This document shows positions 1-64,000 of a DNA stretch of 64,000 bases, piece by piece; position 1 is the first letter of the stretch; each line of letters opens with the position of its first letter. This DNA is from a virus (lineage: Duplodnaviria; Caudoviricetes), in IMG/VR virus record IMGVR_UViG_3300046528_000200, positions 1-64,000 of that record. One strand, 5' to 3'. The position numbers and the translations under genes are program-made. A model generated the notes under the pieces. It made no database searches. It saw only the letters and a program-made list of their open reading frames with translations, and was not told the DNA's origin.

Positions 1-135
1 GACGATGGCCAGCTGGTCGCGCGGCACGAGACCGCGCAGCTGGAGGTACACGGCCTGGGAATCCTTGCCGCCAGAGTGGTTGATGACGAACAGGGCGCCT
101 CGGTTGATGAGGGATTGGATTTCGGAGGGGATCAT
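1..135 (-). CDS. PAPS-reductase-like PP-loop protein, N-terminus only (runs off window)
   Basis: Manual translation MIPSEIQSLINRGALFVINHSGGKDSQAVYLQLRGLVPRDQLAIV; SGGKDS PP-loop; ATGA overlap with upstream gene at 132-135. Confidence 0.75.
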   Translation of the reverse strand, partial: MIPSEIQSLINRGALFVINHSGGKDSQAVYLQLRGLVPRDQLAIV

Positions 136-416
136 CCACGGTCTCCTTCGTCAGGGTTCACGGCGTCGCAGTAGTCCGCCTGGGTCATGCCGTACAGGAG
201 GTAAAACTCGTCCTCGTACTCGCGACCGCACAGGCCGTCGAGTTCCGGATCGCGGTAGGTGGGCACCGAATGCGGCGGATACTGGTAGCCACGCCGCAGC
301 GGGCACACCGGCGCATGCTTGGTCACCCAGCGCTCGCCGACCTTGTTGGTTTCGCCGGCGCCGGGCGCGACGGACTGGCCGCAGGCGGCGCAGGTGGCGC
401 CGAACTTGTTGATCAT
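132..416 (-). CDS. Hypothetical protein (CxxC near N-terminus)
   Basis: ORF track; stop overlaps next start. Confidence 0.7.
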   Translation of the reverse strand: MINKFGATCAACGQSVAPGAGETNKVGERWVTKHAPVCPLRRGYQYPPHSVPTYRDPELDGLCGREYEDEFYLLYGMTQADYCDAVNPDEGDRG

Positions 417-418
417 GG

Positions 419-682
419 CTAGTACCTCTCGATTCGGTAGGCCTGCAGACCAGCCAGATCCATCAGGTCGCGGTCGCTCACGGCAGCACGCTCGAGCAGC
501 GCGCCAACGAGATCTTTGAGGGCGTTGATCTGCTCGTGCGGTTCGCCGCAGGTCTGGTGGTCGATAACGAAGTCGACCACCTCGCGGCCGCTGCCGATCT
601 GCTTCCAGTCGGCGCCCTGCGGGTGATCGGCATCCCTCTTGACGATGTAAAAGTCACGCATGTCAGTTCCTCTCGCCGCCAA
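419..682 (-). CDS. Hypothetical protein
   Basis: ORF track; GAGG SD. Confidence 0.7.
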   Translation of the reverse strand: MAARGTDMRDFYIVKRDADHPQGADWKQIGSGREVVDFVIDHQTCGEPHEQINALKDLVGALLERAAVSDRDLMDLAGLQAYRIERY

Positions 683-911
683 AGTCCACAGTATGCAGCT
701 CTACCTCTTCCTGGCTGCTGCCGAAAATCTCGCCACCCGGCAGCGTGCCGGGGTCGAGCAGGATGACGAGGCACTTGCCGATATCGACCGTGCCATCGTC
801 GTTGAGCAGATCGTCGCGGCTGTCCGGACCGTCGCTGTGGTCCAGCGCCGCGGTCAGCAGCTGCTCCGGATCGTCGATCCGGAGATCCAGGGTGAATTGC
901 CACTCGCTCAT
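663..911 (-). CDS. Hypothetical acidic protein (start MSEWQF)
   Basis: Internal ATG at 911 with GGAGGAGG SD and ATGA overlap. Confidence 0.7.
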   Translation of the reverse strand: MSEWQFTLDLRIDDPEQLLTAALDHSDGPDSRDDLLNDDGTVDIGKCLVILLDPGTLPGGEIFGSSQEEVELHTVDFGGERN

Positions 912-1690
912 ACCTCCTCCTTGAATTTCACGCGATCCCAAGTCCAGCTGCCGGCGCCGATGTCCCATGCCTGCTGGCCGTTCGGCATCGCGGTCGGGCT
1001 GTAGCGGACGGTTTCTTCGGGCTCTTCGCCCTCCTTCACGACGACTACGTCGCCGTCCCACGCCATCGGAAACAGACCATCCAGCGCCTTCACGATCGCC
1101 ATCAGCCTGTCGACCTCGACGCGCTCGAAGGCAGGCATGCCCCAGCCGTTCCAGAGCGAGCCGTCGGACCAGCACTCCAACACGATCGGGTTGCTGTCGT
1201 GGTCGGTCAGAAACTCGGCCGTCACGGTGGCGCGGCGCCAGCTGCGCGCGCCGGCCGGCTTGAAGATCTCGAAGAACTTCTCGCGCGGCAGGCGCCGGGC
1301 GAAGCCGCCGCCGGCGGTGTAGAACTCGACCTGCTCGCCATCGTCGCTCGAAATCGCGACGCGGATGCCGTCGGCGTCCTCGTATTCAGGCTCGGTGCGC
1401 GCGCGCAGCTTCGTCTTGTGGGCATACTCCCATGCAGCGTTCCACAGCGCCTGGTCGGCCTGCTCCTGCGGCGACTCGCCGCCTTCCATGATCATGTCGC
1501 GGCCGACCACTTCGACGAAGGCGACCAGCATCACCATGTTGGCGTCGCAGTAGTCGTGGCTGGCGCAGACGCCGCTATGCTGGTATTCGAGCGTGCCGTT
1601 CTTCTTGCACACCTCGACGAACTGCTCGGGGTCGAGGTGCTTGCGCAGCGCTTCGACGAAGTGGTCGGCGAGTTGGATGACTTGGTTCAT
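908..1690 (-). CDS. Hypothetical protein, probably two-domain
   Basis: 260-aa ORF, coupled at both ends. Confidence 0.8.
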   Translation of the reverse strand: MNQVIQLADHFVEALRKHLDPEQFVEVCKKNGTLEYQHSGVCASHDYCDANMVMLVAFVEVVGRDMIMEGGESPQEQADQALWNAAWEYAHKTKLRARTEPEYEDADGIRVAISSDDGEQVEFYTAGGGFARRLPREKFFEIFKPAGARSWRRATVTAEFLTDHDSNPIVLECWSDGSLWNGWGMPAFERVEVDRLMAIVKALDGLFPMAWDGDVVVVKEGEEPEETVRYSPTAMPNGQQAWDIGAGSWTWDRVKFKEEV

Positions 1691-1878
1691 GGCTCCACCT
1701 TGTAAATAACTTGGGGATCAGCGACAACGACTTCGGCGTCGGTGTCGAGGGTCAGCCAACCTTCACGGCTGGCTCGGGTCGGGATGTCCAGGAGGTTGTC
1801 GATCAGGTCGCCCGGTTTTGTGTCGTTCAGATCGTAGGTGACGTCGAGCGTCAGGCGGAGGGTAATGCGGTCGGTCAT
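1687..1878 (-). CDS. Hypothetical protein
   Basis: ATGA-coupled ORF. Confidence 0.7.
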   Translation of the reverse strand: MTDRITLRLTLDVTYDLNDTKPGDLIDNLLDIPTRASREGWLTLDTDAEVVVADPQVIYKVEP

Positions 1879-2079
1879 GGCTTGGTCTCCTGCTTATGTC
1901 GGTTGAAAAGGTAGTCGACGCGCGCCTTGGCCAGACTCAAGGCCTCCCTCGGTGAAAGGAAAAGCGACGTCGCTGGTGGAGTGCGTGATGCCGGCCCGGA
2001 AGACGGTATATCGGGCGCGTTTGATGTCGCTATGCACCCAGAAATCGCCGCGCTCATAGACGATATCGCCTTCCTTCAC
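1875..2079 (-). pseudogene. Small gene with apparent +1 frameshift near 1940 (natural or sequencing error)
   Basis: Coupled start (2079) and coupled stop (1875) are 205 nt apart (3n+1); removing one C from GGCCTTG joins MKEGDIV...TEGG to LSLAKARVDYLFNRHKQETKP. Confidence 0.6.
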
Positions 2080-2333
2080 GGCGCCTCCGCCTGGAGAGCA
2101 CGCAGCAGCTGCTCGAGCTGCTCCATGCCGACCGGCCGGTCGGTCAGGCCGTCGATCAGCGGATCACCCAGCGCGAGGTCGGCTACCTCCTCGGACAGCA
2201 GATCTTGCTGGGCCTCATTCAGGCCGTTGGACGTGATCACGTCCTCCAGATCGTTCAGCGTCTCGTGGACCGCACGCTGCGCAGCCACGGCATGCTGCAG
2301 TGCCTGCAGCATGCGTTCGTTAGGGCGGTTCAC
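2076..2333 (-). CDS. Hypothetical protein
   Basis: Coupled ORF, GTG start. Confidence 0.7.
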   Translation of the reverse strand: MNRPNERMLQALQHAVAAQRAVHETLNDLEDVITSNGLNEAQQDLLSEEVADLALGDPLIDGLTDRPVGMEQLEQLLRALQAEAP

Positions 2334-2749
2334 GATTTCACCTTCATGTGCGCGGCGATCAGCGGCTCGATGATCTGGCTGTAGCTGCCGTCTTCCGGCA
2401 CCTTGGCATTGAGGAAGGTGTCGACCGCACCCGCAAGGTCGATCAGCGCCTGCTGCCTCGTCGAGTGGCCGCCTTCAGGGAACATCTCGTCAAGCTTCTT
2501 CTGCATGGCCTGCTGGATCGTGCGTCGGCCGGCGCCGTAGGCGAAGAACGAGCGCACTTCGTCTTCGACGATGCCCATGAGCTGCCGGTGGGCGGTCTCG
2601 GTGATGATTTGCTGGATGCGCTCCGGCGTGCAGAAGTTGTCGACTGCAGCCTGCATCTCTTCGCTGAGCAGCGCGGCGCGCTGGCCGAGCATGGTCATGA
2701 GGGTCTGCTTCATGCCCTCGATTTCAATACGGATGGTGGGCGGGTTCAT
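2330..2749 (-). CDS. Hypothetical protein
   Basis: Coupled ORF. Confidence 0.75.
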   Translation of the reverse strand: MNPPTIRIEIEGMKQTLMTMLGQRAALLSEEMQAAVDNFCTPERIQQIITETAHRQLMGIVEDEVRSFFAYGAGRRTIQQAMQKKLDEMFPEGGHSTRQQALIDLAGAVDTFLNAKVPEDGSYSQIIEPLIAAHMKVKS

Positions 2750-3201
2750 GACTTCACCTGTTCGAGAATCTCGTACATCCGGCGCAGATTCTGCTCATTC
2801 GCAGCCTGCCCGCGACCAACACGGAATGCCTCGACCGCCCCCGCAAGTTCCGCCAGCGCCGGCAGGCGCCGCAGCAGCGCCTGGTGCTTGTCGACGAATT
2901 CGACGGTGTCGCCGCCGTTGATCGGCTCGTCCTTGCCGAATCCCAGCTCGTCGAGCGCCATGACGAACAGGCGCGCCTGCGCCGCCAGCTGCGTGGTGGG
3001 CGGCGGCACCGGGACGAGGGTGAACTCCATGTCGCGAACGAGGGCGGCTTCGGCGCGTGACAGGTCGCAGCTGTCGGGGTCATCAGCAGTATCCGCAGCG
3101 TCGGCCTGGCCGATCTCCAGCAGCTTGAACACCAGATCGCGCACGTGGTCCTGCTGCAACATGGCGTCGGTGGCGACGGTAAGGGTGAGTTGGTGTTTCA
3201 T
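2746..3201 (-). CDS. Hypothetical protein
   Basis: Start MKHQ at ATGA overlap. Confidence 0.75.
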   Translation of the reverse strand: MKHQLTLTVATDAMLQQDHVRDLVFKLLEIGQADAADTADDPDSCDLSRAEAALVRDMEFTLVPVPPPTTQLAAQARLFVMALDELGFGKDEPINGGDTVEFVDKHQALLRRLPALAELAGAVEAFRVGRGQAANEQNLRRMYEILEQVKS

Positions 3202-3398
3202 GGTGCTTCCTTCCATTCTTGCGCAGCGCTGTTCCAGTAGGCACGCTGCATGTTGTTGATGTCGTGGCCGGAAAAGATGCTCGTGCCGATCAGGTAGAAG
3301 CCATCAGCGAAAGTTCCGTGGAGGTCTTCGCCCGGCTGGCGCTCGACGGTGGAGAGGATGGTGCCATCGTCACCGGTCTGGTTATGGATGACGTTCAT
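3198..3398 (-). CDS. Hypothetical protein
   Basis: Coupled ORF. Confidence 0.7.
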   Translation of the reverse strand: MNVIHNQTGDDGTILSTVERQPGEDLHGTFADGFYLIGTSIFSGHDINNMQRAYWNSAAQEWKEAP

Positions 3399-3655
3399 TC
3401 TTTCTCCTTGTCGGCAGCTTCCTGCTCCAGCAGGCGCGCCACGGCGCGGCCGCGCTGGTAGATGGTGTCAAAGTCACGCGGCCCTTCGTAGCTGCGCGGC
3501 CCAGCGTTGTTGAAGCCGCGCTGCCAGTCATCGCGGGCGCCAACGGTACAGAACGGGTTCAGGTCGATGCCGTATTCTCGGTGGCGCCGGATATCATCTT
3601 TTGCCACCTTCTCAGCCCATGCGAGAACTTCTTCGGGCGTGTTGCCGCGGCTCAT
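3395..3655 (-). CDS. Hypothetical protein
   Basis: Coupled ORF. Confidence 0.7.
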   Translation of the reverse strand: MSRGNTPEEVLAWAEKVAKDDIRRHREYGIDLNPFCTVGARDDWQRGFNNAGPRSYEGPRDFDTIYQRGRAVARLLEQEAADKEKE

Positions 3656-4044
3656 CCCCCGGCCTCCTCGTCGGTCACGCGGACCCAGGCCAGCACGTCG
3701 GCGCCGTCGTCGCAGGCAGAGGTCACGGCCGGCTCGGCGATGTTAATGCTCTCGCTGAACTGGTACCGGCAGCGCGCCGCGGCGACGTGCGGATCAGCGT
3801 CGTCGACGGCGAACAGGGCGCAGGCCTGGGTGAAATCGAGGCCGGGGTGGTTCAAGTTTTCGCACAGCTTGTCGATCTGGCGGGCGTCGAGCGGCGTGAT
3901 GGTGCCATGGTTGTTGGCGAGCCCCTGGATATCGATCGGAAGATCCAGCAGGCTGCCATCGTAGACAATCTGGTGGTAATAATTCAGCGCCGCCAGCACA
4001 GTGGCGTGCTCGGCGTCGGTGAGGGCATGGAGTTTGGGTTTCAT
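3652..4044 (-). CDS. Hypothetical protein
   Basis: Coupled ORF. Confidence 0.75.
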   Translation of the reverse strand: MKPKLHALTDAEHATVLAALNYYHQIVYDGSLLDLPIDIQGLANNHGTITPLDARQIDKLCENLNHPGLDFTQACALFAVDDADPHVAAARCRYQFSESINIAEPAVTSACDDGADVLAWVRVTDEEAGG

Positions 4045-4334
4045 GGTTGGTCCTTGGGTGGCCAGACGCCTTCCAGCGCCCGGTAGATTTGCGTCATCAG
4101 CGGCTCAGCGCCGCCGGGCGCCGGCATCGACCACTGGGTGTGGTACTCGTGCACCGTGCGCCACGGTGGACTGCCGGCCGGCAGCGTGCGCCAGGTGAGG
4201 CCATGCTGTTCGCGCGCCAGGATGGCGCAGACGATGTCGTACAGGTCGTGCTGGCGCGGCCGGGTCTTCTTGCGCGCGGCTTCCAGCAGCGGGCGCACCA
4301 GCTCGAACTGCTCGCGGGTGATGGGCGGGTTCAT
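4041..4334 (-). CDS. Stand-alone IS5-family transposase N-terminal (DUF4096-like) domain protein
   Basis: ITREQFELVRPLLEAARKKTRPRQHDLYDIVCAIL...WRTLPAGSPPWRTVHEYHTQW matches the IS5 N-terminal pattern (W-R-x-L-P...W-x-TV); no DDE domain follows. Confidence 0.75.
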   Translation of the reverse strand: MNPPITREQFELVRPLLEAARKKTRPRQHDLYDIVCAILAREQHGLTWRTLPAGSPPWRTVHEYHTQWSMPAPGGAEPLMTQIYRALEGVWPPKDQP

Positions 4335-4636
4335 GGCTTGCGCGCCTTTCCATCGCCGCCGCAGGCTTGGCATGCGGGTGACTTCCAGCCCTGCTGGATC
4401 CAGCCATAGCCGTTGCAAGCCGGGCACTTGTCGCCGACAGCCGTCAGCACCGGCGGCCCGGTCAGCCAGCGGTTTTCTTTTCCGCACAGGGGCTCCTGCA
4501 GGATGGCAATGCGCTGGTCGCCTTCGCAGCTGCGCAGCGCGGCGTCGAAGTCGCGATAGGCATGCACGGTCTGGCCGTTCAGGTCGAGGATGTGGTAGAG
4601 CAGGCCGCGGCCGTCGTTGGGGAGGGAGATGATCAT
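4331..4636 (-). CDS. Protein with DnaJ-type zinc finger
   Basis: Two CxxCxGxG motifs (CPACNGYG, CQACGGDG). Confidence 0.7.
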   Translation of the reverse strand: MIISLPNDGRGLLYHILDLNGQTVHAYRDFDAALRSCEGDQRIAILQEPLCGKENRWLTGPPVLTAVGDKCPACNGYGWIQQGWKSPACQACGGDGKARKP

Positions 4637-4854
4637 GATGGCTTCCTTTCTTCGTTCTCGAAGGCCTCGCGGCCATCGAAGCTGTTGTGGACCCAGAGGC
4701 CGTCCTCGTCCTGCGCGGCGCCGCACGGGCAGTCCTCGTCCATGTGGTCACGCAGGTCACCGACCGGGATGAGATGGGCGCCGCTATCACAGGCGGCAAG
4801 CGTCCAGCCGTGCAGGCCTTGTTTGCGGGCTTCGTCTTGGGTCATTTCGCTCAC
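4633..4854 (-). CDS. Hypothetical protein
   Basis: GTGA-coupled start; His/Cys cluster. Confidence 0.65.
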   Translation of the reverse strand: MSEMTQDEARKQGLHGWTLAACDSGAHLIPVGDLRDHMDEDCPCGAAQDEDGLWVHNSFDGREAFENEERKPS

Positions 4855-5114
4855 AGCGGCTCCCTGTCCGCCGGCATGCCAGCAAATTCGCGCAGCTTGG
4901 CCTGCAGCGCCTTGCCGTCGGCCGGCAGCCGGAAGTCGATATCGCCGTCGTCGACGCTCACCTTCGCATCCATCTCCTCGGCGCCAAGGTGTGGCACCTC
5001 GTCGAGGTAGGCATCGAGCACGAGCCGCGTGCCGGCCTGCACCCACAGGATGCGGTTGTCGGTGGCGTCGGTACGGCCATCGAAGCCGCAGCCGAGAATT
5101 TCGAAGGTCTTCAC
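4851..5114 (-). CDS. Hypothetical protein
   Basis: Coupled ORF. Confidence 0.7.
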   Translation of the reverse strand: MKTFEILGCGFDGRTDATDNRILWVQAGTRLVLDAYLDEVPHLGAEEMDAKVSVDDGDIDFRLPADGKALQAKLREFAGMPADREPL

Positions 5115-5512
5115 AGGTCATACTCCTTTCGTGCGCGCTCCTCGATCGAGCGCAGGTAATCGAGATCGTCGCCGAAGTCGATGCCAGCGTGGCCGGCACG
5201 GTCGAGATAGCTGATGCTCTCGCAGTCGATCACACGGGCCATGTACTTCACCAGCAGGGCCTCGAGTTCTTCAGCAGTGCGGGGCGGCTCGTCTTCCGCC
5301 GCCTCCTCGGCCGCCGCCCAGTGCCACAGCATCTCCATGCGCTCGGCGTACGTGGCGTTCGGCCACCAGCTGTGGTCCTTGTCGCCCGAGAACACCATGC
5401 CGGCGACGCCGCCGTCGGTGATGCCGACCTGGTCCATCACGCTGCGCAGCGCCTCATCAAGGTCATGGATGTGGGCGGCGGCGGCCAGCATGTGGTCTTC
5501 GATTTTAGTCAT
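5111..5512 (-). CDS. Hypothetical protein
   Basis: Coupled ORF. Confidence 0.75.
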   Translation of the reverse strand: MTKIEDHMLAAAAHIHDLDEALRSVMDQVGITDGGVAGMVFSGDKDHSWWPNATYAERMEMLWHWAAAEEAAEDEPPRTAEELEALLVKYMARVIDCESISYLDRAGHAGIDFGDDLDYLRSIEERARKEYDL

Positions 5513-5709
5513 GGCTCAATCCTTCCGTCAGGGAGTTTCAAGTTTTCGATGCACTCGTTCAGCCGCTTCCTGGCGATGCGTAGCTCTTCGTCGTAGTCGG
5601 TGAACGCCTCGGCCCGGTCGCTACCCTTCCAGCTGTGGGCGACCTCGGCATTCACCAACTTCGTGATGCGCTTCTTCAGCTCGCGGGCTTCCTTGATGGT
5701 GATGGTCAT
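5509..5709 (-). CDS. Hypothetical protein
   Basis: Coupled ORF; AGGAG SD. Confidence 0.7.
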   Translation of the reverse strand: MTITIKEARELKKRITKLVNAEVAHSWKGSDRAEAFTDYDEELRIARKRLNECIENLKLPDGRIEP

Positions 5710-5720
5710 GTCTTCTCCTT

Positions 5721-6197
5721 TCAGATCTGGCCGTGTTCGGCCATGGAGTGGGTGCGCACGCCGGCCACGATAATGTGGTCCAGCACACGGATGCCGACCA
5801 AGCCCAGCGCCTGCACCAGCGTCTGGGTGATACGGTGGTCGGCCTCACTCGGGGTCGGCTCACCCGACGGGTGGTTGTGTGCCAGGATCACGCTGACGGC
5901 ATTGAGCTGCAGCGCCAGCTTGACCACTTCACGCGGGTAGACGTTGGTCTGGGTGACGGTGCCGGTGAACATGATTTCGTGCTTGAGCAGGCGGTTCTTG
6001 GTGTCGACGAACAGCACGTCGAAGCGCTCGGATTCCAGCATTGCCAGCTGCAGCGTCAGGTAGTCCTTGACGATCGCCGGCGACGAGAACAGCTGGCCGG
6101 GCTGCCTGAGACGCTTGGCCAGGATTTTCATGGCCGCGGCCAGCACGGCGTCGTCGGCGCGATACTCGGCGCGCGCTTCTTGAACTTGGGAGGGCAT
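5721..6197 (-). CDS. radC: RadC-family JAB/MPN domain protein
   Basis: E...NVYPREVVK...ILAHNHPSGEPTPSEAD...VLDHIIV; intact JAB motif. Confidence 0.95.
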   Translation of the reverse strand: MPSQVQEARAEYRADDAVLAAAMKILAKRLRQPGQLFSSPAIVKDYLTLQLAMLESERFDVLFVDTKNRLLKHEIMFTGTVTQTNVYPREVVKLALQLNAVSVILAHNHPSGEPTPSEADHRITQTLVQALGLVGIRVLDHIIVAGVRTHSMAEHGQI

Positions 6198-6205
6198 GGG
6201 TGCTC

Positions 6206-6478
6206 CTATAGGATGAAAATGGGTTTGGGGATCGGGCCGGCGGCAAACCACTTCAGCTCACACAGCAGGTCGACGGCAAGGTCTTCGGCCTCGTCGTCGT
6301 CAATCTCGCAGTCGGGCAGGCAGCTCCAGACGGCGACGACCATAGGCTCGAAGCCGGCGGCATAGCCGACGTAGCGCACGGCCTTGTTCTCGGGCACCTC
6401 GCTGGGCGTGTAGTGGTGGCCGGCGTCATCGACGCCGTGGCCGATGTACTGGCGGGCTTGCTGGCAGGTGATGGTCAT
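6206..6478 (-). CDS. Hypothetical protein
   Basis: ORF track. Confidence 0.7.
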   Translation of the reverse strand: MTITCQQARQYIGHGVDDAGHHYTPSEVPENKAVRYVGYAAGFEPMVVAVWSCLPDCEIDDDEAEDLAVDLLCELKWFAAGPIPKPIFIL

Positions 6479-6627
6479 ACGAGATTCCTACTCTCGGCCT
6501 CAAGCTCAGCCAGCAGCGCGTAACCGTCACGGCCGGCGGCGCGCTCCTTTTCCATCACGCCGAGCACCTGTCGATCGGTGCAGTTCTTCAGGTAGGCGGC
6601 GAACTCCCGCATGTCCTGGGCGCTCAT
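6475..6627 (-). CDS. Hypothetical 50-aa protein (not in ORF track)
   Basis: MSAQDMREFAAYLKNCTDRQVLGVMEKERAAGRDGYALLAELEAESRNLV; ATGA overlaps at both ends. Confidence 0.7.
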   Translation of the reverse strand: MSAQDMREFAAYLKNCTDRQVLGVMEKERAAGRDGYALLAELEAESRNLV

Positions 6628-6854
6628 TCCAGGCCTCCCAGCGCAAGTCGCAGGACCTCAGCCTTGCCGCGCACGGCGGCTTCGGCAGCAGCGACGCGCT
6701 GCTGCACCATCTCGATAGCTGACGGCGGCCATGAGCTGGTGATCACGAGGTCCTTGGCTTTCTGCAGCAGAGCGCGCTGTGTCTTGAGCTGGTCGCAGGA
6801 CAGGGTCACGTCGAACGCTGCGTCACGCAGCTGCTGGATGGTTGCTTCATTCAT
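6624..6854 (-). CDS. Hypothetical protein
   Basis: Start MNEATI; GGAGG SD; coupled. Confidence 0.7.
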   Translation of the reverse strand: MNEATIQQLRDAAFDVTLSCDQLKTQRALLQKAKDLVITSSWPPSAIEMVQQRVAAAEAAVRGKAEVLRLALGGLE

Positions 6855-7237
6855 ATTGCCTCCGATGGAAGTGAAACGACAACCTTGAGGTTGCCGTTGA
6901 TGATGTAGTGCAGGCCGCTGTGGTCGGTCGAGTAGACGCGGCGCCAGTGCTGGTCGTCCAGCACCTGCACCTCGTAGCGGGTCGGGCGCTTGTCGTGTCG
7001 CGTCGTCTTCGGCACCGGGCCAGTGCGCACATCGTGCGCCGCCAGCTTGCGGCGCCGGCCAGTCCTGAGATCGATCTCGTAGCCGTCGTCGTCGTACTGG
7101 CGCACCAGGCGGATGGCCCGCTCGGGACAGCACTCAGCCTCCATGACGAGGTACTTGGCGACGGAGACGCTGGTCGCCGCGGTGTGGATCCGGACGATGC
7201 CGGCGTCGTGCTTGACGGTGAGGAGGTAGTTAAACAT
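6851..7237 (-). CDS. Hypothetical protein
   Basis: Coupled ORF. Confidence 0.7.
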   Translation of the reverse strand: MFNYLLTVKHDAGIVRIHTAATSVSVAKYLVMEAECCPERAIRLVRQYDDDGYEIDLRTGRRRKLAAHDVRTGPVPKTTRHDKRPTRYEVQVLDDQHWRRVYSTDHSGLHYIINGNLKVVVSLPSEAI

Positions 7238-7439
7238 CGCCGTCCTCCGGGATCGAAGCCCAGTCGATGCTGGCGTGGTCCCAGCCGGTCAGCATCTGGC
7301 GCATCTCGGCCTTGCTGCGCGCCACCGCGGAGATGTCGTGCGGATGCTCGCCGCCCTGGCAGTAGATCTCCTTGAAGCGCGTCTGGCGCAGCTCGACGAA
7401 GCCCTGCTTGCAGCGGGTGAGGTAATAGGTGTGCGTCAC
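7230..7439 (-). CDS. Hypothetical protein
   Basis: GTGA-coupled start. Confidence 0.65.
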   Translation of the reverse strand: MTHTYYLTRCKQGFVELRQTRFKEIYCQGGEHPHDISAVARSKAEMRQMLTGWDHASIDWASIPEDGDV

Positions 7440-7669
7440 AGGGCCTCCAGCTTGGCGACGATCTCCTCGCCGATCTTCAGCACCTCGGCCGCGTATTCTT
7501 CCATCTTGGTGGCGTGGATGTGCGCCTCCGACAGGCACTGCTGCACCTTGATGTCGAAGGGGTGCTGATTGTACATGGTCTGGATCTGGCGCTTGGCCTG
7601 CGTCCAGCTGTCGCGCTCGTTGCGCAGGTCGGCGAGGTATTCCTGGGTAATGGTGGAATTAGTGGTCAT
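7436..7669 (-). CDS. Hypothetical protein
   Basis: Coupled ORF. Confidence 0.7.
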   Translation of the reverse strand: MTTNSTITQEYLADLRNERDSWTQAKRQIQTMYNQHPFDIKVQQCLSEAHIHATKMEEYAAEVLKIGEEIVAKLEAL

Positions 7670-7827
7670 GTGATGCTCCTTGCGAGGTGATTAACAGCGT
7701 GCTGTACATCGGCGAGGCTGCGGTGACGGATGCAGGTCTGTTCGATACGAGGCGTCAGGCCACAGGTGGCCGCCTGCCGCAGCGCATCCTGCAGCGCACT
7801 GAGCGCGGCAACTTGCTCAGGTGTCAT
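7666..7827 (-). CDS. Hypothetical protein
   Basis: MTPEQV start with GGAG SD just after terminator. Confidence 0.6.
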   Translation of the reverse strand: MTPEQVAALSALQDALRQAATCGLTPRIEQTCIRHRSLADVQHAVNHLARSIT

Positions 7828-7837
7828 GTACTTCTCC

Positions 7838-7866
7838 AAAAGAAAACCGCCACCCAAGGTGGCGGT
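7838..7866 (-). terminator. Rho-independent terminator
   Basis: ACCGCCACC-TTG-GGTGGCGGT followed by TTTCTTTT on minus strand. Confidence 0.8.
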
Positions 7867-7885
7867 CGGATTGCGCGATGGCGGC

Positions 7886-8188
7886 TTACCGGCCGCCACC
7901 ACTCATCGAGCCCCACATCAGGTCGATGCCAGGTCCGAAGTCGGGCGCCGGCACGCCGTTGAGTTGGGCATAAAATTCAGCGTTAACCTCGTAGCTGGCC
8001 TCCTGGAATTCCGGCGTGGTCGACAGCTGATTCATATCGTGCGTCTGAAAGAACAGCAGCGCGTCGTCGATCGGGTCCGGCTGGCTAGCCGGCCGGATGG
8101 TCATATCGAAGCCGGCAAGGTTGAGCTTCCAGGCATTGATCTGGTTGATGTCGAGGCCGGCGGCCGGCGCAGCGTACGAGAAGTGCAT
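7886..8188 (-). CDS. Hypothetical protein
   Basis: ORF track. Confidence 0.6.
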   Translation of the reverse strand: MHFSYAAPAAGLDINQINAWKLNLAGFDMTIRPASQPDPIDDALLFFQTHDMNQLSTTPEFQEASYEVNAEFYAQLNGVPAPDFGPGIDLMWGSMSGGGR

Positions 8189-8252
8189 CGTCTTACCCTT
8201 TCAGGATTATTGGAGTTGGTATGTTGACGCAGATCAACGTTTCTGTCGAGAT

Positions 8253-8348
8253 CTAGCCAATCCCGGCCACGAAAGAGCCGTGCGCGGTGAAGTAAACGAG
8301 CAGCGCGAAGAGCGCGGCTGCGATGAGGTAGGCCCAGAATTTACGCAC
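8253..8348 (-). CDS. 31-aa single-TM membrane peptide (not in ORF track)
   Basis: GTG-RKFWAYLIAAALFALLVYFTAHGSFVAGIG*; GGAG SD; overlaps upstream stop. Confidence 0.6.
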   Translation of the reverse strand: MRKFWAYLIAAALFALLVYFTAHGSFVAGIG

Positions 8349-8817
8349 GGTTGCGCTCCCAGTCGGTCTCGGTAAAGCGCGGCGTGTTATCCGGGCTGAT
8401 CTCAGGGACCGCGTCCAGCGGGATAAAGCACACCCAAAGGTGTGCGATCGAATTCCAGTCGTTGGCGGTGATCAGCGCGTGGCCGTAGGCCGGCCACGGG
8501 ATGATCTCGTAGGACTGGATGTTGTTGCGGATCTGCCGCATTGGTTGGTTGATCGGCGGCGTCATGCGAGCGTCGATCACCGGCTCGATCTTCGGGTTGG
8601 CTTTCACGTACAGCGCGAGCCACTCATGCGGCTTACCGAACATCCTCACCTGATCAGCCTTGCTGGACAGGAAGTTGAAGGTGCCTGGGTGGTGCGTCAC
8701 CCACGGCGAGCCGCTGCGATCCGTCTTGGCGTAGCGGTGCTCGATGAACAGGTCGGTCCAGCTGGTGACGATGCCAAGCAGCGTCTTGTCGATGTGGTTT
8801 TGGGGTAAGGGTGTCAT
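8341..8817 (-). CDS. Hypothetical protein
   Basis: Coupled ORF. Confidence 0.75.
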   Translation of the reverse strand: MTPLPQNHIDKTLLGIVTSWTDLFIEHRYAKTDRSGSPWVTHHPGTFNFLSSKADQVRMFGKPHEWLALYVKANPKIEPVIDARMTPPINQPMRQIRNNIQSYEIIPWPAYGHALITANDWNSIAHLWVCFIPLDAVPEISPDNTPRFTETDWERNRA

Positions 8818-9215
8818 TTCAGCTCCTTCGGCAGGAAATAGGCGATGCCATCTTTGTACATTGGGTACTTGGCAGCGTCGTCCAGCAGCACACCGAAGCG
8901 GCCGGTGAGCACCATGTTCGGGCGGTCAGGCCAGCCTGCGTTGGCGCGCTCCTGGTTGACAATCTCACCCAAGCCGTGAGAGTGGGTGTCGACGCGATCG
9001 CCTATCGAGAGGGTGCGCTGCACGGCATCGGCCGGCACGTCGACATAGCTGTGCTGGAAGTCCCAGTCCGACATCCAGTCGGGCCGGCTCGTGAGCACCC
9101 AGGCGGCCCAGTCGCCCATCTTGGCGTAGCGCACCTCGGTGCCGGCTGGAATCGTGCCGCGGGCGTTGCAGCGCGGGTTGTAGTGTTCGATGTCGCGGGT
9201 GGTGACGTGCTTCAT
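8814..9215 (-). CDS. Hypothetical protein
   Basis: Coupled ORF. Confidence 0.75.
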   Translation of the reverse strand: MKHVTTRDIEHYNPRCNARGTIPAGTEVRYAKMGDWAAWVLTSRPDWMSDWDFQHSYVDVPADAVQRTLSIGDRVDTHSHGLGEIVNQERANAGWPDRPNMVLTGRFGVLLDDAAKYPMYKDGIAYFLPKELK

Positions 9216-9478
9216 GTGAGCTCCTTCATGATGAGATCGACAACTTCAGCCGAGTCGAGGGTCTTGATCCTGGTCTCGTCGTACCAGTAGATGCAGCGGC
9301 CCTGCGTCGCGTCCTTCGGGCTCTCAGACAGCCAAATACGACACAGGTAAGGTGCAGCATCGATCAGGCTGAACAGATGGCGCCGCAACTCGGCTGAGTT
9401 CAGACCATGCTTGAACGCCTCCGGTCGCATATAGTGGCCGCGGTTGGTGAAATTCCAACCGATGCTATAAGTCGTCAT
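9212..9478 (-). CDS. Hypothetical protein
   Basis: Start MTTYS at ATGA overlap; GGAGG SD. Confidence 0.7.
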   Translation of the reverse strand: MTTYSIGWNFTNRGHYMRPEAFKHGLNSAELRRHLFSLIDAAPYLCRIWLSESPKDATQGRCIYWYDETRIKTLDSAEVVDLIMKELT

Positions 9479-9714
9479 GCCGCCTCCTTCATCGTCAGGC
9501 GCCGCACCGCGGCGGCGGCCGTGTCGTAGCGCCACTGCGCTTCATTCACGCGGCGCGCCGCCTGCTCACCGATGGGCGGCCAGGCTTCGGGGAGCATCCG
9601 GAGGCGCAGCGATTCGAGCGACTCACGGTGGGCATGCGCATGCATCAGGTTATGCGTGGCTTGCGCAAGTTCTTGGCCGGCCGCGGCGACGGCGGCGAGG
9701 TGGGCTCGGTTCAT
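9475..9714 (-). CDS. Hypothetical protein
   Basis: Coupled ORF. Confidence 0.65.
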   Translation of the reverse strand: MNRAHLAAVAAAGQELAQATHNLMHAHAHRESLESLRLRMLPEAWPPIGEQAARRVNEAQWRYDTAAAAVRRLTMKEAA

Positions 9715-9715
9715 G

Positions 9716-9874
9716 TCAGTCCTTCAGGTCGTCAATCACGTCGTTGCCCAGCTCTGCCAGGCGGTCCTCAACGCGGCGCGGGTCGGCGCTGCCGACCTCT
9801 TCAGGGTAAAAAACCACCACGGCATAGCCGGCGTGGCGCAAAGTTTCGACGGCGGTGCGTTGTTCTTCAGTCAT
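9716..9874 (-). CDS. Hypothetical protein
   Basis: Start MTEEQR. Confidence 0.65.
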   Translation of the reverse strand: MTEEQRTAVETLRHAGYAVVVFYPEEVGSADPRRVEDRLAELGNDVIDDLKD

Positions 9875-9878
9875 GTGG

Positions 9879-10193
9879 TCACCATTCACGGAAAGGGAGG
9901 GTAGGATCAACGCTGCCATCGGCGTCGAAGCGGATCAGGGTAGCTTCCTCGCAGTGGGCATACCACAGAATCTTGCGCAGATCGGAAGGTAGGTTGAAAG
10001 TCTGCCCCGCGACATCAGCCAGCTCAATCGGCGGCACGGTGATGAACAGGCCGTGCTCGTACAGGGCGACCGTCAGTGCTGGCCAGCCGAGGTCCTGTGG
10101 CGGCCGGGCGCTGTACTGGAAAAGGCGCTGCAGCAGCTGGAAAGTCTCTTCGGTCAGGTGGCCGGTTGAGAGGTCGAGGTACTGGGCGATCAT
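9879..10193 (-). CDS. Conserved phage hypothetical (YLDLSTGHL...IRFDADG type)
   Basis: Start MIAQY at ATGA overlap; motif recalled from phage and plasmid proteins. Confidence 0.7.
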   Translation of the reverse strand: MIAQYLDLSTGHLTEETFQLLQRLFQYSARPPQDLGWPALTVALYEHGLFITVPPIELADVAGQTFNLPSDLRKILWYAHCEEATLIRFDADGSVDPTLPFREW

Positions 10194-10561
10194 GCCGTCA
10201 CCTCGCGCGCCAGCAGCTCGCGGATGCGCTTGATGACGTCGGCGGGAGCAGGCTCCGCGTCTGCCGGATACGCATTGGTCCCGAACAGGCACCAGGCGTC
10301 CTCGAATTCAATCTCGAAGAACAGCTGCACGGCGTCCCAGTTGTCCGGGTTGTAGGCGCCGGGCGTGGCATCCAGCACGAAGACCGGCGCTATTGACCTG
10401 CGCCCCTTCAGCACAAAGCCCTGCTCGTTAAAGACTGGGTCCTTCGCAGCCCAGCCGACCGCACAGGCCGCGGTGCCGCAGGCCCAGTTGCCCATCTTGA
10501 GGTGGCCGGGTGGTACGCGCTCGAGGACGGTGATGAGATGGGTGAGGCGTTCGATGTTCAT
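10190..10561 (-). CDS. Conserved phage hypothetical (CGTAACAVGW motif)
   Basis: ORF track; motif. Confidence 0.75.
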   Translation of the reverse strand: MNIERLTHLITVLERVPPGHLKMGNWACGTAACAVGWAAKDPVFNEQGFVLKGRRSIAPVFVLDATPGAYNPDNWDAVQLFFEIEFEDAWCLFGTNAYPADAEPAPADVIKRIRELLAREVTA

Positions 10562-10570
10562 TTCGTTCTC

Positions 10571-10894
10571 CTATCGGCTGACTTGGACGGTGGCTTCCGG
10601 ATGGGCGACGCACGCCTCCAGGTACTCGACGCAGAACAGCAGGAAGTTTTCCAGCCTTCCCCAGTTGTTCGAAGCGTTGAACTGCTTATAGTGCGACGGC
10701 CGCGTCACCAGCTCGGTGATGGCCCTGCGCAGCGGTTCAATCAGCTGGACGGCCAGCACGATGTCGTTCGCTTCAGGGCGCCATAGGACTTCGTAGACGC
10801 CTGCTTCCTGAGCCATCCCGGCAAGGTTGTGGGTGATGTCGGCGGCGAACAATTCGCGGCCTGTGTTGTCGTTCAGGTAGACGTCGAGGCTCAT
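10571..10894 (-). CDS. Conserved phage hypothetical
   Basis: ORF track; NITHNL-like and NNWG motifs. Confidence 0.75.
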   Translation of the reverse strand: MSLDVYLNDNTGRELFAADITHNLAGMAQEAGVYEVLWRPEANDIVLAVQLIEPLRRAITELVTRPSHYKQFNASNNWGRLENFLLFCVEYLEACVAHPEATVQVSR

Positions 10895-11292
10895 TTCGTG
10901 TTCTCCAGTTGAAGGGCAGCTTGTTCGAACAGCAGGGCAGCGCGGAGGCGGTCCCTGGCCATCTCTTCGACCTCTTCGCGCAGCGCGGCGGCGCGGCGGC
11001 GCAGATCCACGATCGGCGAGTCGCCGGGCCGGGTCATGACGGAAAACCAGCCAGCCTGGCTATTCACCTGCACGCTGTACGGCAGGCAGCGGATCTCCAG
11101 CGGCGGCCCGAGGGTAGCGGCGGCAAGTTCGCGGAACTGGGCACGCTCGGTATTGAACTTGGCGCTGTCGTGCAGCAACTGGGCGCTGCGCAGCAGCGCC
11201 TGCTGTTCGGTCTCGCCCTCTTCCATCAGGATGGAGACGTCGGCTATACCGTGCTGGACGCAGACGCGGCCATTGTTGGTGGTGACTTTCAT
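10891..11292 (-). CDS. Hypothetical protein
   Basis: Coupled ORF. Confidence 0.7.
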   Translation of the reverse strand: MKVTTNNGRVCVQHGIADVSILMEEGETEQQALLRSAQLLHDSAKFNTERAQFRELAAATLGPPLEIRCLPYSVQVNSQAGWFSVMTRPGDSPIVDLRRRAAALREEVEEMARDRLRAALLFEQAALQLENTK

Positions 11293-11888
11293 CGGGTGAT
11301 CCTTTCGCCGGTGGCGACGTTGAACTGCGTGACGGTGAGGCCTTCGCGCTTCCAGGCGCGGATCTGGCGCCGGCGCTGGCGGGCGTTGCCGGAGACGAAG
11401 CGCAAGCAGCTGCCGTCGCTCACGGTGAAGGTGCCGCAGCGCCAGCCGGCCGGGCTGTCAGAGCGCGGGGCGGCGCGGGGCGGATTGCCGTGGACGATAT
11501 AGCCATTCTTGCCCATGGTGACCCAGCCACCTGCTAACACGCGCATCTCGGCATCGCCGAAGTCCATGGCGATGAACGGATGCTCACCTGGCAGGGCGGT
11601 CTCGATGTCGATCGCCACGCCCTTATGGCGCCGCTCGACGCCGTGCTTGGTGGTCACGTACTCAACCGGCTCGGAAGATCTGAGGCGGCCGGTGCCGATC
11701 AGCTTCGCCGCCAGGTCACGCAGACCGGCGCTGCTGAACTCGATGTCGGTCATCTCGTCGATCAGCGGTGCGGCGTTGCGCCGCTGCTCGATGCTCATGC
11801 CGTTGCAAGTGCAGCGGTCGGGCAGGTATTTGTTGCACACTGGGCAGCGCGGCACGTGCGGCTTGAAGGGGATGGTGGGCCAGGTCAT
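11289..11888 (-). CDS. Hypothetical protein with N-terminal Cys cluster
   Basis: CPVC...CTC; coupled. Confidence 0.7.
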   Translation of the reverse strand: MTWPTIPFKPHVPRCPVCNKYLPDRCTCNGMSIEQRRNAAPLIDEMTDIEFSSAGLRDLAAKLIGTGRLRSSEPVEYVTTKHGVERRHKGVAIDIETALPGEHPFIAMDFGDAEMRVLAGGWVTMGKNGYIVHGNPPRAAPRSDSPAGWRCGTFTVSDGSCLRFVSGNARQRRRQIRAWKREGLTVTQFNVATGERITR

Positions 11889-12133
11889 GGGGCTACCTTG
11901 AAGTTGTCGTCGTTGAATTCATGAACCCAGCGCGCGGCCGAGTCGACGCGCGCGGCCCGGGCATTGTCGGCCGGCGCGCGGTCTTCGGTCAGCGGCTGGA
12001 CGTACAGCCATGGGCCGGGACTGTCGCTGAAGAGCACGCACATCTCTCTGCGCACCACTTCCCAGCGTTCGCCGTGCTGCTTCACGATTTGCCTGGCAGG
12101 CTTGTCCAGTGGGATGAGCGTGACTACTCGCAC
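11885..12133 (-). CDS. Hypothetical protein
   Basis: Coupled ORF. Confidence 0.7.
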   Translation of the reverse strand: MRVVTLIPLDKPARQIVKQHGERWEVVRREMCVLFSDSPGPWLYVQPLTEDRAPADNARAARVDSAARWVHEFNDDNFKVAP

Positions 12134-13209
12134 TTGCCGCCCTCCTGCTGGGTTGCGCGCATGGCAGCACGCACATCGTCCAGTTTTACGTATTCACCGT
12201 CATCCTGGTCCTCATAGACGCCCCCACCTTCGCCGGACCATTCCCGGTAACGAGGCAGATGCTCGATAGCATCACGCACATCCTCACCAGCAGTGGGCGC
12301 GGCGCGGTAAAGTGGCGTGCGTCGCCAGCCGCTGGGGTTGCTCTGGATGGTGGCGGTGCGGTCGTCCAGCATGTTGTCGAGTTCGTCACCGTTGACGTAG
12401 GCGACCGGCGCTGCTGGTTGCTGTGCATGCGCCGCTTCCCACGCATTGCGGGCGCTGTAGGAATCGAGTATTGCACTCGGCGGGTGCCCGGTCTTCGGGT
12501 TCGGCGTGTTCCACCACGACTCGAAGTCAGCATGTGCCGCCGGCGCTGCCTCGGGAGTGCTGGCAGGGGAAGCGGCGCGCTTGCTGAGCAGGTCAAGCAC
12601 GGCCTCCTTGGCGGACACAAAGCCTTGCTGGAACGAGTTGGAGCCGTAGACGGGCAACGGAATGTTGCAAATCGCAAGTCGCAGATCATCAGCCTGCGCT
12701 GCCGGTGCTTTGGCTGCGATGGTCGGTGATTCGTAGACGACGCGCACGGCGTATCCGCTGATGCGGCCAAGCTCGTCGTATTTGGCTTTGTCCACATCGG
12801 CCCAGCCGCCACCCTCGGGCCACGACATGCGCGCTTGATAGATTGGCGACACTACGGCTGCGCCCTGCTGGGCGGACACCGGGCGTCGATAGACAGGGAA
12901 CCATTTATACGCAGGGTCGCTCCTGTCCATGTAGTCGATCTTCGGCTCGCCGTGCTGGACGCTTACCCAGAAGTCCGGTGCCGATTGGGCGCCCAGCCGC
13001 TCCAGCAGCTTGAGCGCCGTGTTCGGATCGAACGCTTCGACGAAGGCGAGGACCGGGTGGTTTTCGCCGACCAGGGTCTCGAGCAGGTATTCCATGCCAC
13101 CCTGGTCGAGCGCGGCGATGACGACGCCAGTAGATTCCCAGCTGCCTTTGATGGTGCCGGCGCCGGCGGCGATCGCCAGGGCCTTGAGGTGTTCGAGGTT
13201 GGTGGTCAT
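12124..13209 (-). CDS. Modular protein with Ead/Ea22-like N-terminus
   Basis: LEHLKALAIAA...W...AFVEAFDPNTALKLLERL resembles the lambdoid Ea22 N-domain; mosaic C-terminal modules. Confidence 0.6.
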   Translation of the reverse strand: MTTNLEHLKALAIAAGAGTIKGSWESTGVVIAALDQGGMEYLLETLVGENHPVLAFVEAFDPNTALKLLERLGAQSAPDFWVSVQHGEPKIDYMDRSDPAYKWFPVYRRPVSAQQGAAVVSPIYQARMSWPEGGGWADVDKAKYDELGRISGYAVRVVYESPTIAAKAPAAQADDLRLAICNIPLPVYGSNSFQQGFVSAKEAVLDLLSKRAASPASTPEAAPAAHADFESWWNTPNPKTGHPPSAILDSYSARNAWEAAHAQQPAAPVAYVNGDELDNMLDDRTATIQSNPSGWRRTPLYRAAPTAGEDVRDAIEHLPRYREWSGEGGGVYEDQDDGEYVKLDDVRAAMRATQQEGGKCE

Positions 13210-13439
13210 GCCGCCTCCGGAAAGTAATGTGCAAGTTCTTCAGGCGTCAGGTGGCGCCGGTAGAACACGGGCAAGTCTTGCGGCCGGCGCCAGATGTAGC
13301 AGGGCCGCCCGTTCGAGACGACGTGCATGCCGTTGTGGATCTCGGGCACGCGGATGCGCAGGCCGTGCTTCTTGGTAACCTTGCGGTCGCCGGTTTTGGG
13401 TCGCGGCCGGGCGGGGCTGGTGGTGATGTGGATTCTCAT
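13206..13439 (-). CDS. Hypothetical basic protein
   Basis: Coupled ORF. Confidence 0.7.
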   Translation of the reverse strand: MRIHITTSPARPRPKTGDRKVTKKHGLRIRVPEIHNGMHVVSNGRPCYIWRRPQDLPVFYRRHLTPEELAHYFPEAA

Positions 13440-13795
13440 TTCGGCACGTCTCCAAACAGCTCGAGGTGGATGGCATCAATAGCCGCGGCGCGCCGGGCGC
13501 GGGCCGCTTCGGCTTCGCGCCGGTCAAGCTCCCACTCAGCCAGGCGCAGCTTGCGGTGAGCGATCATCTCGGCAAGTGAGGCGGCCTTGACTCTGGCGTC
13601 GAACTTGCCTTTTAGCTCGCCGCGCCCGCCGTGGGTGGCGCTTTCCATGCCGTAGACGTAAAAGGTGACCTCGTTCGGGCTGACCACGGTGACGTCGACT
13701 TCATACCAGCTCAGATCAGGGTGAGCCGCCGCCCGGTAGGCGCGCCATAGATCCCAGCCTTCTTGTACAGGTAGCTGGAAGGGGAAGAGGTTCAT
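13436..13795 (-). CDS. Hypothetical protein
   Basis: Start MNLFPF at ATGA overlap. Confidence 0.7.
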   Translation of the reverse strand: MNLFPFQLPVQEGWDLWRAYRAAAHPDLSWYEVDVTVVSPNEVTFYVYGMESATHGGRGELKGKFDARVKAASLAEMIAHRKLRLAEWELDRREAEAARARRAAAIDAIHLELFGDVPK

Positions 13796-14019
13796 TTCCC
13801 ACTCCACGCCAGTCCCAGGGATTCGGCCGGCCACGGCGTCAGGTGGCGCACGTCGCCGACACGCGCCGGTACAGTCCAGATGAGGACCTCACGCGTGACT
13901 GGGTCCCAGCCGCCGATGACGGCGCGCCGGCGGTCGCACGGCTGGGTGATCTTGGCGCCGACCTCGATCGGCTGGCCCTGGGCGTTGAGGAGGGCGATGC
14001 GGGTGTTGGGGCGGGTCAT
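13792..14019 (-). CDS. Hypothetical protein
   Basis: Start MTRPN at ATGA overlap. Confidence 0.7.
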   Translation of the reverse strand: MTRPNTRIALLNAQGQPIEVGAKITQPCDRRRAVIGGWDPVTREVLIWTVPARVGDVRHLTPWPAESLGLAWSGK

Positions 14020-14498
14020 TTTCTTCCTTTCTTGGCAAGCTTCTTGGCGTCGACCTTGGCGTTCCAGTCGGCGCGCTCTTTGTCCGCTGCCTGTCGGGCA
14101 AGCTGTTCGGGTGTGGGTGCTGGGCGCGGCCTGTGGTAATGAGTGCCTAGGTGGTAGGGCGCCGGCAGGCGGTCGGCCAGCGACAGGCCGGCCAGCGCGT
14201 CTTCCGGCCTGGCCGGCTCGCCGGCGTACTGCACGTTCTTGTTGCCGTCGTAGTGCGTCAGGTCGTAATTCATCTTGTTGCCGCAGGTCGGGCACTGGAA
14301 GCCATAGCGGGTACGCCGGGTGCGGCCGCAACCTGTGCCGAAGCAGTAGGGCACGTAGTTCGGGTCAGCGTCCTTTTGCGGCTGCATCGGGTCATCCTTG
14401 AGGCGCGGATGATTGACGTCGGTGGGCGGGATGCGGTGTTTGGCGGCCAGCTGCTCGGCGAGGCGCTGGAGGTTGAGTGGGAGGCCGCCATTACTCAT
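14016..14498 (-). CDS. Zinc-ribbon protein
   Basis: CFGTGC...FQCPTCG. Confidence 0.7.
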   Translation of the reverse strand: MSNGGLPLNLQRLAEQLAAKHRIPPTDVNHPRLKDDPMQPQKDADPNYVPYCFGTGCGRTRRTRYGFQCPTCGNKMNYDLTHYDGNKNVQYAGEPARPEDALAGLSLADRLPAPYHLGTHYHRPRPAPTPEQLARQAADKERADWNAKVDAKKLAKKGRK

Positions 14499-14700
14499 GA
14501 TCGCTCCAGGTGAGGTTAAAACCGAAAGCGGCGTACTGCTCCGGCTCGGCGCCGCCAATCCGCACGGTAATCAGGCGCCGGCTGGTGTCCCAGCCGACCA
14601 GCTCGCCCTTGCGCAAGGTGCCGCGCTGCTGGACGGTGTCACCTACGGCGACAGGACGGCCAGTCACAGGGCGCACAGGGATGGGTTGCGGCGCGCTCAT
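14491..14700 (-). CDS. Hypothetical protein
   Basis: Coupled ORF. Confidence 0.65.
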   Translation of the reverse strand: MSAPQPIPVRPVTGRPVAVGDTVQQRGTLRKGELVGWDTSRRLITVRIGGAEPEQYAAFGFNLTWSDHE

Positions 14701-15356
14701 TTCTTCTCTCCCAGCACCAGCACCGCGTCAACCTTGGCCATGAAGGCCTGGACACGTGCTGGCGTCTCCAGCATGCTGTCGGCGATGCGCTGGATCTGGT
14801 CGCGGCTCAGACCGGCCGCCGCGCGCCACAGCTCCTTCTCGGCGCGCAGCCGGTCGATCTCCTTCTTCATGACGTCGGCGCGGTGCAGGCCGAGTGTCTG
14901 GAAAGGGAAGCTGTCCTGCTGCTCCCGCACCCAGTCGGTCTTGTTCGACCACTCCGTGCAGGCGGCCTTCCACTTGTCCCGATCGTCCAGCGCATTGACC
15001 AGCGTCTCGGACGGCACGGCGTCGCCGCCGGCACCGCGCCAGTGTTCGGCGGCGGCGCGCAGCTGGGCGACCAGGTCCGGCTTGGCGCCCAGGTTGAACA
15101 GCTCGTCCGCCGCAAGGGTGAACAGGTGGCGGTCGGCGGCGCGCGGCTCGCCTCTCGAACCGATCAGGCCCAGGATGTGGTCGGCGGACTCGGCGACCTC
15201 CAGCTGGGCATAGGTGAGGTGGATGACCGAGTAAGGGCGGATCTCGCCACCTACCTGGAGGACGCTGCGCTGCCGGACATACTGGATGTCGGCTGCGCGG
15301 ACGTGGATGGCGTGCGGCAGGCGCGGATTGAAGACGTCGGTGAGGGTGATGAACAT
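14697..15356 (-). CDS. Hypothetical modular protein
   Basis: 219-aa ORF with AGGAG SD. Confidence 0.75.
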   Translation of the reverse strand: MFITLTDVFNPRLPHAIHVRAADIQYVRQRSVLQVGGEIRPYSVIHLTYAQLEVAESADHILGLIGSRGEPRAADRHLFTLAADELFNLGAKPDLVAQLRAAAEHWRGAGGDAVPSETLVNALDDRDKWKAACTEWSNKTDWVREQQDSFPFQTLGLHRADVMKKEIDRLRAEKELWRAAAGLSRDQIQRIADSMLETPARVQAFMAKVDAVLVLGEKK

Positions 15357-15375
15357 TTATCAAGCTCCTTGGTTG

Positions 15376-15540
15376 TTAGGCATACCACTTATCGATCTTG
15401 CTGTACGCTTCCACCACGTCACCGTAGCCAAGGGTGCGCAGCAGATCGCACAGCAGGTCGTCGGCCTGGCTGTGGGCTTTCTCGTTGTCGCGACTTTCGG
15501 CGAGGCCGTTCAGGCGCTCGATGGCTTCTTCTCGCGTCAT
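15376..15540 (-). CDS. Conserved small phage protein (D.E.AH..AD.LLC..L..LGY type)
   Basis: Start MTREEA at ATGA overlap. Confidence 0.75.
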   Translation of the reverse strand: MTREEAIERLNGLAESRDNEKAHSQADDLLCDLLRTLGYGDVVEAYSKIDKWYA

Positions 15541-15878
15541 TGCGGGTTCTCCAGGTCGTAGATGAGTTTGTCGAGCCAGCACATGCGCATCATGCGCTGC
15601 ATGGCGACGGCTTCTTCGCGGCGCTCAGCGAAGTGGCTGGTGGCGCTCTCCTGCAGCCACCACGGATGGCCCTTCCCGCGCAGCTGGTCGCGCACCCACC
15701 ACGTCAGGTAAGGCTGATCTTGCAGGCCGGCCATGATGTGCTGTTCGCATTCGCGGCTCAGGTCTATGGCGTCAGCGGTGATGGCGCTGGCAATGGCGAA
15801 GCAGATGTGGAACTGCTCGCCGTTGTCGATCAGGTCGCGAGCGCGGCGCAGAATGGGCAGATGTTGTTTATTGAGCAT
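15537..15878 (-). CDS. Paralogue family member A
   Basis: MLNKQHLPIL...HICFAI...MCWLDKLIYDLEN. Confidence 0.75.
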   Translation of the reverse strand: MLNKQHLPILRRARDLIDNGEQFHICFAIASAITADAIDLSRECEQHIMAGLQDQPYLTWWVRDQLRGKGHPWWLQESATSHFAERREEAVAMQRMMRMCWLDKLIYDLENPQ

Positions 15879-16215
15879 TTTCGATGTCCCAGATGAGTTT
15901 GTCGAGCCAGGCAAGCCGGGCTGTGTTGCCTCGTTCGGTCAGCAGGGCGTCGAGGTAGGGCTTGGCAAGGTCTCCATCACCGCAGGTGAATGACTTCGAG
16001 CCGAGCCGCTCTTCCATGTCGACCAGCACCCATCTCAGCAGTGTGCCGTAGCCGTTCAGCGCGCCGCGGACGTGTTCGACCACGTCATTGGCGTCGAAAT
16101 TTCGGTGCAGGCGTTTGCCGGCCACCCTGAGAGCATGGCAGATGAAGCTGTGCTCGCGGGTTTCGAGCAGCTGGCGTGCCATCTGGAGGATGGGCAGATG
16201 CTGTTTATTGAGCAT
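15868..16215 (-). CDS. Paralogue family member B
   Basis: MLNKQHLPIL...FICHAL...RLAWLDKLIWDIEN. Confidence 0.75.
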   Translation of the reverse strand: MLNKQHLPILQMARQLLETREHSFICHALRVAGKRLHRNFDANDVVEHVRGALNGYGTLLRWVLVDMEERLGSKSFTCGDGDLAKPYLDALLTERGNTARLAWLDKLIWDIENAQ

Positions 16216-16855
16216 CTTTGCCTCGCAGATAGTCGATGCGCTTGAGAAGGAATTCGATGTGATTGTGCGGGCCTGCCGGATTAGTCGCCCAGTAGGACCA
16301 GCCAACGTGGTCAAAAGTACGCGCCTGCTTTCGGAGCCAGCCTTCGAGCGCGTCGTCGCGCTCGGCCGGCGTCATCTCGCTGTGACGCAGGTCTTCCAGG
16401 AACTTGAAGTCAGGCTCCTTGAGGCGGGCGGCAAGTTCTGTCAGGACGCCAGCAGGCTTGGGCTGTTCGACAGGCAGCTTGCGCCAGACGCCGGAGTTGA
16501 CATAGCTGTCGGCGGCAGCGCGGGTGTAGAGCAGCGGATGCCGCGTGCCATCGGCACATACGCCGCCGCCCTGCTCGCTGCCAGCAGCAAATTCGACGTA
16601 AGCGGCGTCCATAAGGCCGTTGGCGTGCGTGTAGCGCGCCAAGGGCAGCGCTTGGGCCTGCAGCCGCAGCGCGATGTCTTCGACGGTGTCGGCCGGCAGG
16701 CGTTGCGTGCCCATGGTCGGCGTGCTGATCGGGTGCGGCTGGCAGTACAGCACGGTGACGCGCTCGCCCTGCTTGACCTGCACGCTGATGTTCAGGCTCT
16801 TGCCGTCGTCGCCGGGTGCGGTGCCGACGGCGATGAGGGCGTCAGTCGTGGGCAT
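16205..16855 (-). CDS. Hypothetical modular protein
   Basis: Start MPTTD with AGGAG SD. Confidence 0.7.
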   Translation of the reverse strand: MPTTDALIAVGTAPGDDGKSLNISVQVKQGERVTVLYCQPHPISTPTMGTQRLPADTVEDIALRLQAQALPLARYTHANGLMDAAYVEFAAGSEQGGGVCADGTRHPLLYTRAAADSYVNSGVWRKLPVEQPKPAGVLTELAARLKEPDFKFLEDLRHSEMTPAERDDALEGWLRKQARTFDHVGWSYWATNPAGPHNHIEFLLKRIDYLRGKDAQ

Positions 16856-17144
16856 AGCTGACTCCTTGCTGGACGGCGTGGTTGAGGGCGTTGACCAGCT
16901 GGGCGCGGAACCATCCCCGCTTGGTCTCGTTATCCCAGATGAACTGCTCGATCGGCGTCTGGCCACCTGCAATACACGCGTCTCGGGCCGCGTCGAAGGT
17001 GGGTAGCGGGACGGCCGGCAGCTGTACCTCGACCACCTGCAGGGCGCGCATGCGCGCCTCCAGCTCGAGGATGTGCTGGTTGGCGGCGGCAAGCTGGTCT
17101 TCCAGCTGGCGGATGAGCCTCTGGGCAGAGAGGGTGTCCATCAT
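16842..17144 (-). CDS. Hypothetical coiled-coil protein
   Basis: Start at ATGA overlap. Confidence 0.7.
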   Translation of the reverse strand: MMDTLSAQRLIRQLEDQLAAANQHILELEARMRALQVVEVQLPAVPLPTFDAARDACIAGGQTPIEQFIWDNETKRGWFRAQLVNALNHAVQQGVSYAHD

Positions 17145-17455
17145 TGCTTTCCTTTCAAGTCGTTGATCATGCGGTCGATGAGGGCAAGTCGTGCGGTGCG
17201 CACGCCTTCCAGGTTCCTGACTGTGCTGGCTTTCTTGCGGCCGGCGCCGCCCTGCGTCAGCCAGTCGCCCACCGTCAGGAAGGGTGCGATGCGGCCTTGT
17301 GTCTCGAGCTTGAGTTCCTCGCAAAAGACGCCGATGTTGCGGCGATGGTCGAGCTCTTTGATGGTGTCGAGGGCGATGCAGATGTAGGTGGCGTGGTTGG
17401 CCTCGATCCTCCTCCTGACGTCGGCAAGGATGCGCTGCTTGATGGCGGCGCTCAC
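17141..17455 (-). CDS. Paralogue family member C (divergent)
   Basis: YICIAL...TARLALIDRMINDL shares motifs with A and B. Confidence 0.7.
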   Translation of the reverse strand: MSAAIKQRILADVRRRIEANHATYICIALDTIKELDHRRNIGVFCEELKLETQGRIAPFLTVGDWLTQGGAGRKKASTVRNLEGVRTARLALIDRMINDLKGKQ

Positions 17456-17721
17456 AGATGTTCTCCCAGGCGGGCCTGCACGCCCTCGTGCAGCCGGATG
17501 GCGAAGGTGTTCACTTCGCGCAGGACCTGGTGGATGGGCCGGCTGTAGATCATCTCGTAGACGGACTGGCCGCCGACGGTCAGGCCGACGTTGAAGTCGA
17601 AGCCGACCGGGTGGCGCTTGAGGTTGTAGGGGCGCAGATGGCGGCGGATCTCTTGCGCGGCGATCTCGGCGGCCTTGTGGTAGGCGCAGTCGAGGATTTT
17701 GTCGATTTCACTGGTGCGCAT
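17452..17721 (-). CDS. Hypothetical protein
   Basis: Coupled ORF. Confidence 0.7.
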   Translation of the reverse strand: MRTSEIDKILDCAYHKAAEIAAQEIRRHLRPYNLKRHPVGFDFNVGLTVGGQSVYEMIYSRPIHQVLREVNTFAIRLHEGVQARLGEHL

Positions 17722-17887
17722 GTTCGGCTTTCAGGCGGTTGAGGGAGGTCTCCAGCATGGCGACGGTCGCAAGCTCACGCTCAAGGCGCAGCTTGGCGTT
17801 GTGCAGGGCGATCTCGGTGCCCTGGATTTCGGCCTGGCGCAGGTCCTTGAGGGTGATTTCGCGGAACGGGTTGTAGTGTCGGAGCAT
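17708..17887 (-). CDS. Hypothetical 59-aa protein, first gene of the long early operon (not in ORF track)
   Basis: MLRHYNPFREITLKDLRQAEIQGTEIALHNAKLRLERELATVAMLETSLNRLKAEHAHQ*. Confidence 0.65.
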   Translation of the reverse strand: MLRHYNPFREITLKDLRQAEIQGTEIALHNAKLRLERELATVAMLETSLNRLKAEHAHQ

Positions 17888-17889
17888 GG

Positions 17890-18400
17890 TAATTTATGTA
17901 GAAAGTGTGAGGAACGAGAAATTTTACAATTGGCCTAAATTTTCGAAAATAAGACCACAGTATTCGCGTGTTTTTCTTGGAATTTAAATGGTTGCCCGCA
18001 AGAAAGGTTCAGTTTCATTTAAAACGATAACAAAAAGGTATTTTGTAATTTATCGGCGAAAATAAACCTACAGCGTAATTTTCCACAAGGTTCCCGTTCA
18101 CTGGTGTGCAGCGCGTAACTCTGCGAAAAAACTGGAATTACGCGGGAGAAAACTGGGTGAAATAGGGTCGTTTTTCAAAATCACGCGAGGGGGGGCAAAA
18201 TGCAGATTTTTAAAAGTTGAAAATAAGGGTCCAGAAACCACTTTCGCACAAAACAGGATTTACCCCCCATCAGTCGATTTTGCAGGTGGTGAAAAAAAGA
18301 GAGTATATAGAGTTACTTTTTATTTTTAGCTCTCTATGAGACCACTTGAGAAAAATCACAATTCTGTGATATAGTTCCCGCTCCCACTACCCAAGGAGCT
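17890..18400. other. AT-rich non-coding region with many A/T tracts between divergent genes
   Basis: Sharp drop in GC, no credible ORF, many AAAA/TTTT runs. Confidence 0.8.
18346..18375 (+). promoter_or_regulatory. Sigma70-like promoter with overlapping palindromic operator
   Basis: TTGAGA-N18-TATAGT with extended -10 TG; ATCACA-N4-TGTGAT dyad at 18355-18370. Confidence 0.6.
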
Positions 18401-18404
18401 TGCG

Positions 18405-19139
18405 ATGATCACCAACCATAATCGAGTGTTGCCACAAGAACAAATCCACCAGCACTTCGTGCTTGAAGGGTCGCGCCTGTACCGCAAACTTGCGTCTGGC
18501 GCGTCTGCTCGGCTCAGGAGCATGGACGGCAATCAGGTTGTTACCTTGTTCAAGAACGAGCGACTGCTTGGGACCTCGATCGCGTGGTGCCTCATCTACG
18601 GCAACTGGCCAGAGTTTCCGATTGTCCAGCTGTCGGAGGATCCGCACGACTTTTCCCAGGACAACCTGTTCCCGGCGCGGATCAAGCGCGTGCGCTATTA
18701 CGAGACACCTGTCGGCAGCCTGTATCGGCATCCCTTGAGCACGCGCTTGCACCCGAGCAGCCGCATGTGCCGCAAGGACTGGGAGTCGATGGCGCGCGAC
18801 TACTACCTGAAGGACTTCACCTACGTGCAGATGGTCGAGGCGAATTCGCGCGAGATGCGCGCCCGCTATCTGGCCGAGGTCGCGCAGTACAAGCCGGAGC
18901 TGGTGCCTGAAGTGCGCACTGAGCGCGCGGTGCGCCCCTCGCGGCCGAAGGCGATTCCCGGCCGCGAGTGGCACTGGCACGATGGCGCGTGGATGCATAT
19001 TCCGGTCGCCTGCCATGTGGCGGACGACTACAAGCGCCGCATTGCCGCGACGCTGGCCGGCGCTATCGCGTTCCGGTTTGATCCGGCGCGTCAGCTGGTC
19101 GACGCGATTCTGGCGGATGGCTCGGTGTGGGTGGGTTGA
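18405..19139 (+). CDS. Degenerate HNH-endonuclease-like protein
   Basis: SIAWCLIYGNWPEFPIVQLSEDPHDFSQDNL parallels HR(L/I)AW..YG.WP...IDHINGDR.DN...NL but lacks the catalytic His and the central Asn; AGGAG SD. Confidence 0.6.
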   Translation: MITNHNRVLPQEQIHQHFVLEGSRLYRKLASGASARLRSMDGNQVVTLFKNERLLGTSIAWCLIYGNWPEFPIVQLSEDPHDFSQDNLFPARIKRVRYYETPVGSLYRHPLSTRLHPSSRMCRKDWESMARDYYLKDFTYVQMVEANSREMRARYLAEVAQYKPELVPEVRTERAVRPSRPKAIPGREWHWHDGAWMHIPVACHVADDYKRRIAATLAGAIAFRFDPARQLVDAILADGSVWVG

Positions 19140-19200
19140 TCGCGAACGAGACCAGCACGAGGGCGCAAAAGGCGAGCCAGAGGATGGTGGCGAGAATCAT
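19063..19200 (-). CDS. 45-aa membrane-anchored peptide (not in ORF track)
   Basis: MILATILWLAFCALVLVSFAINPP...; GAGGA SD; ATGA overlap; overlaps the 3' end of the convergent gene. Confidence 0.55.
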   Translation of the reverse strand: MILATILWLAFCALVLVSFAINPPTPSHPPESRRPADAPDQTGTR

Positions 19201-19382
19201 GCTTCCTCCTTCACGCTGGCGCACAGGGTGTCACACAGCGAAATGATCTGGGCCAGCATGACCAGGCCGACGATGGTGCGCAGCAGCCAGCTGTAGTGCG
19301 CGCCGTCGTGGGTCATGTGGGCGTCGAGCGCGCCCAGCACGACCAGGGTAACAAGGGAGGTGAGGATCTGGTAGTTTTTCAT
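19197..19382 (-). CDS. Small two-TM membrane protein
   Basis: MKNYQILTSLVTLVVLGAL...LLRTIVGLVMLAQIISL; coupled at both ends. Confidence 0.65.
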   Translation of the reverse strand: MKNYQILTSLVTLVVLGALDAHMTHDGAHYSWLLRTIVGLVMLAQIISLCDTLCASVKEEA

Positions 19383-19672
19383 GCCGCGCTCCACGCGAAA
19401 GTCAGTTTGGTTAATTGCTGTGATTTATCCGGCCTGTTCATTTCGCCTTTACGTAGTGCCGGCAGCGGTAATCCAGTCGATTTGACCATATGCCCGCGCT
19501 TCATTTTCCGGCGCTTTGGCACCTGCACAATTTCAGGGTCGAATAATTTTGATTTTTCTGGAATTTTTTCCTCCTGAATCAGGTTTTCATGCGGTTTTGG
19601 CAATGCTTTCGCATATTGCGCTACCGTGCCGCGCAGGTTCGTTTTAATCGGCACCGTCAATATCTTTCGCAT
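19379..19672 (-). CDS. Basic Lys/Pro-rich 97-aa protein with atypical AT-rich codon use
   Basis: GAGGAG SD just upstream of ATG; stop overlaps next ATG (ATGA). Confidence 0.6.
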   Translation of the reverse strand: MRKILTVPIKTNLRGTVAQYAKALPKPHENLIQEEKIPEKSKLFDPEIVQVPKRRKMKRGHMVKSTGLPLPALRKGEMNRPDKSQQLTKLTFAWSAA

Positions 19673-19689
19673 TTTCACTCCTCAAGAAA

Positions 19690-20390
19690 TAGCCATGCCA
19701 GCATCGGCGATTCGTATCAACCAATCGGCAATGCCGGCATGGTATTTCCTTTCCCTATTCGCGCCGGGAAAGGCGCTGCCGCTTGCCAAAGCGGCCCAAC
19801 TCATCGTTGCCGGGCTTTCTAAACCCGTTATTGTCTGCCTACGCAATCATCCGTCCTTATCCTGTACCGGCTTATCTCGCCCAGATTATCAATTCCCCAT
19901 TCCCGAATCGATACAAGAGCTATTTTCGCTTTCCACTGGTGCCGCGTGGCCGGTATTCATCCGGCAGCTTTACCAGTGCGTACAGATTGCCCACCGCACA
20001 GCGCCTGTTGACGCTTGATCGGGTCCAACTACATACGTCGGGTTTTCGTTTGATTGCGCCAGAACCGGAATGCCCGATTCTGTGCGTTTTATGCTGATGG
20101 CCTAGTCTGGTTCCGCTGGCGGTATAGGGCGAAGCGGCGCCAGCGACGCGACCGAATGCACGGGGCGAGGCTGGCGCGCGACGAATTCACGCCGGGCGGG
20201 TATCAGGTAGGCACGTTGTTAAAGGACGGATTCCGAAGCTGGCCAGCGACAAGGGCGATGTACGCCAGTGAAGCGAAGCAAGCGACGGTGCGCACGTGGA
20301 TCCGGTAGCGTTCTGTACCGGCGTGCGCCATGAAGCTATCCAGAACCGCGCACGCGCGGCTGTGGATAGCGCCATGGGGCGCTATCGTAG
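19690..20390 (-). ncRNA. Candidate large (~700 nt) highly structured non-coding RNA
   Basis: No credible ORF; more than 12 local hairpins plus nested long-range helices; mismatches resolve as G-U pairs on the minus strand; boundaries approximate; folded by eye only. Confidence 0.6.
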
Positions 20391-20392
20391 GG

Positions 20393-21127
20393 TCAGGCGG
20401 CGACGGCTTCGGTCTGCACCGTGCGCGCCAGCAGCAGCGCCGTTTCACGCGTGCGCGCCGCTTCAATCAACAGGCTTTCCAGTTCGGCGGACAGTGCGCC
20501 AGCTTTGAGCATGTCGGCGACGGTGCGCGCCAGCATGTCCGGTGCGGTAGCGGCTTCGACGCGCGCCGACACGGCAGCGTCCAGCTTGGTGCGCTCTTCG
20601 CGTTCGGCATCCTTCGCCAGCTTGGCGGCTTCGGCTTCCTTGGCCGCGCGTTTGGCATCGCGTTCAGCCTTGGCGGCTTCGGCTTCGGCTTCGGTGCGCG
20701 CGGGCGTCGCCATGATCATGTTAAAGTTCATGGCGAACTGGTCGGCGTAGGTGGACGCCAACGGGTCCAGAATGAGGAACTGGTCAGTCTTGTCCTTCGG
20801 CAAGTCCTTCACCATCTCCGGCGCAGGAAACGCCGCCAGCGTGGCGTGGATGGCGAAATAAACCTTCTGGAAATGCTTCACCCGCGCGGTCAGGGACTTG
20901 GCACCGAGCGCGTCTTTGGCGGCTTTGTCGGCGTCCGTGGTGCCGCTGCCATACATGGCGGCATCGGCGGCCAGCTTGGCGAACTGGGTTTTGTTACCAG
21001 CTTGCATGATGCTGTAGGCAGCGGAATAGACCGTGCAAGCGATGAGGTCGAATTGTGCTTCCGGTGCGCCAGCGATGGCACGGAAGAGATCGGACATTGC
21101 GACGGCGCGGGACTGAGTAGCTTTCAT
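20393..21127 (-). CDS. Ala-rich hypothetical protein, first gene of leftward transcript
   Basis: 244 aa; AGGAG SD; C-terminal AEA/AK coiled segment. Confidence 0.8.
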   Translation of the reverse strand: MKATQSRAVAMSDLFRAIAGAPEAQFDLIACTVYSAAYSIMQAGNKTQFAKLAADAAMYGSGTTDADKAAKDALGAKSLTARVKHFQKVYFAIHATLAAFPAPEMVKDLPKDKTDQFLILDPLASTYADQFAMNFNMIMATPARTEAEAEAAKAERDAKRAAKEAEAAKLAKDAEREERTKLDAAVSARVEAATAPDMLARTVADMLKAGALSAELESLLIEAARTRETALLLARTVQTEAVAA

Positions 21128-21185
21128 GGTGAACTCCTATGGATAGAGGGGCAAAATTGCCGGGGCGCTGCACTACTGAGACTCA

Positions 21186-21214
21186 ATAATAGCAATTACC
21201 TGTGAGCTTATCCA
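21186..21214 (-). promoter_or_regulatory. Sigma70-like early promoter
   Basis: TGGATA-N17-TATTAT with extended -10 TG and an upstream A-tract (UP-like). Confidence 0.6.
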
Positions 21215-21391
21215 GTTGGGATTTTTTATTGAATCCTGGGATGCGATAGGCAATGACTATGCAGGTGTCTGGGCAAGAATCATGCCAGCTGTGATTTGGT
21301 CTGCCCGATTGGTGTAAGTGGTTGGACCAATTGACCGAAATTGGTTGGACCAGAGGTAGAATTGCTTTTGGACAATGCCTCTAGGACGCGT

Positions 21392-21469
21392 CAGAACGCG
21401 CCGTACGGGGCGCGGAAATTGTCGGGTGCGTACAGTGTCCGGCGCGCGCGCCCCGTAGCGGGCGTTCTG
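21392..21469. repeat. 23-bp imperfect inverted repeat with 32-bp spacer
   Basis: CAGAACGCgccgTACGGGGCGCG (21392-21414) versus reverse complement of 21447-21469, CAGAACGCccgcTACGGGGCGCG. Confidence 0.8.
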
Positions 21470-21531
21470 GTAGGGATTGACGGGTACACTTTCCTGGCAG
21501 CAAGCGGTGCGGCGCCGGCTCCTGCCTCCCC

Positions 21532-21629
21532 AAAAATTTCCCACAAATTTTCAAACTTTTCACATAAATTACTGATTTTTCTGAAATTTTTCAGAAATTT
21601 TCAAAATTTTTGCAAATTTTTGACAGTTT
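21532..21629. repeat. Helically phased AAA/TTT tracts (bent DNA)
   Basis: A/T junctions at about 21536, 21547, 21556, 21568, 21575, 21586, 21597, 21606 and 21616 (mean ~10 bp); internal dyad TTTCTGAAA-TT-TTTCAGAAA. Confidence 0.8.
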
Positions 21630-21630
21630 C

Positions 21631-21659
21631 TAGGCAAAAACAATGCTTCGTGGCATACT
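21631..21659 (+). promoter_or_regulatory. Sigma70-like promoter for packaging genes
   Basis: TAGGCA-N17-CATACT with extended -10 TG. Confidence 0.55.
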
Positions 21660-21665
21660 TATTGC

Positions 21666-21953
21666 ATGCGAAGCGACGACCTCAAACCCTACATCGACAG
21701 GCTCAAGGCCCGGGAAATCTCGGCCCGCGAGGTCGCGCGCCTCATCGGCACCCATGAAAGCTACGTTTGCCGCGTCCTGAAGCGCCTCAAGGTTTCACGT
21801 GAAACCATCGTCAAGGCGCCCAGCACGAAAGAACTGCGCGACACCCGGGCTGAATTCCGCCGCAACGCTGCCGCCACGATGAGCATCAAGGACGCCGCGC
21901 GCGCCGCCGGCTGCAGCGAACGCACCATCTACCGCATCAAGGCCGGCCTATGA
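21666..21953 (+). CDS. Double helix-turn-helix DNA-binding protein
   Basis: SAREVARLIGTHESYVCRVL and SIKDAARAAGCSERTIYRI. Confidence 0.8.
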   Translation: MRSDDLKPYIDRLKAREISAREVARLIGTHESYVCRVLKRLKVSRETIVKAPSTKELRDTRAEFRRNAAATMSIKDAARAAGCSERTIYRIKAGL

Positions 21954-22093
21954 GCACCCACCGCAGCCCGAACCCTGCGGTGACCGCCGCCATCCTCATT
22001 GTCTGCATCCCGATCATCGTGCTGTGCGCCTGGCTGCTGGCCAACGTCATCCTCATGACAAGCCGACTGCTCAATCTCATAGGGGCTGTCTAA
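21950..22093 (+). CDS. 47-aa membrane peptide (not in ORF track)
   Basis: MSTHRSPNPAVTAAILIVCIPIIVLCAWLLANVILMTSRLLNLIGAV*; ATGA and TAATG couplings. Confidence 0.65.
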   Translation: MSTHRSPNPAVTAAILIVCIPIIVLCAWLLANVILMTSRLLNLIGAV

Positions 22094-22521
22094 TGGCCAT
22101 CCAGAATTTCTCGATGGCGCCCGCCAGCGCCAAAGCCGACCCTCTCGACGGGCTTTCCGATGAAGAGCTGATCGCGCTGCGCATGCGCCTGGATAAGCGC
22201 CTGAACCTGGACCTCAAGGAGCTCGACCTTGCGGAAGAGCTGGGCATGCAGTACCGCGCGGGCCAGATACTACTTGCCAGCGTCCAGGACGACAAAAACA
22301 CGCCGGCGAACCAGCGCGCCCAGGTGTTCAACTCGGTAGGCAACATGCTGAAGGACATCGTCAAACAGCAGAAAGTGGTCTACGACGCCGAGCGCCTGAA
22401 GCGCTTCGAATCGGCCTTCCTGAAAGTGCTGGAGGATCTGCCGGATGATAAGAAGCGCAAGTTCTTCGACCTCTACGGCGAGTACCTGAAAGGCGACGCG
22501 AAAAAGGAAGCAACGGCATGA
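22093..22521 (+). CDS. Putative terminase small subunit
   Basis: Helical 142-aa protein directly upstream of, and coupled to, terL; called on position. Confidence 0.55.
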   Translation: MAIQNFSMAPASAKADPLDGLSDEELIALRMRLDKRLNLDLKELDLAEELGMQYRAGQILLASVQDDKNTPANQRAQVFNSVGNMLKDIVKQQKVVYDAERLKRFESAFLKVLEDLPDDKKRKFFDLYGEYLKGDAKKEATA

Positions 22522-24215
22522 GCCACGCCGACCCTGCGCTCCTCGAACACCTCAACCGGCTCGAACAGGCGCTCTTCAACAGCTACGACCTGAACGAGGT
22601 CGTGCGCTACCTGGAAGAGAAGACCTACCTGAAAGGTGACCGGTTCTCCTTCTACGACCACGAGTTCCAGAAGGACATCCTGTCCGACACCAGCCGCGTG
22701 GTCTACGTCCAGAAGTGCGCCCAGGTCGGCATGTCGGAGTGCATGGCGCGCTACGCGCTGGCCGTGACACGCGTGATGCCCTACTTCTCGGTGATCATGA
22801 CGCTGCCGTATTCGAACGACGCCGTCAACTTCACCAAGACCCGCCTCGACCCCATCATCGACGAGTCGCCCGACCTGCGCGACGCGATCGACAACGACCT
22901 GAACAACGCCAGCATCAAGTCGATCGGCAGCAGCCTGCTGTACATGCGCGGCTGCTCGGGCACGACCACCGCGCTGTCGGTCCCGGCCGACATGCTGATC
23001 CACGACGAGGTTGACCGGTCCGACCCGGACACCTTGGCCCAGTTCCAGTCGCGCATCAAGCACAGCAAATGGAAGCTCACACGCCGCTTCGGCACGCCGA
23101 CCACGGAAGGCCGCGGCATCGCGCTGGAGATGACCACGGCGCGGCGCATGCGCCGCGCCTGCACCTGTAATGCATGCGGCCTGCAGTTCATCCCGAGCTT
23201 CCACAAGCACGTCAAGATCCCCGATTACGACGGCGAGTTCAAGGACATCAACAAGCACAATATCGACAGCCTGCGCTGGCGCGAAGCGCGCCTGCACTGC
23301 CCGGGCTGCGATGCCGAACCGGACCTGAACCCGCAGCACCGCCAGTGGGTTTGCGAGAACCCGCAGGATGATTTCGAGGCGGTCGGCTACTACATCACGC
23401 CGTTCGAGGTGCCCAATATCGTCACCGTACCTTCGCTGATCCAGGAGATCACGAAGTACAAGACCTGGGCGGAATTCGTCAACCAGGCGCTGGGCGAGAC
23501 GGCCGACGCTGGCAGCGCCCAGCTGACGGCCGAAGACATCGAGGCTTGCCGCTACACGGCTGGCTCGCTGGCGTCGAACGAGCTGCATGCCATGGGCATC
23601 GACGTCGGCCAGACCTGCCACATCGCCGTCGGCCGCCGCACCCTTGCCGGCCAGCTGCTGGTGGTGCACCGGGAACAGGTGGCGCTGGCCAAGCTGGCGG
23701 TTCGCCGGCGCGAGCTGGCGGCGAAGTGGCGCGTCCTGATCACCGTGATCGACGCCTTCCCTGAGACCAACCTGGTGCATCAGATGCAACGCCAGGACAA
23801 GAACCTGTACGGCGGCGTCTATTCGCAAAGCCGGCTGCTGGCGACCTACAAGATCGTCATGGTCGACGAGGACAAGGCCGAGGGCAAGCTGCCGATCAAC
23901 CAGGCGCAGATCATGCGCGACATCAACTTCGACGAGGTAATGGCGCTCTACAAGAGCCGACAGCTGCAGTGGATGCCGATGGGCGACCACACCGACCGCC
24001 TCTGGCCGCTGCACATGCTCGACATGAAGCGCACCCAGGTGTTCGACAAGCACCAGGAGCTGGTCTACACCTGGGCGAAGTCGAAGGAAGGCAACGACCA
24101 CTTCATGCACACCTTGGGCTACTTGCACGTGGCTTCCCAGCTGATGGCGACGGCCTCACGCGACATTCCGTTCGTCGGTGTGAAGCTGTTCGGTACTTTC
24201 CGCGTGAAGCAATAA
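22518..24215 (+). CDS. terL: Terminase large subunit, lambda GpA type
   Basis: KCAQVGMSE (GpA-type Walker A), LIHDEVD Walker B, GTPT, CxxC pairs, GIDVG nuclease motif. Confidence 0.92.
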   Translation: MSHADPALLEHLNRLEQALFNSYDLNEVVRYLEEKTYLKGDRFSFYDHEFQKDILSDTSRVVYVQKCAQVGMSECMARYALAVTRVMPYFSVIMTLPYSNDAVNFTKTRLDPIIDESPDLRDAIDNDLNNASIKSIGSSLLYMRGCSGTTTALSVPADMLIHDEVDRSDPDTLAQFQSRIKHSKWKLTRRFGTPTTEGRGIALEMTTARRMRRACTCNACGLQFIPSFHKHVKIPDYDGEFKDINKHNIDSLRWREARLHCPGCDAEPDLNPQHRQWVCENPQDDFEAVGYYITPFEVPNIVTVPSLIQEITKYKTWAEFVNQALGETADAGSAQLTAEDIEACRYTAGSLASNELHAMGIDVGQTCHIAVGRRTLAGQLLVVHREQVALAKLAVRRRELAAKWRVLITVIDAFPETNLVHQMQRQDKNLYGGVYSQSRLLATYKIVMVDEDKAEGKLPINQAQIMRDINFDEVMALYKSRQLQWMPMGDHTDRLWPLHMLDMKRTQVFDKHQELVYTWAKSKEGNDHFMHTLGYLHVASQLMATASRDIPFVGVKLFGTFRVKQ

Positions 24216-24234
24216 TCCCAGGCAAGCAAAATTC

Positions 24235-24263
24235 TTGCCAGCAGGATAGTTCGGTGCGATACT
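24235..24263 (+). promoter_or_regulatory. Sigma70-like promoter before portal
   Basis: TTGCCA-N17-GATACT with extended -10 TG. Confidence 0.6.
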
Positions 24264-24269
24264 GCGCCA

Positions 24270-25859
24270 ATGTTCGATGCCGCCCGACAATTCTTTGCCA
24301 AGCTGTCCACGCCGAAGGCGGGGAAAAGCACTGGCACGCTCCAGCCGGCCACCAGCCTGCCGGCCATGCCGCTGATCGAGACGCCGAAGACGCCGAACAA
24401 GCAGGTCACCCAGCCGGGCTACGTCCCGAACACCAGCTACGTCACCTCGCCGCTGACCAAGAAGGATAGCCGGGTTGTCGTGACCGACGTCGCCGCGGCG
24501 GCGCGCCAGACAGCCACTACGCCGGCTGCAATCCGCACGCTGTCGCGCCTGACGCCCGACCTGTCGGCGGCGAACAACGCCTTCCTGCGCGTCGGCATTC
24601 CTGAAAAATGGAAAGTCATCGCCCGCAACATCGACGGTAGTTTCAACCGCGAGGCGACCGCGCTGGCCAACAGCATTCTGCGCCAGTTCGACCTGATGCC
24701 CGACTACGCGTCCGGCTTTTCGCAGGTCTCGAGCCTGCGCTCGGTGGCCGAAGCCTTGGGCAAGGAGATCCTGGTCGAAGGCGCCATGGCGCTGGAACTG
24801 GTGCTCGACAAGAATCGCATGCCTTACAAGTTCCAGCCGGTGGCCGTCTCCCAGCTGGTCTTCGTCGAGGACAAGAATAGCCAGGGCATCAAGGCCCAGC
24901 AGCTGATCGGCGGCGAATACATCGACCTCGATGTCCCGACCTTCTTCTACACCTCGCTCGACCAGGACCTGCTGACCGCCTACCCGATCAGCCCGATGGA
25001 AGCCGCGGTGCAGCCGGTGCTGACGGCGGCCGACTTCGCTAACGACATGCGCCGCATCTGCAAGCGCGCCGTCTACCCGCGCTATGACGTCGAGATCGAC
25101 GAAGAAAAGCTGCGCGAACGGCTGCCGCCGGAGATCCTCAACGATGCCGAGAAGCAGGCCGAGTTCATGAATTCGGCGATCGCCGACGTCCAGTCGGTCA
25201 TCAACACGATGAACCCCGAGGACGCGATCGTCCACTTCGACTTCTTCACCGTCACCGTGGTCGACATGAAGAGCGCCAACAGCGCGGAGAGCTTCAACAC
25301 CGTCAAGGGCATCATCGACGAAAAGGTCTCGACCGGCGCCAAGGTCATGCCATCGATCCTGGGCCACGGCTCGGGTTCCCAGAATGTGGCCAGCACCGAG
25401 ACGATGGTCTTCATGATGAGCGCCAACGGCATCATCCGCCTCAAGCTGCAGGAGGTGTTCTCGAAGGCGATGACGCTGGCCGTGCGCCTGTTCGGCATGG
25501 ACGTCACCGTCGAATTCCGCTACGACGACATCAATCTGCGCCCGACCCTGGAGCTGGAGAGCTTCAAGTCGATGAAGCAGGCGCGCAACCTCGAGCTCCT
25601 GAGCCTTGGCTTCCTGACCGACGACGAAGCATCGCTCGAGCTTACCGGCGAAATGACGCCGACCGGCTTCAAGCCGCTATCCGGCACTGGCTTCTATACG
25701 CCGGCCGCCGGCGGCGCCGCCGCGGCGCCCGGTGATGGCACGTCCGCCGATCCGACCAATCCGAATAGCAAGGCGTCGCCTCTCGGCAACAAGCAGGGCG
25801 CCGCCCAGCAAGGCCAGAAATCCGACGCGCCCAGCAAACCGAAAGGACCGCAAAAATGA
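24270..25859 (+). CDS. Portal protein
   Basis: 529 aa between terL and protease. Confidence 0.85.
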   Translation: MFDAARQFFAKLSTPKAGKSTGTLQPATSLPAMPLIETPKTPNKQVTQPGYVPNTSYVTSPLTKKDSRVVVTDVAAAARQTATTPAAIRTLSRLTPDLSAANNAFLRVGIPEKWKVIARNIDGSFNREATALANSILRQFDLMPDYASGFSQVSSLRSVAEALGKEILVEGAMALELVLDKNRMPYKFQPVAVSQLVFVEDKNSQGIKAQQLIGGEYIDLDVPTFFYTSLDQDLLTAYPISPMEAAVQPVLTAADFANDMRRICKRAVYPRYDVEIDEEKLRERLPPEILNDAEKQAEFMNSAIADVQSVINTMNPEDAIVHFDFFTVTVVDMKSANSAESFNTVKGIIDEKVSTGAKVMPSILGHGSGSQNVASTETMVFMMSANGIIRLKLQEVFSKAMTLAVRLFGMDVTVEFRYDDINLRPTLELESFKSMKQARNLELLSLGFLTDDEASLELTGEMTPTGFKPLSGTGFYTPAAGGAAAAPGDGTSADPTNPNSKASPLGNKQGAAQQGQKSDAPSKPKGPQK

Positions 25860-26659
25860 CCCCGATTTTCTGGGCTGGCTCGGAAGAGAGCTTCGAAGTC
25901 TACCTGCAGGCAATCGCCAGCGTGCGCGACATGGCCAAGGAGATCATGGCGCGCGGCGGCGAAGGCCAGCCTGACGCACCCAAGACCTGGCAGAAGCAGG
26001 GCAGCCTAGCCATCATCCCGATCAGCGGCTCGCTGATCGAAGGCCATGCCGGCTGGCTGTCCTTCTTCGGCGTCACCGGCTACGCCGACATCGAATCAGC
26101 CCTGACCGCGGCCGCCATGGACGGCGACGTCAAGCGCATCCTGCTCGACGGCCGCTCCGGTGGTGGCGCCGCCAGCGGTGCCCAGCCGCTTGCCGATTAC
26201 ATCACCCAGGTCAAGGCGGTCAAGCCGATCGACGCCCACATCAGCACCGTCGGCGCCTCTGCTGCCTACTGGGCCATGAGCGCGGCCGACAACCTGTCGA
26301 TCAGCCCGATGGGTGTGACCGGCTCGATCGGCGCCGTCCAGATCCACACCGCGGTGCACCGCCAGCTGACCGAGGCCGGCATCGACAAGACCGTCGTGCG
26401 CTCGGGCGAATTCAAGATGCTGGGCAATCCGTACGAGCCGCTGTCGGATGCCGCCAAGGCCGAGATGCAGAGCCAGGTGAACGATGTCGCCGCCCTGTTC
26501 GAAGATCACGTCGGCAAGATGCTGGGCGTCTCCGCCAGCCATGTGCGCGAGCACATGGGGCAAGGCCGGACGTTCCTTGGCCAGCGCGCCGTGACCGCAG
26601 GCCTGGTCAAGAAGGTCCAGACTTTCGATGAAGCTGTTGCCGCAGCGAAAAGTCGTTGA
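25856..26659 (+). CDS. S49/ClpP-like head maturation protease
   Basis: SGGG, ASAAYWAMS, TGSIG, GEFK motifs. Confidence 0.92.
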   Translation: MTPIFWAGSEESFEVYLQAIASVRDMAKEIMARGGEGQPDAPKTWQKQGSLAIIPISGSLIEGHAGWLSFFGVTGYADIESALTAAAMDGDVKRILLDGRSGGGAASGAQPLADYITQVKAVKPIDAHISTVGASAAYWAMSAADNLSISPMGVTGSIGAVQIHTAVHRQLTEAGIDKTVVRSGEFKMLGNPYEPLSDAAKAEMQSQVNDVAALFEDHVGKMLGVSASHVREHMGQGRTFLGQRAVTAGLVKKVQTFDEAVAAAKSR

Positions 26660-26684
26660 CAAAGCAAAATCCGTGCCCAATAAT
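26656..26684 (+). promoter_or_regulatory. Sigma70-like promoter before scaffold and capsid genes
   Basis: TTGACA-N17-AATAAT. Confidence 0.65.
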
Positions 26685-26709
26685 TGCCATCATTCAAGAG
26701 GATGCCGAA

Positions 26710-27315
26710 ATGAAACTTAACGCCGCACAACTTGCCTGCGCAGCAGCAGGCGGTACCCCGGAGCAGATCGCCGCACTGGCCGTCGCTCCGGAAGCCAATC
26801 CGCCAGGCAATCCAGGCGCTGACGCGAACGCTGCGCCGGGCGCCGCCGGTGCTGGCGCTGTCGCCGCGTCGGGCGCTGCCGCTACCGGTGCTGTGACCGC
26901 TACCGCGCCGCCCGCAGGCGAAGGTACCGGCATCGCCGCGCCGGCCGTCGCCGCTTCGGGCGAGCTGGTTTCGCATCTGAAAGCCGAAGTAGCCGAGCTG
27001 ACCGCCAAGCTGCTGGCTTCGCAAGTCCAGGCTGAAGGCTTCAAGGCCCAGTCCACGGCTGCCGACGGCATGCTCGCGGTGCTGCGCAGTGCGATCGGCG
27101 AAAAGATGGTGGCGCTGGGCGGCTCGGCCGACATCGCCGCCGGCTACACCCACGCGAACATCGTCGAGCATTACAACCGCATCGACACCGTGTTCAAGAC
27201 CCAATTCCGTGTTGGCGGCGTCGCAGCCGTTGCATCTCCGGACGTCAAACCCAACTCCAAGGCGCAGATCAGTCCGATGTTTGCCGCGGCGGTGGAAAAC
27301 TCTCTCGTTAAATAA
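26710..27315 (+). CDS. Scaffold-like protein
   Basis: Ala/Pro-rich linker plus coiled coil, between protease and capsid genes; start MKLNAA. Confidence 0.65.
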   Translation: MKLNAAQLACAAAGGTPEQIAALAVAPEANPPGNPGADANAAPGAAGAGAVAASGAAATGAVTATAPPAGEGTGIAAPAVAASGELVSHLKAEVAELTAKLLASQVQAEGFKAQSTAADGMLAVLRSAIGEKMVALGGSADIAAGYTHANIVEHYNRIDTVFKTQFRVGGVAAVASPDVKPNSKAQISPMFAAAVENSLVK

Positions 27316-27326
27316 AGGGGCGCACC

Positions 27327-27875
27327 ATGTCCAAAGCACATTACATCACTCCGACCGGGCCGACTCCCGATGTCATGGTCGTCCGCCTGGGTGCCTCGCG
27401 CACCGTCGGCGGCGTTCCGGGCACCGGCGGCTCCATGACCTTCCTCGAAGAGAGCAAGTTCGTCAAGCTGGTCGGCGAATCGCAGTATGACCTCTGCGCT
27501 TCCGGCGACGCCATCGAGGCGCAGATCGTCTCGGTCGAAGCTGCCACCTCCGACGGCTGGACCATCGGCGGCGTGCGCGAGACCAAGGAAGTCTACGTCA
27601 CCGCGGCCGGCCTGCAGGCCACCGAAGGCACCGGTAACATCGCGATCGGCGACTATGTCGTGGCCGGCACCCAGGATGCCAAGGGCGTGGCGATGACCAC
27701 CGCCTATCCGAAAGTCCTCAAAGCCGCCGTCCAGGTCGGCGCCGTACCTGCCACGCTGGCTGAAGCCGGCGCACAGTCGAAACTTGCAGCACATGCCTGG
27801 CGCGTTGTGTCGCTCGGTCCTGTCGGTTCCGGGGCTCCCGGCACCACCATCGTCATCACTCGCCTCGGGAGCTAA
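27327..27875 (+). CDS. Head decoration/cement protein
   Basis: Beta-rich Gly/Ala/Val protein immediately before MCP. Confidence 0.65.
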   Translation: MSKAHYITPTGPTPDVMVVRLGASRTVGGVPGTGGSMTFLEESKFVKLVGESQYDLCASGDAIEAQIVSVEAATSDGWTIGGVRETKEVYVTAAGLQATEGTGNIAIGDYVVAGTQDAKGVAMTTAYPKVLKAAVQVGAVPATLAEAGAQSKLAAHAWRVVSLGPVGSGAPGTTIVITRLGS

Positions 27876-27880
27876 TCAAA

Positions 27881-29104
27881 ATGGCATTTTTCATCAATAA
27901 AGACGGCAACCATGAGCACGTCGAAATCGGCGCTGATGTGTACGCCGCGGCCAAGGCCGAAAAGAAGTCGGTTCCCCAGTTCCTGAACTCGAAGTTCCAG
28001 GCTGACGCCGACATTTCGAAAGGCTCGCCTTTCGCCCAGCTGTGCGCGTCCGAAGGCCTGATCGCCGAGCCGAAGAACAACGTGTTCGGTCTGCGTTCGC
28101 CGACCATCGCCGAGATCCTGGACGGCAAGAGCGGCTTCGACGCCGCCAGCTCGACCAACGTCCAGCAGAAGGGCAATCCCTACGGCTCGCAGTCGCGCAA
28201 CCTGTTCCCGGCCGCGCTGATCGCCGCGATCGAATCGGCTGTCGACGTGGATCGCACCACCGACACCCAGGTGTTCGAAAGCATGGTGGCGCAGAAGATT
28301 TCGATCGGTGGCGACACCTTCGAGCAGCCGCTGATCAACTACACCATCCCGGGCGAGCAGGGTCCGACCAAGGCCAAGGCGCAGCGCGTCTCGCAGCTGA
28401 CCATGGTCCCGACCATCCTGCAGATCACCACCAGCGACAAGGTGCGTCGTCTGCCGACCTACGGTATCGGTATCGAAATGTCGGCGCAGGCCCTGAAGAC
28501 CCAGACCCTGGATCTGCTGGCCATGACCGTCAAGCGCTACCAGGACATCGAGAAGGACCAGCGCGTCTACAACTACATCTCGAGCCTGTACGTCGGCGAC
28601 AACGACATGGTGATCGGCGCCGTGCCGACCGTGACCTCGACCTCGTATGACTCGGTCGCGACCGGCGGCGTGATGACCCACAAGGCCTGGGTGAAGTGGC
28701 TGACCGACAAACGCAAGTCGCGCAAGATCACCCACGCGATCTGCGACATCGACACCTACCTGAAGATCGAGAACCGTGCTGGTCGTCCGGGCCTGTCGGC
28801 TTACGACAACCGTCTGCCGATCATCGAAGCGCAGGCTCGCGTCACCAATCTGGACTTCCAGGACGTGACCTTCTTCATCGTCGATCCGGCAACCCAGGGC
28901 GGCCCGGTGCCGGCCGGCGAAGTCTGGGGCCTGGACGCCCGCAAGGCGATCACCTCGGTGTCGAACACCGAAGCCGAGTACCAGGCGACCGAAGAGTTCA
29001 TCCTGCGCCGCAGCTCCATGATGGTGATGCATTGGAGCCAAGAGGTGTACCGCACGTTCGGGGATGCTGAGTTGACTCCGTTCACGCGCCTGGTCATCGC
29101 GTAA
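27881..29104 (+). CDS. Major capsid protein
   Basis: 407 aa, highly biased codons, followed by strong terminator. Confidence 0.88.
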   Translation: MAFFINKDGNHEHVEIGADVYAAAKAEKKSVPQFLNSKFQADADISKGSPFAQLCASEGLIAEPKNNVFGLRSPTIAEILDGKSGFDAASSTNVQQKGNPYGSQSRNLFPAALIAAIESAVDVDRTTDTQVFESMVAQKISIGGDTFEQPLINYTIPGEQGPTKAKAQRVSQLTMVPTILQITTSDKVRRLPTYGIGIEMSAQALKTQTLDLLAMTVKRYQDIEKDQRVYNYISSLYVGDNDMVIGAVPTVTSTSYDSVATGGVMTHKAWVKWLTDKRKSRKITHAICDIDTYLKIENRAGRPGLSAYDNRLPIIEAQARVTNLDFQDVTFFIVDPATQGGPVPAGEVWGLDARKAITSVSNTEAEYQATEEFILRRSSMMVMHWSQEVYRTFGDAELTPFTRLVIA

Positions 29105-29119
29105 TCCGCGAGCGCCAAA

Positions 29120-29150
29120 AGAAACAGCCCTTCGGGGCTGTTTCTCATTT
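29120..29150 (+). terminator. Rho-independent terminator
   Basis: AGAAACAGCCC-TTCG-GGGCTGTTTCT-CATTT. Confidence 0.85.
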
Positions 29151-29218
29151 CTGGCAAACACTTGCTGCTTGTCACTTTCCATGCCACAATATCTGCACCA
29201 CAACTAAGGAGTCACACC

Positions 29219-29566
29219 ATGGCCGAAATCCCCCGCATCTGGCTGCGCAGCGAAGCCAGCTTCCCGATGATCGACCCCGTCTCCGGCACCCGCTTCGAGC
29301 CGGGCACTGCCGTGCGCGCCGACCACACCGACTGGGTCAAGAGTCAGCCGGTAATCAAGCGCACTGCCAATCCGGACGACAGCCCGACCGAGAAGGATCT
29401 GCAGAAGATCGCCGACCTGAACGCCGCCGACGAGCTGGCGCGTCAGGAGCGCGAGCGCACCGCCGAGCACGCCCAGCGCCTGGCCAACGGCAAGCTGCCG
29501 GTCGAAGACGCTGTCGCCCAAGCTGTGGCGCCGGCGCCGGTGGCAGTCGACAAGGCACCGGCATGA
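29219..29566 (+). CDS. Hypothetical virion-region protein
   Basis: Start MAEIP with AAGGAG SD; promoter TTGCTG-N17-CACAAT at 29162-29190. Confidence 0.75.
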   Translation: MAEIPRIWLRSEASFPMIDPVSGTRFEPGTAVRADHTDWVKSQPVIKRTANPDDSPTEKDLQKIADLNAADELARQERERTAEHAQRLANGKLPVEDAVAQAVAPAPVAVDKAPA

Positions 29567-29814
29567 GCGCCGTGATGCGGGCCAAGCTGGCCGTCTCCGG
29601 CGTGAGCTCGTTCTCCGGCAGCGACTCGCTGAGCTTCCGCGCCGTGTGTCTGAAAGAAGGCTACCCGGCTGACGGTAGCGACGAGAACAACTCGTTCGCG
29701 CGCTGGACACCGATGGCAAACCTGACGATGACCGTGAACAACCCTGACCTGATCGGTAAGTTTAAGGTTGGCGACGAGTTCTACGTCGACTTCACGCCTG
29801 TGGTGCCGGCATGA
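29563..29814 (+). CDS. Conserved phage protein (EN..F...TP...F..G.EFYVDF type)
   Basis: Motif; coupled. Confidence 0.75.
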   Translation: MSAVMRAKLAVSGVSSFSGSDSLSFRAVCLKEGYPADGSDENNSFARWTPMANLTMTVNNPDLIGKFKVGDEFYVDFTPVVPA

Positions 29815-29942
29815 AAGCCAAAATCATGGCAGTAGCCATGCGCCTAGCCTGCTGGAAGATCGGCCTGGACTGGCAGATGAAGCATCGCCACCTGACGGTC
29901 CGAAAGACCACCGCTGTCGGGCCATCCACGCCGTTCAGCTGA
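29811..29942 (+). CDS. 43-aa hypothetical protein (not in ORF track)
   Basis: ATGA-coupled; ends just before terminator. Confidence 0.5.
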   Translation: MKAKIMAVAMRLACWKIGLDWQMKHRHLTVRKTTAVGPSTPFS

Positions 29943-29944
29943 CC

Positions 29945-29973
29945 AAAGACCGCCTTCGGGCGGTCTTTCTTTT
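29945..29973 (+). terminator. Rho-independent terminator
   Basis: AAAGACCGCC-TTCG-GGCGGTCTTT-CTTTT. Confidence 0.88.
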
Positions 29974-30019
29974 AATCAAGCAATTTCTGTGCCACAATAC
30001 CTCCACTCCGGAGGAACCC

Positions 30020-30505
30020 ATGACTGATCTCGTCCTTACCAGCAGCGTGCGCGCCGTGCTGGGCGTATCCAGCAAAGAGCTGCCCGACAGCGTCCTGACC
30101 AACCCGATCTACGCGACGCGGCTGCGTGAAGATCTGCGCGATATGCACGTGCAGCTGATAGCCGATTTCGCACGCGCCAATGCGCTGCCGCAGCCGTCGG
30201 ACGACGAGGAGCGATTCCTCGAACTTGCCGCCAGCTACGGCGCCTACCATGTGGCCAACCAGTGCCTTGCGGCGCTGCCGATGTTCTCGCCCTTGACTAT
30301 CAAGGACGAAAAGGCCGAGCTCACCCGCAACGTCGACTCGTTCAAGCAGCTGCGCGTCGACGTGCCGGCCGTGATGTCGCTGCTGAAGACCCGACTGCTC
30401 AAGGCCTACGCCGCGGTCAACGTCGACGCGCCGGCGCCGAACCCGACCACACGAACATTTGCCGCCTCCGTCGGCCTGGCGACCGACCCGGTTACCGGAG
30501 CCTGA
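30020..30505 (+). CDS. Head-tail adaptor
   Basis: Start MTDLVL with GGAGG SD; position. Confidence 0.65.
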   Translation: MTDLVLTSSVRAVLGVSSKELPDSVLTNPIYATRLREDLRDMHVQLIADFARANALPQPSDDEERFLELAASYGAYHVANQCLAALPMFSPLTIKDEKAELTRNVDSFKQLRVDVPAVMSLLKTRLLKAYAAVNVDAPAPNPTTRTFAASVGLATDPVTGA

Positions 30506-30507
30506 CC

Positions 30508-31344
30508 ATGGAATTTTCCGCTGTCACGTCGTTTTTCAACAACGATCCGGTCTACGACGCGTACACCGGGGAATTCATCTGCAACTGCCATTCGAAGGCA
30601 CACAACGACCAGTCTTCAGCCGGCGCCACGATTCGCCGGCGGACCATGACGACCGAGGTCGACGTCACCATGCCGGCGCGCAGCGTCGTCACGCTGCTGG
30701 GTGACCCCTGGCTGGTCGGCCACAGCAACGTCGACAGCTTCCAGGGTGACGCCGTGCGGCGCGTCTGGGGCCTCAAGCGCGGCATCAACACCATGCGCAT
30801 GCTGTCGCCAGCGGAAGCCTGCGCGGGCGCCTCGGGCACGCTGCTGTACGCCCAGAAGGAGCTCTATCGCGACATGCAGAACGTGAAGAGCTTTTCCGAC
30901 TGGGATCCGCTCTGGAGTGTGAACGTGGCGCCCAGCGAGGGCGCCGACGCGCGCGGCAAGTTCCTGCGCGAGGGCTCGACCCTGTTCCGGATCCGCGGCC
31001 TCTACATGGAGGTCGACGGCTTGCTGGTGTTCGAAGCCGACGAATTCGAGAGCGACGCGCTGCAGTCGGCCACCTTCACGACCGGCACCCTGAACGTCGT
31101 GACCGACCGGATGGAGGCGGCCAACACCACGCTGCAGGTGATCCAGGGCGACTCGCTCAAGTTCTACCGCTACCGCACACAGGTCGAGGCTGACAGCCAG
31201 CCGGGCGACCGGGTGGTGTTCGTGCCGGCCGCCAGCGCGGCGCCACAACCCGGCTCGCAGCTGACCATGCTGGGCGCCACCTGGCGCGTGCTGACCTCGA
31301 TCATCGAGCTGGACGCGCGCGTGCTGCGGGTGAGGCTGGCGTGA
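30508..31344 (+). CDS. Head-closure/neck protein
   Basis: Start MEFSAV; position. Confidence 0.6.
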   Translation: MEFSAVTSFFNNDPVYDAYTGEFICNCHSKAHNDQSSAGATIRRRTMTTEVDVTMPARSVVTLLGDPWLVGHSNVDSFQGDAVRRVWGLKRGINTMRMLSPAEACAGASGTLLYAQKELYRDMQNVKSFSDWDPLWSVNVAPSEGADARGKFLREGSTLFRIRGLYMEVDGLLVFEADEFESDALQSATFTTGTLNVVTDRMEAANTTLQVIQGDSLKFYRYRTQVEADSQPGDRVVFVPAASAAPQPGSQLTMLGATWRVLTSIIELDARVLRVRLA

Positions 31345-31892
31345 TCGCGATCAATGCCACCAAGCTGGCCGCCTCGATCAAGAGCCTTGCGCTGATCCGG
31401 AAGAAGGTGCAGGAGGCAGGCGACGCGGCTTTTCGCCAGAAGCTCTATTACCTGTATGAGCGCGGCGTTCTGGTCTCGCCGCAGTGGTCCGGTGACTTCG
31501 CCAGCAACTGGAACATCGTCGTCGACGGCAACATGCCGGTCTACAAGCCGTGGCCGGGCAAGTTCGAGTCGCGCATGTCGCGCAGCGACGGTGCCTACGA
31601 CGGCGCCGCGGCGTACCGCGTGACGCCGCACCAGGCCGGCGACCCGGAAGCCGTCGGCACGGCGCTGGCGCGCGGCGCGGCGCAGCTGCGCGGCGTGACG
31701 ATGAAGAGCCGCGTGCACTTCGTCAACGCGACCGAGCTGGAAGTCGGCGACGGCGGCGCCACGATGATCGGTCTCGATGGCGTCGAGCATCTGCGGCCCG
31801 AGAACGTCATCCCCGGTCACATGCGCATCGAGCAGTACATCCGCGCACAGGCGGTGGCCATCCCCAACATGCCAAATTCGGAAATCCCATGA
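31341..31892 (+). CDS. HK97 gp10-like neck protein
   Basis: SPQWSGDFASNW resembles the gp10 (P..TG..R..W) motif. Confidence 0.6.
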   Translation: MIAINATKLAASIKSLALIRKKVQEAGDAAFRQKLYYLYERGVLVSPQWSGDFASNWNIVVDGNMPVYKPWPGKFESRMSRSDGAYDGAAAYRVTPHQAGDPEAVGTALARGAAQLRGVTMKSRVHFVNATELEVGDGGATMIGLDGVEHLRPENVIPGHMRIEQYIRAQAVAIPNMPNSEIP

Positions 31893-32317
31893 GCGACGTC
31901 TTTACCACCACCCAGCTGCGCGAGACCATCATGGCCACGATTGCCCAGGCCGCGGCCAGCTATACCGCCTACCCGGTCACGATCGAGACCAGCAACCGCG
32001 ACGTTGTCGACCAGGTGGGCCAGACCAACCCCTACCTGCAGGTGACGATCGCCAACATGGGTGGCGAGCAGACCGAACTTGGGCCGAACCCGCTCATCAA
32101 GCGCAGCGGTCAGATCCTGCTGGCCGCGGTCGTCAAGGACGGCACCGGCACGGCCGATGCGGAAGCGCTGCGCGACTACTTCATGGCGCAGCTGAGCACC
32201 GCACAGCTTGGGATCGTGCAGTGCCAGGCTGGCTACCCGGTGCAGGGCAGGCCGCTCAAGGGTCTCTGGTTCGAGCCGGCGATCATCCCGTTTTTCTACT
32301 TCAGTCGCGACCGCTGA
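31889..32317 (+). CDS. Tail terminator/completion protein
   Basis: Position before tail tube; coupled. Confidence 0.6.
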   Translation: MSDVFTTTQLRETIMATIAQAAASYTAYPVTIETSNRDVVDQVGQTNPYLQVTIANMGGEQTELGPNPLIKRSGQILLAAVVKDGTGTADAEALRDYFMAQLSTAQLGIVQCQAGYPVQGRPLKGLWFEPAIIPFFYFSRDR

Positions 32318-32391
32318 AATAAGTGGCAAACAATTGACACTTGGCAATAGTTGCCTGCTAGACTCCGGAGAAATTTCCTCGGAGAACTAAC

Positions 32392-33651
32392 ATGCCCACT
32401 TTCGCTAATGCCAGCCGCGAGCAAATCGCTTATGTTCCGGAAGCCCAGTTCGGTGTCATCCCGGTCACCGGCAACCCGTATGCGCTGCGCAACACTGGCG
32501 AATCCCTGTCGTTCGACCTGACCAAGGAGAACGACAAGGAGATGAACCCGACCGCGGAACTCACCTCGTCGACCACGACCTACGGTGAAGCCAAGGGCGA
32601 CATCAAGGTGCACATGCAGTACGCCGAATACGACCGCCTGCTGGCCAGCCTGCTGCGCTCGACCTGGAGCGTTTATGGCACCAACGGCGTGGGCACCACC
32701 TTCTCCGCAACCGTCACCGCCGGCGTCGCCGGCACCACCGCATCGGTGATCACCGCCGGCGCCGCGCCGACTGGTTCGAGCGCTTTCTCGAACCTGCAGC
32801 CGGGCCAGTGGTTCCGCGTCAACATGCCGGGCGACCCGAACGATGGCAAGCTGGTGCGCAATTCGACCTCGGTCGCTACCACCGCCACCGCCATCACGCT
32901 GGACGTCAACACCCCGCTGGTGGCCTCGGCCGCGGTGGCCGGCAGCTCGATCGCCTCCTCGCGGCTGTCGAACGGCACGACCTTGCAGTCGTTCACCATC
33001 GAGAAGCAGCAGCAGGACATCAACCAGTTCCAGACCTTCCGCGGCATGTACGTGTCGAAGCTGTCGACCCAGATCGCCTCGAAAGCACTGACCGACGCAA
33101 CCTTCAGCTTCCTGGGCAAGGACGCGCTGGTTAGCGGCGCCGGCCAGACCCTGACCACCACCCGCCTGACCGGCGCCGTGGCAGCGTCGAACACCTACGA
33201 CATTCAGAACGGCGTCAAGGGCGTCGGCCAGCTGTGGGAAGGCGGCGCGCCGCTGGTCTCGACCTCGATCAAGACGATCTCGTTCGATGTGGACAGCGGG
33301 CTGCGCGCGCAGGACGCGGCCGGCACGCTGGGCCTGGTGGGCGTCGGTATCGGTACCTTCATGGCCAAGGGCAAGATCACCGTCTACTTCGCTGACGGCG
33401 CGCTGTACAACAAGTTCCTGAACGATACCTACACCTCGTTCACGGTGTCGACCCAGGATACCGCCGGCAATGGCTACGTCATCACCTACCCGAAGGCGAT
33501 GCTGACCAGCGGCAAGATCGTGGCCGGCAGCAAGGATACCGACATCATGGCCGAGTTCGACTACACTGCGTACTCGGACAAGGGCAACGCCAATCCGGCG
33601 CTGCGCAAGACGATGTTCATCGACCGCGTCGGCGCGGCCGTGACGCCGTAA
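32392..33651 (+). CDS. Major tail (tube) protein
   Basis: 419 aa, Thr/Gly-rich, tube-type N-terminus (IAYVPE..FG..P); followed by terminator and chaperones. Confidence 0.85.
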   Translation: MPTFANASREQIAYVPEAQFGVIPVTGNPYALRNTGESLSFDLTKENDKEMNPTAELTSSTTTYGEAKGDIKVHMQYAEYDRLLASLLRSTWSVYGTNGVGTTFSATVTAGVAGTTASVITAGAAPTGSSAFSNLQPGQWFRVNMPGDPNDGKLVRNSTSVATTATAITLDVNTPLVASAAVAGSSIASSRLSNGTTLQSFTIEKQQQDINQFQTFRGMYVSKLSTQIASKALTDATFSFLGKDALVSGAGQTLTTTRLTGAVAASNTYDIQNGVKGVGQLWEGGAPLVSTSIKTISFDVDSGLRAQDAAGTLGLVGVGIGTFMAKGKITVYFADGALYNKFLNDTYTSFTVSTQDTAGNGYVITYPKAMLTSGKIVAGSKDTDIMAEFDYTAYSDKGNANPALRKTMFIDRVGAAVTP

Positions 33652-33675
33652 CAGTTTCATGGGTGGGTGTGGTTG

Positions 33676-33706
33676 GGGCGCGGCTTCGGTCGCGTCCTTT
33701 TTATTT
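33676..33706 (+). terminator. Rho-independent terminator
   Basis: GGGCGCGGC-TTCG-GTCGCGTCC-TTTTTATTT. Confidence 0.8.
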
Positions 33707-33717
33707 CCTGCGGGATC

Positions 33718-33746
33718 TTGACAGCAGGCAAGCTACTCTGCAAACT
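33718..33746 (+). promoter_or_regulatory. Sigma70-like promoter before tail chaperone
   Basis: TTGACA-N17-CAAACT. Confidence 0.6.
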
Positions 33747-33783
33747 GTCACCTCCACAACCCACCTCATCAGGACCTGAATAT

Positions 33784-34221
33784 ATGGACTTCTACCGCGA
33801 ATACGCCACCGACCCTAAAGCCGAAATCGAAGGCAGGGATATCCCCTGGGGCGGCGGTATCACGCTGACCATCGCGCGCACCCACAACCCGAAGTACACC
33901 AGCCTGTTGGCCAGCCTGTACGAAAAGCACAAAGAAGCACTGGACCGCCGCTCGACCGACGAAGAGCGCGCAGCCGCGGAGACCCTGTCGAATAAAATCA
34001 TGGCTGAAGTCATGGCCAAGTCGGTCCTGGTGGGCTGGTCCGGCCCGGTCGCCTATAAAGGCGAGAATCTGGAATACAGCGCAGCCAATGCCCAGAAGCT
34101 GCTGGAGCTCAAGGACTTTCAGGCCGAGGTGGCCAAGCGCGCTTCCGACTTCCGCAACTTCCGCTTCGAGATCGAGGAGGCGGACGCAAAAAACTCGCCG
34201 ACTACCTCCGCTGGGACCTGA
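33784..34221 (+). CDS. Tail assembly chaperone (gpG-like)
   Basis: Between tail tube and TMP; start MDFYRE. Confidence 0.8.
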   Translation: MDFYREYATDPKAEIEGRDIPWGGGITLTIARTHNPKYTSLLASLYEKHKEALDRRSTDEERAAAETLSNKIMAEVMAKSVLVGWSGPVAYKGENLEYSAANAQKLLELKDFQAEVAKRASDFRNFRFEIEEADAKNSPTTSAGT

Positions 34222-34523
34222 CGTGGGGGCCGCAGCTCAAGTTCCTGCTTGAGCAGCAGGCGGATGGCAGGAGCCCCAAAGCACTTGCCACCCGCCCGGT
34301 ACTGGATGTGCGGCAGTACCACTACTACACGGCCTACCAGGCTGTGTCCCGCAGCCGCAACGTGAGCATGGCAGGGCCGCTACCGATCCCGATCTCCGAA
34401 ATATTGGCATACTTCATCATGTTCGAAATCACAAACCTGTCAGAACGTGAGCGCATCCTCAAATTCGTGAATCAGCTCGACAGCATCTATCTTGAGCACG
34501 TTGCAGCGCAGAAACCAAAGTAA
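34188..34523 (+). CDS. gpGT-like extension made by programmed -1 frameshift at A-AAA-AAC (34188-34194)
   Basis: In-frame slippery heptamer; -1 frame stays open to 34523 (KLADYLRWDLTWG...SRSRNVSMAGPLPIPISEILAY). Confidence 0.85.
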   Translation, partial: KKLADYLRWDLTWGPQLKFLLEQQADGRSPKALATRPVLDVRQYHYYTAYQAVSRSRNVSMAGPLPIPISEILAYFIMFEITNLSERERILKFVNQLDSIYLEHVAAQKPK

Positions 34524-34536
34524 TTCCTCTAGGAAC

Positions 34537-34587
34537 TTGCTTCGCGGAAGCCCTCGTTAGATAATGACAATCTAACGGGGGCTTTCC
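34537..34587 (+). promoter_or_regulatory. Promoter nested in an RBS-covering hairpin upstream of TMP
   Basis: TTGCTT-N17-GATAAT; inverted repeat AAGCCCTCGTTAGAT-N7-ATCTAACGGGGGCTT ending just before ATG 34590. Confidence 0.6.
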
Positions 34588-34589
34588 AT

Positions 34590-37500
34590 ATGAGTGAACC
34601 AATTGACGTTCCATTAACCGGCAGTGGCGGCGAGAGTATCGATCGCCTCACGTCGGCTGTCGATCGCTTAATCGGAGCGATGGAGCGCCTTGGGGATAAC
34701 TCGGCGCTAGACAAGCTTGCCCAGCAGATCGAGGTGATGCAGGCCACCATGGTGACCGGCTTCGCCAATCTCGCCGCCACGGCCGAGAAGACGCTGCAAG
34801 GACTTGCCGCCCGGCAGGTGAAGGCGATCGAAGAAGGTTCGACCGAGGTCACCGCGGCGCTGGACGCCGCCGGCATGAAGGCACAAATGGCGCGCGAGCG
34901 CCAGATGGACCGCCAACTCAGCACCGACAGCGCCTTCAACCAGGCGCGCCAGGGTATGCTCGAAGGCGCGCGCGATCGCGAGATCGCACTGGAATCCCTG
35001 TTTGACCGCGCGCGCGAAGAGATCGCCCAGAAGGGCCTAGCCGCACGCATCCTCGACTACGATCGAGAAGAGCAGATCGCGGTCCAGTGGGCCGCAGCGC
35101 TGGAGAAATCTCGCGAGCGTGTGCTCGCGGGCGAGGCCCTGTTCGAGCGCGTGCGCGAAGAAACCGCCCAGAGAGGGCTGGCCGCTCGGATCCTCGACTA
35201 CGACCGTGAAGAGCAGATCGCCGCCCAGTGGGTCGCGTCCCTCGAAAAGACTCGCGAACGAGAGCTCGCCGGCGAAGCTGCGTTCAACCGGGCGCAGGCA
35301 GAAATGCTGGCCAAGCGCGAAGCAGAAGCGGCAGCCGCCGCCGAGCGCAACCGCGCCCTGAATACCGGCTTCCTGACCGCCAGCCCGGCGTCCCAGGTGC
35401 GCACGGCTTCGCAGGCGCAGATCTACAGTCAGCTGGGTGGCGATGCTTCCGCGCGCTACGGCAGCGAGGCCTCGGCAGCCGGCGCGCTGGCTGCCGCGCA
35501 GGCCCGACTGGCAACCACGTCGCGCGAGGCAGGTGCCGCCCAGCTCGAGCTCGATGGCGCGCTGCGTCAGGTCGAGGGTGCTTTCCGCGGCGCCGCGCAC
35601 CAGGCTGGCATCTACGGCTTCCACCACGGCCAGCTGATCGCGCTGCTCGCTGGTGGCGCGGTCGCGGCCGGCCTGCATCACATCGCCGAAACTGGTGCCG
35701 AGGTGGAGTTCCAGCTGGCTTCACTCAACGCCCTGTCGGGTGAGGGTACGCCAGTCGACATGAACAAGTTCATCGGCATCACCGCCGGCTCGATGACGAG
35801 CCTGAAGGATGCCGCCGAGGGCGTGCACGCGCTGGCACAGGCCGGCCAGGACCAGGGTGCCGCCTTCGCGGCCCTGCCGGACGTGATGCGACTTGCCTCG
35901 CTGGGCGAGATGAGCGTGGCCCAGGCGTCCGAGATGGCCGTGGAGTCGATGCATGCCTTCGGCAAGGAGATCACGGACCTCGGTAACATCGGCGACATCC
36001 TGGTGGCGGTTGGCGCCAAGTCGAACCTGTCGGTGCACAAGCTGGCTGAGGACATGAAGAGCGCGGCCGTGACCGGCGCGCTGTTCAACCTCAACATGGA
36101 AGAGATCACGGCGACGGTCGGCGCGCTGGCCGAGCGTGGCCTGACCATCCAGCCGCTGTCGTCGGCCCTGAACAAGCTGTACGAGCCGTCGGCGAAAACC
36201 GCCAAGGTGATGAAGGACTGGCATCTCGAGGTCAAGGACGGCGAGGGCAACCTGAAGAGCTACACCAAGTTCATGGGCGAGCTCGCGGCCAAGGTCGGCG
36301 AGTTCCGGGTGCCGGCCGACGCCCTGAAGCAGCTGGGCATGTCGCCGCAATCCATCAAGGCGATGGAGGTGATGACTCAACACCTTGGCGACTACAAGCA
36401 TCTGCTGGAAGAGGCTGAGAACGCCCACGGCAAGATGTTCGACGCCATGCTGGTGAAAGAGGACACGGTCGAGGGCGCCTGGAAGCGTCTGGGCAGCACG
36501 GTCGAAGGTTCGCTCGTCAAGGCCTTTGAGAGCGCCAGCCCAGCCATCCGCGAGGTGGAGGCGAGCCTGATGCACATGGCCGGCTCGGAGAGCTTCCAGA
36601 ATGCACTGGCGAATATCGCCGGCGGCGTGGCGCGCCTGACACAGACCCTCGTCGAGGGCGTAGGTCCGCTGACCAGCATGCTGGTCGTCTACGCCGGCCT
36701 GCGGATCCTTGCAACGGCTACTACCTGGATCAATGAGTTTGTCATTGCCCAGCGGGCACAGGCAATCGCCACTGCCACCACCACCACGGCCCTGCGCGCT
36801 GAGACTGTCCAGCTGGAGCTGTTCGCCACTGCTGAAAATACGGCAGCCACCGGCGCCACCCGTTTCGCCACCAGCCTCGACATCCTGACTATGTCCGCAG
36901 CCGGCATCAGCCGCGCGTTCGGCTGGATCAGTCTGGTTGTCATCGGAGCCACGGTCGCGATTGACCTGTTGGGCGGCCGGATGGACAAGTTCGATCAGGA
37001 GCAGCTGGCGCAGCAGAACTCCTTCAACAACACCGTGGACGCCGTACAGCGTGAAATCGACCGCCTGAAAGGCCTGGAAGATCAGCTGCGCAAGACCGGC
37101 GAGACCGGCACCAGTGCGGCAGCCCAGGTGGCGATCGGCTTCGCCCAAATGCAGGAAGCCAGCGCCGAGGCGGACCTTGCCGCCGCCAAGAAGGCCCGGC
37201 CGCAGATCACAGCCACCTCCGGCATGATGGTGGTGGGCGGTCTGGCGCCGGTGGTGGATCAGCCCACGGCAGCCCAGCAGGCTGCCGTCGATGCCGCCCA
37301 GATCGCCTACGACAAGGCGCATGCCCAGACCGTCAAGGCGCTGAACCTGTTCGCCGAGCTGGACAGCCGGGAGGAGGACGTCAAGACCTTGATGAACGTC
37401 TCCAGCCTGAAGAAGAAGGTGCACGAGCTGCCAGAGAACGTCACGCCTGTCCTGCAGACGCCGGCGGCGAAAGCGGCGGCCGAAGCGGCCAATGCAGGCC

Positions 37501-40500
37501 TGCACGCCCTGCATGAGCAGGAGATCACCGAAGGCAATGTGGTCGAGCTCACCAAGACTTACGACCAGGTGCAGAAAAACATCGCCGCGACCAAGCGTGA
37601 GATCACCGCCATTAATGGCGGCGACAAGGACACGGCGCACGTGCGCATCGAGCAACTGCAGGAGGAGCTGCGACTTGCCCAGATGCTGAGCAAGTCCCGG
37701 GTCGACGACCTGAAGTCGGAGAACAAACGCGGCGAGCTGGGCGACCTGCAGCTGATCAACAAGGAGCTGGCCGAGAAGCTCTCGCTGGACCAGAAGGCGC
37801 TCGACCTGGCGCGGGCAGAGCTTGCTTCCGCCGGCCCGCTCAAGCCCGGCCAGCAGGAGAAATTCAATAGCCGTATCAAGTCGGCCAAGCTGCAGGTCGA
37901 AATCGACCAGGACGCGGCCGAGCGCCAGAAGCTGGACCTGTTCGACAAGATGAACACGGCTGAGCTGCAGGCGCGCGCGCAGGCGCTGCAAAGCCGCGGC
38001 CAGCTGGAAGACGCCTTCCTGATGACGTGGGAAGCGAAGAATGCAGCCACGCTGGCGAACCTGCGCCGCGACATGGCCGATTCGGACAACCAGGAATACG
38101 TCGACCGCCTGCAGCGCTACGAGCAGTTCCTGCTGCAGCAGAAGGCGTTGGGTCAGAACGACGCACGCTTCAAGGAGGGCAAGGAGGCCTTCGGCGCGGC
38201 GAACGCGACTCTGCGCGAGCGCCTGAGCGACGCCGCGCTGCAGAACGGCCCGGGCAGCGGCCTGTATTCGTCGCTCAACAGCGGCGTGCTGGCGCAGCAG
38301 GCCTACGGCGATATGATCCCGCAGCTGCAGGCGGCCCAGGCGCGCGTGGCGCCGACCTCGTCGATCATGCGCGGCGGCGACGCCAGCAAGATCAAGGAAG
38401 CCCAGAACGAGCTGCGCCAGATCCAGGAGCAGATGGCGGCAATGCGCAACACCACTGTCTCGATGGCGCAGGAGATCGGCAAGGCCCTGACCGAAGCGTT
38501 CGGCAAGGGCGGCACCGCGCTGGGCAGCATGCTGACGGCCACCGCCGCCTACGGCGCGAAGGTGCAGGAGATCCAGGCGACGCTGAAAGATAGCGGTGGC
38601 GGCGAAGAAGCGAAGGCGCAGGCCGCCAACGCCACCGCATCGGCGCAGCTGAAGGCCTACGGCGACATGTCCAGCGCCGCCAAGGGCTTCTTCGACGTCA
38701 ACTCGAACGGCTACAAGATCCTGCACGCCACCGAGCAGACGTTCCGCGCGTTCGAGCTTGCTCAGGCGCTCACCACTACCGCGAAGAAGATTTTCTTCAA
38801 GGAGACCGAGGTCGCTACCTCCACCGCGCTGAACGGCACCAAGGTCGCTGGCGAGGCTGCGACGACCGCCGCGTCCACCACGCTGGCAGGTGTCGAGGCG
38901 AGCGCATGGGGCGTCACCGCGGTGGCCAAGGCCATCGCGTCTCTCCCGTTCCCGTTTAACCTTGCCGCCGGCGCCGCTACCATGGCTGCATTGTTGGCGG
39001 TCGGCGTGAAGCTGACCGGTGGATTCGGTGGCGGCAGCAACGCGGCCGACCGACAGGCCGAGAACGGTACCGGCACCATCGCCGGCGACCCGAAAGCCAA
39101 GAGCGAATCGCTCGCCAAGTCGATGGCGCTGGTCGAGAAGAACACCTACAACGGCTTGACCGTGTCGGTGAGCATGCTGACGACCCTGCAGTCGATCGAC
39201 TCGACCATGGCGAATTTCGCCGGCTTGGTGCTGCAGAACTCGAACATCGCCAATCCGGAGGTGCACCTCAACACCAACAATGGCCTGGCGACCACCGCCG
39301 CGAAGGCTGGCGTGGTGGCCGCTGCTACGGTCCTGCTGGGGCCGATCGGAGGCGTCGTCACCGCACTTGCCATGCAGATCCCAGTGATCGGCAACGTGCT
39401 GGGCAAGATCGGTACCGCTATTTTTGGCGGCAAGCAGACGCTCGACGATAGCGGCTTCATGATGGGTCCGACCACGCTGGGCGCGGTTGCCGCCGCCGGT
39501 GTCAGCGCGAAGACCTACGCCGACGTCACCACCAGCGGTGGCTGGTTCAGCTCGGACAAGCACAACACCCAGTCGACGACGCTCGACGCCGAGGCCAATC
39601 GCGCCATCGCCCAGGTCATCACCGGCATCGGCGACTCGATCAAGACGGCCAGCGCCATTCTGGGCCTGTCGGGCAGCGAGTTCGACGCGAAGCTGAACGG
39701 CTTCGTTATCGACATCGGCAAGATCAGCCTGAAGGGTCTGTCCAGCGCCGACCAGCAGGCTGCCATCCAGTCCGCTTTTTCGAAGCTCTCGGACCAGATG
39801 ACGACGGCCGCCGTGGCCAACATCACCCAGTTCTCGAAAGCGGGCGAGGGCGCGCTCGAGACCCTGACGCGCGTGGCCACCGACTACCAGACCGTCGACG
39901 CGGTGTTCCAGTCGTTCGGGATCGCCTTCGCCGAAGTCGGCGTCTCCTCGATTGGCGCGCGCGAGAAGCTGATCGAGCTCTCCGGAGGCCTGTCCAAGTT
40001 CACCAGCCAGGCAGAATTCTTCTTCAAGAATTTCCTGACCGAGGGCCAGCAGACGGCCGCCACGCGTAATGCGATCGACCCGACCCTGGGCAAGTACGGC
40101 TTGTCGACGGTCGGCCCGGACGCGGTCCAGAAATTCGCCCAGGTGACCCTGGCGTTCGGCGCGATGGGCGAGGCCGGCGCCGCGGCGTACGCCGAGCTGA
40201 TGAACATCGCTCCGGCCTTCAAGACCGTCACCGACGTGGCCAAGGACTTGCAGGACCAGATCGACTCGCTCCTGATGACCCAGGCGCAGAAGGACGCTGC
40301 CGCGCGCGCCGCGCTGGACCCGGCCAACCAGGCCCTGTTCGACCAGCTGCAGCAGGCCAAGGCGGTCTCGCAGGCGCGCTCGAGCATCGCCAACGCGTAC
40401 CAGAGCGAAGCCTCGACGCTGCAGTCCGCGATCGACAAGCTGAAATCCTTCAGCGCCTCGCTGCACAGCTTCGTCAATTCGCTCCAGCTCGGCGGCATGT

Positions 40501-41504
40501 CGACGCTGAACCCGGCCGACAAGTACGGCGCCGCGCTGTCGCAGTTCAACACGACGCTGGCGAAAGCGCAGGCAGGCGACAGCACGGCGCAGGGCAATCT
40601 GCAGTCGGCGGCGCAGGCGTTCCTGCAGGCCTCGCGTGACGCGAACGCGTCGAACAGCACCTACCAGTCGGACTACGACCGTGTCACCGCCGCGGTCAAC
40701 GCCATGGCCGACATGGCCGACGGCCAGGTCAGCGAGGGCCAGCAGAACCTTGCGGCGCTGTACCAGCAGATCTCGCAGCTGACCACGCTCAACGAGAGCG
40801 CCCTGTCGATCGTCGAGGCGGTCAACAACCTTGCGATCGTCAACTCCGGCGGCAAGGATTCGGCCGTCAACACCTCGTCGCTGATGTCGCTCTACCAGGA
40901 GCTGCTGGGCCGCGCGCCGGATGCGGAAGGCTTTGACTTCTGGAGCAAGGCGCTGCAGAACGGCACCTCGTTCTCGTCGATCGTCACCGACTTCAAGAAC
41001 AGCCCGGAGTATCTGGCGCGCATGGGCGCGCAGCAGCCGGTGACGAGCGTGTCACCGAGCACCCAGTACGGCGTGGTGGCGGCCGGCGCCAACCCGACCT
41101 CGCAGCTGACTGGCCTGTACCAGCAGCTGTTGGGTCGCGCGCCGGATGCGGAAGGCTTCGATTTCTGGAGCAAGGCGATGCAGAACGGGGTTTCGCTCTC
41201 GTCGATCGCCACCGACTTCATGAAGAGCCCGGAATACCTGAACCTGCATAGCGTGCCGACGACCAGCGTCACGACTGATCCGTATAGCGGTATCACCGCC
41301 CAGAACGCGCAGATGATCGCGCAGCTGACGGTGCTGAACGGCCAAATGAGCGGTTTGCGCGCCGAGCAGCAGACGCAGGCTGACCAGCAGGTCTATGCCA
41401 CCATGTCGGCCGGCGCCACCACTGGTGACGATGTGGCCGAGGCCATTACCAGCGCGACCATGTCCGCGCGCTGGGACAACTCGAACCAGGTAACGATCCG
41501 ATGA
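34590..41504 (+). CDS. Tape measure protein with C-terminal DUF4214-like repeats
   Basis: 2304 aa, Ala-rich and helical, TP901-type TMP core in the N-terminal third, follows G/GT chaperones. Confidence 0.93.
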   Translation: MSEPIDVPLTGSGGESIDRLTSAVDRLIGAMERLGDNSALDKLAQQIEVMQATMVTGFANLAATAEKTLQGLAARQVKAIEEGSTEVTAALDAAGMKAQMARERQMDRQLSTDSAFNQARQGMLEGARDREIALESLFDRAREEIAQKGLAARILDYDREEQIAVQWAAALEKSRERVLAGEALFERVREETAQRGLAARILDYDREEQIAAQWVASLEKTRERELAGEAAFNRAQAEMLAKREAEAAAAAERNRALNTGFLTASPASQVRTASQAQIYSQLGGDASARYGSEASAAGALAAAQARLATTSREAGAAQLELDGALRQVEGAFRGAAHQAGIYGFHHGQLIALLAGGAVAAGLHHIAETGAEVEFQLASLNALSGEGTPVDMNKFIGITAGSMTSLKDAAEGVHALAQAGQDQGAAFAALPDVMRLASLGEMSVAQASEMAVESMHAFGKEITDLGNIGDILVAVGAKSNLSVHKLAEDMKSAAVTGALFNLNMEEITATVGALAERGLTIQPLSSALNKLYEPSAKTAKVMKDWHLEVKDGEGNLKSYTKFMGELAAKVGEFRVPADALKQLGMSPQSIKAMEVMTQHLGDYKHLLEEAENAHGKMFDAMLVKEDTVEGAWKRLGSTVEGSLVKAFESASPAIREVEASLMHMAGSESFQNALANIAGGVARLTQTLVEGVGPLTSMLVVYAGLRILATATTWINEFVIAQRAQAIATATTTTALRAETVQLELFATAENTAATGATRFATSLDILTMSAAGISRAFGWISLVVIGATVAIDLLGGRMDKFDQEQLAQQNSFNNTVDAVQREIDRLKGLEDQLRKTGETGTSAAAQVAIGFAQMQEASAEADLAAAKKARPQITATSGMMVVGGLAPVVDQPTAAQQAAVDAAQIAYDKAHAQTVKALNLFAELDSREEDVKTLMNVSSLKKKVHELPENVTPVLQTPAAKAAAEAANAGLHALHEQEITEGNVVELTKTYDQVQKNIAATKREITAINGGDKDTAHVRIEQLQEELRLAQMLSKSRVDDLKSENKRGELGDLQLINKELAEKLSLDQKALDLARAELASAGPLKPGQQEKFNSRIKSAKLQVEIDQDAAERQKLDLFDKMNTAELQARAQALQSRGQLEDAFLMTWEAKNAATLANLRRDMADSDNQEYVDRLQRYEQFLLQQKALGQNDARFKEGKEAFGAANATLRERLSDAALQNGPGSGLYSSLNSGVLAQQAYGDMIPQLQAAQARVAPTSSIMRGGDASKIKEAQNELRQIQEQMAAMRNTTVSMAQEIGKALTEAFGKGGTALGSMLTATAAYGAKVQEIQATLKDSGGGEEAKAQAANATASAQLKAYGDMSSAAKGFFDVNSNGYKILHATEQTFRAFELAQALTTTAKKIFFKETEVATSTALNGTKVAGEAATTAASTTLAGVEASAWGVTAVAKAIASLPFPFNLAAGAATMAALLAVGVKLTGGFGGGSNAADRQAENGTGTIAGDPKAKSESLAKSMALVEKNTYNGLTVSVSMLTTLQSIDSTMANFAGLVLQNSNIANPEVHLNTNNGLATTAAKAGVVAAATVLLGPIGGVVTALAMQIPVIGNVLGKIGTAIFGGKQTLDDSGFMMGPTTLGAVAAAGVSAKTYADVTTSGGWFSSDKHNTQSTTLDAEANRAIAQVITGIGDSIKTASAILGLSGSEFDAKLNGFVIDIGKISLKGLSSADQQAAIQSAFSKLSDQMTTAAVANITQFSKAGEGALETLTRVATDYQTVDAVFQSFGIAFAEVGVSSIGAREKLIELSGGLSKFTSQAEFFFKNFLTEGQQTAATRNAIDPTLGKYGLSTVGPDAVQKFAQVTLAFGAMGEAGAAAYAELMNIAPAFKTVTDVAKDLQDQIDSLLMTQAQKDAAARAALDPANQALFDQLQQAKAVSQARSSIANAYQSEASTLQSAIDKLKSFSASLHSFVNSLQLGGMSTLNPADKYGAALSQFNTTLAKAQAGDSTAQGNLQSAAQAFLQASRDANASNSTYQSDYDRVTAAVNAMADMADGQVSEGQQNLAALYQQISQLTTLNESALSIVEAVNNLAIVNSGGKDSAVNTSSLMSLYQELLGRAPDAEGFDFWSKALQNGTSFSSIVTDFKNSPEYLARMGAQQPVTSVSPSTQYGVVAAGANPTSQLTGLYQQLLGRAPDAEGFDFWSKAMQNGVSLSSIATDFMKSPEYLNLHSVPTTSVTTDPYSGITAQNAQMIAQLTVLNGQMSGLRAEQQTQADQQVYATMSAGATTGDDVAEAITSATMSARWDNSNQVTIR
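34971..35300 (+). repeat. 141-bp (47-aa) tandem repeat in TMP, about 2.3 copies
   Basis: GLAARILDYDREEQIA.QW twice; ATCCTCGACTAC at 35049 and 35190. Confidence 0.9.
40890..41240 (+). repeat. Two 126-bp DUF4214-like repeats in TMP
   Basis: 40890-41015 and 41115-41240: LYQ.LLGRAPDAEGFDFWSKA.QNG.S.SSI.TDF..SPEYL. Confidence 0.9.
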
Positions 41505-43000
41505 CAAACGCCCAGTACCTCGCCTGGCTGAACGACCCCTCCGCCATCCGCATGGTGCTGGTGGAGGCGGTCGCCAGCGTGAACGGGGTCGACACCACGT
41601 TCTACCTGTCGACCCTGCCCTACACCAGCGCGGCCGCCGACACGCCGGCGAACCAGCCTTACCGTGCCGCGCTGATCGCTTCCGACCTGCAGACCACGGA
41701 AGGCCTCTCGCTCGACGGCAGCGCCACCATGACGGTGGGCGACATCGGCGTGCAAAATGCCGACGGCGCCTACGACGCGTGGCTCGGCTATGTCTGGACC
41801 AACCGCCCGGTCACCATCCTGTTCGGCGACGTGCGCTGGCCACGCAGCGACTTCCAGGTGATCTTCAACGGCGTGTCCGCCGACATCGGCAACAAATCGC
41901 GCACCTCGGTCAACCTGAAGATCCGCGACAAGCTCGAGCGCCTGAACGCGGCGATCTCCGAACACCTGGTGGGCGGCACCACGTCGAACCAGGGCGCGAT
42001 GGTGCCGCTGGCATTTGGCGAAGTGGTCAACGTCACGCCGCTGCTGATCGACCCAACCACCTTGCAGTATCAGGTGCACGACGGCGCGATCAACGGCCTG
42101 ATCGAGGTGCGCGACAACGGCGTGCCGATCGCCAACGACACGCTCGGCTGGGCCAAGGTCACGGTGGACGCCGCGCACGGCACCTTCCGGCTGGCCAGCA
42201 CGCCGGCCGGCACCCTGACAGTCTCGCTGCAGGGCGACATCGGCGGCGGCAGCTACGCGAGCACGGTGGCCGGCATCGTCAAGCGCATCGCCACCGGCTA
42301 CGGCTACACGGGCAACCAGTTCAGCGCTGGCGAGATCGACGCGACCAACTTCGCGGCGTTCGACACTGCGCACCCGCAGCCGATCGGCATCAGCGTGACT
42401 GGCACCACCAACTCGCTCTCCGTGATCCAGCAGGCGACCGGCGCCCTGCAGGCGCAGCTGGTGGCATCGCGCACCGGCCTGCTGCAACTGCAGCAGATCG
42501 ACTTTAGCAACCTGGTGCCGAGCTTCGACATTAAGCCGGCCCACATGGTCGAGCACAGCATTTACCCTCAGGCGCGGGAACTCGTGCAAGCCTCGGTGGT
42601 ACTGACCTTCTGCCAGAACCAGACCCAGCAGGCGAACCTGACAACCAGCTTGCCGGCCGAGGCGCTCTCGCTCATGGGCAAGGCGAACTTCGAGTCGACC
42701 GCGGTAGACGTTTCCGTCAAGACACTGTATAAGCTGACGACGGAGCCGACGAAGGTCGACACTGTGCTGCTGCGCCGGATCGATGCCGATGCCGAAGCGC
42801 AGCGCAGACTGAACATCTGCAAGGTGCCGCGCACGACCTACCAATTCGACGGCTTCGCCGCGCTGTTCCAGCTGCAGCTGAACCAGGCGGTCCGGCTCTT
42901 CCACCCGCGGTTCAACCTTGCCGCCGGCGCCGCAGGCCTTGTGGTTTCGATGACCACGAACTGGGCACTTGGCCGCACCACTGTTGGAGTCATGGTCTGA
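41501..43000 (+). CDS. Tail hub/baseplate protein
   Basis: Follows TMP; P..FG...NV.P motif. Confidence 0.7.
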   Translation: MTNAQYLAWLNDPSAIRMVLVEAVASVNGVDTTFYLSTLPYTSAAADTPANQPYRAALIASDLQTTEGLSLDGSATMTVGDIGVQNADGAYDAWLGYVWTNRPVTILFGDVRWPRSDFQVIFNGVSADIGNKSRTSVNLKIRDKLERLNAAISEHLVGGTTSNQGAMVPLAFGEVVNVTPLLIDPTTLQYQVHDGAINGLIEVRDNGVPIANDTLGWAKVTVDAAHGTFRLASTPAGTLTVSLQGDIGGGSYASTVAGIVKRIATGYGYTGNQFSAGEIDATNFAAFDTAHPQPIGISVTGTTNSLSVIQQATGALQAQLVASRTGLLQLQQIDFSNLVPSFDIKPAHMVEHSIYPQARELVQASVVLTFCQNQTQQANLTTSLPAEALSLMGKANFESTAVDVSVKTLYKLTTEPTKVDTVLLRRIDADAEAQRRLNICKVPRTTYQFDGFAALFQLQLNQAVRLFHPRFNLAAGAAGLVVSMTTNWALGRTTVGVMV

Positions 43001-43722
43001 TGGTAGCGCCCGTTAACGATTTCGATGTCCGCCTGCAGGCCGAGACGGTGCGCACGCTGGCGCCGCGCGGCGGCCTGATCCTGTCGGCGACGTCCAACGT
43101 GGTCACGGTGGGCGCCGGCGGCGCCGGCTCGCCATCGATCATCACGCTGGTGGCGACGCCGCTCAGCCTCGTCGGCACCGTGGCCTGGACGACGTCGCCG
43201 TCGGTGCCACTGACCATCGACCAGACCGGTCTGATCGCCACGCTGGCCTATGCCGACATGGGCACCAGCAGCGTGGTGGTGACCGCCACGCTGACCGCCA
43301 ACAGCCTGACCTACGCCGACAGCCGCACGATCTCGCAGGTCTCGATCGGCAGCCTCGGCTACACCGGCGCCCTCGACGCCACGCGCAACAACAGCGCGCA
43401 AGGCACGCTTGCGAACCGGCCAACGGGCGCGAACGGCGACTTCTACTTCGCGACCGACACCTTGACCCTGTACCAGAAGGTGAGCGGCTCTTGGGCCAAT
43501 GCGGCCACCGCCGGCGCCACGCTGGGCACCGACGTGCGCGGCTCGATCAGCGACACCAACGTCGGCAGCCTCGTCACGGTCTCGAGCGTCTCGAAGCTGA
43601 CCACCTATCTCGGCACTTTCAAGACCGGCGTCAGCGGCGCGCGCGCCGAGCTCAGCGACGGCGGGCTGAAGGTGGTGTCCAGCGCCGGCGCCACGATCCG
43701 CATCGGGAATTCCTCGCTATGA
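43000..43722 (+). CDS. Tail tip/fibre protein
   Basis: GDFYFATDT..LYQK.SG.W module; gpJ-like C-terminal tail. Confidence 0.6.
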   Translation: MVAPVNDFDVRLQAETVRTLAPRGGLILSATSNVVTVGAGGAGSPSIITLVATPLSLVGTVAWTTSPSVPLTIDQTGLIATLAYADMGTSSVVVTATLTANSLTYADSRTISQVSIGSLGYTGALDATRNNSAQGTLANRPTGANGDFYFATDTLTLYQKVSGSWANAATAGATLGTDVRGSISDTNVGSLVTVSSVSKLTTYLGTFKTGVSGARAELSDGGLKVVSSAGATIRIGNSSL

Positions 43723-45881
43723 CGTTCGGCTTCGAGGTGATGCGCGCGAACGGCTCGATCATGACGAATGGCCTGTCCAAGGGCGGCGTCCTGATCGACG
43801 TGCTGACGTGCCCGGCCGGCACCACCGGCAGCAAGAGCTACCCGCGCAGCCACATGGCAGGCCTCAGCTACTATTTCGCGCGCGCGGGCGCGCACTTGAT
43901 CAGCCTGGCCGACCAGGTCGGCGGTGACGGCACCGTGCAGGGCACGGTGAAGTGGGCATGGACCGCCAGCGGCTGGCAGCAGGACACGGTGCTGCTGGTG
44001 TTCGCCAAGCGGCTTGATTCGGCCGACACCTTCGGCATCCAGCTGACGAACGACGCCGGCGATATTCTGGTCGACCCGCTATACCCGGCGCCGCAATTCG
44101 CTGGCACCGTGCAGCTGGGCACCAACGCCACCATGAGCTACATGACGCCGGACGGCTACAAGGCCAATGTCCACTCGGTCACGGTGAACATGCGCGCCGG
44201 TGCCGACAAGATGATCCTGATGAACCTGCCGGACTCCGGCGCCAACGACACCTGGTACCAGCTGCGCAAGGAATACGCGCTGGCCAGCGAGTCAAGCGCG
44301 CTGGTGGAGGTGGTGGTCTACACGAAGGCCGCCAGCTACCAGCTGCCGTCGCTGCACTTTTACGCCGTCAACAGCCCGATCTCGTCCGGGTCTGCATTCA
44401 CGGTGTCGGTGCGCACGCCCAGCCAGCAGATCACTTACGACGCCGCGGCCGAGGGCTTTAGCGGCGTTGCCGAGCTGCAGATGACGTACGTGGGCTACAG
44501 CTACACGACGACCTACAGCCTGCCGGCCGGTTATACCTGCGGCGTGTCGGTGCCCTTCTACCGGCAGCAGGCCACCACTGCGAACGGGACCGCCTACGAC
44601 GAGTCGGTCTATGTCGGGGTCGGCAGGCGGGTCGGCACCCAGCTCACACTTGGGGTCATGCTTGACGCGCGCAGGACGGTGGCATCAAGCTCGGCAGCCG
44701 TGTACACCGCTGGCGGCACCCAGCTGCGCTATAGCCCGGTGGCCGACATCAGCCAGCTGTCGCCGACGACCATCACCGGCACGCCGGCGGCGATCAGCAC
44801 GCTGCCGTCATTCACCCTGCAACCGAACAACCAGGCGGTGCACCCAGGCCAGAGCGCGACTTTCACGGTCGCGGCAACTGGCAATCCGGCGCCGACGTTT
44901 CAGTGGTACATGAACGAGGGCGCGGTGCCGGGCGCCACCAGCACCAGCATTACGCTGACGGCTGGCAGCACGCCGAGCGACACGGCGCTGTACTGCCGCG
45001 CCATCAACAGCATGGGCACCGTTAACAGCAACACGGCCTACTTCACCGTGACCAATCTGGTCAACGCCCAGATCACCAGCACGCAGGGGCACGGCGGCTA
45101 CGTGGGTGACGTCGTGACATTCTCGATGGCTGCATCGGGCGACCCTGTCCCGTACTGCACCATCACAGGCGCCGGCGGCATCTCGGCGGCCGGCTACGGA
45201 TCCTGCTCGACCACAGTCACGCTGGCGCTGGCCAACAGCGGCTCCGTCGACTATAGGGCCGACAATCGGGAGGGTGCCTATGGTGCGGTAGATTCCATCC
45301 ACACCAGCATCACGGTGACCAACACACCGCCCCCGCCGCCGACCACGCCAGTGGTCACCCAGCAGGTGGGCGATGCCTACGTCACCGAGGGCGACGCGTC
45401 CTCGTTCACCTTCATCGCCAGCCCGGTCACCAGCTACCAGTGGTATCGCAACGGCTCGCCCGTGTCCGGAGAGACGGGCAGCGGCATTTACATCGGCACG
45501 ACGACCCTTGCCAATAACGGCGACCAGTATTCCTGCATCGCCTACAACGGCACCGCGTCGACGTCGTCGAGCACCGGCGTGCTGCACGTGAGCGCCAGGG
45601 CCACGCCCAGCCCGGTGTTTTCGCAGCAGCCAGGCGACTGCTATGTGACCGCGCCGGACCCAGCCTCATTCGCTTGTTCCGCCAGCCCGGTCACCAGCTA
45701 CCAATGGTATAGGAATGGCTCTGCTGTCAGCGGCGCCACCGGCAGCGGCATTTACATCGGCAGGACCTTCCCTAACGACGACGGTAGTGCTTTCTGGTGC
45801 ATTGCGTCTTATACTTCCGGCGGGGTCACCACCTCCACGATTTCCGACACGGCGTACCTGAACGTCTCCTCCAACGCTTAA
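43719..45881 (+). CDS. Tail fibre/receptor-binding protein with 3-4 Ig-like domains
   Basis: Start MTFGFE at ATGA overlap; I-set signatures (P.F..QP, FQWY.N, Y.C.A.N). Confidence 0.8.
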   Translation: MTFGFEVMRANGSIMTNGLSKGGVLIDVLTCPAGTTGSKSYPRSHMAGLSYYFARAGAHLISLADQVGGDGTVQGTVKWAWTASGWQQDTVLLVFAKRLDSADTFGIQLTNDAGDILVDPLYPAPQFAGTVQLGTNATMSYMTPDGYKANVHSVTVNMRAGADKMILMNLPDSGANDTWYQLRKEYALASESSALVEVVVYTKAASYQLPSLHFYAVNSPISSGSAFTVSVRTPSQQITYDAAAEGFSGVAELQMTYVGYSYTTTYSLPAGYTCGVSVPFYRQQATTANGTAYDESVYVGVGRRVGTQLTLGVMLDARRTVASSSAAVYTAGGTQLRYSPVADISQLSPTTITGTPAAISTLPSFTLQPNNQAVHPGQSATFTVAATGNPAPTFQWYMNEGAVPGATSTSITLTAGSTPSDTALYCRAINSMGTVNSNTAYFTVTNLVNAQITSTQGHGGYVGDVVTFSMAASGDPVPYCTITGAGGISAAGYGSCSTTVTLALANSGSVDYRADNREGAYGAVDSIHTSITVTNTPPPPPTTPVVTQQVGDAYVTEGDASSFTFIASPVTSYQWYRNGSPVSGETGSGIYIGTTTLANNGDQYSCIAYNGTASTSSSTGVLHVSARATPSPVFSQQPGDCYVTAPDPASFACSASPVTSYQWYRNGSAVSGATGSGIYIGRTFPNDDGSAFWCIASYTSGGVTTSTISDTAYLNVSSNA

Positions 45882-45895
45882 AGCCCGGACCCGAC

Positions 45896-46234
45896 ATGGC
45901 CATTATCTCTGCACAGACCGCCCCGAATTTCGCCGTTGGCAATTACCATCGCATCCTGCGCGCCGAGATCAACTGCGCGCCAGGCGACCCGAATCCACGC
46001 TGGGTGGTGCTGCTGGGGTTCTATGCCAACGAATACGCGCGCGACCAGGCGGGAGACGCGCCGCTCTACACGCGTACCCGCACGATCGACTTCGCCCAGC
46101 TGCTCGAACTTGGCCTGCCAGATCCGCGCATCGGGCTGTACGATTACCTGCTCAACCACGACCCGCTCTTCAAGGACGTCGACGCCGCTTCCGACGAGAC
46201 GCCAGAGGCGGCGCCAGCGCCCAGCTCCGCCTAG
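45896..46234 (+). CDS. Tail fibre assembly/accessory protein
   Basis: Small protein after fibre; YHRI motif. Confidence 0.55.
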   Translation: MAIISAQTAPNFAVGNYHRILRAEINCAPGDPNPRWVVLLGFYANEYARDQAGDAPLYTRTRTIDFAQLLELGLPDPRIGLYDYLLNHDPLFKDVDAASDETPEAAPAPSSA

Positions 46235-46290
46235 GCAAACAGCTGGCAATGTGGTATTTTCGGGAGGAATAATTTCCTTCCGGAACTCCC

Positions 46291-47652
46291 ATGCCCAACC
46301 TCCGCGTCATCTCCGACAACGCGATCGAACGCGCGACCCTGACCGCCTCGACCACGGCAAGTAATTTTGCCCTTTCGAATCTCGTCTCAGGCCGGAAGTC
46401 GGACGTATGGCGCAGCACGGCCACCAGTGCGCGTCTGGGCGCGACGTGGGCGGCAGCCGAGGCGGTCCAGGGTGTGGCTCTACCGTTCTGCAATCTCTCC
46501 CCGACGGCGACTGTGCGCGTGCGCGCCACCAGCGAGCCGGCCGTCACAAACCTGTTCACCTACAGTGAGCAGATGGACAACGCAGCGTGGACCAAGACTC
46601 GATCGACCGTCCCTGCGACCAACAGCACCGCGCCGGATGGCACCACTACGGCAGACACCCTGCAAGGTGATGGGACCGGCTCTTCTTACGCCTACCAGTC
46701 GAAGACACTGTCGTCGGCTGGCACCTACCCTGTCTCGGTGTTCGTGAAGGCCGGCACCTATGCCGGCAGCTTCTCAATCCGCGATCTGACTGATGGCGGC
46801 ATTGTTTCCGTCGACCTGACGACCCTTGCAGTGTCCGCCAGCGGCAACTTCTCATCGCCCAAGTTGACCGCGCTCGCGAACGGCTGGTACCGGCTATCCG
46901 CCACGATCACTCCGCTCACGACCGGCAGCAAGGACATCAGCATCTTCAACGCCAACACGACTGGCAACGTGCTCGTTTGGGGCGTCATGCTGGGATCGGG
47001 CTCCGGTGCGCTGACCTCCTACTACCCGTCTGTCGCGTCGCCGGGCGTCCGGCCGCTCGGCTACATTGACAGCTGGCAGAGCTACAGCTACGACAGTGGC
47101 AACGTGCTGGCCTGCCCGGTACCGGCCGTCACCCTGCGCGGCTTCACGGCGGCGCAGGCGGCGAGCGCCTATGCGTTCGGCGGCGGCGCCACCGCGCGCC
47201 ACTGGATGCCGGCGGCCATACAGGCCTACGGCCTGGCCGTCGACATCGTGGACACTGGCAATCTGCAGGGCTACATCGAGGCCGCTTTCCTGCTGGCCGG
47301 CCCCTACTGGGAAGCAGCGACCAACTTCGATTACGGCGCCAGCGCCCAGCTGATCGATTCGACCAAGAGCGAGCGCAGCGACGCCGGTGACCTGGTCAGC
47401 GACGCCGGCACGATCAGCAAGAAGCTCAGCCTGCCCTTCTCCAAGTTGTCGCCGACGGACCGCGCAACCTTGTGGAGCATCCTGCGTGCGAACGGTAGCC
47501 GCTATCCGGTGTTCGTCAGCATGTTCCCAGGCAGCAGCGACCTTGCGCTCGAGCGTGACCACCAGGTCTACGGCAAGCTGGTGCAGCTGCCGGCGATGAG
47601 TCTGCCTTTCTTCAACCTTGCGTCTGCTACGGTCGAAATCGAATCGATCTAG
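46291..47652 (+). CDS. Dit-like tail protein with inserted carbohydrate-binding module
   Basis: Central NLF.YSE..DNAAW...APDGT.TAD...NGWYRLS...VWG galactose-binding-like module within a tail-protein frame. Confidence 0.65.
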   Translation: MPNLRVISDNAIERATLTASTTASNFALSNLVSGRKSDVWRSTATSARLGATWAAAEAVQGVALPFCNLSPTATVRVRATSEPAVTNLFTYSEQMDNAAWTKTRSTVPATNSTAPDGTTTADTLQGDGTGSSYAYQSKTLSSAGTYPVSVFVKAGTYAGSFSIRDLTDGGIVSVDLTTLAVSASGNFSSPKLTALANGWYRLSATITPLTTGSKDISIFNANTTGNVLVWGVMLGSGSGALTSYYPSVASPGVRPLGYIDSWQSYSYDSGNVLACPVPAVTLRGFTAAQAASAYAFGGGATARHWMPAAIQAYGLAVDIVDTGNLQGYIEAAFLLAGPYWEAATNFDYGASAQLIDSTKSERSDAGDLVSDAGTISKKLSLPFSKLSPTDRATLWSILRANGSRYPVFVSMFPGSSDLALERDHQVYGKLVQLPAMSLPFFNLASATVEIESI

Positions 47653-47781
47653 TCCTACGCGCATGCGCGGTTTATGCCTACAGGATGTTTCCTGTGGACT
47701 ATTGCAACATGGCACAATTTTTGCTGGACTAACCGAACAGCAACATCTAAAATTCCTCTAATCAACTTTGGAGGGATCGTC

Positions 47782-47877
47782 ATGTACCGTGCGTTCGCCG
47801 TTGCCTGCTTCCTCCTGGTATTCCTCGGAGACCTCGTTTCTGAGTTGTTTGACAACGAATACGAGGTGCATGAATGA
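47782..47877 (+). CDS. 31-aa membrane peptide heading the lysis cassette
   Basis: MYRAFAVACFLLVFLGDLVSELFDNEYEVHE; GGAGG SD; promoter-like TGGACT-N17-TAAAAT at 47725-47753. Confidence 0.55.
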   Translation: MYRAFAVACFLLVFLGDLVSELFDNEYEVHE

Positions 47878-48110
47878 CACTGGCCGAAGCCAAGACCCAC
47901 TGGGACCATCTGCGCGCAATTATCGAGCCTCATCAGCGCGAGGTCGACAACTCCGTTGTTGCTCTTTCCGTCGTCGCCTTCTTCGGCTGGCTTCCACACC
48001 TGACGATGCTGGTTACATTCATGTGGTCCTGCATCCGGTTCTACGAGACCAAGACCGTACAGGGGTGGCTCGGGCGCCATCCTCCCAAGGAGGAATCCGA
48101 TGCTCCATAA
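47874..48110 (+). CDS. Holin/antiholin-like membrane protein
   Basis: Hydrophobic segment followed by IRFYET.TVQGWL; upstream of endolysin. Confidence 0.65.
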   Translation: MTLAEAKTHWDHLRAIIEPHQREVDNSVVALSVVAFFGWLPHLTMLVTFMWSCIRFYETKTVQGWLGRHPPKEESDAP

Positions 48111-48351
48111 CTGGAAAGCCGCCATCCTCTCAGACCTGAAGCGCTGGCGCACCTGGCTCAACATGCTCCTGCTCGCCGCCCTGCCGTGGGCCGCCGAGAT
48201 CAAGCAGCTCCTGGCCGACAACCTGACGGCTCTGCAGCCGTACCTCCCCGAAAACGTCTACAAGTTCATGGGCGGCGCCGTCGTCGTGACCGGCATGATC
48301 CTGAGCCTGGTGGCTTCTCACCGGGCAGTGAAAGCTGCCAATGACGCCTGA
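48100..48351 (+). CDS. Holin
   Basis: Two hydrophobic segments; directly upstream of endolysin. Confidence 0.7.
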   Translation: MLHNWKAAILSDLKRWRTWLNMLLLAALPWAAEIKQLLADNLTALQPYLPENVYKFMGGAVVVTGMILSLVASHRAVKAANDA

Positions 48352-48991
48352 CCAGCTGCGCCACGCGGTACCCTCCATGCCGATCGCGATCGCGCATGAC
48401 GCCGCCATCGCCATCAACGCGGCCTGCGCTCGCTTCGACATCAGCACGACCCTCGAGCAGGCGCATTTCACCGTGCAGTGCCTGCATGAGTCGCGGGGCT
48501 TCATGAAGATGGTCGAGAGCCTTGACTACAAGGCTGAGCAGCTGTTGGTGGTCTGGCCGAAGCACTTTACTGCCGAGACGGCGCGCATGCATGGCCGGGT
48601 CGACCACACCAACGCCCATCCAGGCGAGAAACTCCACCCTGCCAACCCAGCGATGATCGCCAACATCGCGTATGCCAAGCGTTTCGGGAATGGCTCGATC
48701 GAGAGCGGCGACGGATTTCGCTTCCGTGGCCGCGGCCCGGGCCAGTTGACGTTTGCCGAGAATTACCGAAAGTGCGGGGCTGCGCTGGGCCTGAACCTGC
48801 TCCAATTCCCGGAGCAGGTGGCGCAGATCCAGGTCGGCACTGCTGCCTTTGGCTGGTTCTGGTCCACGCACGGCTGCGCAGCGCCAGCGCGCGTCAACAA
48901 CCTTGGGTGTGTGCGCCTGAAGGTCAACGGCGGCGACCTCGGCCTTGACGCCTGCGAAGGCCTGCTCGACAAACTGCTGGAGGTCCTATGA
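48341..48991 (+). CDS. GH19 (chitinase-like) endolysin
   Basis: QC.HES, GDG.RFRGRG..QLT...NY, W.W, VNGG..GL. Confidence 0.93.
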   Translation: MTPDQLRHAVPSMPIAIAHDAAIAINAACARFDISTTLEQAHFTVQCLHESRGFMKMVESLDYKAEQLLVVWPKHFTAETARMHGRVDHTNAHPGEKLHPANPAMIANIAYAKRFGNGSIESGDGFRFRGRGPGQLTFAENYRKCGAALGLNLLQFPEQVAQIQVGTAAFGWFWSTHGCAAPARVNNLGCVRLKVNGGDLGLDACEGLLDKLLEVL

Positions 48992-49524
48992 GCCTAGCCG
49001 ACATCATCGTGCCGGCCTGGGCGCGCTGGGCCGCGATCGCCGCGCTGGCGCTGGCCAGCTACGGCACCGGCCGACTGCAGGAGGCACGCCATGCACAGGA
49101 CCAGGTGATCACGAAGACAGTCACGCTGATCAAGACCCAAGTCCAGACGGTGACGAAAGTCGAGACCGTCTACCAGGACCGCATCCAGAAAATCTACCTC
49201 CAGGAGAAGAACCTTGCGTCCCTCATTCCAAGTGTCGTGCCACCTAGCGTGGATGAGCATTTCGCTGTTCCTGCTGGCTTCGTGCGCCTCGCCGGCGCCG
49301 CATGGTCTGGCGCCGCTCCTGGACCCGCCAGCGACGCTGACGCAGGACCCTCCGGAATTCGTTTCTCCGAGCTCGCAGCAGCAGAAGTCGGCAACGCCAC
49401 CAGCTGCCGCGTCTGGCGCGAGCAAGCCCTCGGCTGGCGTGACTTCTACGCCCGCCAGCAAGTAACCTTCAACGGCCGCGCCGGTGACTGGTACCGCCCC
49501 GATGCTGGAGCTGAACGTCATTAA
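48988..49524 (+). CDS. i-spanin (Rz-like)
   Basis: N-terminal TM followed by periplasmic coil; after endolysin. Confidence 0.8.
   Translation: MSLADIIVPAWARWAAIAALALASYGTGRLQEARHAQDQVITKTVTLIKTQVQTVTKVETVYQDRIQKIYLQEKNLASLIPSVVPPSVDEHFAVPAGFVRLAGAAWSGAAPGPASDADAGPSGIRFSELAAAEVGNATSCRVWREQALGWRDFYARQQVTFNGRAGDWYRPDAGAERH
49214..49465 (+). CDS. o-spanin (Rz1-like) embedded in i-spanin
   Basis: TTG start with AGGAG SD; lipobox LLASC; Pro-rich mature part; +1 frame. Confidence 0.8.
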   Translation: MRPSFQVSCHLAWMSISLFLLASCASPAPHGLAPLLDPPATLTQDPPEFVSPSSQQQKSATPPAAASGASKPSAGVTSTPASK

Positions 49525-49622
49525 GCTCCAGCGCGAAGCTGACGGGACCTTGCGCCCCGTCAGCATCCCCATCTGCTCCGTGGTCAACGGACGCGCCATC
49601 ATCCCTGATCAGCAGGAACCAG

Positions 49623-50387
49623 ATGAACATCCTCATGATACCCGACGTCCAGGCCCGGCCCGGTGACGACTTTGAATTCCTGCGCTGCATCGGCCGCTTG
49701 ATCGTGGCCGAGAAGCCCGAGGTTGTGTTGTGTATCGGCGACTGGGCTGACATGCCCTCGCTTTCGTCCTACGACAAGGGCAAGAAGTCGTTCGAGGGGC
49801 GCCGATACCGCGCTGACGTCGAGGCCGCGCATCAGGCGATGGAAGCACTCCTTGGGCCGTTGCGCGACTACAATTTGCGGCGCGTCGCCAGCAAGCACGG
49901 CATTTACCGGCCGCGTATGGTGCTCACGATGGGCAACCACGAGGAGCGGATCCTGCGTACGATCAACAGCGAGCCGATGCTGGCCGGCGCGATCGGGCTG
50001 GAAGACCTGAAGTACCTAGAATACGGTTGGGAGGTGTACGACTTCCTCGAGGTCGTGACAATCGAGGGCGTGGCCTTCAGCCACTACTTCACCACCGGGA
50101 CTATGGGCCGGCCGGCGTCGAGCGCCCAGGCCCAGCTGAACAAGAAGCACATGAGCTGTGTCGCGGGCCACCAGCAGGGCCGCCAGATCGCAACCGCTTT
50201 CCGCGCTGACGGGCGCCAGATCACCTCGATCATCGCCGGGTCCTGCTACGAGCACCTGGAGGGTTATCTCGGCCCGCAGGGCAACAAGCACTGGCATGGT
50301 GTGGTCTACCTGAAGAACGTCGAAGACGGATGCTTCGACGAGCAGTTCATTCCGCTCGCCGAAGTCAAAGAAAAATACGCCGCCTGA
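49623..50387 (+). CDS. Calcineurin-like metallophosphoesterase
   Basis: IPDxQ, GDWAD, GNHE, SH, GHxQ motifs. Confidence 0.9.
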   Translation: MNILMIPDVQARPGDDFEFLRCIGRLIVAEKPEVVLCIGDWADMPSLSSYDKGKKSFEGRRYRADVEAAHQAMEALLGPLRDYNLRRVASKHGIYRPRMVLTMGNHEERILRTINSEPMLAGAIGLEDLKYLEYGWEVYDFLEVVTIEGVAFSHYFTTGTMGRPASSAQAQLNKKHMSCVAGHQQGRQIATAFRADGRQITSIIAGSCYEHLEGYLGPQGNKHWHGVVYLKNVEDGCFDEQFIPLAEVKEKYAA

Positions 50388-50399
50388 AGCGGCGGCGTA
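50371..50399 (-). terminator. Terminator at convergence of late and replication transcripts
   Basis: TACGCCGCC-N6-GGCGGCGTA with a T5 tail on the minus strand. Confidence 0.7.
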
Positions 50400-50402
50400 G
50401 GG

Positions 50403-50762
50403 TTACGGACTCCAGGCCGGACAGAGCTCGCCCGTCCAGTTCCAGCACGCAGCCAGGATGTCGCCGAAGCGTTGGATATCGCTGATGCCGCAGCCGTGCA
50501 ACATGACACGCTCCTGCTCGTCAAAGTGCCAGTTGCTGCACCCATCCCACTTCACGAAGCCGTGCAGGTAGACAGGGGCGTCTTCCAGGCGCTCGGCACC
50601 GTCCCAAATCGGAACGTCAAACACGCCTTTCGTTTCGCCCTCCATCCAGCCGCAGATATCGAAAATCCTGAAGTCGACATGATGCTGATACGCAGACGCC
50701 TCGACCGTAAAACGCAAGTCTAAAAAGTGCTTCACGTGCACGGCAATCGGCGGGGCGCTCAC
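50403..50762 (-). CDS. Conserved phage hypothetical (KWDGCSN motif)
   Basis: Probable GTGA-coupled start at 50762. Confidence 0.7.
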   Translation of the reverse strand: MSAPPIAVHVKHFLDLRFTVEASAYQHHVDFRIFDICGWMEGETKGVFDVPIWDGAERLEDAPVYLHGFVKWDGCSNWHFDEQERVMLHGCGISDIQRFGDILAACWNWTGELCPAWSP

Positions 50763-50974
50763 AGCTGCCTCCAGCTGCGCCAGTACCAGATCAGGCCGGC
50801 CGGCCATGTCAGGATCATGATCAGGATCGCGGCCATACTCGACACCATCAGGCGCCGCTTAACAGCAAGGCCCATCGAGTAGCCGGTTCGGTGGTCGACG
50901 GTGAACATGACGGCCAGGCCAAGACCAAACCAGCAGACCACGACGGTCGCGCACTGCAGGATGGTCAGGAGCAT
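50759..50974 (-). CDS. Small membrane protein
   Basis: Two TM segments; GGAGG SD. Confidence 0.65.
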   Translation of the reverse strand: MLLTILQCATVVVCWFGLGLAVMFTVDHRTGYSMGLAVKRRLMVSSMAAILIMILTWPAGLIWYWRSWRQL

Positions 50975-51186
50975 GCCACCTCCCGCAGCTTGCCGTGCTC
51001 CTTCAGCCATGCCACCGCGCGCTCTTCATGCACGAAGCCGGTGCCGCCGGACGGCGACGAGTAGTACACGCCGCGCGGCCAGGTGCCGTCGGTCGCTCGC
51101 TTGTGGACCGTGTTCTTGCGCTCGCCGTACTTGGCACAGAAAGCGTCCAGCTCGATCCAGCCGTCACGGTTGATGGGGTCGCTCAC
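50965..51186 (-). CDS. Excisionase/MerR-like winged-HTH protein
   Basis: W..L..FC...G....TV.KR...G.WP.G pattern. Confidence 0.6.
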   Translation of the reverse strand: MSDPINRDGWIELDAFCAKYGERKNTVHKRATDGTWPRGVYYSSPSGGTGFVHEERAVAWLKEHGKLREVACS

Positions 51187-51440
51187 AGGGCCTCCTTCGT
51201 GACGGCCATCAAGACGACCGGGTGCGAGCCGTCGTCGCCGCCGAGGCGAACGCCCAACTGGATGGCGCCGCCGGCCGCCAAGGCTTCCAGCTCTTGGCCG
51301 CTGGGCTTCCAGTACGAGCAGGCCCAGGTGCCGTGCTCGTTCCTGACGAGCACGACTGGCAGATTCTCGCAGCTGCCGTCCTGCATGTCCGGCGGCGCGC
51401 CGAAATCGTGGTTGGTGTTGGGGTGCCTTACGATGTCCAT
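51183..51440 (-). CDS. Conserved phage hypothetical (S.WKP...EL..L..GG.I.L)
   Basis: Motif; GGAGG SD. Confidence 0.75.
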   Translation of the reverse strand: MDIVRHPNTNHDFGAPPDMQDGSCENLPVVLVRNEHGTWACSYWKPSGQELEALAAGGAIQLGVRLGGDDGSHPVVLMAVTKEAL

Positions 51441-51450
51441 GTGGACCTCC

Positions 51451-53643
51451 TTAAACGGTGATGATGCGGTCAGCGACCGAATCGGTCAGGTCGCTGTGTG
51501 AAACGATAATCGTCTGGCCGAAGCCCAACGTCGACAGCATGCCAAGCATCTTGGTCTCGCGCGCGTCGCTGCAGGCTGCGGCCGGCTCATCCAGCTGGAG
51601 CATGTCGATGCCCGGCAGGAAGGTCTTAGTGAGCGTGATGCGCATCGCCAGGCCCAGCATGTCTTCGGCCGAGCCGGACAGACCCGAGACCGGGAAGCCA
51701 TTGCATTTGAAGGTGCCGTCGGCGCGGGTGATACGCGACTCCTGCCCGCGCACATCCGAGAAGTGCTTCGAGACGCCGCCCAGCACGATGTTCCACAGCT
51801 TGTTCGTGATGACCGGGCGCGCAGCGCGCACCTTTTTAATGAGCAGGTTGTACTTTTGCATCTGGGCCAGCTCAGCCTCGACGGCGGCCAGTTGGGCGCG
51901 CGTCTGCTCCAGCTGACGCTGCTGCTGCGCGGCCAGCGCTTCTTTAGTGGCGAGGGCGGTCTGCAACTGCTGCAGATGGTGCTGGTGCAGTTGCAGCGCT
52001 CCGGACGAAGTCTTAATCTGCTGGACCAGCTGGCCCGCGCGCTCCAGCACCGACTTGGCTTCCTGCACTTCCAGCACCTGGCGCGCGGTCACCGCGTCGC
52101 GACGCTCCAGCACCAGGCGGTTGCGCTGAGTTTCCTTTTCCTGCCGGCGCACGGCGTCCGCATCGGCTTCGCGTTGCAGCGTCTCGAGGTGAGCAAGCTG
52201 GTTGGCCAAGTCGGCCGGCACGTGTTCCAGTACCGGGCCGGTCCAGCGCCACGCACCCGGCACCACGTTGCGGTCGACCACGATGAAGTCGGCAGCGCGC
52301 GCGTACAGGTTTTCGATGGCGCCATTGACGCGCACGACGTCGTTCAGCTGCGCGAGGTACTTGAGCTGCTGCTCCAGCTCCGTGCTTGCCTCATCACTGG
52401 CCTGGCGGTATTCCCGCTCATCCAGACCAATCTCGTCCAGCGCAGCCTGCAATGCCTGCTTACGGTCTGCAATCTGGCGCCCCAGCTGGCCGTTGGTGCG
52501 CGCCACCTCCGGCACGTCCGACAGGTCTTTCTGGCACAGTGCACAGGTGGTCTCCCTGATCAGTCGCCCTTCGAGTTGCGCCACTTCAACGTCAGCTGCT
52601 CGCTGGCGCTCAGCACGTTCCTGCGCCAATTTGTTTAGGTTGACCACTGCGCTATTGCGACGGTCACCTAGAGGCTTGATTGACTGCTGCACCTGAGCGA
52701 CTTCAGCTTCCAGCGACGCCAGATCCTTGTCCCACTGGACCGCGGTGTCGGTGCCAGCCAGCTCGGCATACAGTTTCGCCGCGCGCGCCTGCTGCTTGCC
52801 GGCTTCCACTGCCGCGCGCGCCTTTTCGATGCTGCCTTCCGGCGGCGCCAGCACGGCGGGCCGGCCCAGCTCACGGTCGATCGCGTCGATGTCGAAGGTG
52901 GTCTTCTCGATCGTGCGCGTCAGCGCCACTTCGCTGGCGATGGTCTGGCGCGCGGTCTCGACGTCGAGCTGGTCCTGCTGCGCCTGCAGATCAGCCAGAT
53001 CGCCTTCCGCGGCGCGAACCGTTTCAGCAGCGTCTCCGATGTCGCCGCGCAGGCCTTCCAGATCTTCGAATGTCTGGCCCTGCACCTCCTGCTCTTTCAG
53101 CTGGGCGATGCGCGCCTCGACGCCCTCGGTCCTGCCGGTCGGGCGCTGCGCAGCGATCTTCTCGGCCACCTGGTCGATCAGGTCGAAGTTGGCCAGCTCC
53201 TCGATCATGCGGCCGGCGGCCGTGGGGCCTTCCTTGAGCGACTCAGCCAAGGATTTCTGCGAGGCGAACATCAGCTTGCCGGCCAGCTTGGCGTCGGCGC
53301 CGAACAGGCGCTCGAAGAAAGCGGTCACTTCGTTCTGGCCGGTGATCTTTTCGCGGCCGAAATTCAGCTCGGCGCCGGACTTGCCGCGGTAGCCGGTATA
53401 GGTGACGCCGAGGTGCTCGATCTCGCAGTCGACGCGCAGCTTCGAAACTGGCGTGTGATAGGTGACGACGTCGTCGATGGATTCGCGCAGGGAGCGCGCG
53501 CCGAAGCAGAAGTAGAAGAAGGCTTCCAGCACGGTGGTCTTGCCGGCCTCGTTCTCGCCGCGAATGGCGTTCAAGCCCGGGCCGAAGTCGAAGGCACGGT
53601 CGAGGTGCTGGCGGAAATTCTGGAGTCGGATCTTTTTGAGCAT
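51451..53643 (-). CDS. sbcC: SbcC/Rad50-like SMC ATPase
   Basis: GENEAGKT Walker A, coiled coil with CALC hook, LSGS signature, LDEP Walker B, SH loop. Confidence 0.92.
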   Translation of the reverse strand: MLKKIRLQNFRQHLDRAFDFGPGLNAIRGENEAGKTTVLEAFFYFCFGARSLRESIDDVVTYHTPVSKLRVDCEIEHLGVTYTGYRGKSGAELNFGREKITGQNEVTAFFERLFGADAKLAGKLMFASQKSLAESLKEGPTAAGRMIEELANFDLIDQVAEKIAAQRPTGRTEGVEARIAQLKEQEVQGQTFEDLEGLRGDIGDAAETVRAAEGDLADLQAQQDQLDVETARQTIASEVALTRTIEKTTFDIDAIDRELGRPAVLAPPEGSIEKARAAVEAGKQQARAAKLYAELAGTDTAVQWDKDLASLEAEVAQVQQSIKPLGDRRNSAVVNLNKLAQERAERQRAADVEVAQLEGRLIRETTCALCQKDLSDVPEVARTNGQLGRQIADRKQALQAALDEIGLDEREYRQASDEASTELEQQLKYLAQLNDVVRVNGAIENLYARAADFIVVDRNVVPGAWRWTGPVLEHVPADLANQLAHLETLQREADADAVRRQEKETQRNRLVLERRDAVTARQVLEVQEAKSVLERAGQLVQQIKTSSGALQLHQHHLQQLQTALATKEALAAQQQRQLEQTRAQLAAVEAELAQMQKYNLLIKKVRAARPVITNKLWNIVLGGVSKHFSDVRGQESRITRADGTFKCNGFPVSGLSGSAEDMLGLAMRITLTKTFLPGIDMLQLDEPAAACSDARETKMLGMLSTLGFGQTIIVSHSDLTDSVADRIITV

Positions 53644-53644
53644 T

Positions 53645-53872
53645 TTATTTTCCGGTTCGGTTGAGTATCAGGGATGCAGCGCCCTCCATCTGCTCGACGG
53701 TCAGGTGCCGGGTCAGGTTCAGGGCAGCGGTGATCCGGCGAGCCATCGCTTCGCGCTCGTTCTGCGACAGCTTGTAGCTGTACGTCGTCGTTGCGACACC
53801 GCCGTCAGCGTCAGCAAAGCGGATCGTCCGGGCACCAAGCCCGCATTGTCTGTAACGTCGGCCCTCAAACAT
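53645..53872 (-). CDS. Hypothetical protein
   Basis: ORF track. Confidence 0.6.
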   Translation of the reverse strand: MFEGRRYRQCGLGARTIRFADADGGVATTTYSYKLSQNEREAMARRITAALNLTRHLTVEQMEGAASLILNRTGK

Positions 53873-54065
53873 CGCGGCGCTCTGGTTTAACAGCGTCGGT
53901 AAAGGCTTCGCCGGCGGTGCCCAGCAGGGCGCCGGTGCGGCTGAAGGGCGTGTCGCGCTTTTTATCGTAGGAGCAGGCGTCGGGGATGAACATCACGACG
54001 TCGACGACGGCGGTGACCGGCGTGGCGGCGACAGCGATGGTTGCTTTAAGCAGGTTGAACAGCAT
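53865..54065 (-). CDS. Conserved small phage protein
   Basis: ORF track. Confidence 0.65.
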   Translation of the reverse strand: MLFNLLKATIAVAATPVTAVVDVVMFIPDACSYDKKRDTPFSRTGALLGTAGEAFTDAVKPERRDV

Positions 54066-54249
54066 TTTCTTCCCCCAACTTCGTTGTATTGCCGCCGATC
54101 AGATCGGTGACGCCCTGCTGGCCAGCACCGCACTCGTGCCACGAAACTAGGCTGATCCGGCCAAAGCTCATCAGGTGAGCGAGGGCCTGCGGCGACTGCC
54201 GCGAAAACTGCCGGCCGCAGATGCGACACTTGTAGGTCAGGAAGTGCAC
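54046..54249 (-). CDS. Small Cys/His protein
   Basis: GTG start; YKCRICG...HEC. Confidence 0.55.
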   Translation of the reverse strand: MHFLTYKCRICGRQFSRQSPQALAHLMSFGRISLVSWHECGAGQQGVTDLIGGNTTKLGEENAVQPA

Positions 54250-55301
54250 TGGTCTTCTCCCATGATTTTGTCGATCTCGGCCGCGTCGTCGGGCCCGAGG
54301 TATTCGCGCAGCGCCTCCAGCACGTTGAAGCTGGTGACGTCCTCGTGCGACAGCGTCATCTCGGCGCCGTCGTCGACGCCTTCGATCTTCACCGCATTGG
54401 TGATGACCAGGGCTTTCGCCTCGCGCCGGAAGCGGCCGATTGCGGTCACGACCTTGTCGGCTTCGGCCGCCGTGGCGGTGCCAGTGATGCGGATGAAGCG
54501 GCCGACGTCGGTGAGACCACGCCAATCCTGCTCGCTGTAATCGACCTTGCCAAAGTCGTTGATGTCCTGCCAGGTCGTGTGCAGCGCGTAGCTGGCGGCA
54601 CGGTTGGCCTGATACGTACAGAACAGAGCTTTGTCCTGGTTACCCAGGCAGTCGCTGATCGAGGATGGGAACTGGTTCCCGACGATCACGACCTTGCCGC
54701 CCAGCTCGGTCCGGGCCTGGTGTTCATGGCCGAACACGATGTATTCGACCGGCAGCTGCTCGGCCTGCTCTTTCGACAGGTTCAGCGAGTGGTCGGCCTC
54801 GACCGCGAACTGATTGTCGTAGTTGGCGTGCACGAATAGGAAGCGGCAGGCCGGGACCTTGGCCAGCTCCATATTGAACAGGTCCTGGTTGGCGACGTGC
54901 GGAATCACGTAGGCGTCGTGCCTCGGCAGTGACGTCCCTTCGGCGATATGCGCTACGCGTGCTGGCCCGTGCATCTCAAGCAACAGCTGCGCAAAAAACT
55001 GGAACGACGACAGGCGCGTGCTGTTCTTGTCGAGATCGTGGTTGCCATTCGCAAGGAATAGGCTCCCAGGTGCGCGCGTCAGCCAGTCGCCGAAGATGCG
55101 CACGGCCTGCAGTAGATCCGCGCGCGGGATGTCTGGGCCGTCGAACAGGTCGCCGTTGACCAGCAGATCGCCGGTCACGCTGTAGAGAATCTCTTCGGCG
55201 GCCGTGAGCAGATCCTGCCGCAGCTGATAGGCAGTGGCTGGTGTGGTGCCAGCACTGCGATTGGCGCCGAGGTGCCAGTCGTTCACTACTGTGAGCGTCA
55301 T
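54237..55301 (-). CDS. sbcD: SbcD/Mre11-like nuclease
   Basis: DWHLG, GDLFD, GNHD, GHEH. Confidence 0.92.
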   Translation of the reverse strand: MTLTVVNDWHLGANRSAGTTPATAYQLRQDLLTAAEEILYSVTGDLLVNGDLFDGPDIPRADLLQAVRIFGDWLTRAPGSLFLANGNHDLDKNSTRLSSFQFFAQLLLEMHGPARVAHIAEGTSLPRHDAYVIPHVANQDLFNMELAKVPACRFLFVHANYDNQFAVEADHSLNLSKEQAEQLPVEYIVFGHEHQARTELGGKVVIVGNQFPSSISDCLGNQDKALFCTYQANRAASYALHTTWQDINDFGKVDYSEQDWRGLTDVGRFIRITGTATAAEADKVVTAIGRFRREAKALVITNAVKIEGVDDGAEMTLSHEDVTSFNVLEALREYLGPDDAAEIDKIMGEDQCTS

Positions 55302-55325
55302 TATTATTTTCCTTTATGGGTGTGG

Positions 55326-55349
55326 AAAGAGGCCCCGCAGGGCCTCTTT
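55326..55349 (-). terminator. Hairpin terminator (possibly bidirectional)
   Basis: AAAGAGGCCC-N4-GGGCCTCTTT. Confidence 0.7.
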
Positions 55350-55377
55350 GTCATTCTCAGGTAAAGTTTGCCTACGG

Positions 55378-55830
55378 TCAAGGAAAGAGTTGCAGCATCA
55401 CATCCTCGACCTTAGGGTAGGCCTTGAACAGGCTAAGGTCCCAGGACGCAGCGCGCTCAAAAAAGTAGTCAGCCGGAACCAGCCGCCACTCACGCACGCC
55501 GCCACGGCCTTCCGTCAAGTGGCAAACAATCACCCAGCACTGGGAGCCAGCGAGACGCCACTTGCGCATCCGCCCGACCTTGTCAGCCGCGAAATTCGCC
55601 GCCGGCAGGCGCCGGCTGGAGACCGTCGTGATCTTGACCTCCTTCACCTCAATCTTGAAGTTGGTGCCGCGATGGCCGGCCTCGAAGTCGGACGGCGCCG
55701 GCTGCGCGCTGCCGGCCCGGGCATCCGGGTAGCGCAAAAAAGCGAAGCCGGCATCAGTTTCGCTGCGCCGCGACATCCAGTCGCGCACCTGCTTTTCGGC
55801 CCACTTGCCGCGTGTTCCAAGGGTCGCCAT
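55378..55830 (-). CDS. Holliday junction resolvase, PD-(D/E)XK/RecU-like
   Basis: GK.AE, PSDF, IEVK. Confidence 0.8.
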   Translation of the reverse strand: MATLGTRGKWAEKQVRDWMSRRSETDAGFAFLRYPDARAGSAQPAPSDFEAGHRGTNFKIEVKEVKITTVSSRRLPAANFAADKVGRMRKWRLAGSQCWVIVCHLTEGRGGVREWRLVPADYFFERAASWDLSLFKAYPKVEDVMLQLFP

Positions 55831-55831
55831 A

Positions 55832-56017
55832 TCAGTCTCCCAGCCGGGTCAGGGCGTTGTGGACGTGGGTGTCAAGCTGGTCGAGCTGGCTGCACAGCCA
55901 GACGTCCTGCACTTTGACACGCAGCTGGTCGAGAATGGCCTGGGCCGAGACCAGCTCGCCCACCGCCTCGTCGCACAGCTCGGCGATGCGGCGCGGAGCC
56001 TCCGGTGCGGCGCTCAT
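55832..56017 (-). CDS. Hypothetical protein
   Basis: Coupled ORF. Confidence 0.6.
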   Translation of the reverse strand: MSAAPEAPRRIAELCDEAVGELVSAQAILDQLRVKVQDVWLCSQLDQLDTHVHNALTRLGD

Positions 56018-56880
56018 ACGGCCATCGGCGCTTTGATCGCCGCGTGAGATTGGTAGTCGACCAGCTGAATATCTTCCGGCCGCAGGGCCAGAAGCAATGC
56101 GTCAAGAGTTACCGTCGCGCTGTTGTACGGGACGTCCAAAGCCAGCTTCGGCGCCGGCAACACTTCGCGCGCCAGCTGCTCCTGCACCTGCTCGATGTGG
56201 TTCTCGTAGATGTGGGCATCGGCCAGGAACATTGTCAGCGTGCCGGCCGTATAGCCGGTCCAGGCCGCGAACAGCTCCAGCAGCAGCGCGTAGCTGGCGA
56301 TGTTGAACGGCACGCCGAGGAACATGTCGCAGCTGCGCTGGTACATCGTCATGTGCAGCACCTTCGTGTCGACGTGCGGCAGCAGCTGGAACAGCACGTG
56401 GCAGGGCGGCAGGGCGGCCACGTCCAGCTCGGCCGGGTTCCAGGCATTGACCAGGATACGGCGATCGGTCGGCTCGTAGCGCACCTTGTCGAGGGCGCGG
56501 GCGATCTGGTCGACACGCGTCACGCCGCCAGCGATACCGAAGTCGCGCCACTGCGCGCTGTAGATCCGGCCAAGGTCGTCGTGACCGCGCCGCGCCGGGC
56601 TGGCCAGCCACTTCGTGTTCTCGTTGGCGTTCTGGTCCCAGATGTTGCAGCCCAGCGCACGGAAGTCAGCTGCGCTGGTGGCGCCGCGCAGGAAACCGAT
56701 CAGCTCGCCCTTCACGGCGTCGAAGGCCAGCTTCTTCGTGGTGACGGCCGGGAAGCCATCGCGCAGATCGAACTTGAGCATGGCGCCGGGCAGGGTGTAG
56801 GTGTCGATTCCGGTGCGGTTCGACTGCTTGACGCCGTTGTCGAGGATGTCGCGCAAGAGGTTCAGGTAGTTTTGTTCCAT
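56014..56880 (-). CDS. thyA: Thymidylate synthase
   Basis: DRRILV.AWNP, LPPCH, YQRSCD.FLGVPFNIASY, DAHIY. Confidence 0.97.
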   Translation of the reverse strand: MEQNYLNLLRDILDNGVKQSNRTGIDTYTLPGAMLKFDLRDGFPAVTTKKLAFDAVKGELIGFLRGATSAADFRALGCNIWDQNANENTKWLASPARRGHDDLGRIYSAQWRDFGIAGGVTRVDQIARALDKVRYEPTDRRILVNAWNPAELDVAALPPCHVLFQLLPHVDTKVLHMTMYQRSCDMFLGVPFNIASYALLLELFAAWTGYTAGTLTMFLADAHIYENHIEQVQEQLAREVLPAPKLALDVPYNSATVTLDALLLALRPEDIQLVDYQSHAAIKAPMAV

Positions 56881-57083
56881 TATTTGCTTTCAGGTTTCAG
56901 GGTTGCATTCAGGTTCACGTTGATGATGGGAGACGCCACACCGACGTTACGCATCTCGACTGGGTTGGCCCAGACGATCTGGTCCATCTCGCGGCCGGTC
57001 TCTTCCAGCACCAGCCGGCGGATGGCCGCATCGACCTTCTCGCCTGGGATCTCGACCACGTCGAGGGTGGTGCGGATCTTCAT
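56880..57083 (-). CDS. Hypothetical protein
   Basis: Coupled ORF (TAATG, ATGA). Confidence 0.65.
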   Translation of the reverse strand: MKIRTTLDVVEIPGEKVDAAIRRLVLEETGREMDQIVWANPVEMRNVGVASPIINVNLNATLKPESK

Positions 57084-58069
57084 GCCGCCTCCTTCGCCAA
57101 GTCGTACTTCTCGCGGCGGCGCACGAAGCGCGCCTGGCGCGGCGCGTCCTTCACGCCGGTGTCGAGCGAGCAGTATTCGGCCGGCCAGCCGCAGATTTCA
57201 AGCGGATTGTTGAACCACTCGATGCGCTGGGCGTGCGTGGCGCTGCCGGGCCCCAGGCGGATCGGCTGGCCGGTCGCGGTGTCGGTGGCGAGGAAGGCGC
57301 CGATCATGCCCTTGCCGACCTTGTTCTCCTTGTGGCTCGAACGCTCGGTGCGACCCAGGGCGTTGGTGGTCGCCTCGTTCTGGTTCTCCATCGCCTCCTC
57401 GAAGCCGGTGATGACGCAGTCCTTGACCGAGGCCGGCTTGAAGCGCCAGAAGTCGTTCAGCTTGGCGGTGGCGCGGCCGTGCTTGTGCTTCGCCTTCGGG
57501 TCGCGGAAGATGGCGCCCTCGTAGCCCAGCGCCAGGCACTCGTCGATGAAGGCCTGGGCCTGCTCGGCGTCCTCGATCACGACGTAAGGCAGCAGACAGA
57601 CGCCCGGCAGCCCAAGCGCAATCAGCTGCTCGAGACGGCCATAGCGGTCCTCGTATTCGAGATCGATCACTTCCGGGTGCAGGAAGTCAAACACATTCCA
57701 TACGACGTTGGTCGGCAGCTCGGTCTCGCCCTTCTTAATCTTAACGCGGCTGGTGATGCCAGTCGTCAGGCTGCATAGCGTCTTCGGCTTGTCGCCTGGC
57801 TTATCCGGCGCCGTCAGCTCCGGAGGCAGTTCGCGGTTCGACAGGTAGCCGTCGATCGTCAGCTCGCCATCAAGGCCGGTATAGATCGGCGACGAGAACT
57901 TCTCGACTAGCGCGGTGTTGGCAAGGTCTTCCAGCGAGCGGCCGGTGAATTTGCCAGTGACGTGGCAGCCGCGCACGCCGTCGATCTTACGGAAGCCCCA
58001 GACAGGGAAGCGCATGCCCTTGAAATCTGGTGCGATGTCAACAGCGAGTTGTGGGAGGGTTTTGGTCAT
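57080..58069 (-). CDS. Minimal ATP-dependent DNA ligase
   Basis: KIDGVR, LDGEL, VFD, YEGAIFR, RFKP, C-terminal OB fold. Confidence 0.93.
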   Translation of the reverse strand: MTKTLPQLAVDIAPDFKGMRFPVWGFRKIDGVRGCHVTGKFTGRSLEDLANTALVEKFSSPIYTGLDGELTIDGYLSNRELPPELTAPDKPGDKPKTLCSLTTGITSRVKIKKGETELPTNVVWNVFDFLHPEVIDLEYEDRYGRLEQLIALGLPGVCLLPYVVIEDAEQAQAFIDECLALGYEGAIFRDPKAKHKHGRATAKLNDFWRFKPASVKDCVITGFEEAMENQNEATTNALGRTERSSHKENKVGKGMIGAFLATDTATGQPIRLGPGSATHAQRIEWFNNPLEICGWPAEYCSLDTGVKDAPRQARFVRRREKYDLAKEAA

Positions 58070-58308
58070 GCTGTTGCCTTTCTGATGGAATTGTTTAGTG
58101 TGTTAGCGATTTGATCAGCCCCAACAACGAGCAAAGTCTCTGAGCACTCGTCACAGCCAAGAGTGAAAATGCACTCAACGTCACGTGTATTCAGCCGACC
58201 CTGCTGGGCGTCTGACCGATTTACAATCGAGGCCTGCCAGGACAGGCGAGTACTCTCGCACTCGCTACATTGGGTGATGGCCATGGTCGTAGCCATGTCA
58301 GCTGCCAT
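58066..58308 (-). CDS. Small zinc-binding protein
   Basis: CSEC...CDEC. Confidence 0.65.
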   Translation of the reverse strand: MAADMATTMAITQCSECESTRLSWQASIVNRSDAQQGRLNTRDVECIFTLGCDECSETLLVVGADQIANTLNNSIRKATA

Positions 58309-58573
58309 GCGTCGCGAGGTACAGCTTGCCTTCCTGCCCGGTCAGCGCAAGGAATCGCGCCTTGGCCTCCTCGATCTTGGCAAGGTCGAGGGTGAGTTCG
58401 GCGGCCGAGTAGTCGCCGCTGTCCGCCACCTCGACGCCGCGGATCGTGACGTCCGGCCCGCCGTCGTAATAGCCGACAGCGCGGTCCATGTTTTCGAGGA
58501 CTTCCTCGTCATCGATCTGGATGTCTTCCTGGTACAAGCCGACGATCAGTTTTGCGGAGTATTCAATGCCCAT
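58298..58573 (-). CDS. Hypothetical protein
   Basis: ORF track; AGGAAG SD. Confidence 0.7.
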   Translation of the reverse strand: MGIEYSAKLIVGLYQEDIQIDDEEVLENMDRAVGYYDGGPDVTIRGVEVADSGDYSAAELTLDLAKIEEAKARFLALTGQEGKLYLATHGS

Positions 58574-58623
58574 AAGGCTTCCTTTCAGGTTGTGTGCCCG
58601 GCGCGGCCGGGCGGACTGGGTAG

Positions 58624-58977
58624 TTATTTGCGTTTCGATTTCTGATTTTTGCGATACACGGTCATCTGGGCCAGCGCCTTGAAGATGTGTTGCGTCTCCT
58701 TGCCGTACAGGAGGGCCACATCAAGGCGCGCAGGCACATCAGGCGGCTGTCGCGCCTCCACATCGATTGCGTTAAGTGCCCAACTACCGTGTTGGTGGCC
58801 CATCTGCAGCTTTCGCAAGGTATCGTGGTCGGAAATCACCCGGACTTGCAGGCGCGTCTGCAGCATGCCCGGCACGCCAGGCCCGCCGTCCTGCCGGGCG
58901 TTCAGCTCCCAGCCCCAGATGTGATGCAGCGACACGCCCAGGGTGCGGGCGACCGCGGCGGCGACGGTGTCCTTCAT
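58624..58977 (-). CDS. Hypothetical protein
   Basis: Coupled ORF. Confidence 0.65.
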   Translation of the reverse strand: MKDTVAAAVARTLGVSLHHIWGWELNARQDGGPGVPGMLQTRLQVRVISDHDTLRKLQMGHQHGSWALNAIDVEARQPPDVPARLDVALLYGKETQHIFKALAQMTVYRKNQKSKRK

Positions 58978-59258
58978 GCCGTCTCCTTCGTCGAGTCCCT
59001 GAGCTTCAAGGCCAGCTCAGGTGATGCCATGAGAATCACCACGTCCGAGTCATTGCCGGCGCCGAAGACATCGCCGAAAATAGCGTCGAAGGTGTCGCCA
59101 AACGAGCCCTTCTTCAGGCCGGAGACGATTAGGATCTGCCCGTCCGGGGCCACCAGCTTGGTCATCCCTTCCCAGGTCGACTGAGCTTCGAGGTTGGCCA
59201 GCGTCAAGACGCCCACGCTCAGGGTAAAGATTTCGTTTCGCTTCAGCTGCGCTTTCAT
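58974..59258 (-). CDS. Hypothetical protein
   Basis: Coupled ORF. Confidence 0.65.
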   Translation of the reverse strand: MKAQLKRNEIFTLSVGVLTLANLEAQSTWEGMTKLVAPDGQILIVSGLKKGSFGDTFDAIFGDVFGAGNDSDVVILMASPELALKLRDSTKETA

Positions 59259-62200
59259 GCTGCCTCCAAAAGTTGAACTTCATTTTCAATCCACGACTGC
59301 TCCCAGGTGGTCTCGCCGCGGGCGATCATCCCAAGGTGCATCTCCAGCAGGCCGTCACGGATAGCGTCAGGCGTTGGGTAGGCGCCGATCTCGGTCTGCC
59401 GGTAGAAGTTCGGGCCGAACGAGATGGTGGAGACCACCTCGAGGTCCATCGTGGCAAACGGCGCCGTCATGGCCGCGTGGCAGCGCGGCAGGAACGCCGG
59501 CAGATCGTCGATCATCACCGACCACACCACCTCATCGTGGATCGGGCCGTAGCAGACCGCGTCGAAGTCGTACGACAGGTTGTCGCGCCACATACGCCCT
59601 TCCGCAAGCTTCGTCTGCTCGCCGGCCGGGCCCTGCACCTTGAAGTTGACCGCCTGGCGCTCGGCCTTCGATTTCTCGAAGTTGGTGCCATTGAGCAGCT
59701 GGTCGCTCAGGTGGCGCACGCCGCCGCCCAGGGTACGCACGACGCCGTTTTCCTTCACCTCGGCCTTGATGTCTTCCTTCCACTGCTGGGCGACCGGGTA
59801 CATCGCCTCACGCGCATCGAGGAACAGCTGAGCGCGCTCGACCGGGATCATCAGGGTGGCGGCCACCTTCTCGGCCATGGCGCCGTATTCGGCCGTGAAG
59901 TTCACCTTCTTGCCCAGGTTGCGGATGTCCTTGACGTGCTTGGCCAGCACCTTGTCGCCGCTGGCCAGCGCCGCTTCGAAGTCCTCGTACGTCCAGTCCA
60001 GACCCTCTTCCTCGCGGATGATACCGAGGCCTGTGATCGTGTGCGGCGACTTGCGCTTCTCACCCTGGAAGCACGACAGCGCGTTCGGATCCTGCGACTG
60101 GAACGCGATCAGCACCATCTCCTGGGAGTCGAAGTCCATGGAGACGATGACGGCGCCGGGCCGGTGCGGCACGATCACCTCGCGGAACTTGGCCTCCTGC
60201 CCCTCGATCTTCTGGTGCTTGGGCAGCTGCTGCTTGTTGGGCTTCGATTCGCTGGCACGGCGCGTGACGGTCGAGCACTGGTTGTGCTGCGAACGCACCC
60301 GGCCGTCCTTCCAATGCGTGAAGTACGGATACTTCGAGTAGTAGAGCGAACGGCGCGTGGTGACCATGCCCATCAGCTTCAGGGCTTCCAGCACCGGCTT
60401 CTGTTCCGGTGTGCAGTCCTGCAAGCCGTAGGCCACCGCCAGCAGATCGGTCTTGGGCGAGCCCTCGCGGATGCCGGCTTTCTTCATGGCCTCGGTCGGC
60501 ATGTTGCGCACCTTGACCGGCAGGCCCATCACCTCGTACATCAGGCGCTGCATCTGGATAGGCGAGCCCTTGTTGAATTGCGGCTCACCCTTGAAGTGGC
60601 GGCGGACGTAGGTGGTAAATTCCTTCTCAGCTGCGCAGACCCGCGCGTTGTCGGTCAGCTGCTGCTCAGACATCTGGAAGTCAGGGGGCCGAACCTCGAA
60701 ACCCGCAGCCTTCAGGCTCTCCTGCAGGGCAGTAGAGACCGGCTGCATCTGCACCAGCCGGTCCAGCATCTCGGCAAACTGCAGATGCTCGGTCTCGGTA
60801 CGGATGAAGGTCACGATCTTCGACGGCGTGCGCATCATCGTGTCCAGCACTTCGCCGGTCACGATCGTGTATGCCTCCTTGATCTGCGCCGGCGTGATGT
60901 CGACCGTATAAACTGGCGGCGACGTGCCGGCCCAGCCCTGCTCGATCAGGTACTGGCGCACCACGCCCCAGGCCTTCTCGTAGGTGATGTCGTCCTCACG
61001 CTCGAGCTCCTTGCAGCGTGCCACCGAGATCTCGGTACCATCGATGAAGTTCTTCGCATGCTGGTAGGCCGCGTCGAGCTCCACCTCGAGGTAGACGCGG
61101 TACGAGTGCTCCAGCTGCATGAACAGCTTGTAGTAGTTGTGCAGCGCGATCGTGCAGATCGTGTCATCAACACCGTAGCCGACCACGTGCGTCGCCGGCA
61201 GCTCGTTCATCTTGTAACGGCGCGTCTGGGTGGCTACGACCGGCACCATCACCGGCTTGCCGTCTTCGCCGATTTCGCCCGACTCAACCTCCACCAGCTC
61301 CGGCTTCGTGATCTCCATCGGCACGATGCCGGCGGCGACTTCTTCATCGGTGAGCGGCTCGAACTTGCCAGTGCCAACCGTCCGATACTGGTAGTCCTCG
61401 CGCACCAGGCGGCCACCCTTGAACAGCTGGTCAACCGGCGCCGTGATCTCGCACGTCTCCTTGTAGGTCTGCTGGCGATAGCCCAAGGTTCCGTGGCTTC
61501 GCTCCTTGAGGCCAACCGGGATATTCTCGTTCACGTAGTTCGCCTCGAACTTCGTGTCGCGCACATTCGGCAGGAAGCCGTGATAGCCGTTGTCCATCTG
61601 GCGCGCGCCCCACTCGTTGAAGAGCACCGTCAGCTCGAACGAGACGTTCTGGATGATGAGGGCGATCTCCTGTGGGATCGAGGCGATGAACTGGCGAAGC
61701 AGCTCGGAGTCGACGTTGTCGGTGTCGGCGTGGTCGACCGGGAAGTACAGGCTGTACTGGTTGTTCGGGCCGAAGGTCAGCGCGAGGCCCGTCAGCATCG
61801 AGCCGAACACGTCGACACCATCCGGATCACCCAGTGCGGCCAGCCATTCGTCCGACTCGTCCGGCGTCGAGGTCTCGATGTCGAGCGAGACTTCGTGGTG
61901 CGCGCAGATATGCGGCATGGCCCAGGCGATGGCCTGCTCGAACGTGCTGCCGGTGATGAGCCGTGTGCGGCCGTACCAGGGCTTCAGGCGCGGGTCGCGG
62001 TCGGTCGGCGCCAGCTGGCGCACCATGCCGGCTTCCCACTGCAGCGGCTGGCGCATGGTGTTGACCCACTCAGGCCGCACGCGTGCCAGGTCGAAGCAGC
62101 GGATCACCTGCGGCGCGTTATCGAGAATCAGCTGCAGCAGCTTGTCGTCCTTGCCGATGAAGTCGCCCAGCGGCGACAGGTCGCTGCGCGCCAGCATGTC

Positions 62201-62890
62201 GTGGATCTGCTGCAAGCCGTCGTAGCCGTACTTCTCGCACAGCGCCTCGAACTTCTTCGGGCCGAAGCCCGGGCAGCCCTTGATGTTGTCGCTCGAGTCA
62301 CCGACCAGCGCCTTGTAGGTCGTGACCAGGTGATAGTCGAAGGTGCCGTACTTGTTGTACTCGAACATCTCGTTGATCCACGTCGAGACACGCGCGCCGT
62401 GCGCGTTCGGGTGCAGGTTCAGCACCGTCAGGTCGTTGTCGAACGTGAAGACGATCAGGTCGTCCTCGGTGTTGTGAGCCAGCCACCCAAGCGTGTCGTC
62501 GCCCTCGGCGAAGTCCTGCGTGAGCACCTGCGCGCCCAACTCGAGGAAGGTCTGCTTGAGCATCGCGCGCAGCTTCTCGAACTGCTCGTACGCGGCCGGG
62601 TGCCGGCTGCTGGCGCCGCCGCCCTTGTACTGGTTGTCGATCAGGAGACGCTTGCCCTTGCTGTTCTGACCTTCGAACACCAGGATCACGTCGATCGGGT
62701 TGAGCTTGTACGCCTTCATGCAGTCGAGCATGCGGCCCAGCGTGTTGTCGTAGCCATACAGCGCGCTGTTGATGTAGACCTTCTTGCCTTCGTGCTCGAC
62801 TTCGAAGCCGTTTTCTTTGTCGGTGCCCCAGGACATCATCGTCCACATGAAGGACGAGCAGTCGAAGGCGCCGCGACGGTATTTTTTCAT
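59255..62890 (-). CDS. polA: Family A DNA polymerase with fused 5'-3' nuclease and 3'-5' exonuclease
   Basis: FEN motifs EGDD and LVGDSSDNIKG.PGFGPK; exonuclease motifs LDIET, QN..FE, YGVDD; polymerase motifs A (DFDSQE), B (RNLGKKVNF..EYG) and C (IHDE). Confidence 0.96.
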   Translation of the reverse strand: MKKYRRGAFDCSSFMWTMMSWGTDKENGFEVEHEGKKVYINSALYGYDNTLGRMLDCMKAYKLNPIDVILVFEGQNSKGKRLLIDNQYKGGGASSRHPAAYEQFEKLRAMLKQTFLELGAQVLTQDFAEGDDTLGWLAHNTEDDLIVFTFDNDLTVLNLHPNAHGARVSTWINEMFEYNKYGTFDYHLVTTYKALVGDSSDNIKGCPGFGPKKFEALCEKYGYDGLQQIHDMLARSDLSPLGDFIGKDDKLLQLILDNAPQVIRCFDLARVRPEWVNTMRQPLQWEAGMVRQLAPTDRDPRLKPWYGRTRLITGSTFEQAIAWAMPHICAHHEVSLDIETSTPDESDEWLAALGDPDGVDVFGSMLTGLALTFGPNNQYSLYFPVDHADTDNVDSELLRQFIASIPQEIALIIQNVSFELTVLFNEWGARQMDNGYHGFLPNVRDTKFEANYVNENIPVGLKERSHGTLGYRQQTYKETCEITAPVDQLFKGGRLVREDYQYRTVGTGKFEPLTDEEVAAGIVPMEITKPELVEVESGEIGEDGKPVMVPVVATQTRRYKMNELPATHVVGYGVDDTICTIALHNYYKLFMQLEHSYRVYLEVELDAAYQHAKNFIDGTEISVARCKELEREDDITYEKAWGVVRQYLIEQGWAGTSPPVYTVDITPAQIKEAYTIVTGEVLDTMMRTPSKIVTFIRTETEHLQFAEMLDRLVQMQPVSTALQESLKAAGFEVRPPDFQMSEQQLTDNARVCAAEKEFTTYVRRHFKGEPQFNKGSPIQMQRLMYEVMGLPVKVRNMPTEAMKKAGIREGSPKTDLLAVAYGLQDCTPEQKPVLEALKLMGMVTTRRSLYYSKYPYFTHWKDGRVRSQHNQCSTVTRRASESKPNKQQLPKHQKIEGQEAKFREVIVPHRPGAVIVSMDFDSQEMVLIAFQSQDPNALSCFQGEKRKSPHTITGLGIIREEEGLDWTYEDFEAALASGDKVLAKHVKDIRNLGKKVNFTAEYGAMAEKVAATLMIPVERAQLFLDAREAMYPVAQQWKEDIKAEVKENGVVRTLGGGVRHLSDQLLNGTNFEKSKAERQAVNFKVQGPAGEQTKLAEGRMWRDNLSYDFDAVCYGPIHDEVVWSVMIDDLPAFLPRCHAAMTAPFATMDLEVVSTISFGPNFYRQTEIGAYPTPDAIRDGLLEMHLGMIARGETTWEQSWIENEVQLLEAA

Positions 62891-63063
62891 TGAAAACTCC
62901 CGATAATGATTGCTGCCGCAAGCCAGATCGTCATCCTGATTTCGTGGTGCGCGACCTTCCCCTCATTCTGGCGACAGGCGTACCAACCAGCGTAGACGGT
63001 GTGAGTCACAGCTGATGCCGCACACCAGCCAAGGCCCGTAATCGTCACACCTGCGATAGTCAT
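62887..63063 (-). CDS. Small membrane protein
   Basis: Start MTIAG at ATGA overlap. Confidence 0.55.
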   Translation of the reverse strand: MTIAGVTITGLGWCAASAVTHTVYAGWYACRQNEGKVAHHEIRMTIWLAAAIIIGSFQ

Positions 63064-63296
63064 GCCCGCCTCCGCATCTTTTCCTGCCGCTCGACCTCGC
63101 ATTGGCAAGTCGTGCAGCGCACCCGCTTGTAGGCGATGCGCACGGCCGGCAGAGTCTCACCGCAGTCGATACAGTCGACGCCGTTGAAGTCCGGGTGGGT
63201 TTGCGTCAGCTGGGTGCGCACGCGTGCCAGGGCGTCCACGTTGGCCTGCTCCTGCAGCTCGGCGGCCATATCGAGTTCGTCGCTGCGCTCGCTCAT
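63060..63296 (-). CDS. TraR/DksA C4 zinc-finger protein
   Basis: DELDMA (DxxDxA) and CIDCG...RCTTCQ. Confidence 0.9.
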   Translation of the reverse strand: MSERSDELDMAAELQEQANVDALARVRTQLTQTHPDFNGVDCIDCGETLPAVRIAYKRVRCTTCQCEVERQEKMRRRA

Positions 63297-63820
63297 TTGA
63301 GACCCTCGAGCACGGTGTAGTGCAGCTGCAGGAACAGCGCTTCGATGGTGCTATCGTTCACGATGACGTGGTCACCGGCACGGAAAGCAATGCCTGCCTC
63401 CGACGCATGCCTAGCGTTGGCGCCCAGCTCAGCTGCGCGACCGGTCACATGCAGCACCTTGCCGCCCAAGCGCCGGATCATCGCGGCCTCGTTCTCGAAG
63501 CGCACATCCGAGAAGACGACGCGCGGGATGCGCATCGACTGCAGCTTCATCTCCATGACCTTGACCCAGATTTCCGGATCCAGTCCGCGGCCCCATTCGG
63601 TGCCCAGACGCTGCGCCGCCTCGCGCCAGGTAAAGCTGAAGCCCTCGATCAGCAACTCCTTGGCCGCGCGGTCAGTTGGCTCCGGCAAGCCGGCAACCTC
63701 CAGCATCTCCTTGAGCGGCCCAGCAAACGACAGCTTCAGAAAGCCGTGCTCACGCACGAGGTAGTCGGCAACCGTATCCTTGCCAGCGCCGGCCTTGCCG
63801 GTGATCCCTGCTAAAATCAT
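63293..63820 (-). CDS. Deoxynucleoside monophosphate kinase
   Basis: GKAGAGKDT, FAGPLK, Q.LGTE, DVRF.NE. Confidence 0.92.
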   Translation of the reverse strand: MILAGITGKAGAGKDTVADYLVREHGFLKLSFAGPLKEMLEVAGLPEPTDRAAKELLIEGFSFTWREAAQRLGTEWGRGLDPEIWVKVMEMKLQSMRIPRVVFSDVRFENEAAMIRRLGGKVLHVTGRAAELGANARHASEAGIAFRAGDHVIVNDSTIEALFLQLHYTVLEGLK

Positions 63821-64000
63821 GATTTATCCCTGTTGTGGAGCCAGTTGAAGAACCGGCGAAAGTAAAAGCTTCGAACCAACGAAACGACGGTGAAGAAAAC
63901 GGTGATGCTCAGGCTGTCCAGCGGCGAGCTGTGCAGATGCCAGAGCGGGTTGACAAAGTAGTGCTGCAGCACCACGCTGAGAAGAAACGCGACCAGCGTG
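63817..64000 (-). CDS. Membrane protein, C-terminal part (starts beyond window)
   Basis: ...ITVFFTVVSLVRSFYFRRFFNWLHNRDKS*; ATGA overlap. Confidence 0.7.
   Translation of the reverse strand, partial: TLVAFLLSVVLQHYFVNPLWHLHSSPLDSLSITVFFTVVSLVRSFYFRRFFNWLHNRDKS

Follow-up and report, generated by a model that had tools for sequence, protein, structure and literature searches.

The window, i.e. the 64,000-nucleotide stretch analysed here, belongs to an 87,476-bp IMG/VR virus record (IMGVR_UViG_3300046528_000200) rated complete by CheckV. The phage has a GC content of about 64% and a siphovirus-like gene content, with a GpA-type terminase (22518-24215), a 2,304-aa tape-measure protein, a family A DNA polymerase, a ligase and an SbcC-like ATPase. 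At the DNA level no match was found among 50,697 records of cultured phages, and the nearest cultured-phage terminases, found in Vibrio phages, are at most about 29% identical, so that the lineage can be regarded as uncultured. From about 21.1 kb downward runs a block of small minus-strand genes, and the RNA described below is located after the first of them (Table 1). The original prediction placed it behind a strong early promoter; a promoter match is indeed present at 21214-21186, but it agrees with just 9 of the 12 consensus positions, which does not bear out the claimed strength. No promoter or terminator belonging to the RNA itself was predicted.

The upstream protein gave an all-helical AlphaFold model (pLDDT 83) with one long Ala/Glu/Lys-rich helix; it belongs to no known family and its fold has no Foldseek match in the PDB or BFVD. 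Its homologues, about 30, are confined to this phage group, and it is absent from the 50,697-record set of cultured phages. The downstream protein had no Pfam or PHROG match either, and a word-based homologue search returned six relatives only, all from the same phage group. In nearly all members of the family a basic protein of 95-101 aa (pI 10.3-11.2) is encoded directly after the RNA. Two homologues, L002 (at 5213-5400) and L051, have an extra small basic ORF (60 and 72 aa, respectively) between the RNA and the basic-protein gene.

Table 1. Features of the RNA locus in the window, followed by the types of central domain found in its homologues
Feature	Coordinates	Strand	Description
Upstream gene	20393..21127	-	244 aa; opens the early operon; lies next to the RNA in all members
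Whole structured RNA	19685..20392	-	708 nt; begins with the first base past the upstream stop codon and ends at the last base paired ahead of the downstream Shine-Dalgarno
P1	20384-80/20375-71	-	5' hairpin directly past the stop codon; kept in every member
P2	20370-55/20350-35	-	Twin of P1; found in all members down to the most distant
P3	20289..20327	-	Two-part hairpin with conserved loop ACAGAACGCU
P4	20233..20288	-	Long irregular hairpin ending about 6 nt ahead of the boxA-like motif
boxA-like motif and spacer (GUCCUUUAACAAC)	20215..20227	-	Unpaired in the consensus fold; best-conserved single-stranded block
P5 (P5a-d)	20111..20213	-	Multi-stem domain with conserved blocks GUGAAUUCGU and CCUAUACC
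Central domain	19842..20081	-	P6 and sub-hairpins, closed by P7
P6	20081-73/20069-61	-	Hairpin in the central domain
P7	20058-51/19849-42	-	Long-range helix closing the central domain; 4 pairs with compensatory change
P8	19828-21/19817-10	-	3' core hairpin
P9	19809-06/19800-797	-	3' core hairpin with invariant GAUGA loop (19805-19801)
P10	19795-89/19784-78	-	3' core hairpin with invariant UUUGGCAA
Candidate H-type pseudoknot	19750..19776	-	P11 GCGCC (19776-72)/GGCGC (19765-61); loop UUUCCC (19771-66) with GGGAAA (19755-50)
P12	19685..19749	-	Long terminal stem; outer GGAAAUA (19749-43) with UAUUUCU (19691-85), inner 19736-20/19715-699
Downstream gene	19379..19672	-	97 aa, pI about 10.6, Lys/Arg/Pro-rich; ATG at 19672, Shine-Dalgarno GAGGAG at 19683-19678
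Type A centre			Window, L005, L008, L050, L051, L057, L063 (L003 and L062 in part only)
Type B centre			Unrelated to type A; L004, L059, L060, L061, L075
Unique centres			L058, L074, L077
Centre absent			L002

About 550 bp beyond the small genes of the RNA operon, the minus-strand early block is broken by a plus-strand gene of 244 aa (18405-19139) that lies in a low-GC patch at 18-19 kb and has no Pfam or PHROG match; relatives carry an opposite-strand gene of 246-248 aa at the equivalent position. Minus-strand transcription must therefore either end there or run through about 1.3 kb of RNA that is antisense and untranslated, which bears on the need for antitermination. Further along the minus strand, the genes at 17141-17455 and 15868-16314 form a paralogous early pair, both matching phrog_8421, a family with no assigned function.

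The gap had been predicted to be gene-free and to encode a densely folded RNA on the minus strand, and both points held. No gene lies between the upstream stop at 20393 and the next ATG, and the source annotations likewise leave the gap without called genes across the homologues, with the exception of an over-extended start in L063. A conserved reading frame was not found: the sense frames each contain several stops in all 15 sequences, no antisense frame is common to them, stops occur in all six frames of nearly every homologue, and indels of 1-2 nt, not multiples of three, are frequent within conserved blocks. ORFs overlapping the gap had no Pfam or PHROG match. The minus strand of 19690-20390 has a minimum free energy of -308.9 kcal/mol, with a z-score of -6.38 against dinucleotide shuffles, compared to -3.29 for the plus strand. 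The expected preference for G-U on the minus strand was recovered in the consensus pairs (152 G-U against 54 A-C cells), a count that is biased in so far as RNAalifold itself favours G-U, and the alifold energy was -230.6 in the sense and -199.4 in the antisense orientation. The G-U excess and the sense energy together point to the minus strand as the RNA strand. The proposed extent of 19690-20390 is broadly correct, except at the 3' end, where the structure continues to 19685.

None of the known families named as candidates (GOLLD, ROOL, OLE, group I and II introns, tmRNA and RNase P) matches the RNA, nor do the HEARO and raiA models. With Rfam 15 the whole window gave no match at the gathering score and the region itself gave only noise at E ≤10; in nine homologous loci nothing was found at E ≤0.5 apart from one noise match to a microRNA model. 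The claim of a novel, large, structured, non-coding RNA encoded on the minus strand of an early operon is thus upheld by covariation, by the lack of an Rfam match and by the lack of a conserved frame. It represents a genuine new family of large, structured RNAs in phages, and the support for it is good.

Searches anchored on proteins and on motifs found the gap, flanked by the same pair of genes, in 18-19 contigs of related phages, probably 22, with RNAs of about 450 to 900 nt across the family. These homologues come from IMG/VR (L002, L003, L004, L005, L008, L050 and L051) and from ENA, JGI and Logan assemblies (L057-L063); in the L-series loci the gap measures 640-730 nt with an identical gene pair on either side, and two further loci, judged from the gap between their listed genes, are likewise gene-free over 701-720 nt. 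Gap DNA is 66-73% identical to that of the window, a conservation similar to that of the flanking genes. R1, a covariance model built on the 99 positions of the 3' core, matched 12 loci with 57-111 bits. It also found the RNA at 57-73 bits in L074, L075 (=L076) and L077, whose terminases are 64-66% identical, and weakly in L082; in the distant phages detected with R1 the upstream protein is barely or not recognisable by BLAST. L071/72, L078 and L079 are still more distant and have a structured gap of 400-720 nt with the same 5' hairpins. In phages with a terminase 52-66% identical, P1/P2 and a boxA-like motif occur with unchanged spacing, also in cases where the 3' core is no longer detectable, so it is the 5' end with this motif, and not the 3' core, that is the most widely conserved part. 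A scan of metagenome and genome contigs with a 21-base motif of the 3' core gave chance matches only, inside coding sequence.

On an alignment of eight sequences (A2), RNAalifold produced 156 consensus pairs, in a fold of about 25 helices. Compensatory changes were seen in 87 of the 156 pairs, compared to 19-26 in controls with slid partners, and 90.6% of cells were paired against 33-40% in those controls; none of 500 column shuffles reached any of the observed measures. The 3' domain gave the same picture with 15 sequences (90.9% of cells paired, 31-48% in controls), and covariation is seen in 52 of the 75 pairs of the 5' domain. Support is also found at both ends of the RNA: helix 3, in the P1/P2 region (20335-20384), has compensatory changes in 12 of 16 pairs with 94.5% of cells paired, and one pair of P12, a stem whose end lies 1-2 nt ahead of the Shine-Dalgarno, occurs in all four Watson-Crick types across the 15/15 sequences. 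An all-against-all covariation scan revealed nothing convincing beyond the alifold helices.

Eleven of the local stems first drawn in the window are conserved in A2, most of them with compensatory changes. They comprise 20363-70/20335-42, 20355-61/20344-50, 20322-28/20290-96 and 20316-21/20302-07 at the 5' end, then 20074-82/20060-68, 19972-78/19934-40 and 19905-13/19887-95, and 19821-27/19811-17, 19789-95/19778-84, 19766-73/19748-55 and 19723-42/19693-712 on the 3' side. Two others, 20138-45/20114-21 and 20010-15/20000-05, are specific to the window. The long-range helices did not fare as well. Those at 20222-31/19849-58, 20199-207/19861-68 and 20192-98/19878-84 form in the window yet are disrupted in most homologues, and the same is true of the crossing helix 20207-13/19836-42, on which a pseudoknot had been based; the 3' partners of these long-range helices sit in the central domain, which is wholly missing from L002. 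The conserved long-range helix is P7. As for the candidate pseudoknot of the family, it lies in the 3' core and not at 20207-13/19836-42. Its loop helix (19771-66/19755-50) occurs in ten distinct variants that are all complementary, with an average duplex energy of -9.4 kcal/mol for cognate and -4.4 kcal/mol for non-cognate strands, and P11 has no covariation, showing only C-to-U changes that keep G-U pairs. Since the loop helix covaries and P11 does not, the pseudoknot has good support for one of its stems and is no more than plausible for the other.

Two details of the 5' half are of interest in their own right. In the window and four homologues, the extended 5' strand of P1 (GAUAGC) repeats the 3' strand of P2 (20386-20335), so that two mutually exclusive hairpins can form just past the stop codon; judging from this repeat, they could serve as a switch or pause site. 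The P5 block GUGAAUUCGU (20180-20171 region) contains in most type A members a GAAUUC palindrome, a sequence that could support loop-loop dimerisation.

The central domain is the variable part of the RNA (Table 1). L004 is 73-91% identical to the window in its 5' and 3' domains (blastn) and nevertheless has a type B centre, which indicates that the central domain has been exchanged as a cassette. Members with a type B centre also lack the outer helix of P3; the P3 loop ACAGAACGCU recurs in L078 and L082.

The original prediction was right in calling a structured RNA, its architecture had to be redrawn, and it overlooked the boxA-like motif at 20227-20215. The family consensus of this unpaired block is UCUUUAACAAU, to be compared with the rrn boxA UGCUCUUUA and its spacer ACAAUUUA and with the lambda boxA CGCUCUUA (PMC2724277), or with the working boxA consensus GYTCTTTAANA (GYUCUUUAANA as RNA; PMC5725501). 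At a homologous place, 15 of the 19 members have a single mismatch to GYTCTTTAANA and 3 have two, the chance of a one-mismatch match anywhere in a shuffled sequence being about 1.7% per sequence. The motif lies 130-190 nt past the upstream stop codon (about 170 nt in the window). No member matches the consensus perfectly, a published consensus from which the host's own boxA may differ. For the window taken by itself the motif does not reach significance, with 8 matches at ≤3 mismatches where 5 are expected. L075 has the exact lambda form CGCUCUUA, and the distant relatives have GCUCUUUAUGA, GUUCAUUAACA or GUUCUUUAUCC at the same place. L075 (1075-1778, minus strand; =L076) also has a GC-rich hairpin inserted between CGCUCUUA and the ACAAU spacer. 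In a Burkholderiales genome we found GCUCUUUAACAAUG 228 nt upstream of the 16S gene, with 14 of 14 bases identical to L003; the Burkholderiales rrn leader and the phage RNAs share 10-14 bases only. This match indicates that the consensus is valid in at least one high-GC proteobacterial order. From its sequence, the RNA probably carries a boxA.

At rRNA operons and in lambda, boxA-bound NusB-S10 keeps NusG from Rho and permits long untranslated transcripts. A boxA has been described in rrn and lambda (PMC2724277), in other transcripts (PMC5725501) and in the T7 early region (PMC3709561), and it is exploited for the transcription of long CRISPR arrays (PMC7862264). An untranslated insert of 700 nt in the middle of an operon is just the place where Rho would be expected to act, and for this reason we propose protection by boxA and the Nus factors. 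The reading that we put forward, tentatively and at chances that fall just short of even, is that the RNA loads NusB/S10 during its transcription, making RNA polymerase resistant to Rho, and that the body of the RNA is a platform for a partner. Host RNA polymerase would make the RNA as an untranslated segment within the phage early operon, and about 170 nt after the ribosome has left the upstream gene the single-stranded boxA would leave the polymerase. We infer that it would then bind NusB-S10 (NusE) of the host and, together with NusG and NusA, yield a Rho-resistant polymerase that could complete the long untranslated RNA and read on into the downstream early genes. The Nus complex may also aid the folding of the long-range helices, as it does at rRNA operons. 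The 5' hairpins, the exchangeable centre and the pseudoknotted 3' core would form the binding platform, and the invariant loops of the 3' core suggest a specific partner. The first candidate for this partner is the small basic protein of 97 aa whose gene immediately follows the RNA, much as lambda N is encoded beside nutL.

Known antitermination RNAs are 50-120 nt long. A body of 700 nt with about 25 helices is far beyond the needs of antitermination and counts against the boxA/Nus reading, as do the roughly 400 nt between the motif and the boxB-like hairpin P9 and the lack of similarity between the downstream protein and lambda N, and the function of the RNA body is at most partly explained.

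The same excess of size and complexity over known antitermination elements argues for a stand-alone ornate RNA in the sense of GOLLD, ROOL and OLE, cut from the early transcript and acting in trans, for which boxA would merely secure completion; we see this as a distinct possibility, though not one towards which we would lean. Such an RNA, alone or as an RNP, might act against a host defence or host factor, as decoy or as inhibitor, or might be a multimeric assembly. GOLLD and ROOL themselves are thought to act in trans. Its 3'-core loops are invariant between phages in which a similarity of the flanking proteins can no longer be recognised, and a centre that is swapped between near-identical RNAs and missing in one would fit a peripheral module under changing selection. 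The long end stems P2 and P12 could, we suppose, be RNase III processing sites. However, no promoter or terminator dedicated to the RNA was predicted, and conservation is widest at the 5' end with the boxA-like motif rather than in the 3' core, neither of which is in line with a trans-acting RNA. It is somewhat unlikely, though worth entertaining on the features of the sequence, that we are dealing with a new phage RNA machine, either tethered to the polymerase through boxA and the Nus factors, its 3' core and centre acting on the polymerase or on host factors, or processed into a free-standing RNP or multimer with a role so far not known for any RNA, for instance a defence decoy. If so, the swapping of the central domain would reflect an arms race.

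A more modest role would be that of a passive spacer for processing and stability, in which a block of hairpins between cistrons, like the RNase III sites of the T7 early region, shields the mRNAs from nucleases with no specific partner. The RNA does lie between two cistrons with stable hairpins adjoining both genes, but a spacer would need neither the pseudoknot nor the long-range helix that have been kept, nor invariant unpaired GAUGA, UUUGGCAA, boxA-like motif and CCUAUACC, and we hold this role to be improbable. That the locus is not an RNA gene at all, being a missed protein gene on either strand, a DNA element (origin or packaging site), a self-splicing intron or a known ribozyme, is very improbable. 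Long open frames on the plus strand, at 19626-20018 and 19783-20097, speak for a gene, but they look random and match nothing in Pfam or PHROG, and 1-2 nt indels run throughout with no conserved frame. G-U pairs are tolerated only on the minus strand, and none of the Rfam models for introns, ribozymes, RNase P or tmRNA matches; the upstream stop codon is conserved, as is the downstream start together with its Shine-Dalgarno, so that there are no exons to join. Two other candidates were dropped along the way, namely a retron, DGR or group II element, ruled out as the phage genome encodes no reverse transcriptase, and a CsrA-type sponge, the number of GGA motifs being, by eye, about that expected from base composition.

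The RNA family combines unusually clear covariation, obtained from about 20 sequences, with a modular build. To our knowledge very few RNA classes of bacteria or phages that exceed 500 nt have a proven conserved architecture, and each of them gave unexpected biology. No description of this family was found in the searchable literature, the largest published IMG/VR screen having reported motifs of 29-151 nt only, from an earlier release (PMC10690425). The probable boxA provides a mechanistic handle and would link the RNA to the host machinery for rRNA transcription. Should the boxA/Nus reading be true, phages outside the lambdoid and T7 groups would make long untranslated early RNAs by rRNA-style antitermination.

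The likeness to GOLLD and ROOL that was originally pointed out holds for size and phage location and stops at the covariance models, which do not match. Like GOLLD, ROOL and OLE, the RNA is phage-borne, measures several hundred nucleotides, is rich in helices and pseudoknots, and has a variable part beside a conserved one. In contrast to GOLLD and ROOL, which occur in Bacillota prophages and often have tRNA genes nearby, it belongs to the early operon of a high-GC siphophage and has a probable boxA, and ARAGORN detected no tRNA gene in the 64-kb window. ROOL, GOLLD and OLE form homo-oligomeric RNA assemblies (PMC12286853).

In the proposed mode of action, the RNA may be compared with the HK022 put RNA and other RNA-only processive antiterminators (EAR), cis-acting folded RNAs that lie early in an operon and modify the polymerase, as we propose for this one. 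The put RNA is about 70 nt long with two stem-loops and needs neither Nus factors nor boxA, and we saw no sequence or structural likeness to it. With lambda nutL and nutR and with T7 the RNA would share a boxA in a phage early operon. Lambda N and the 97-aa protein are both small, basic and encoded directly downstream, a likeness of size, charge and position only, as no similarity to N was detectable with Pfam or PHROG. The P9 loop GAUGA (GAUAA in L058) could, we assume, take up a GNRA-like fold in which the third base is flipped out, as in the boxB of lambda and P22. A lambda nut site, however, spans about 50 nt, with boxB 8-10 nt past boxA, while P9 is about 400 nt away here and about 130 nt in L002. 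A lambda-type nut site was accordingly set aside, there being no boxB-like hairpin near boxA and no protein of the N family.

The leaders and spacers of rRNA operons offer the remaining comparison, their antitermination region consisting of a boxB hairpin, boxA and boxC on which NusB, S10, NusA, NusG and SuhB form a complex. The phage RNA differs from an rrn leader in lying between two protein genes with no rRNA after it, each member deviates at one base, and there is no resemblance outside the 12-14 nt motif. Nevertheless, the two have in common an unpaired boxA, or in the phage RNA a boxA-like motif, with an ACAAU spacer, a hairpin before it and a long structured untranslated transcript exposed to Rho; the motif consensus of the family is identical to the rrn boxA, P4 occupies the position that boxB has in rrn leaders, and in both cases long-range helices follow downstream.
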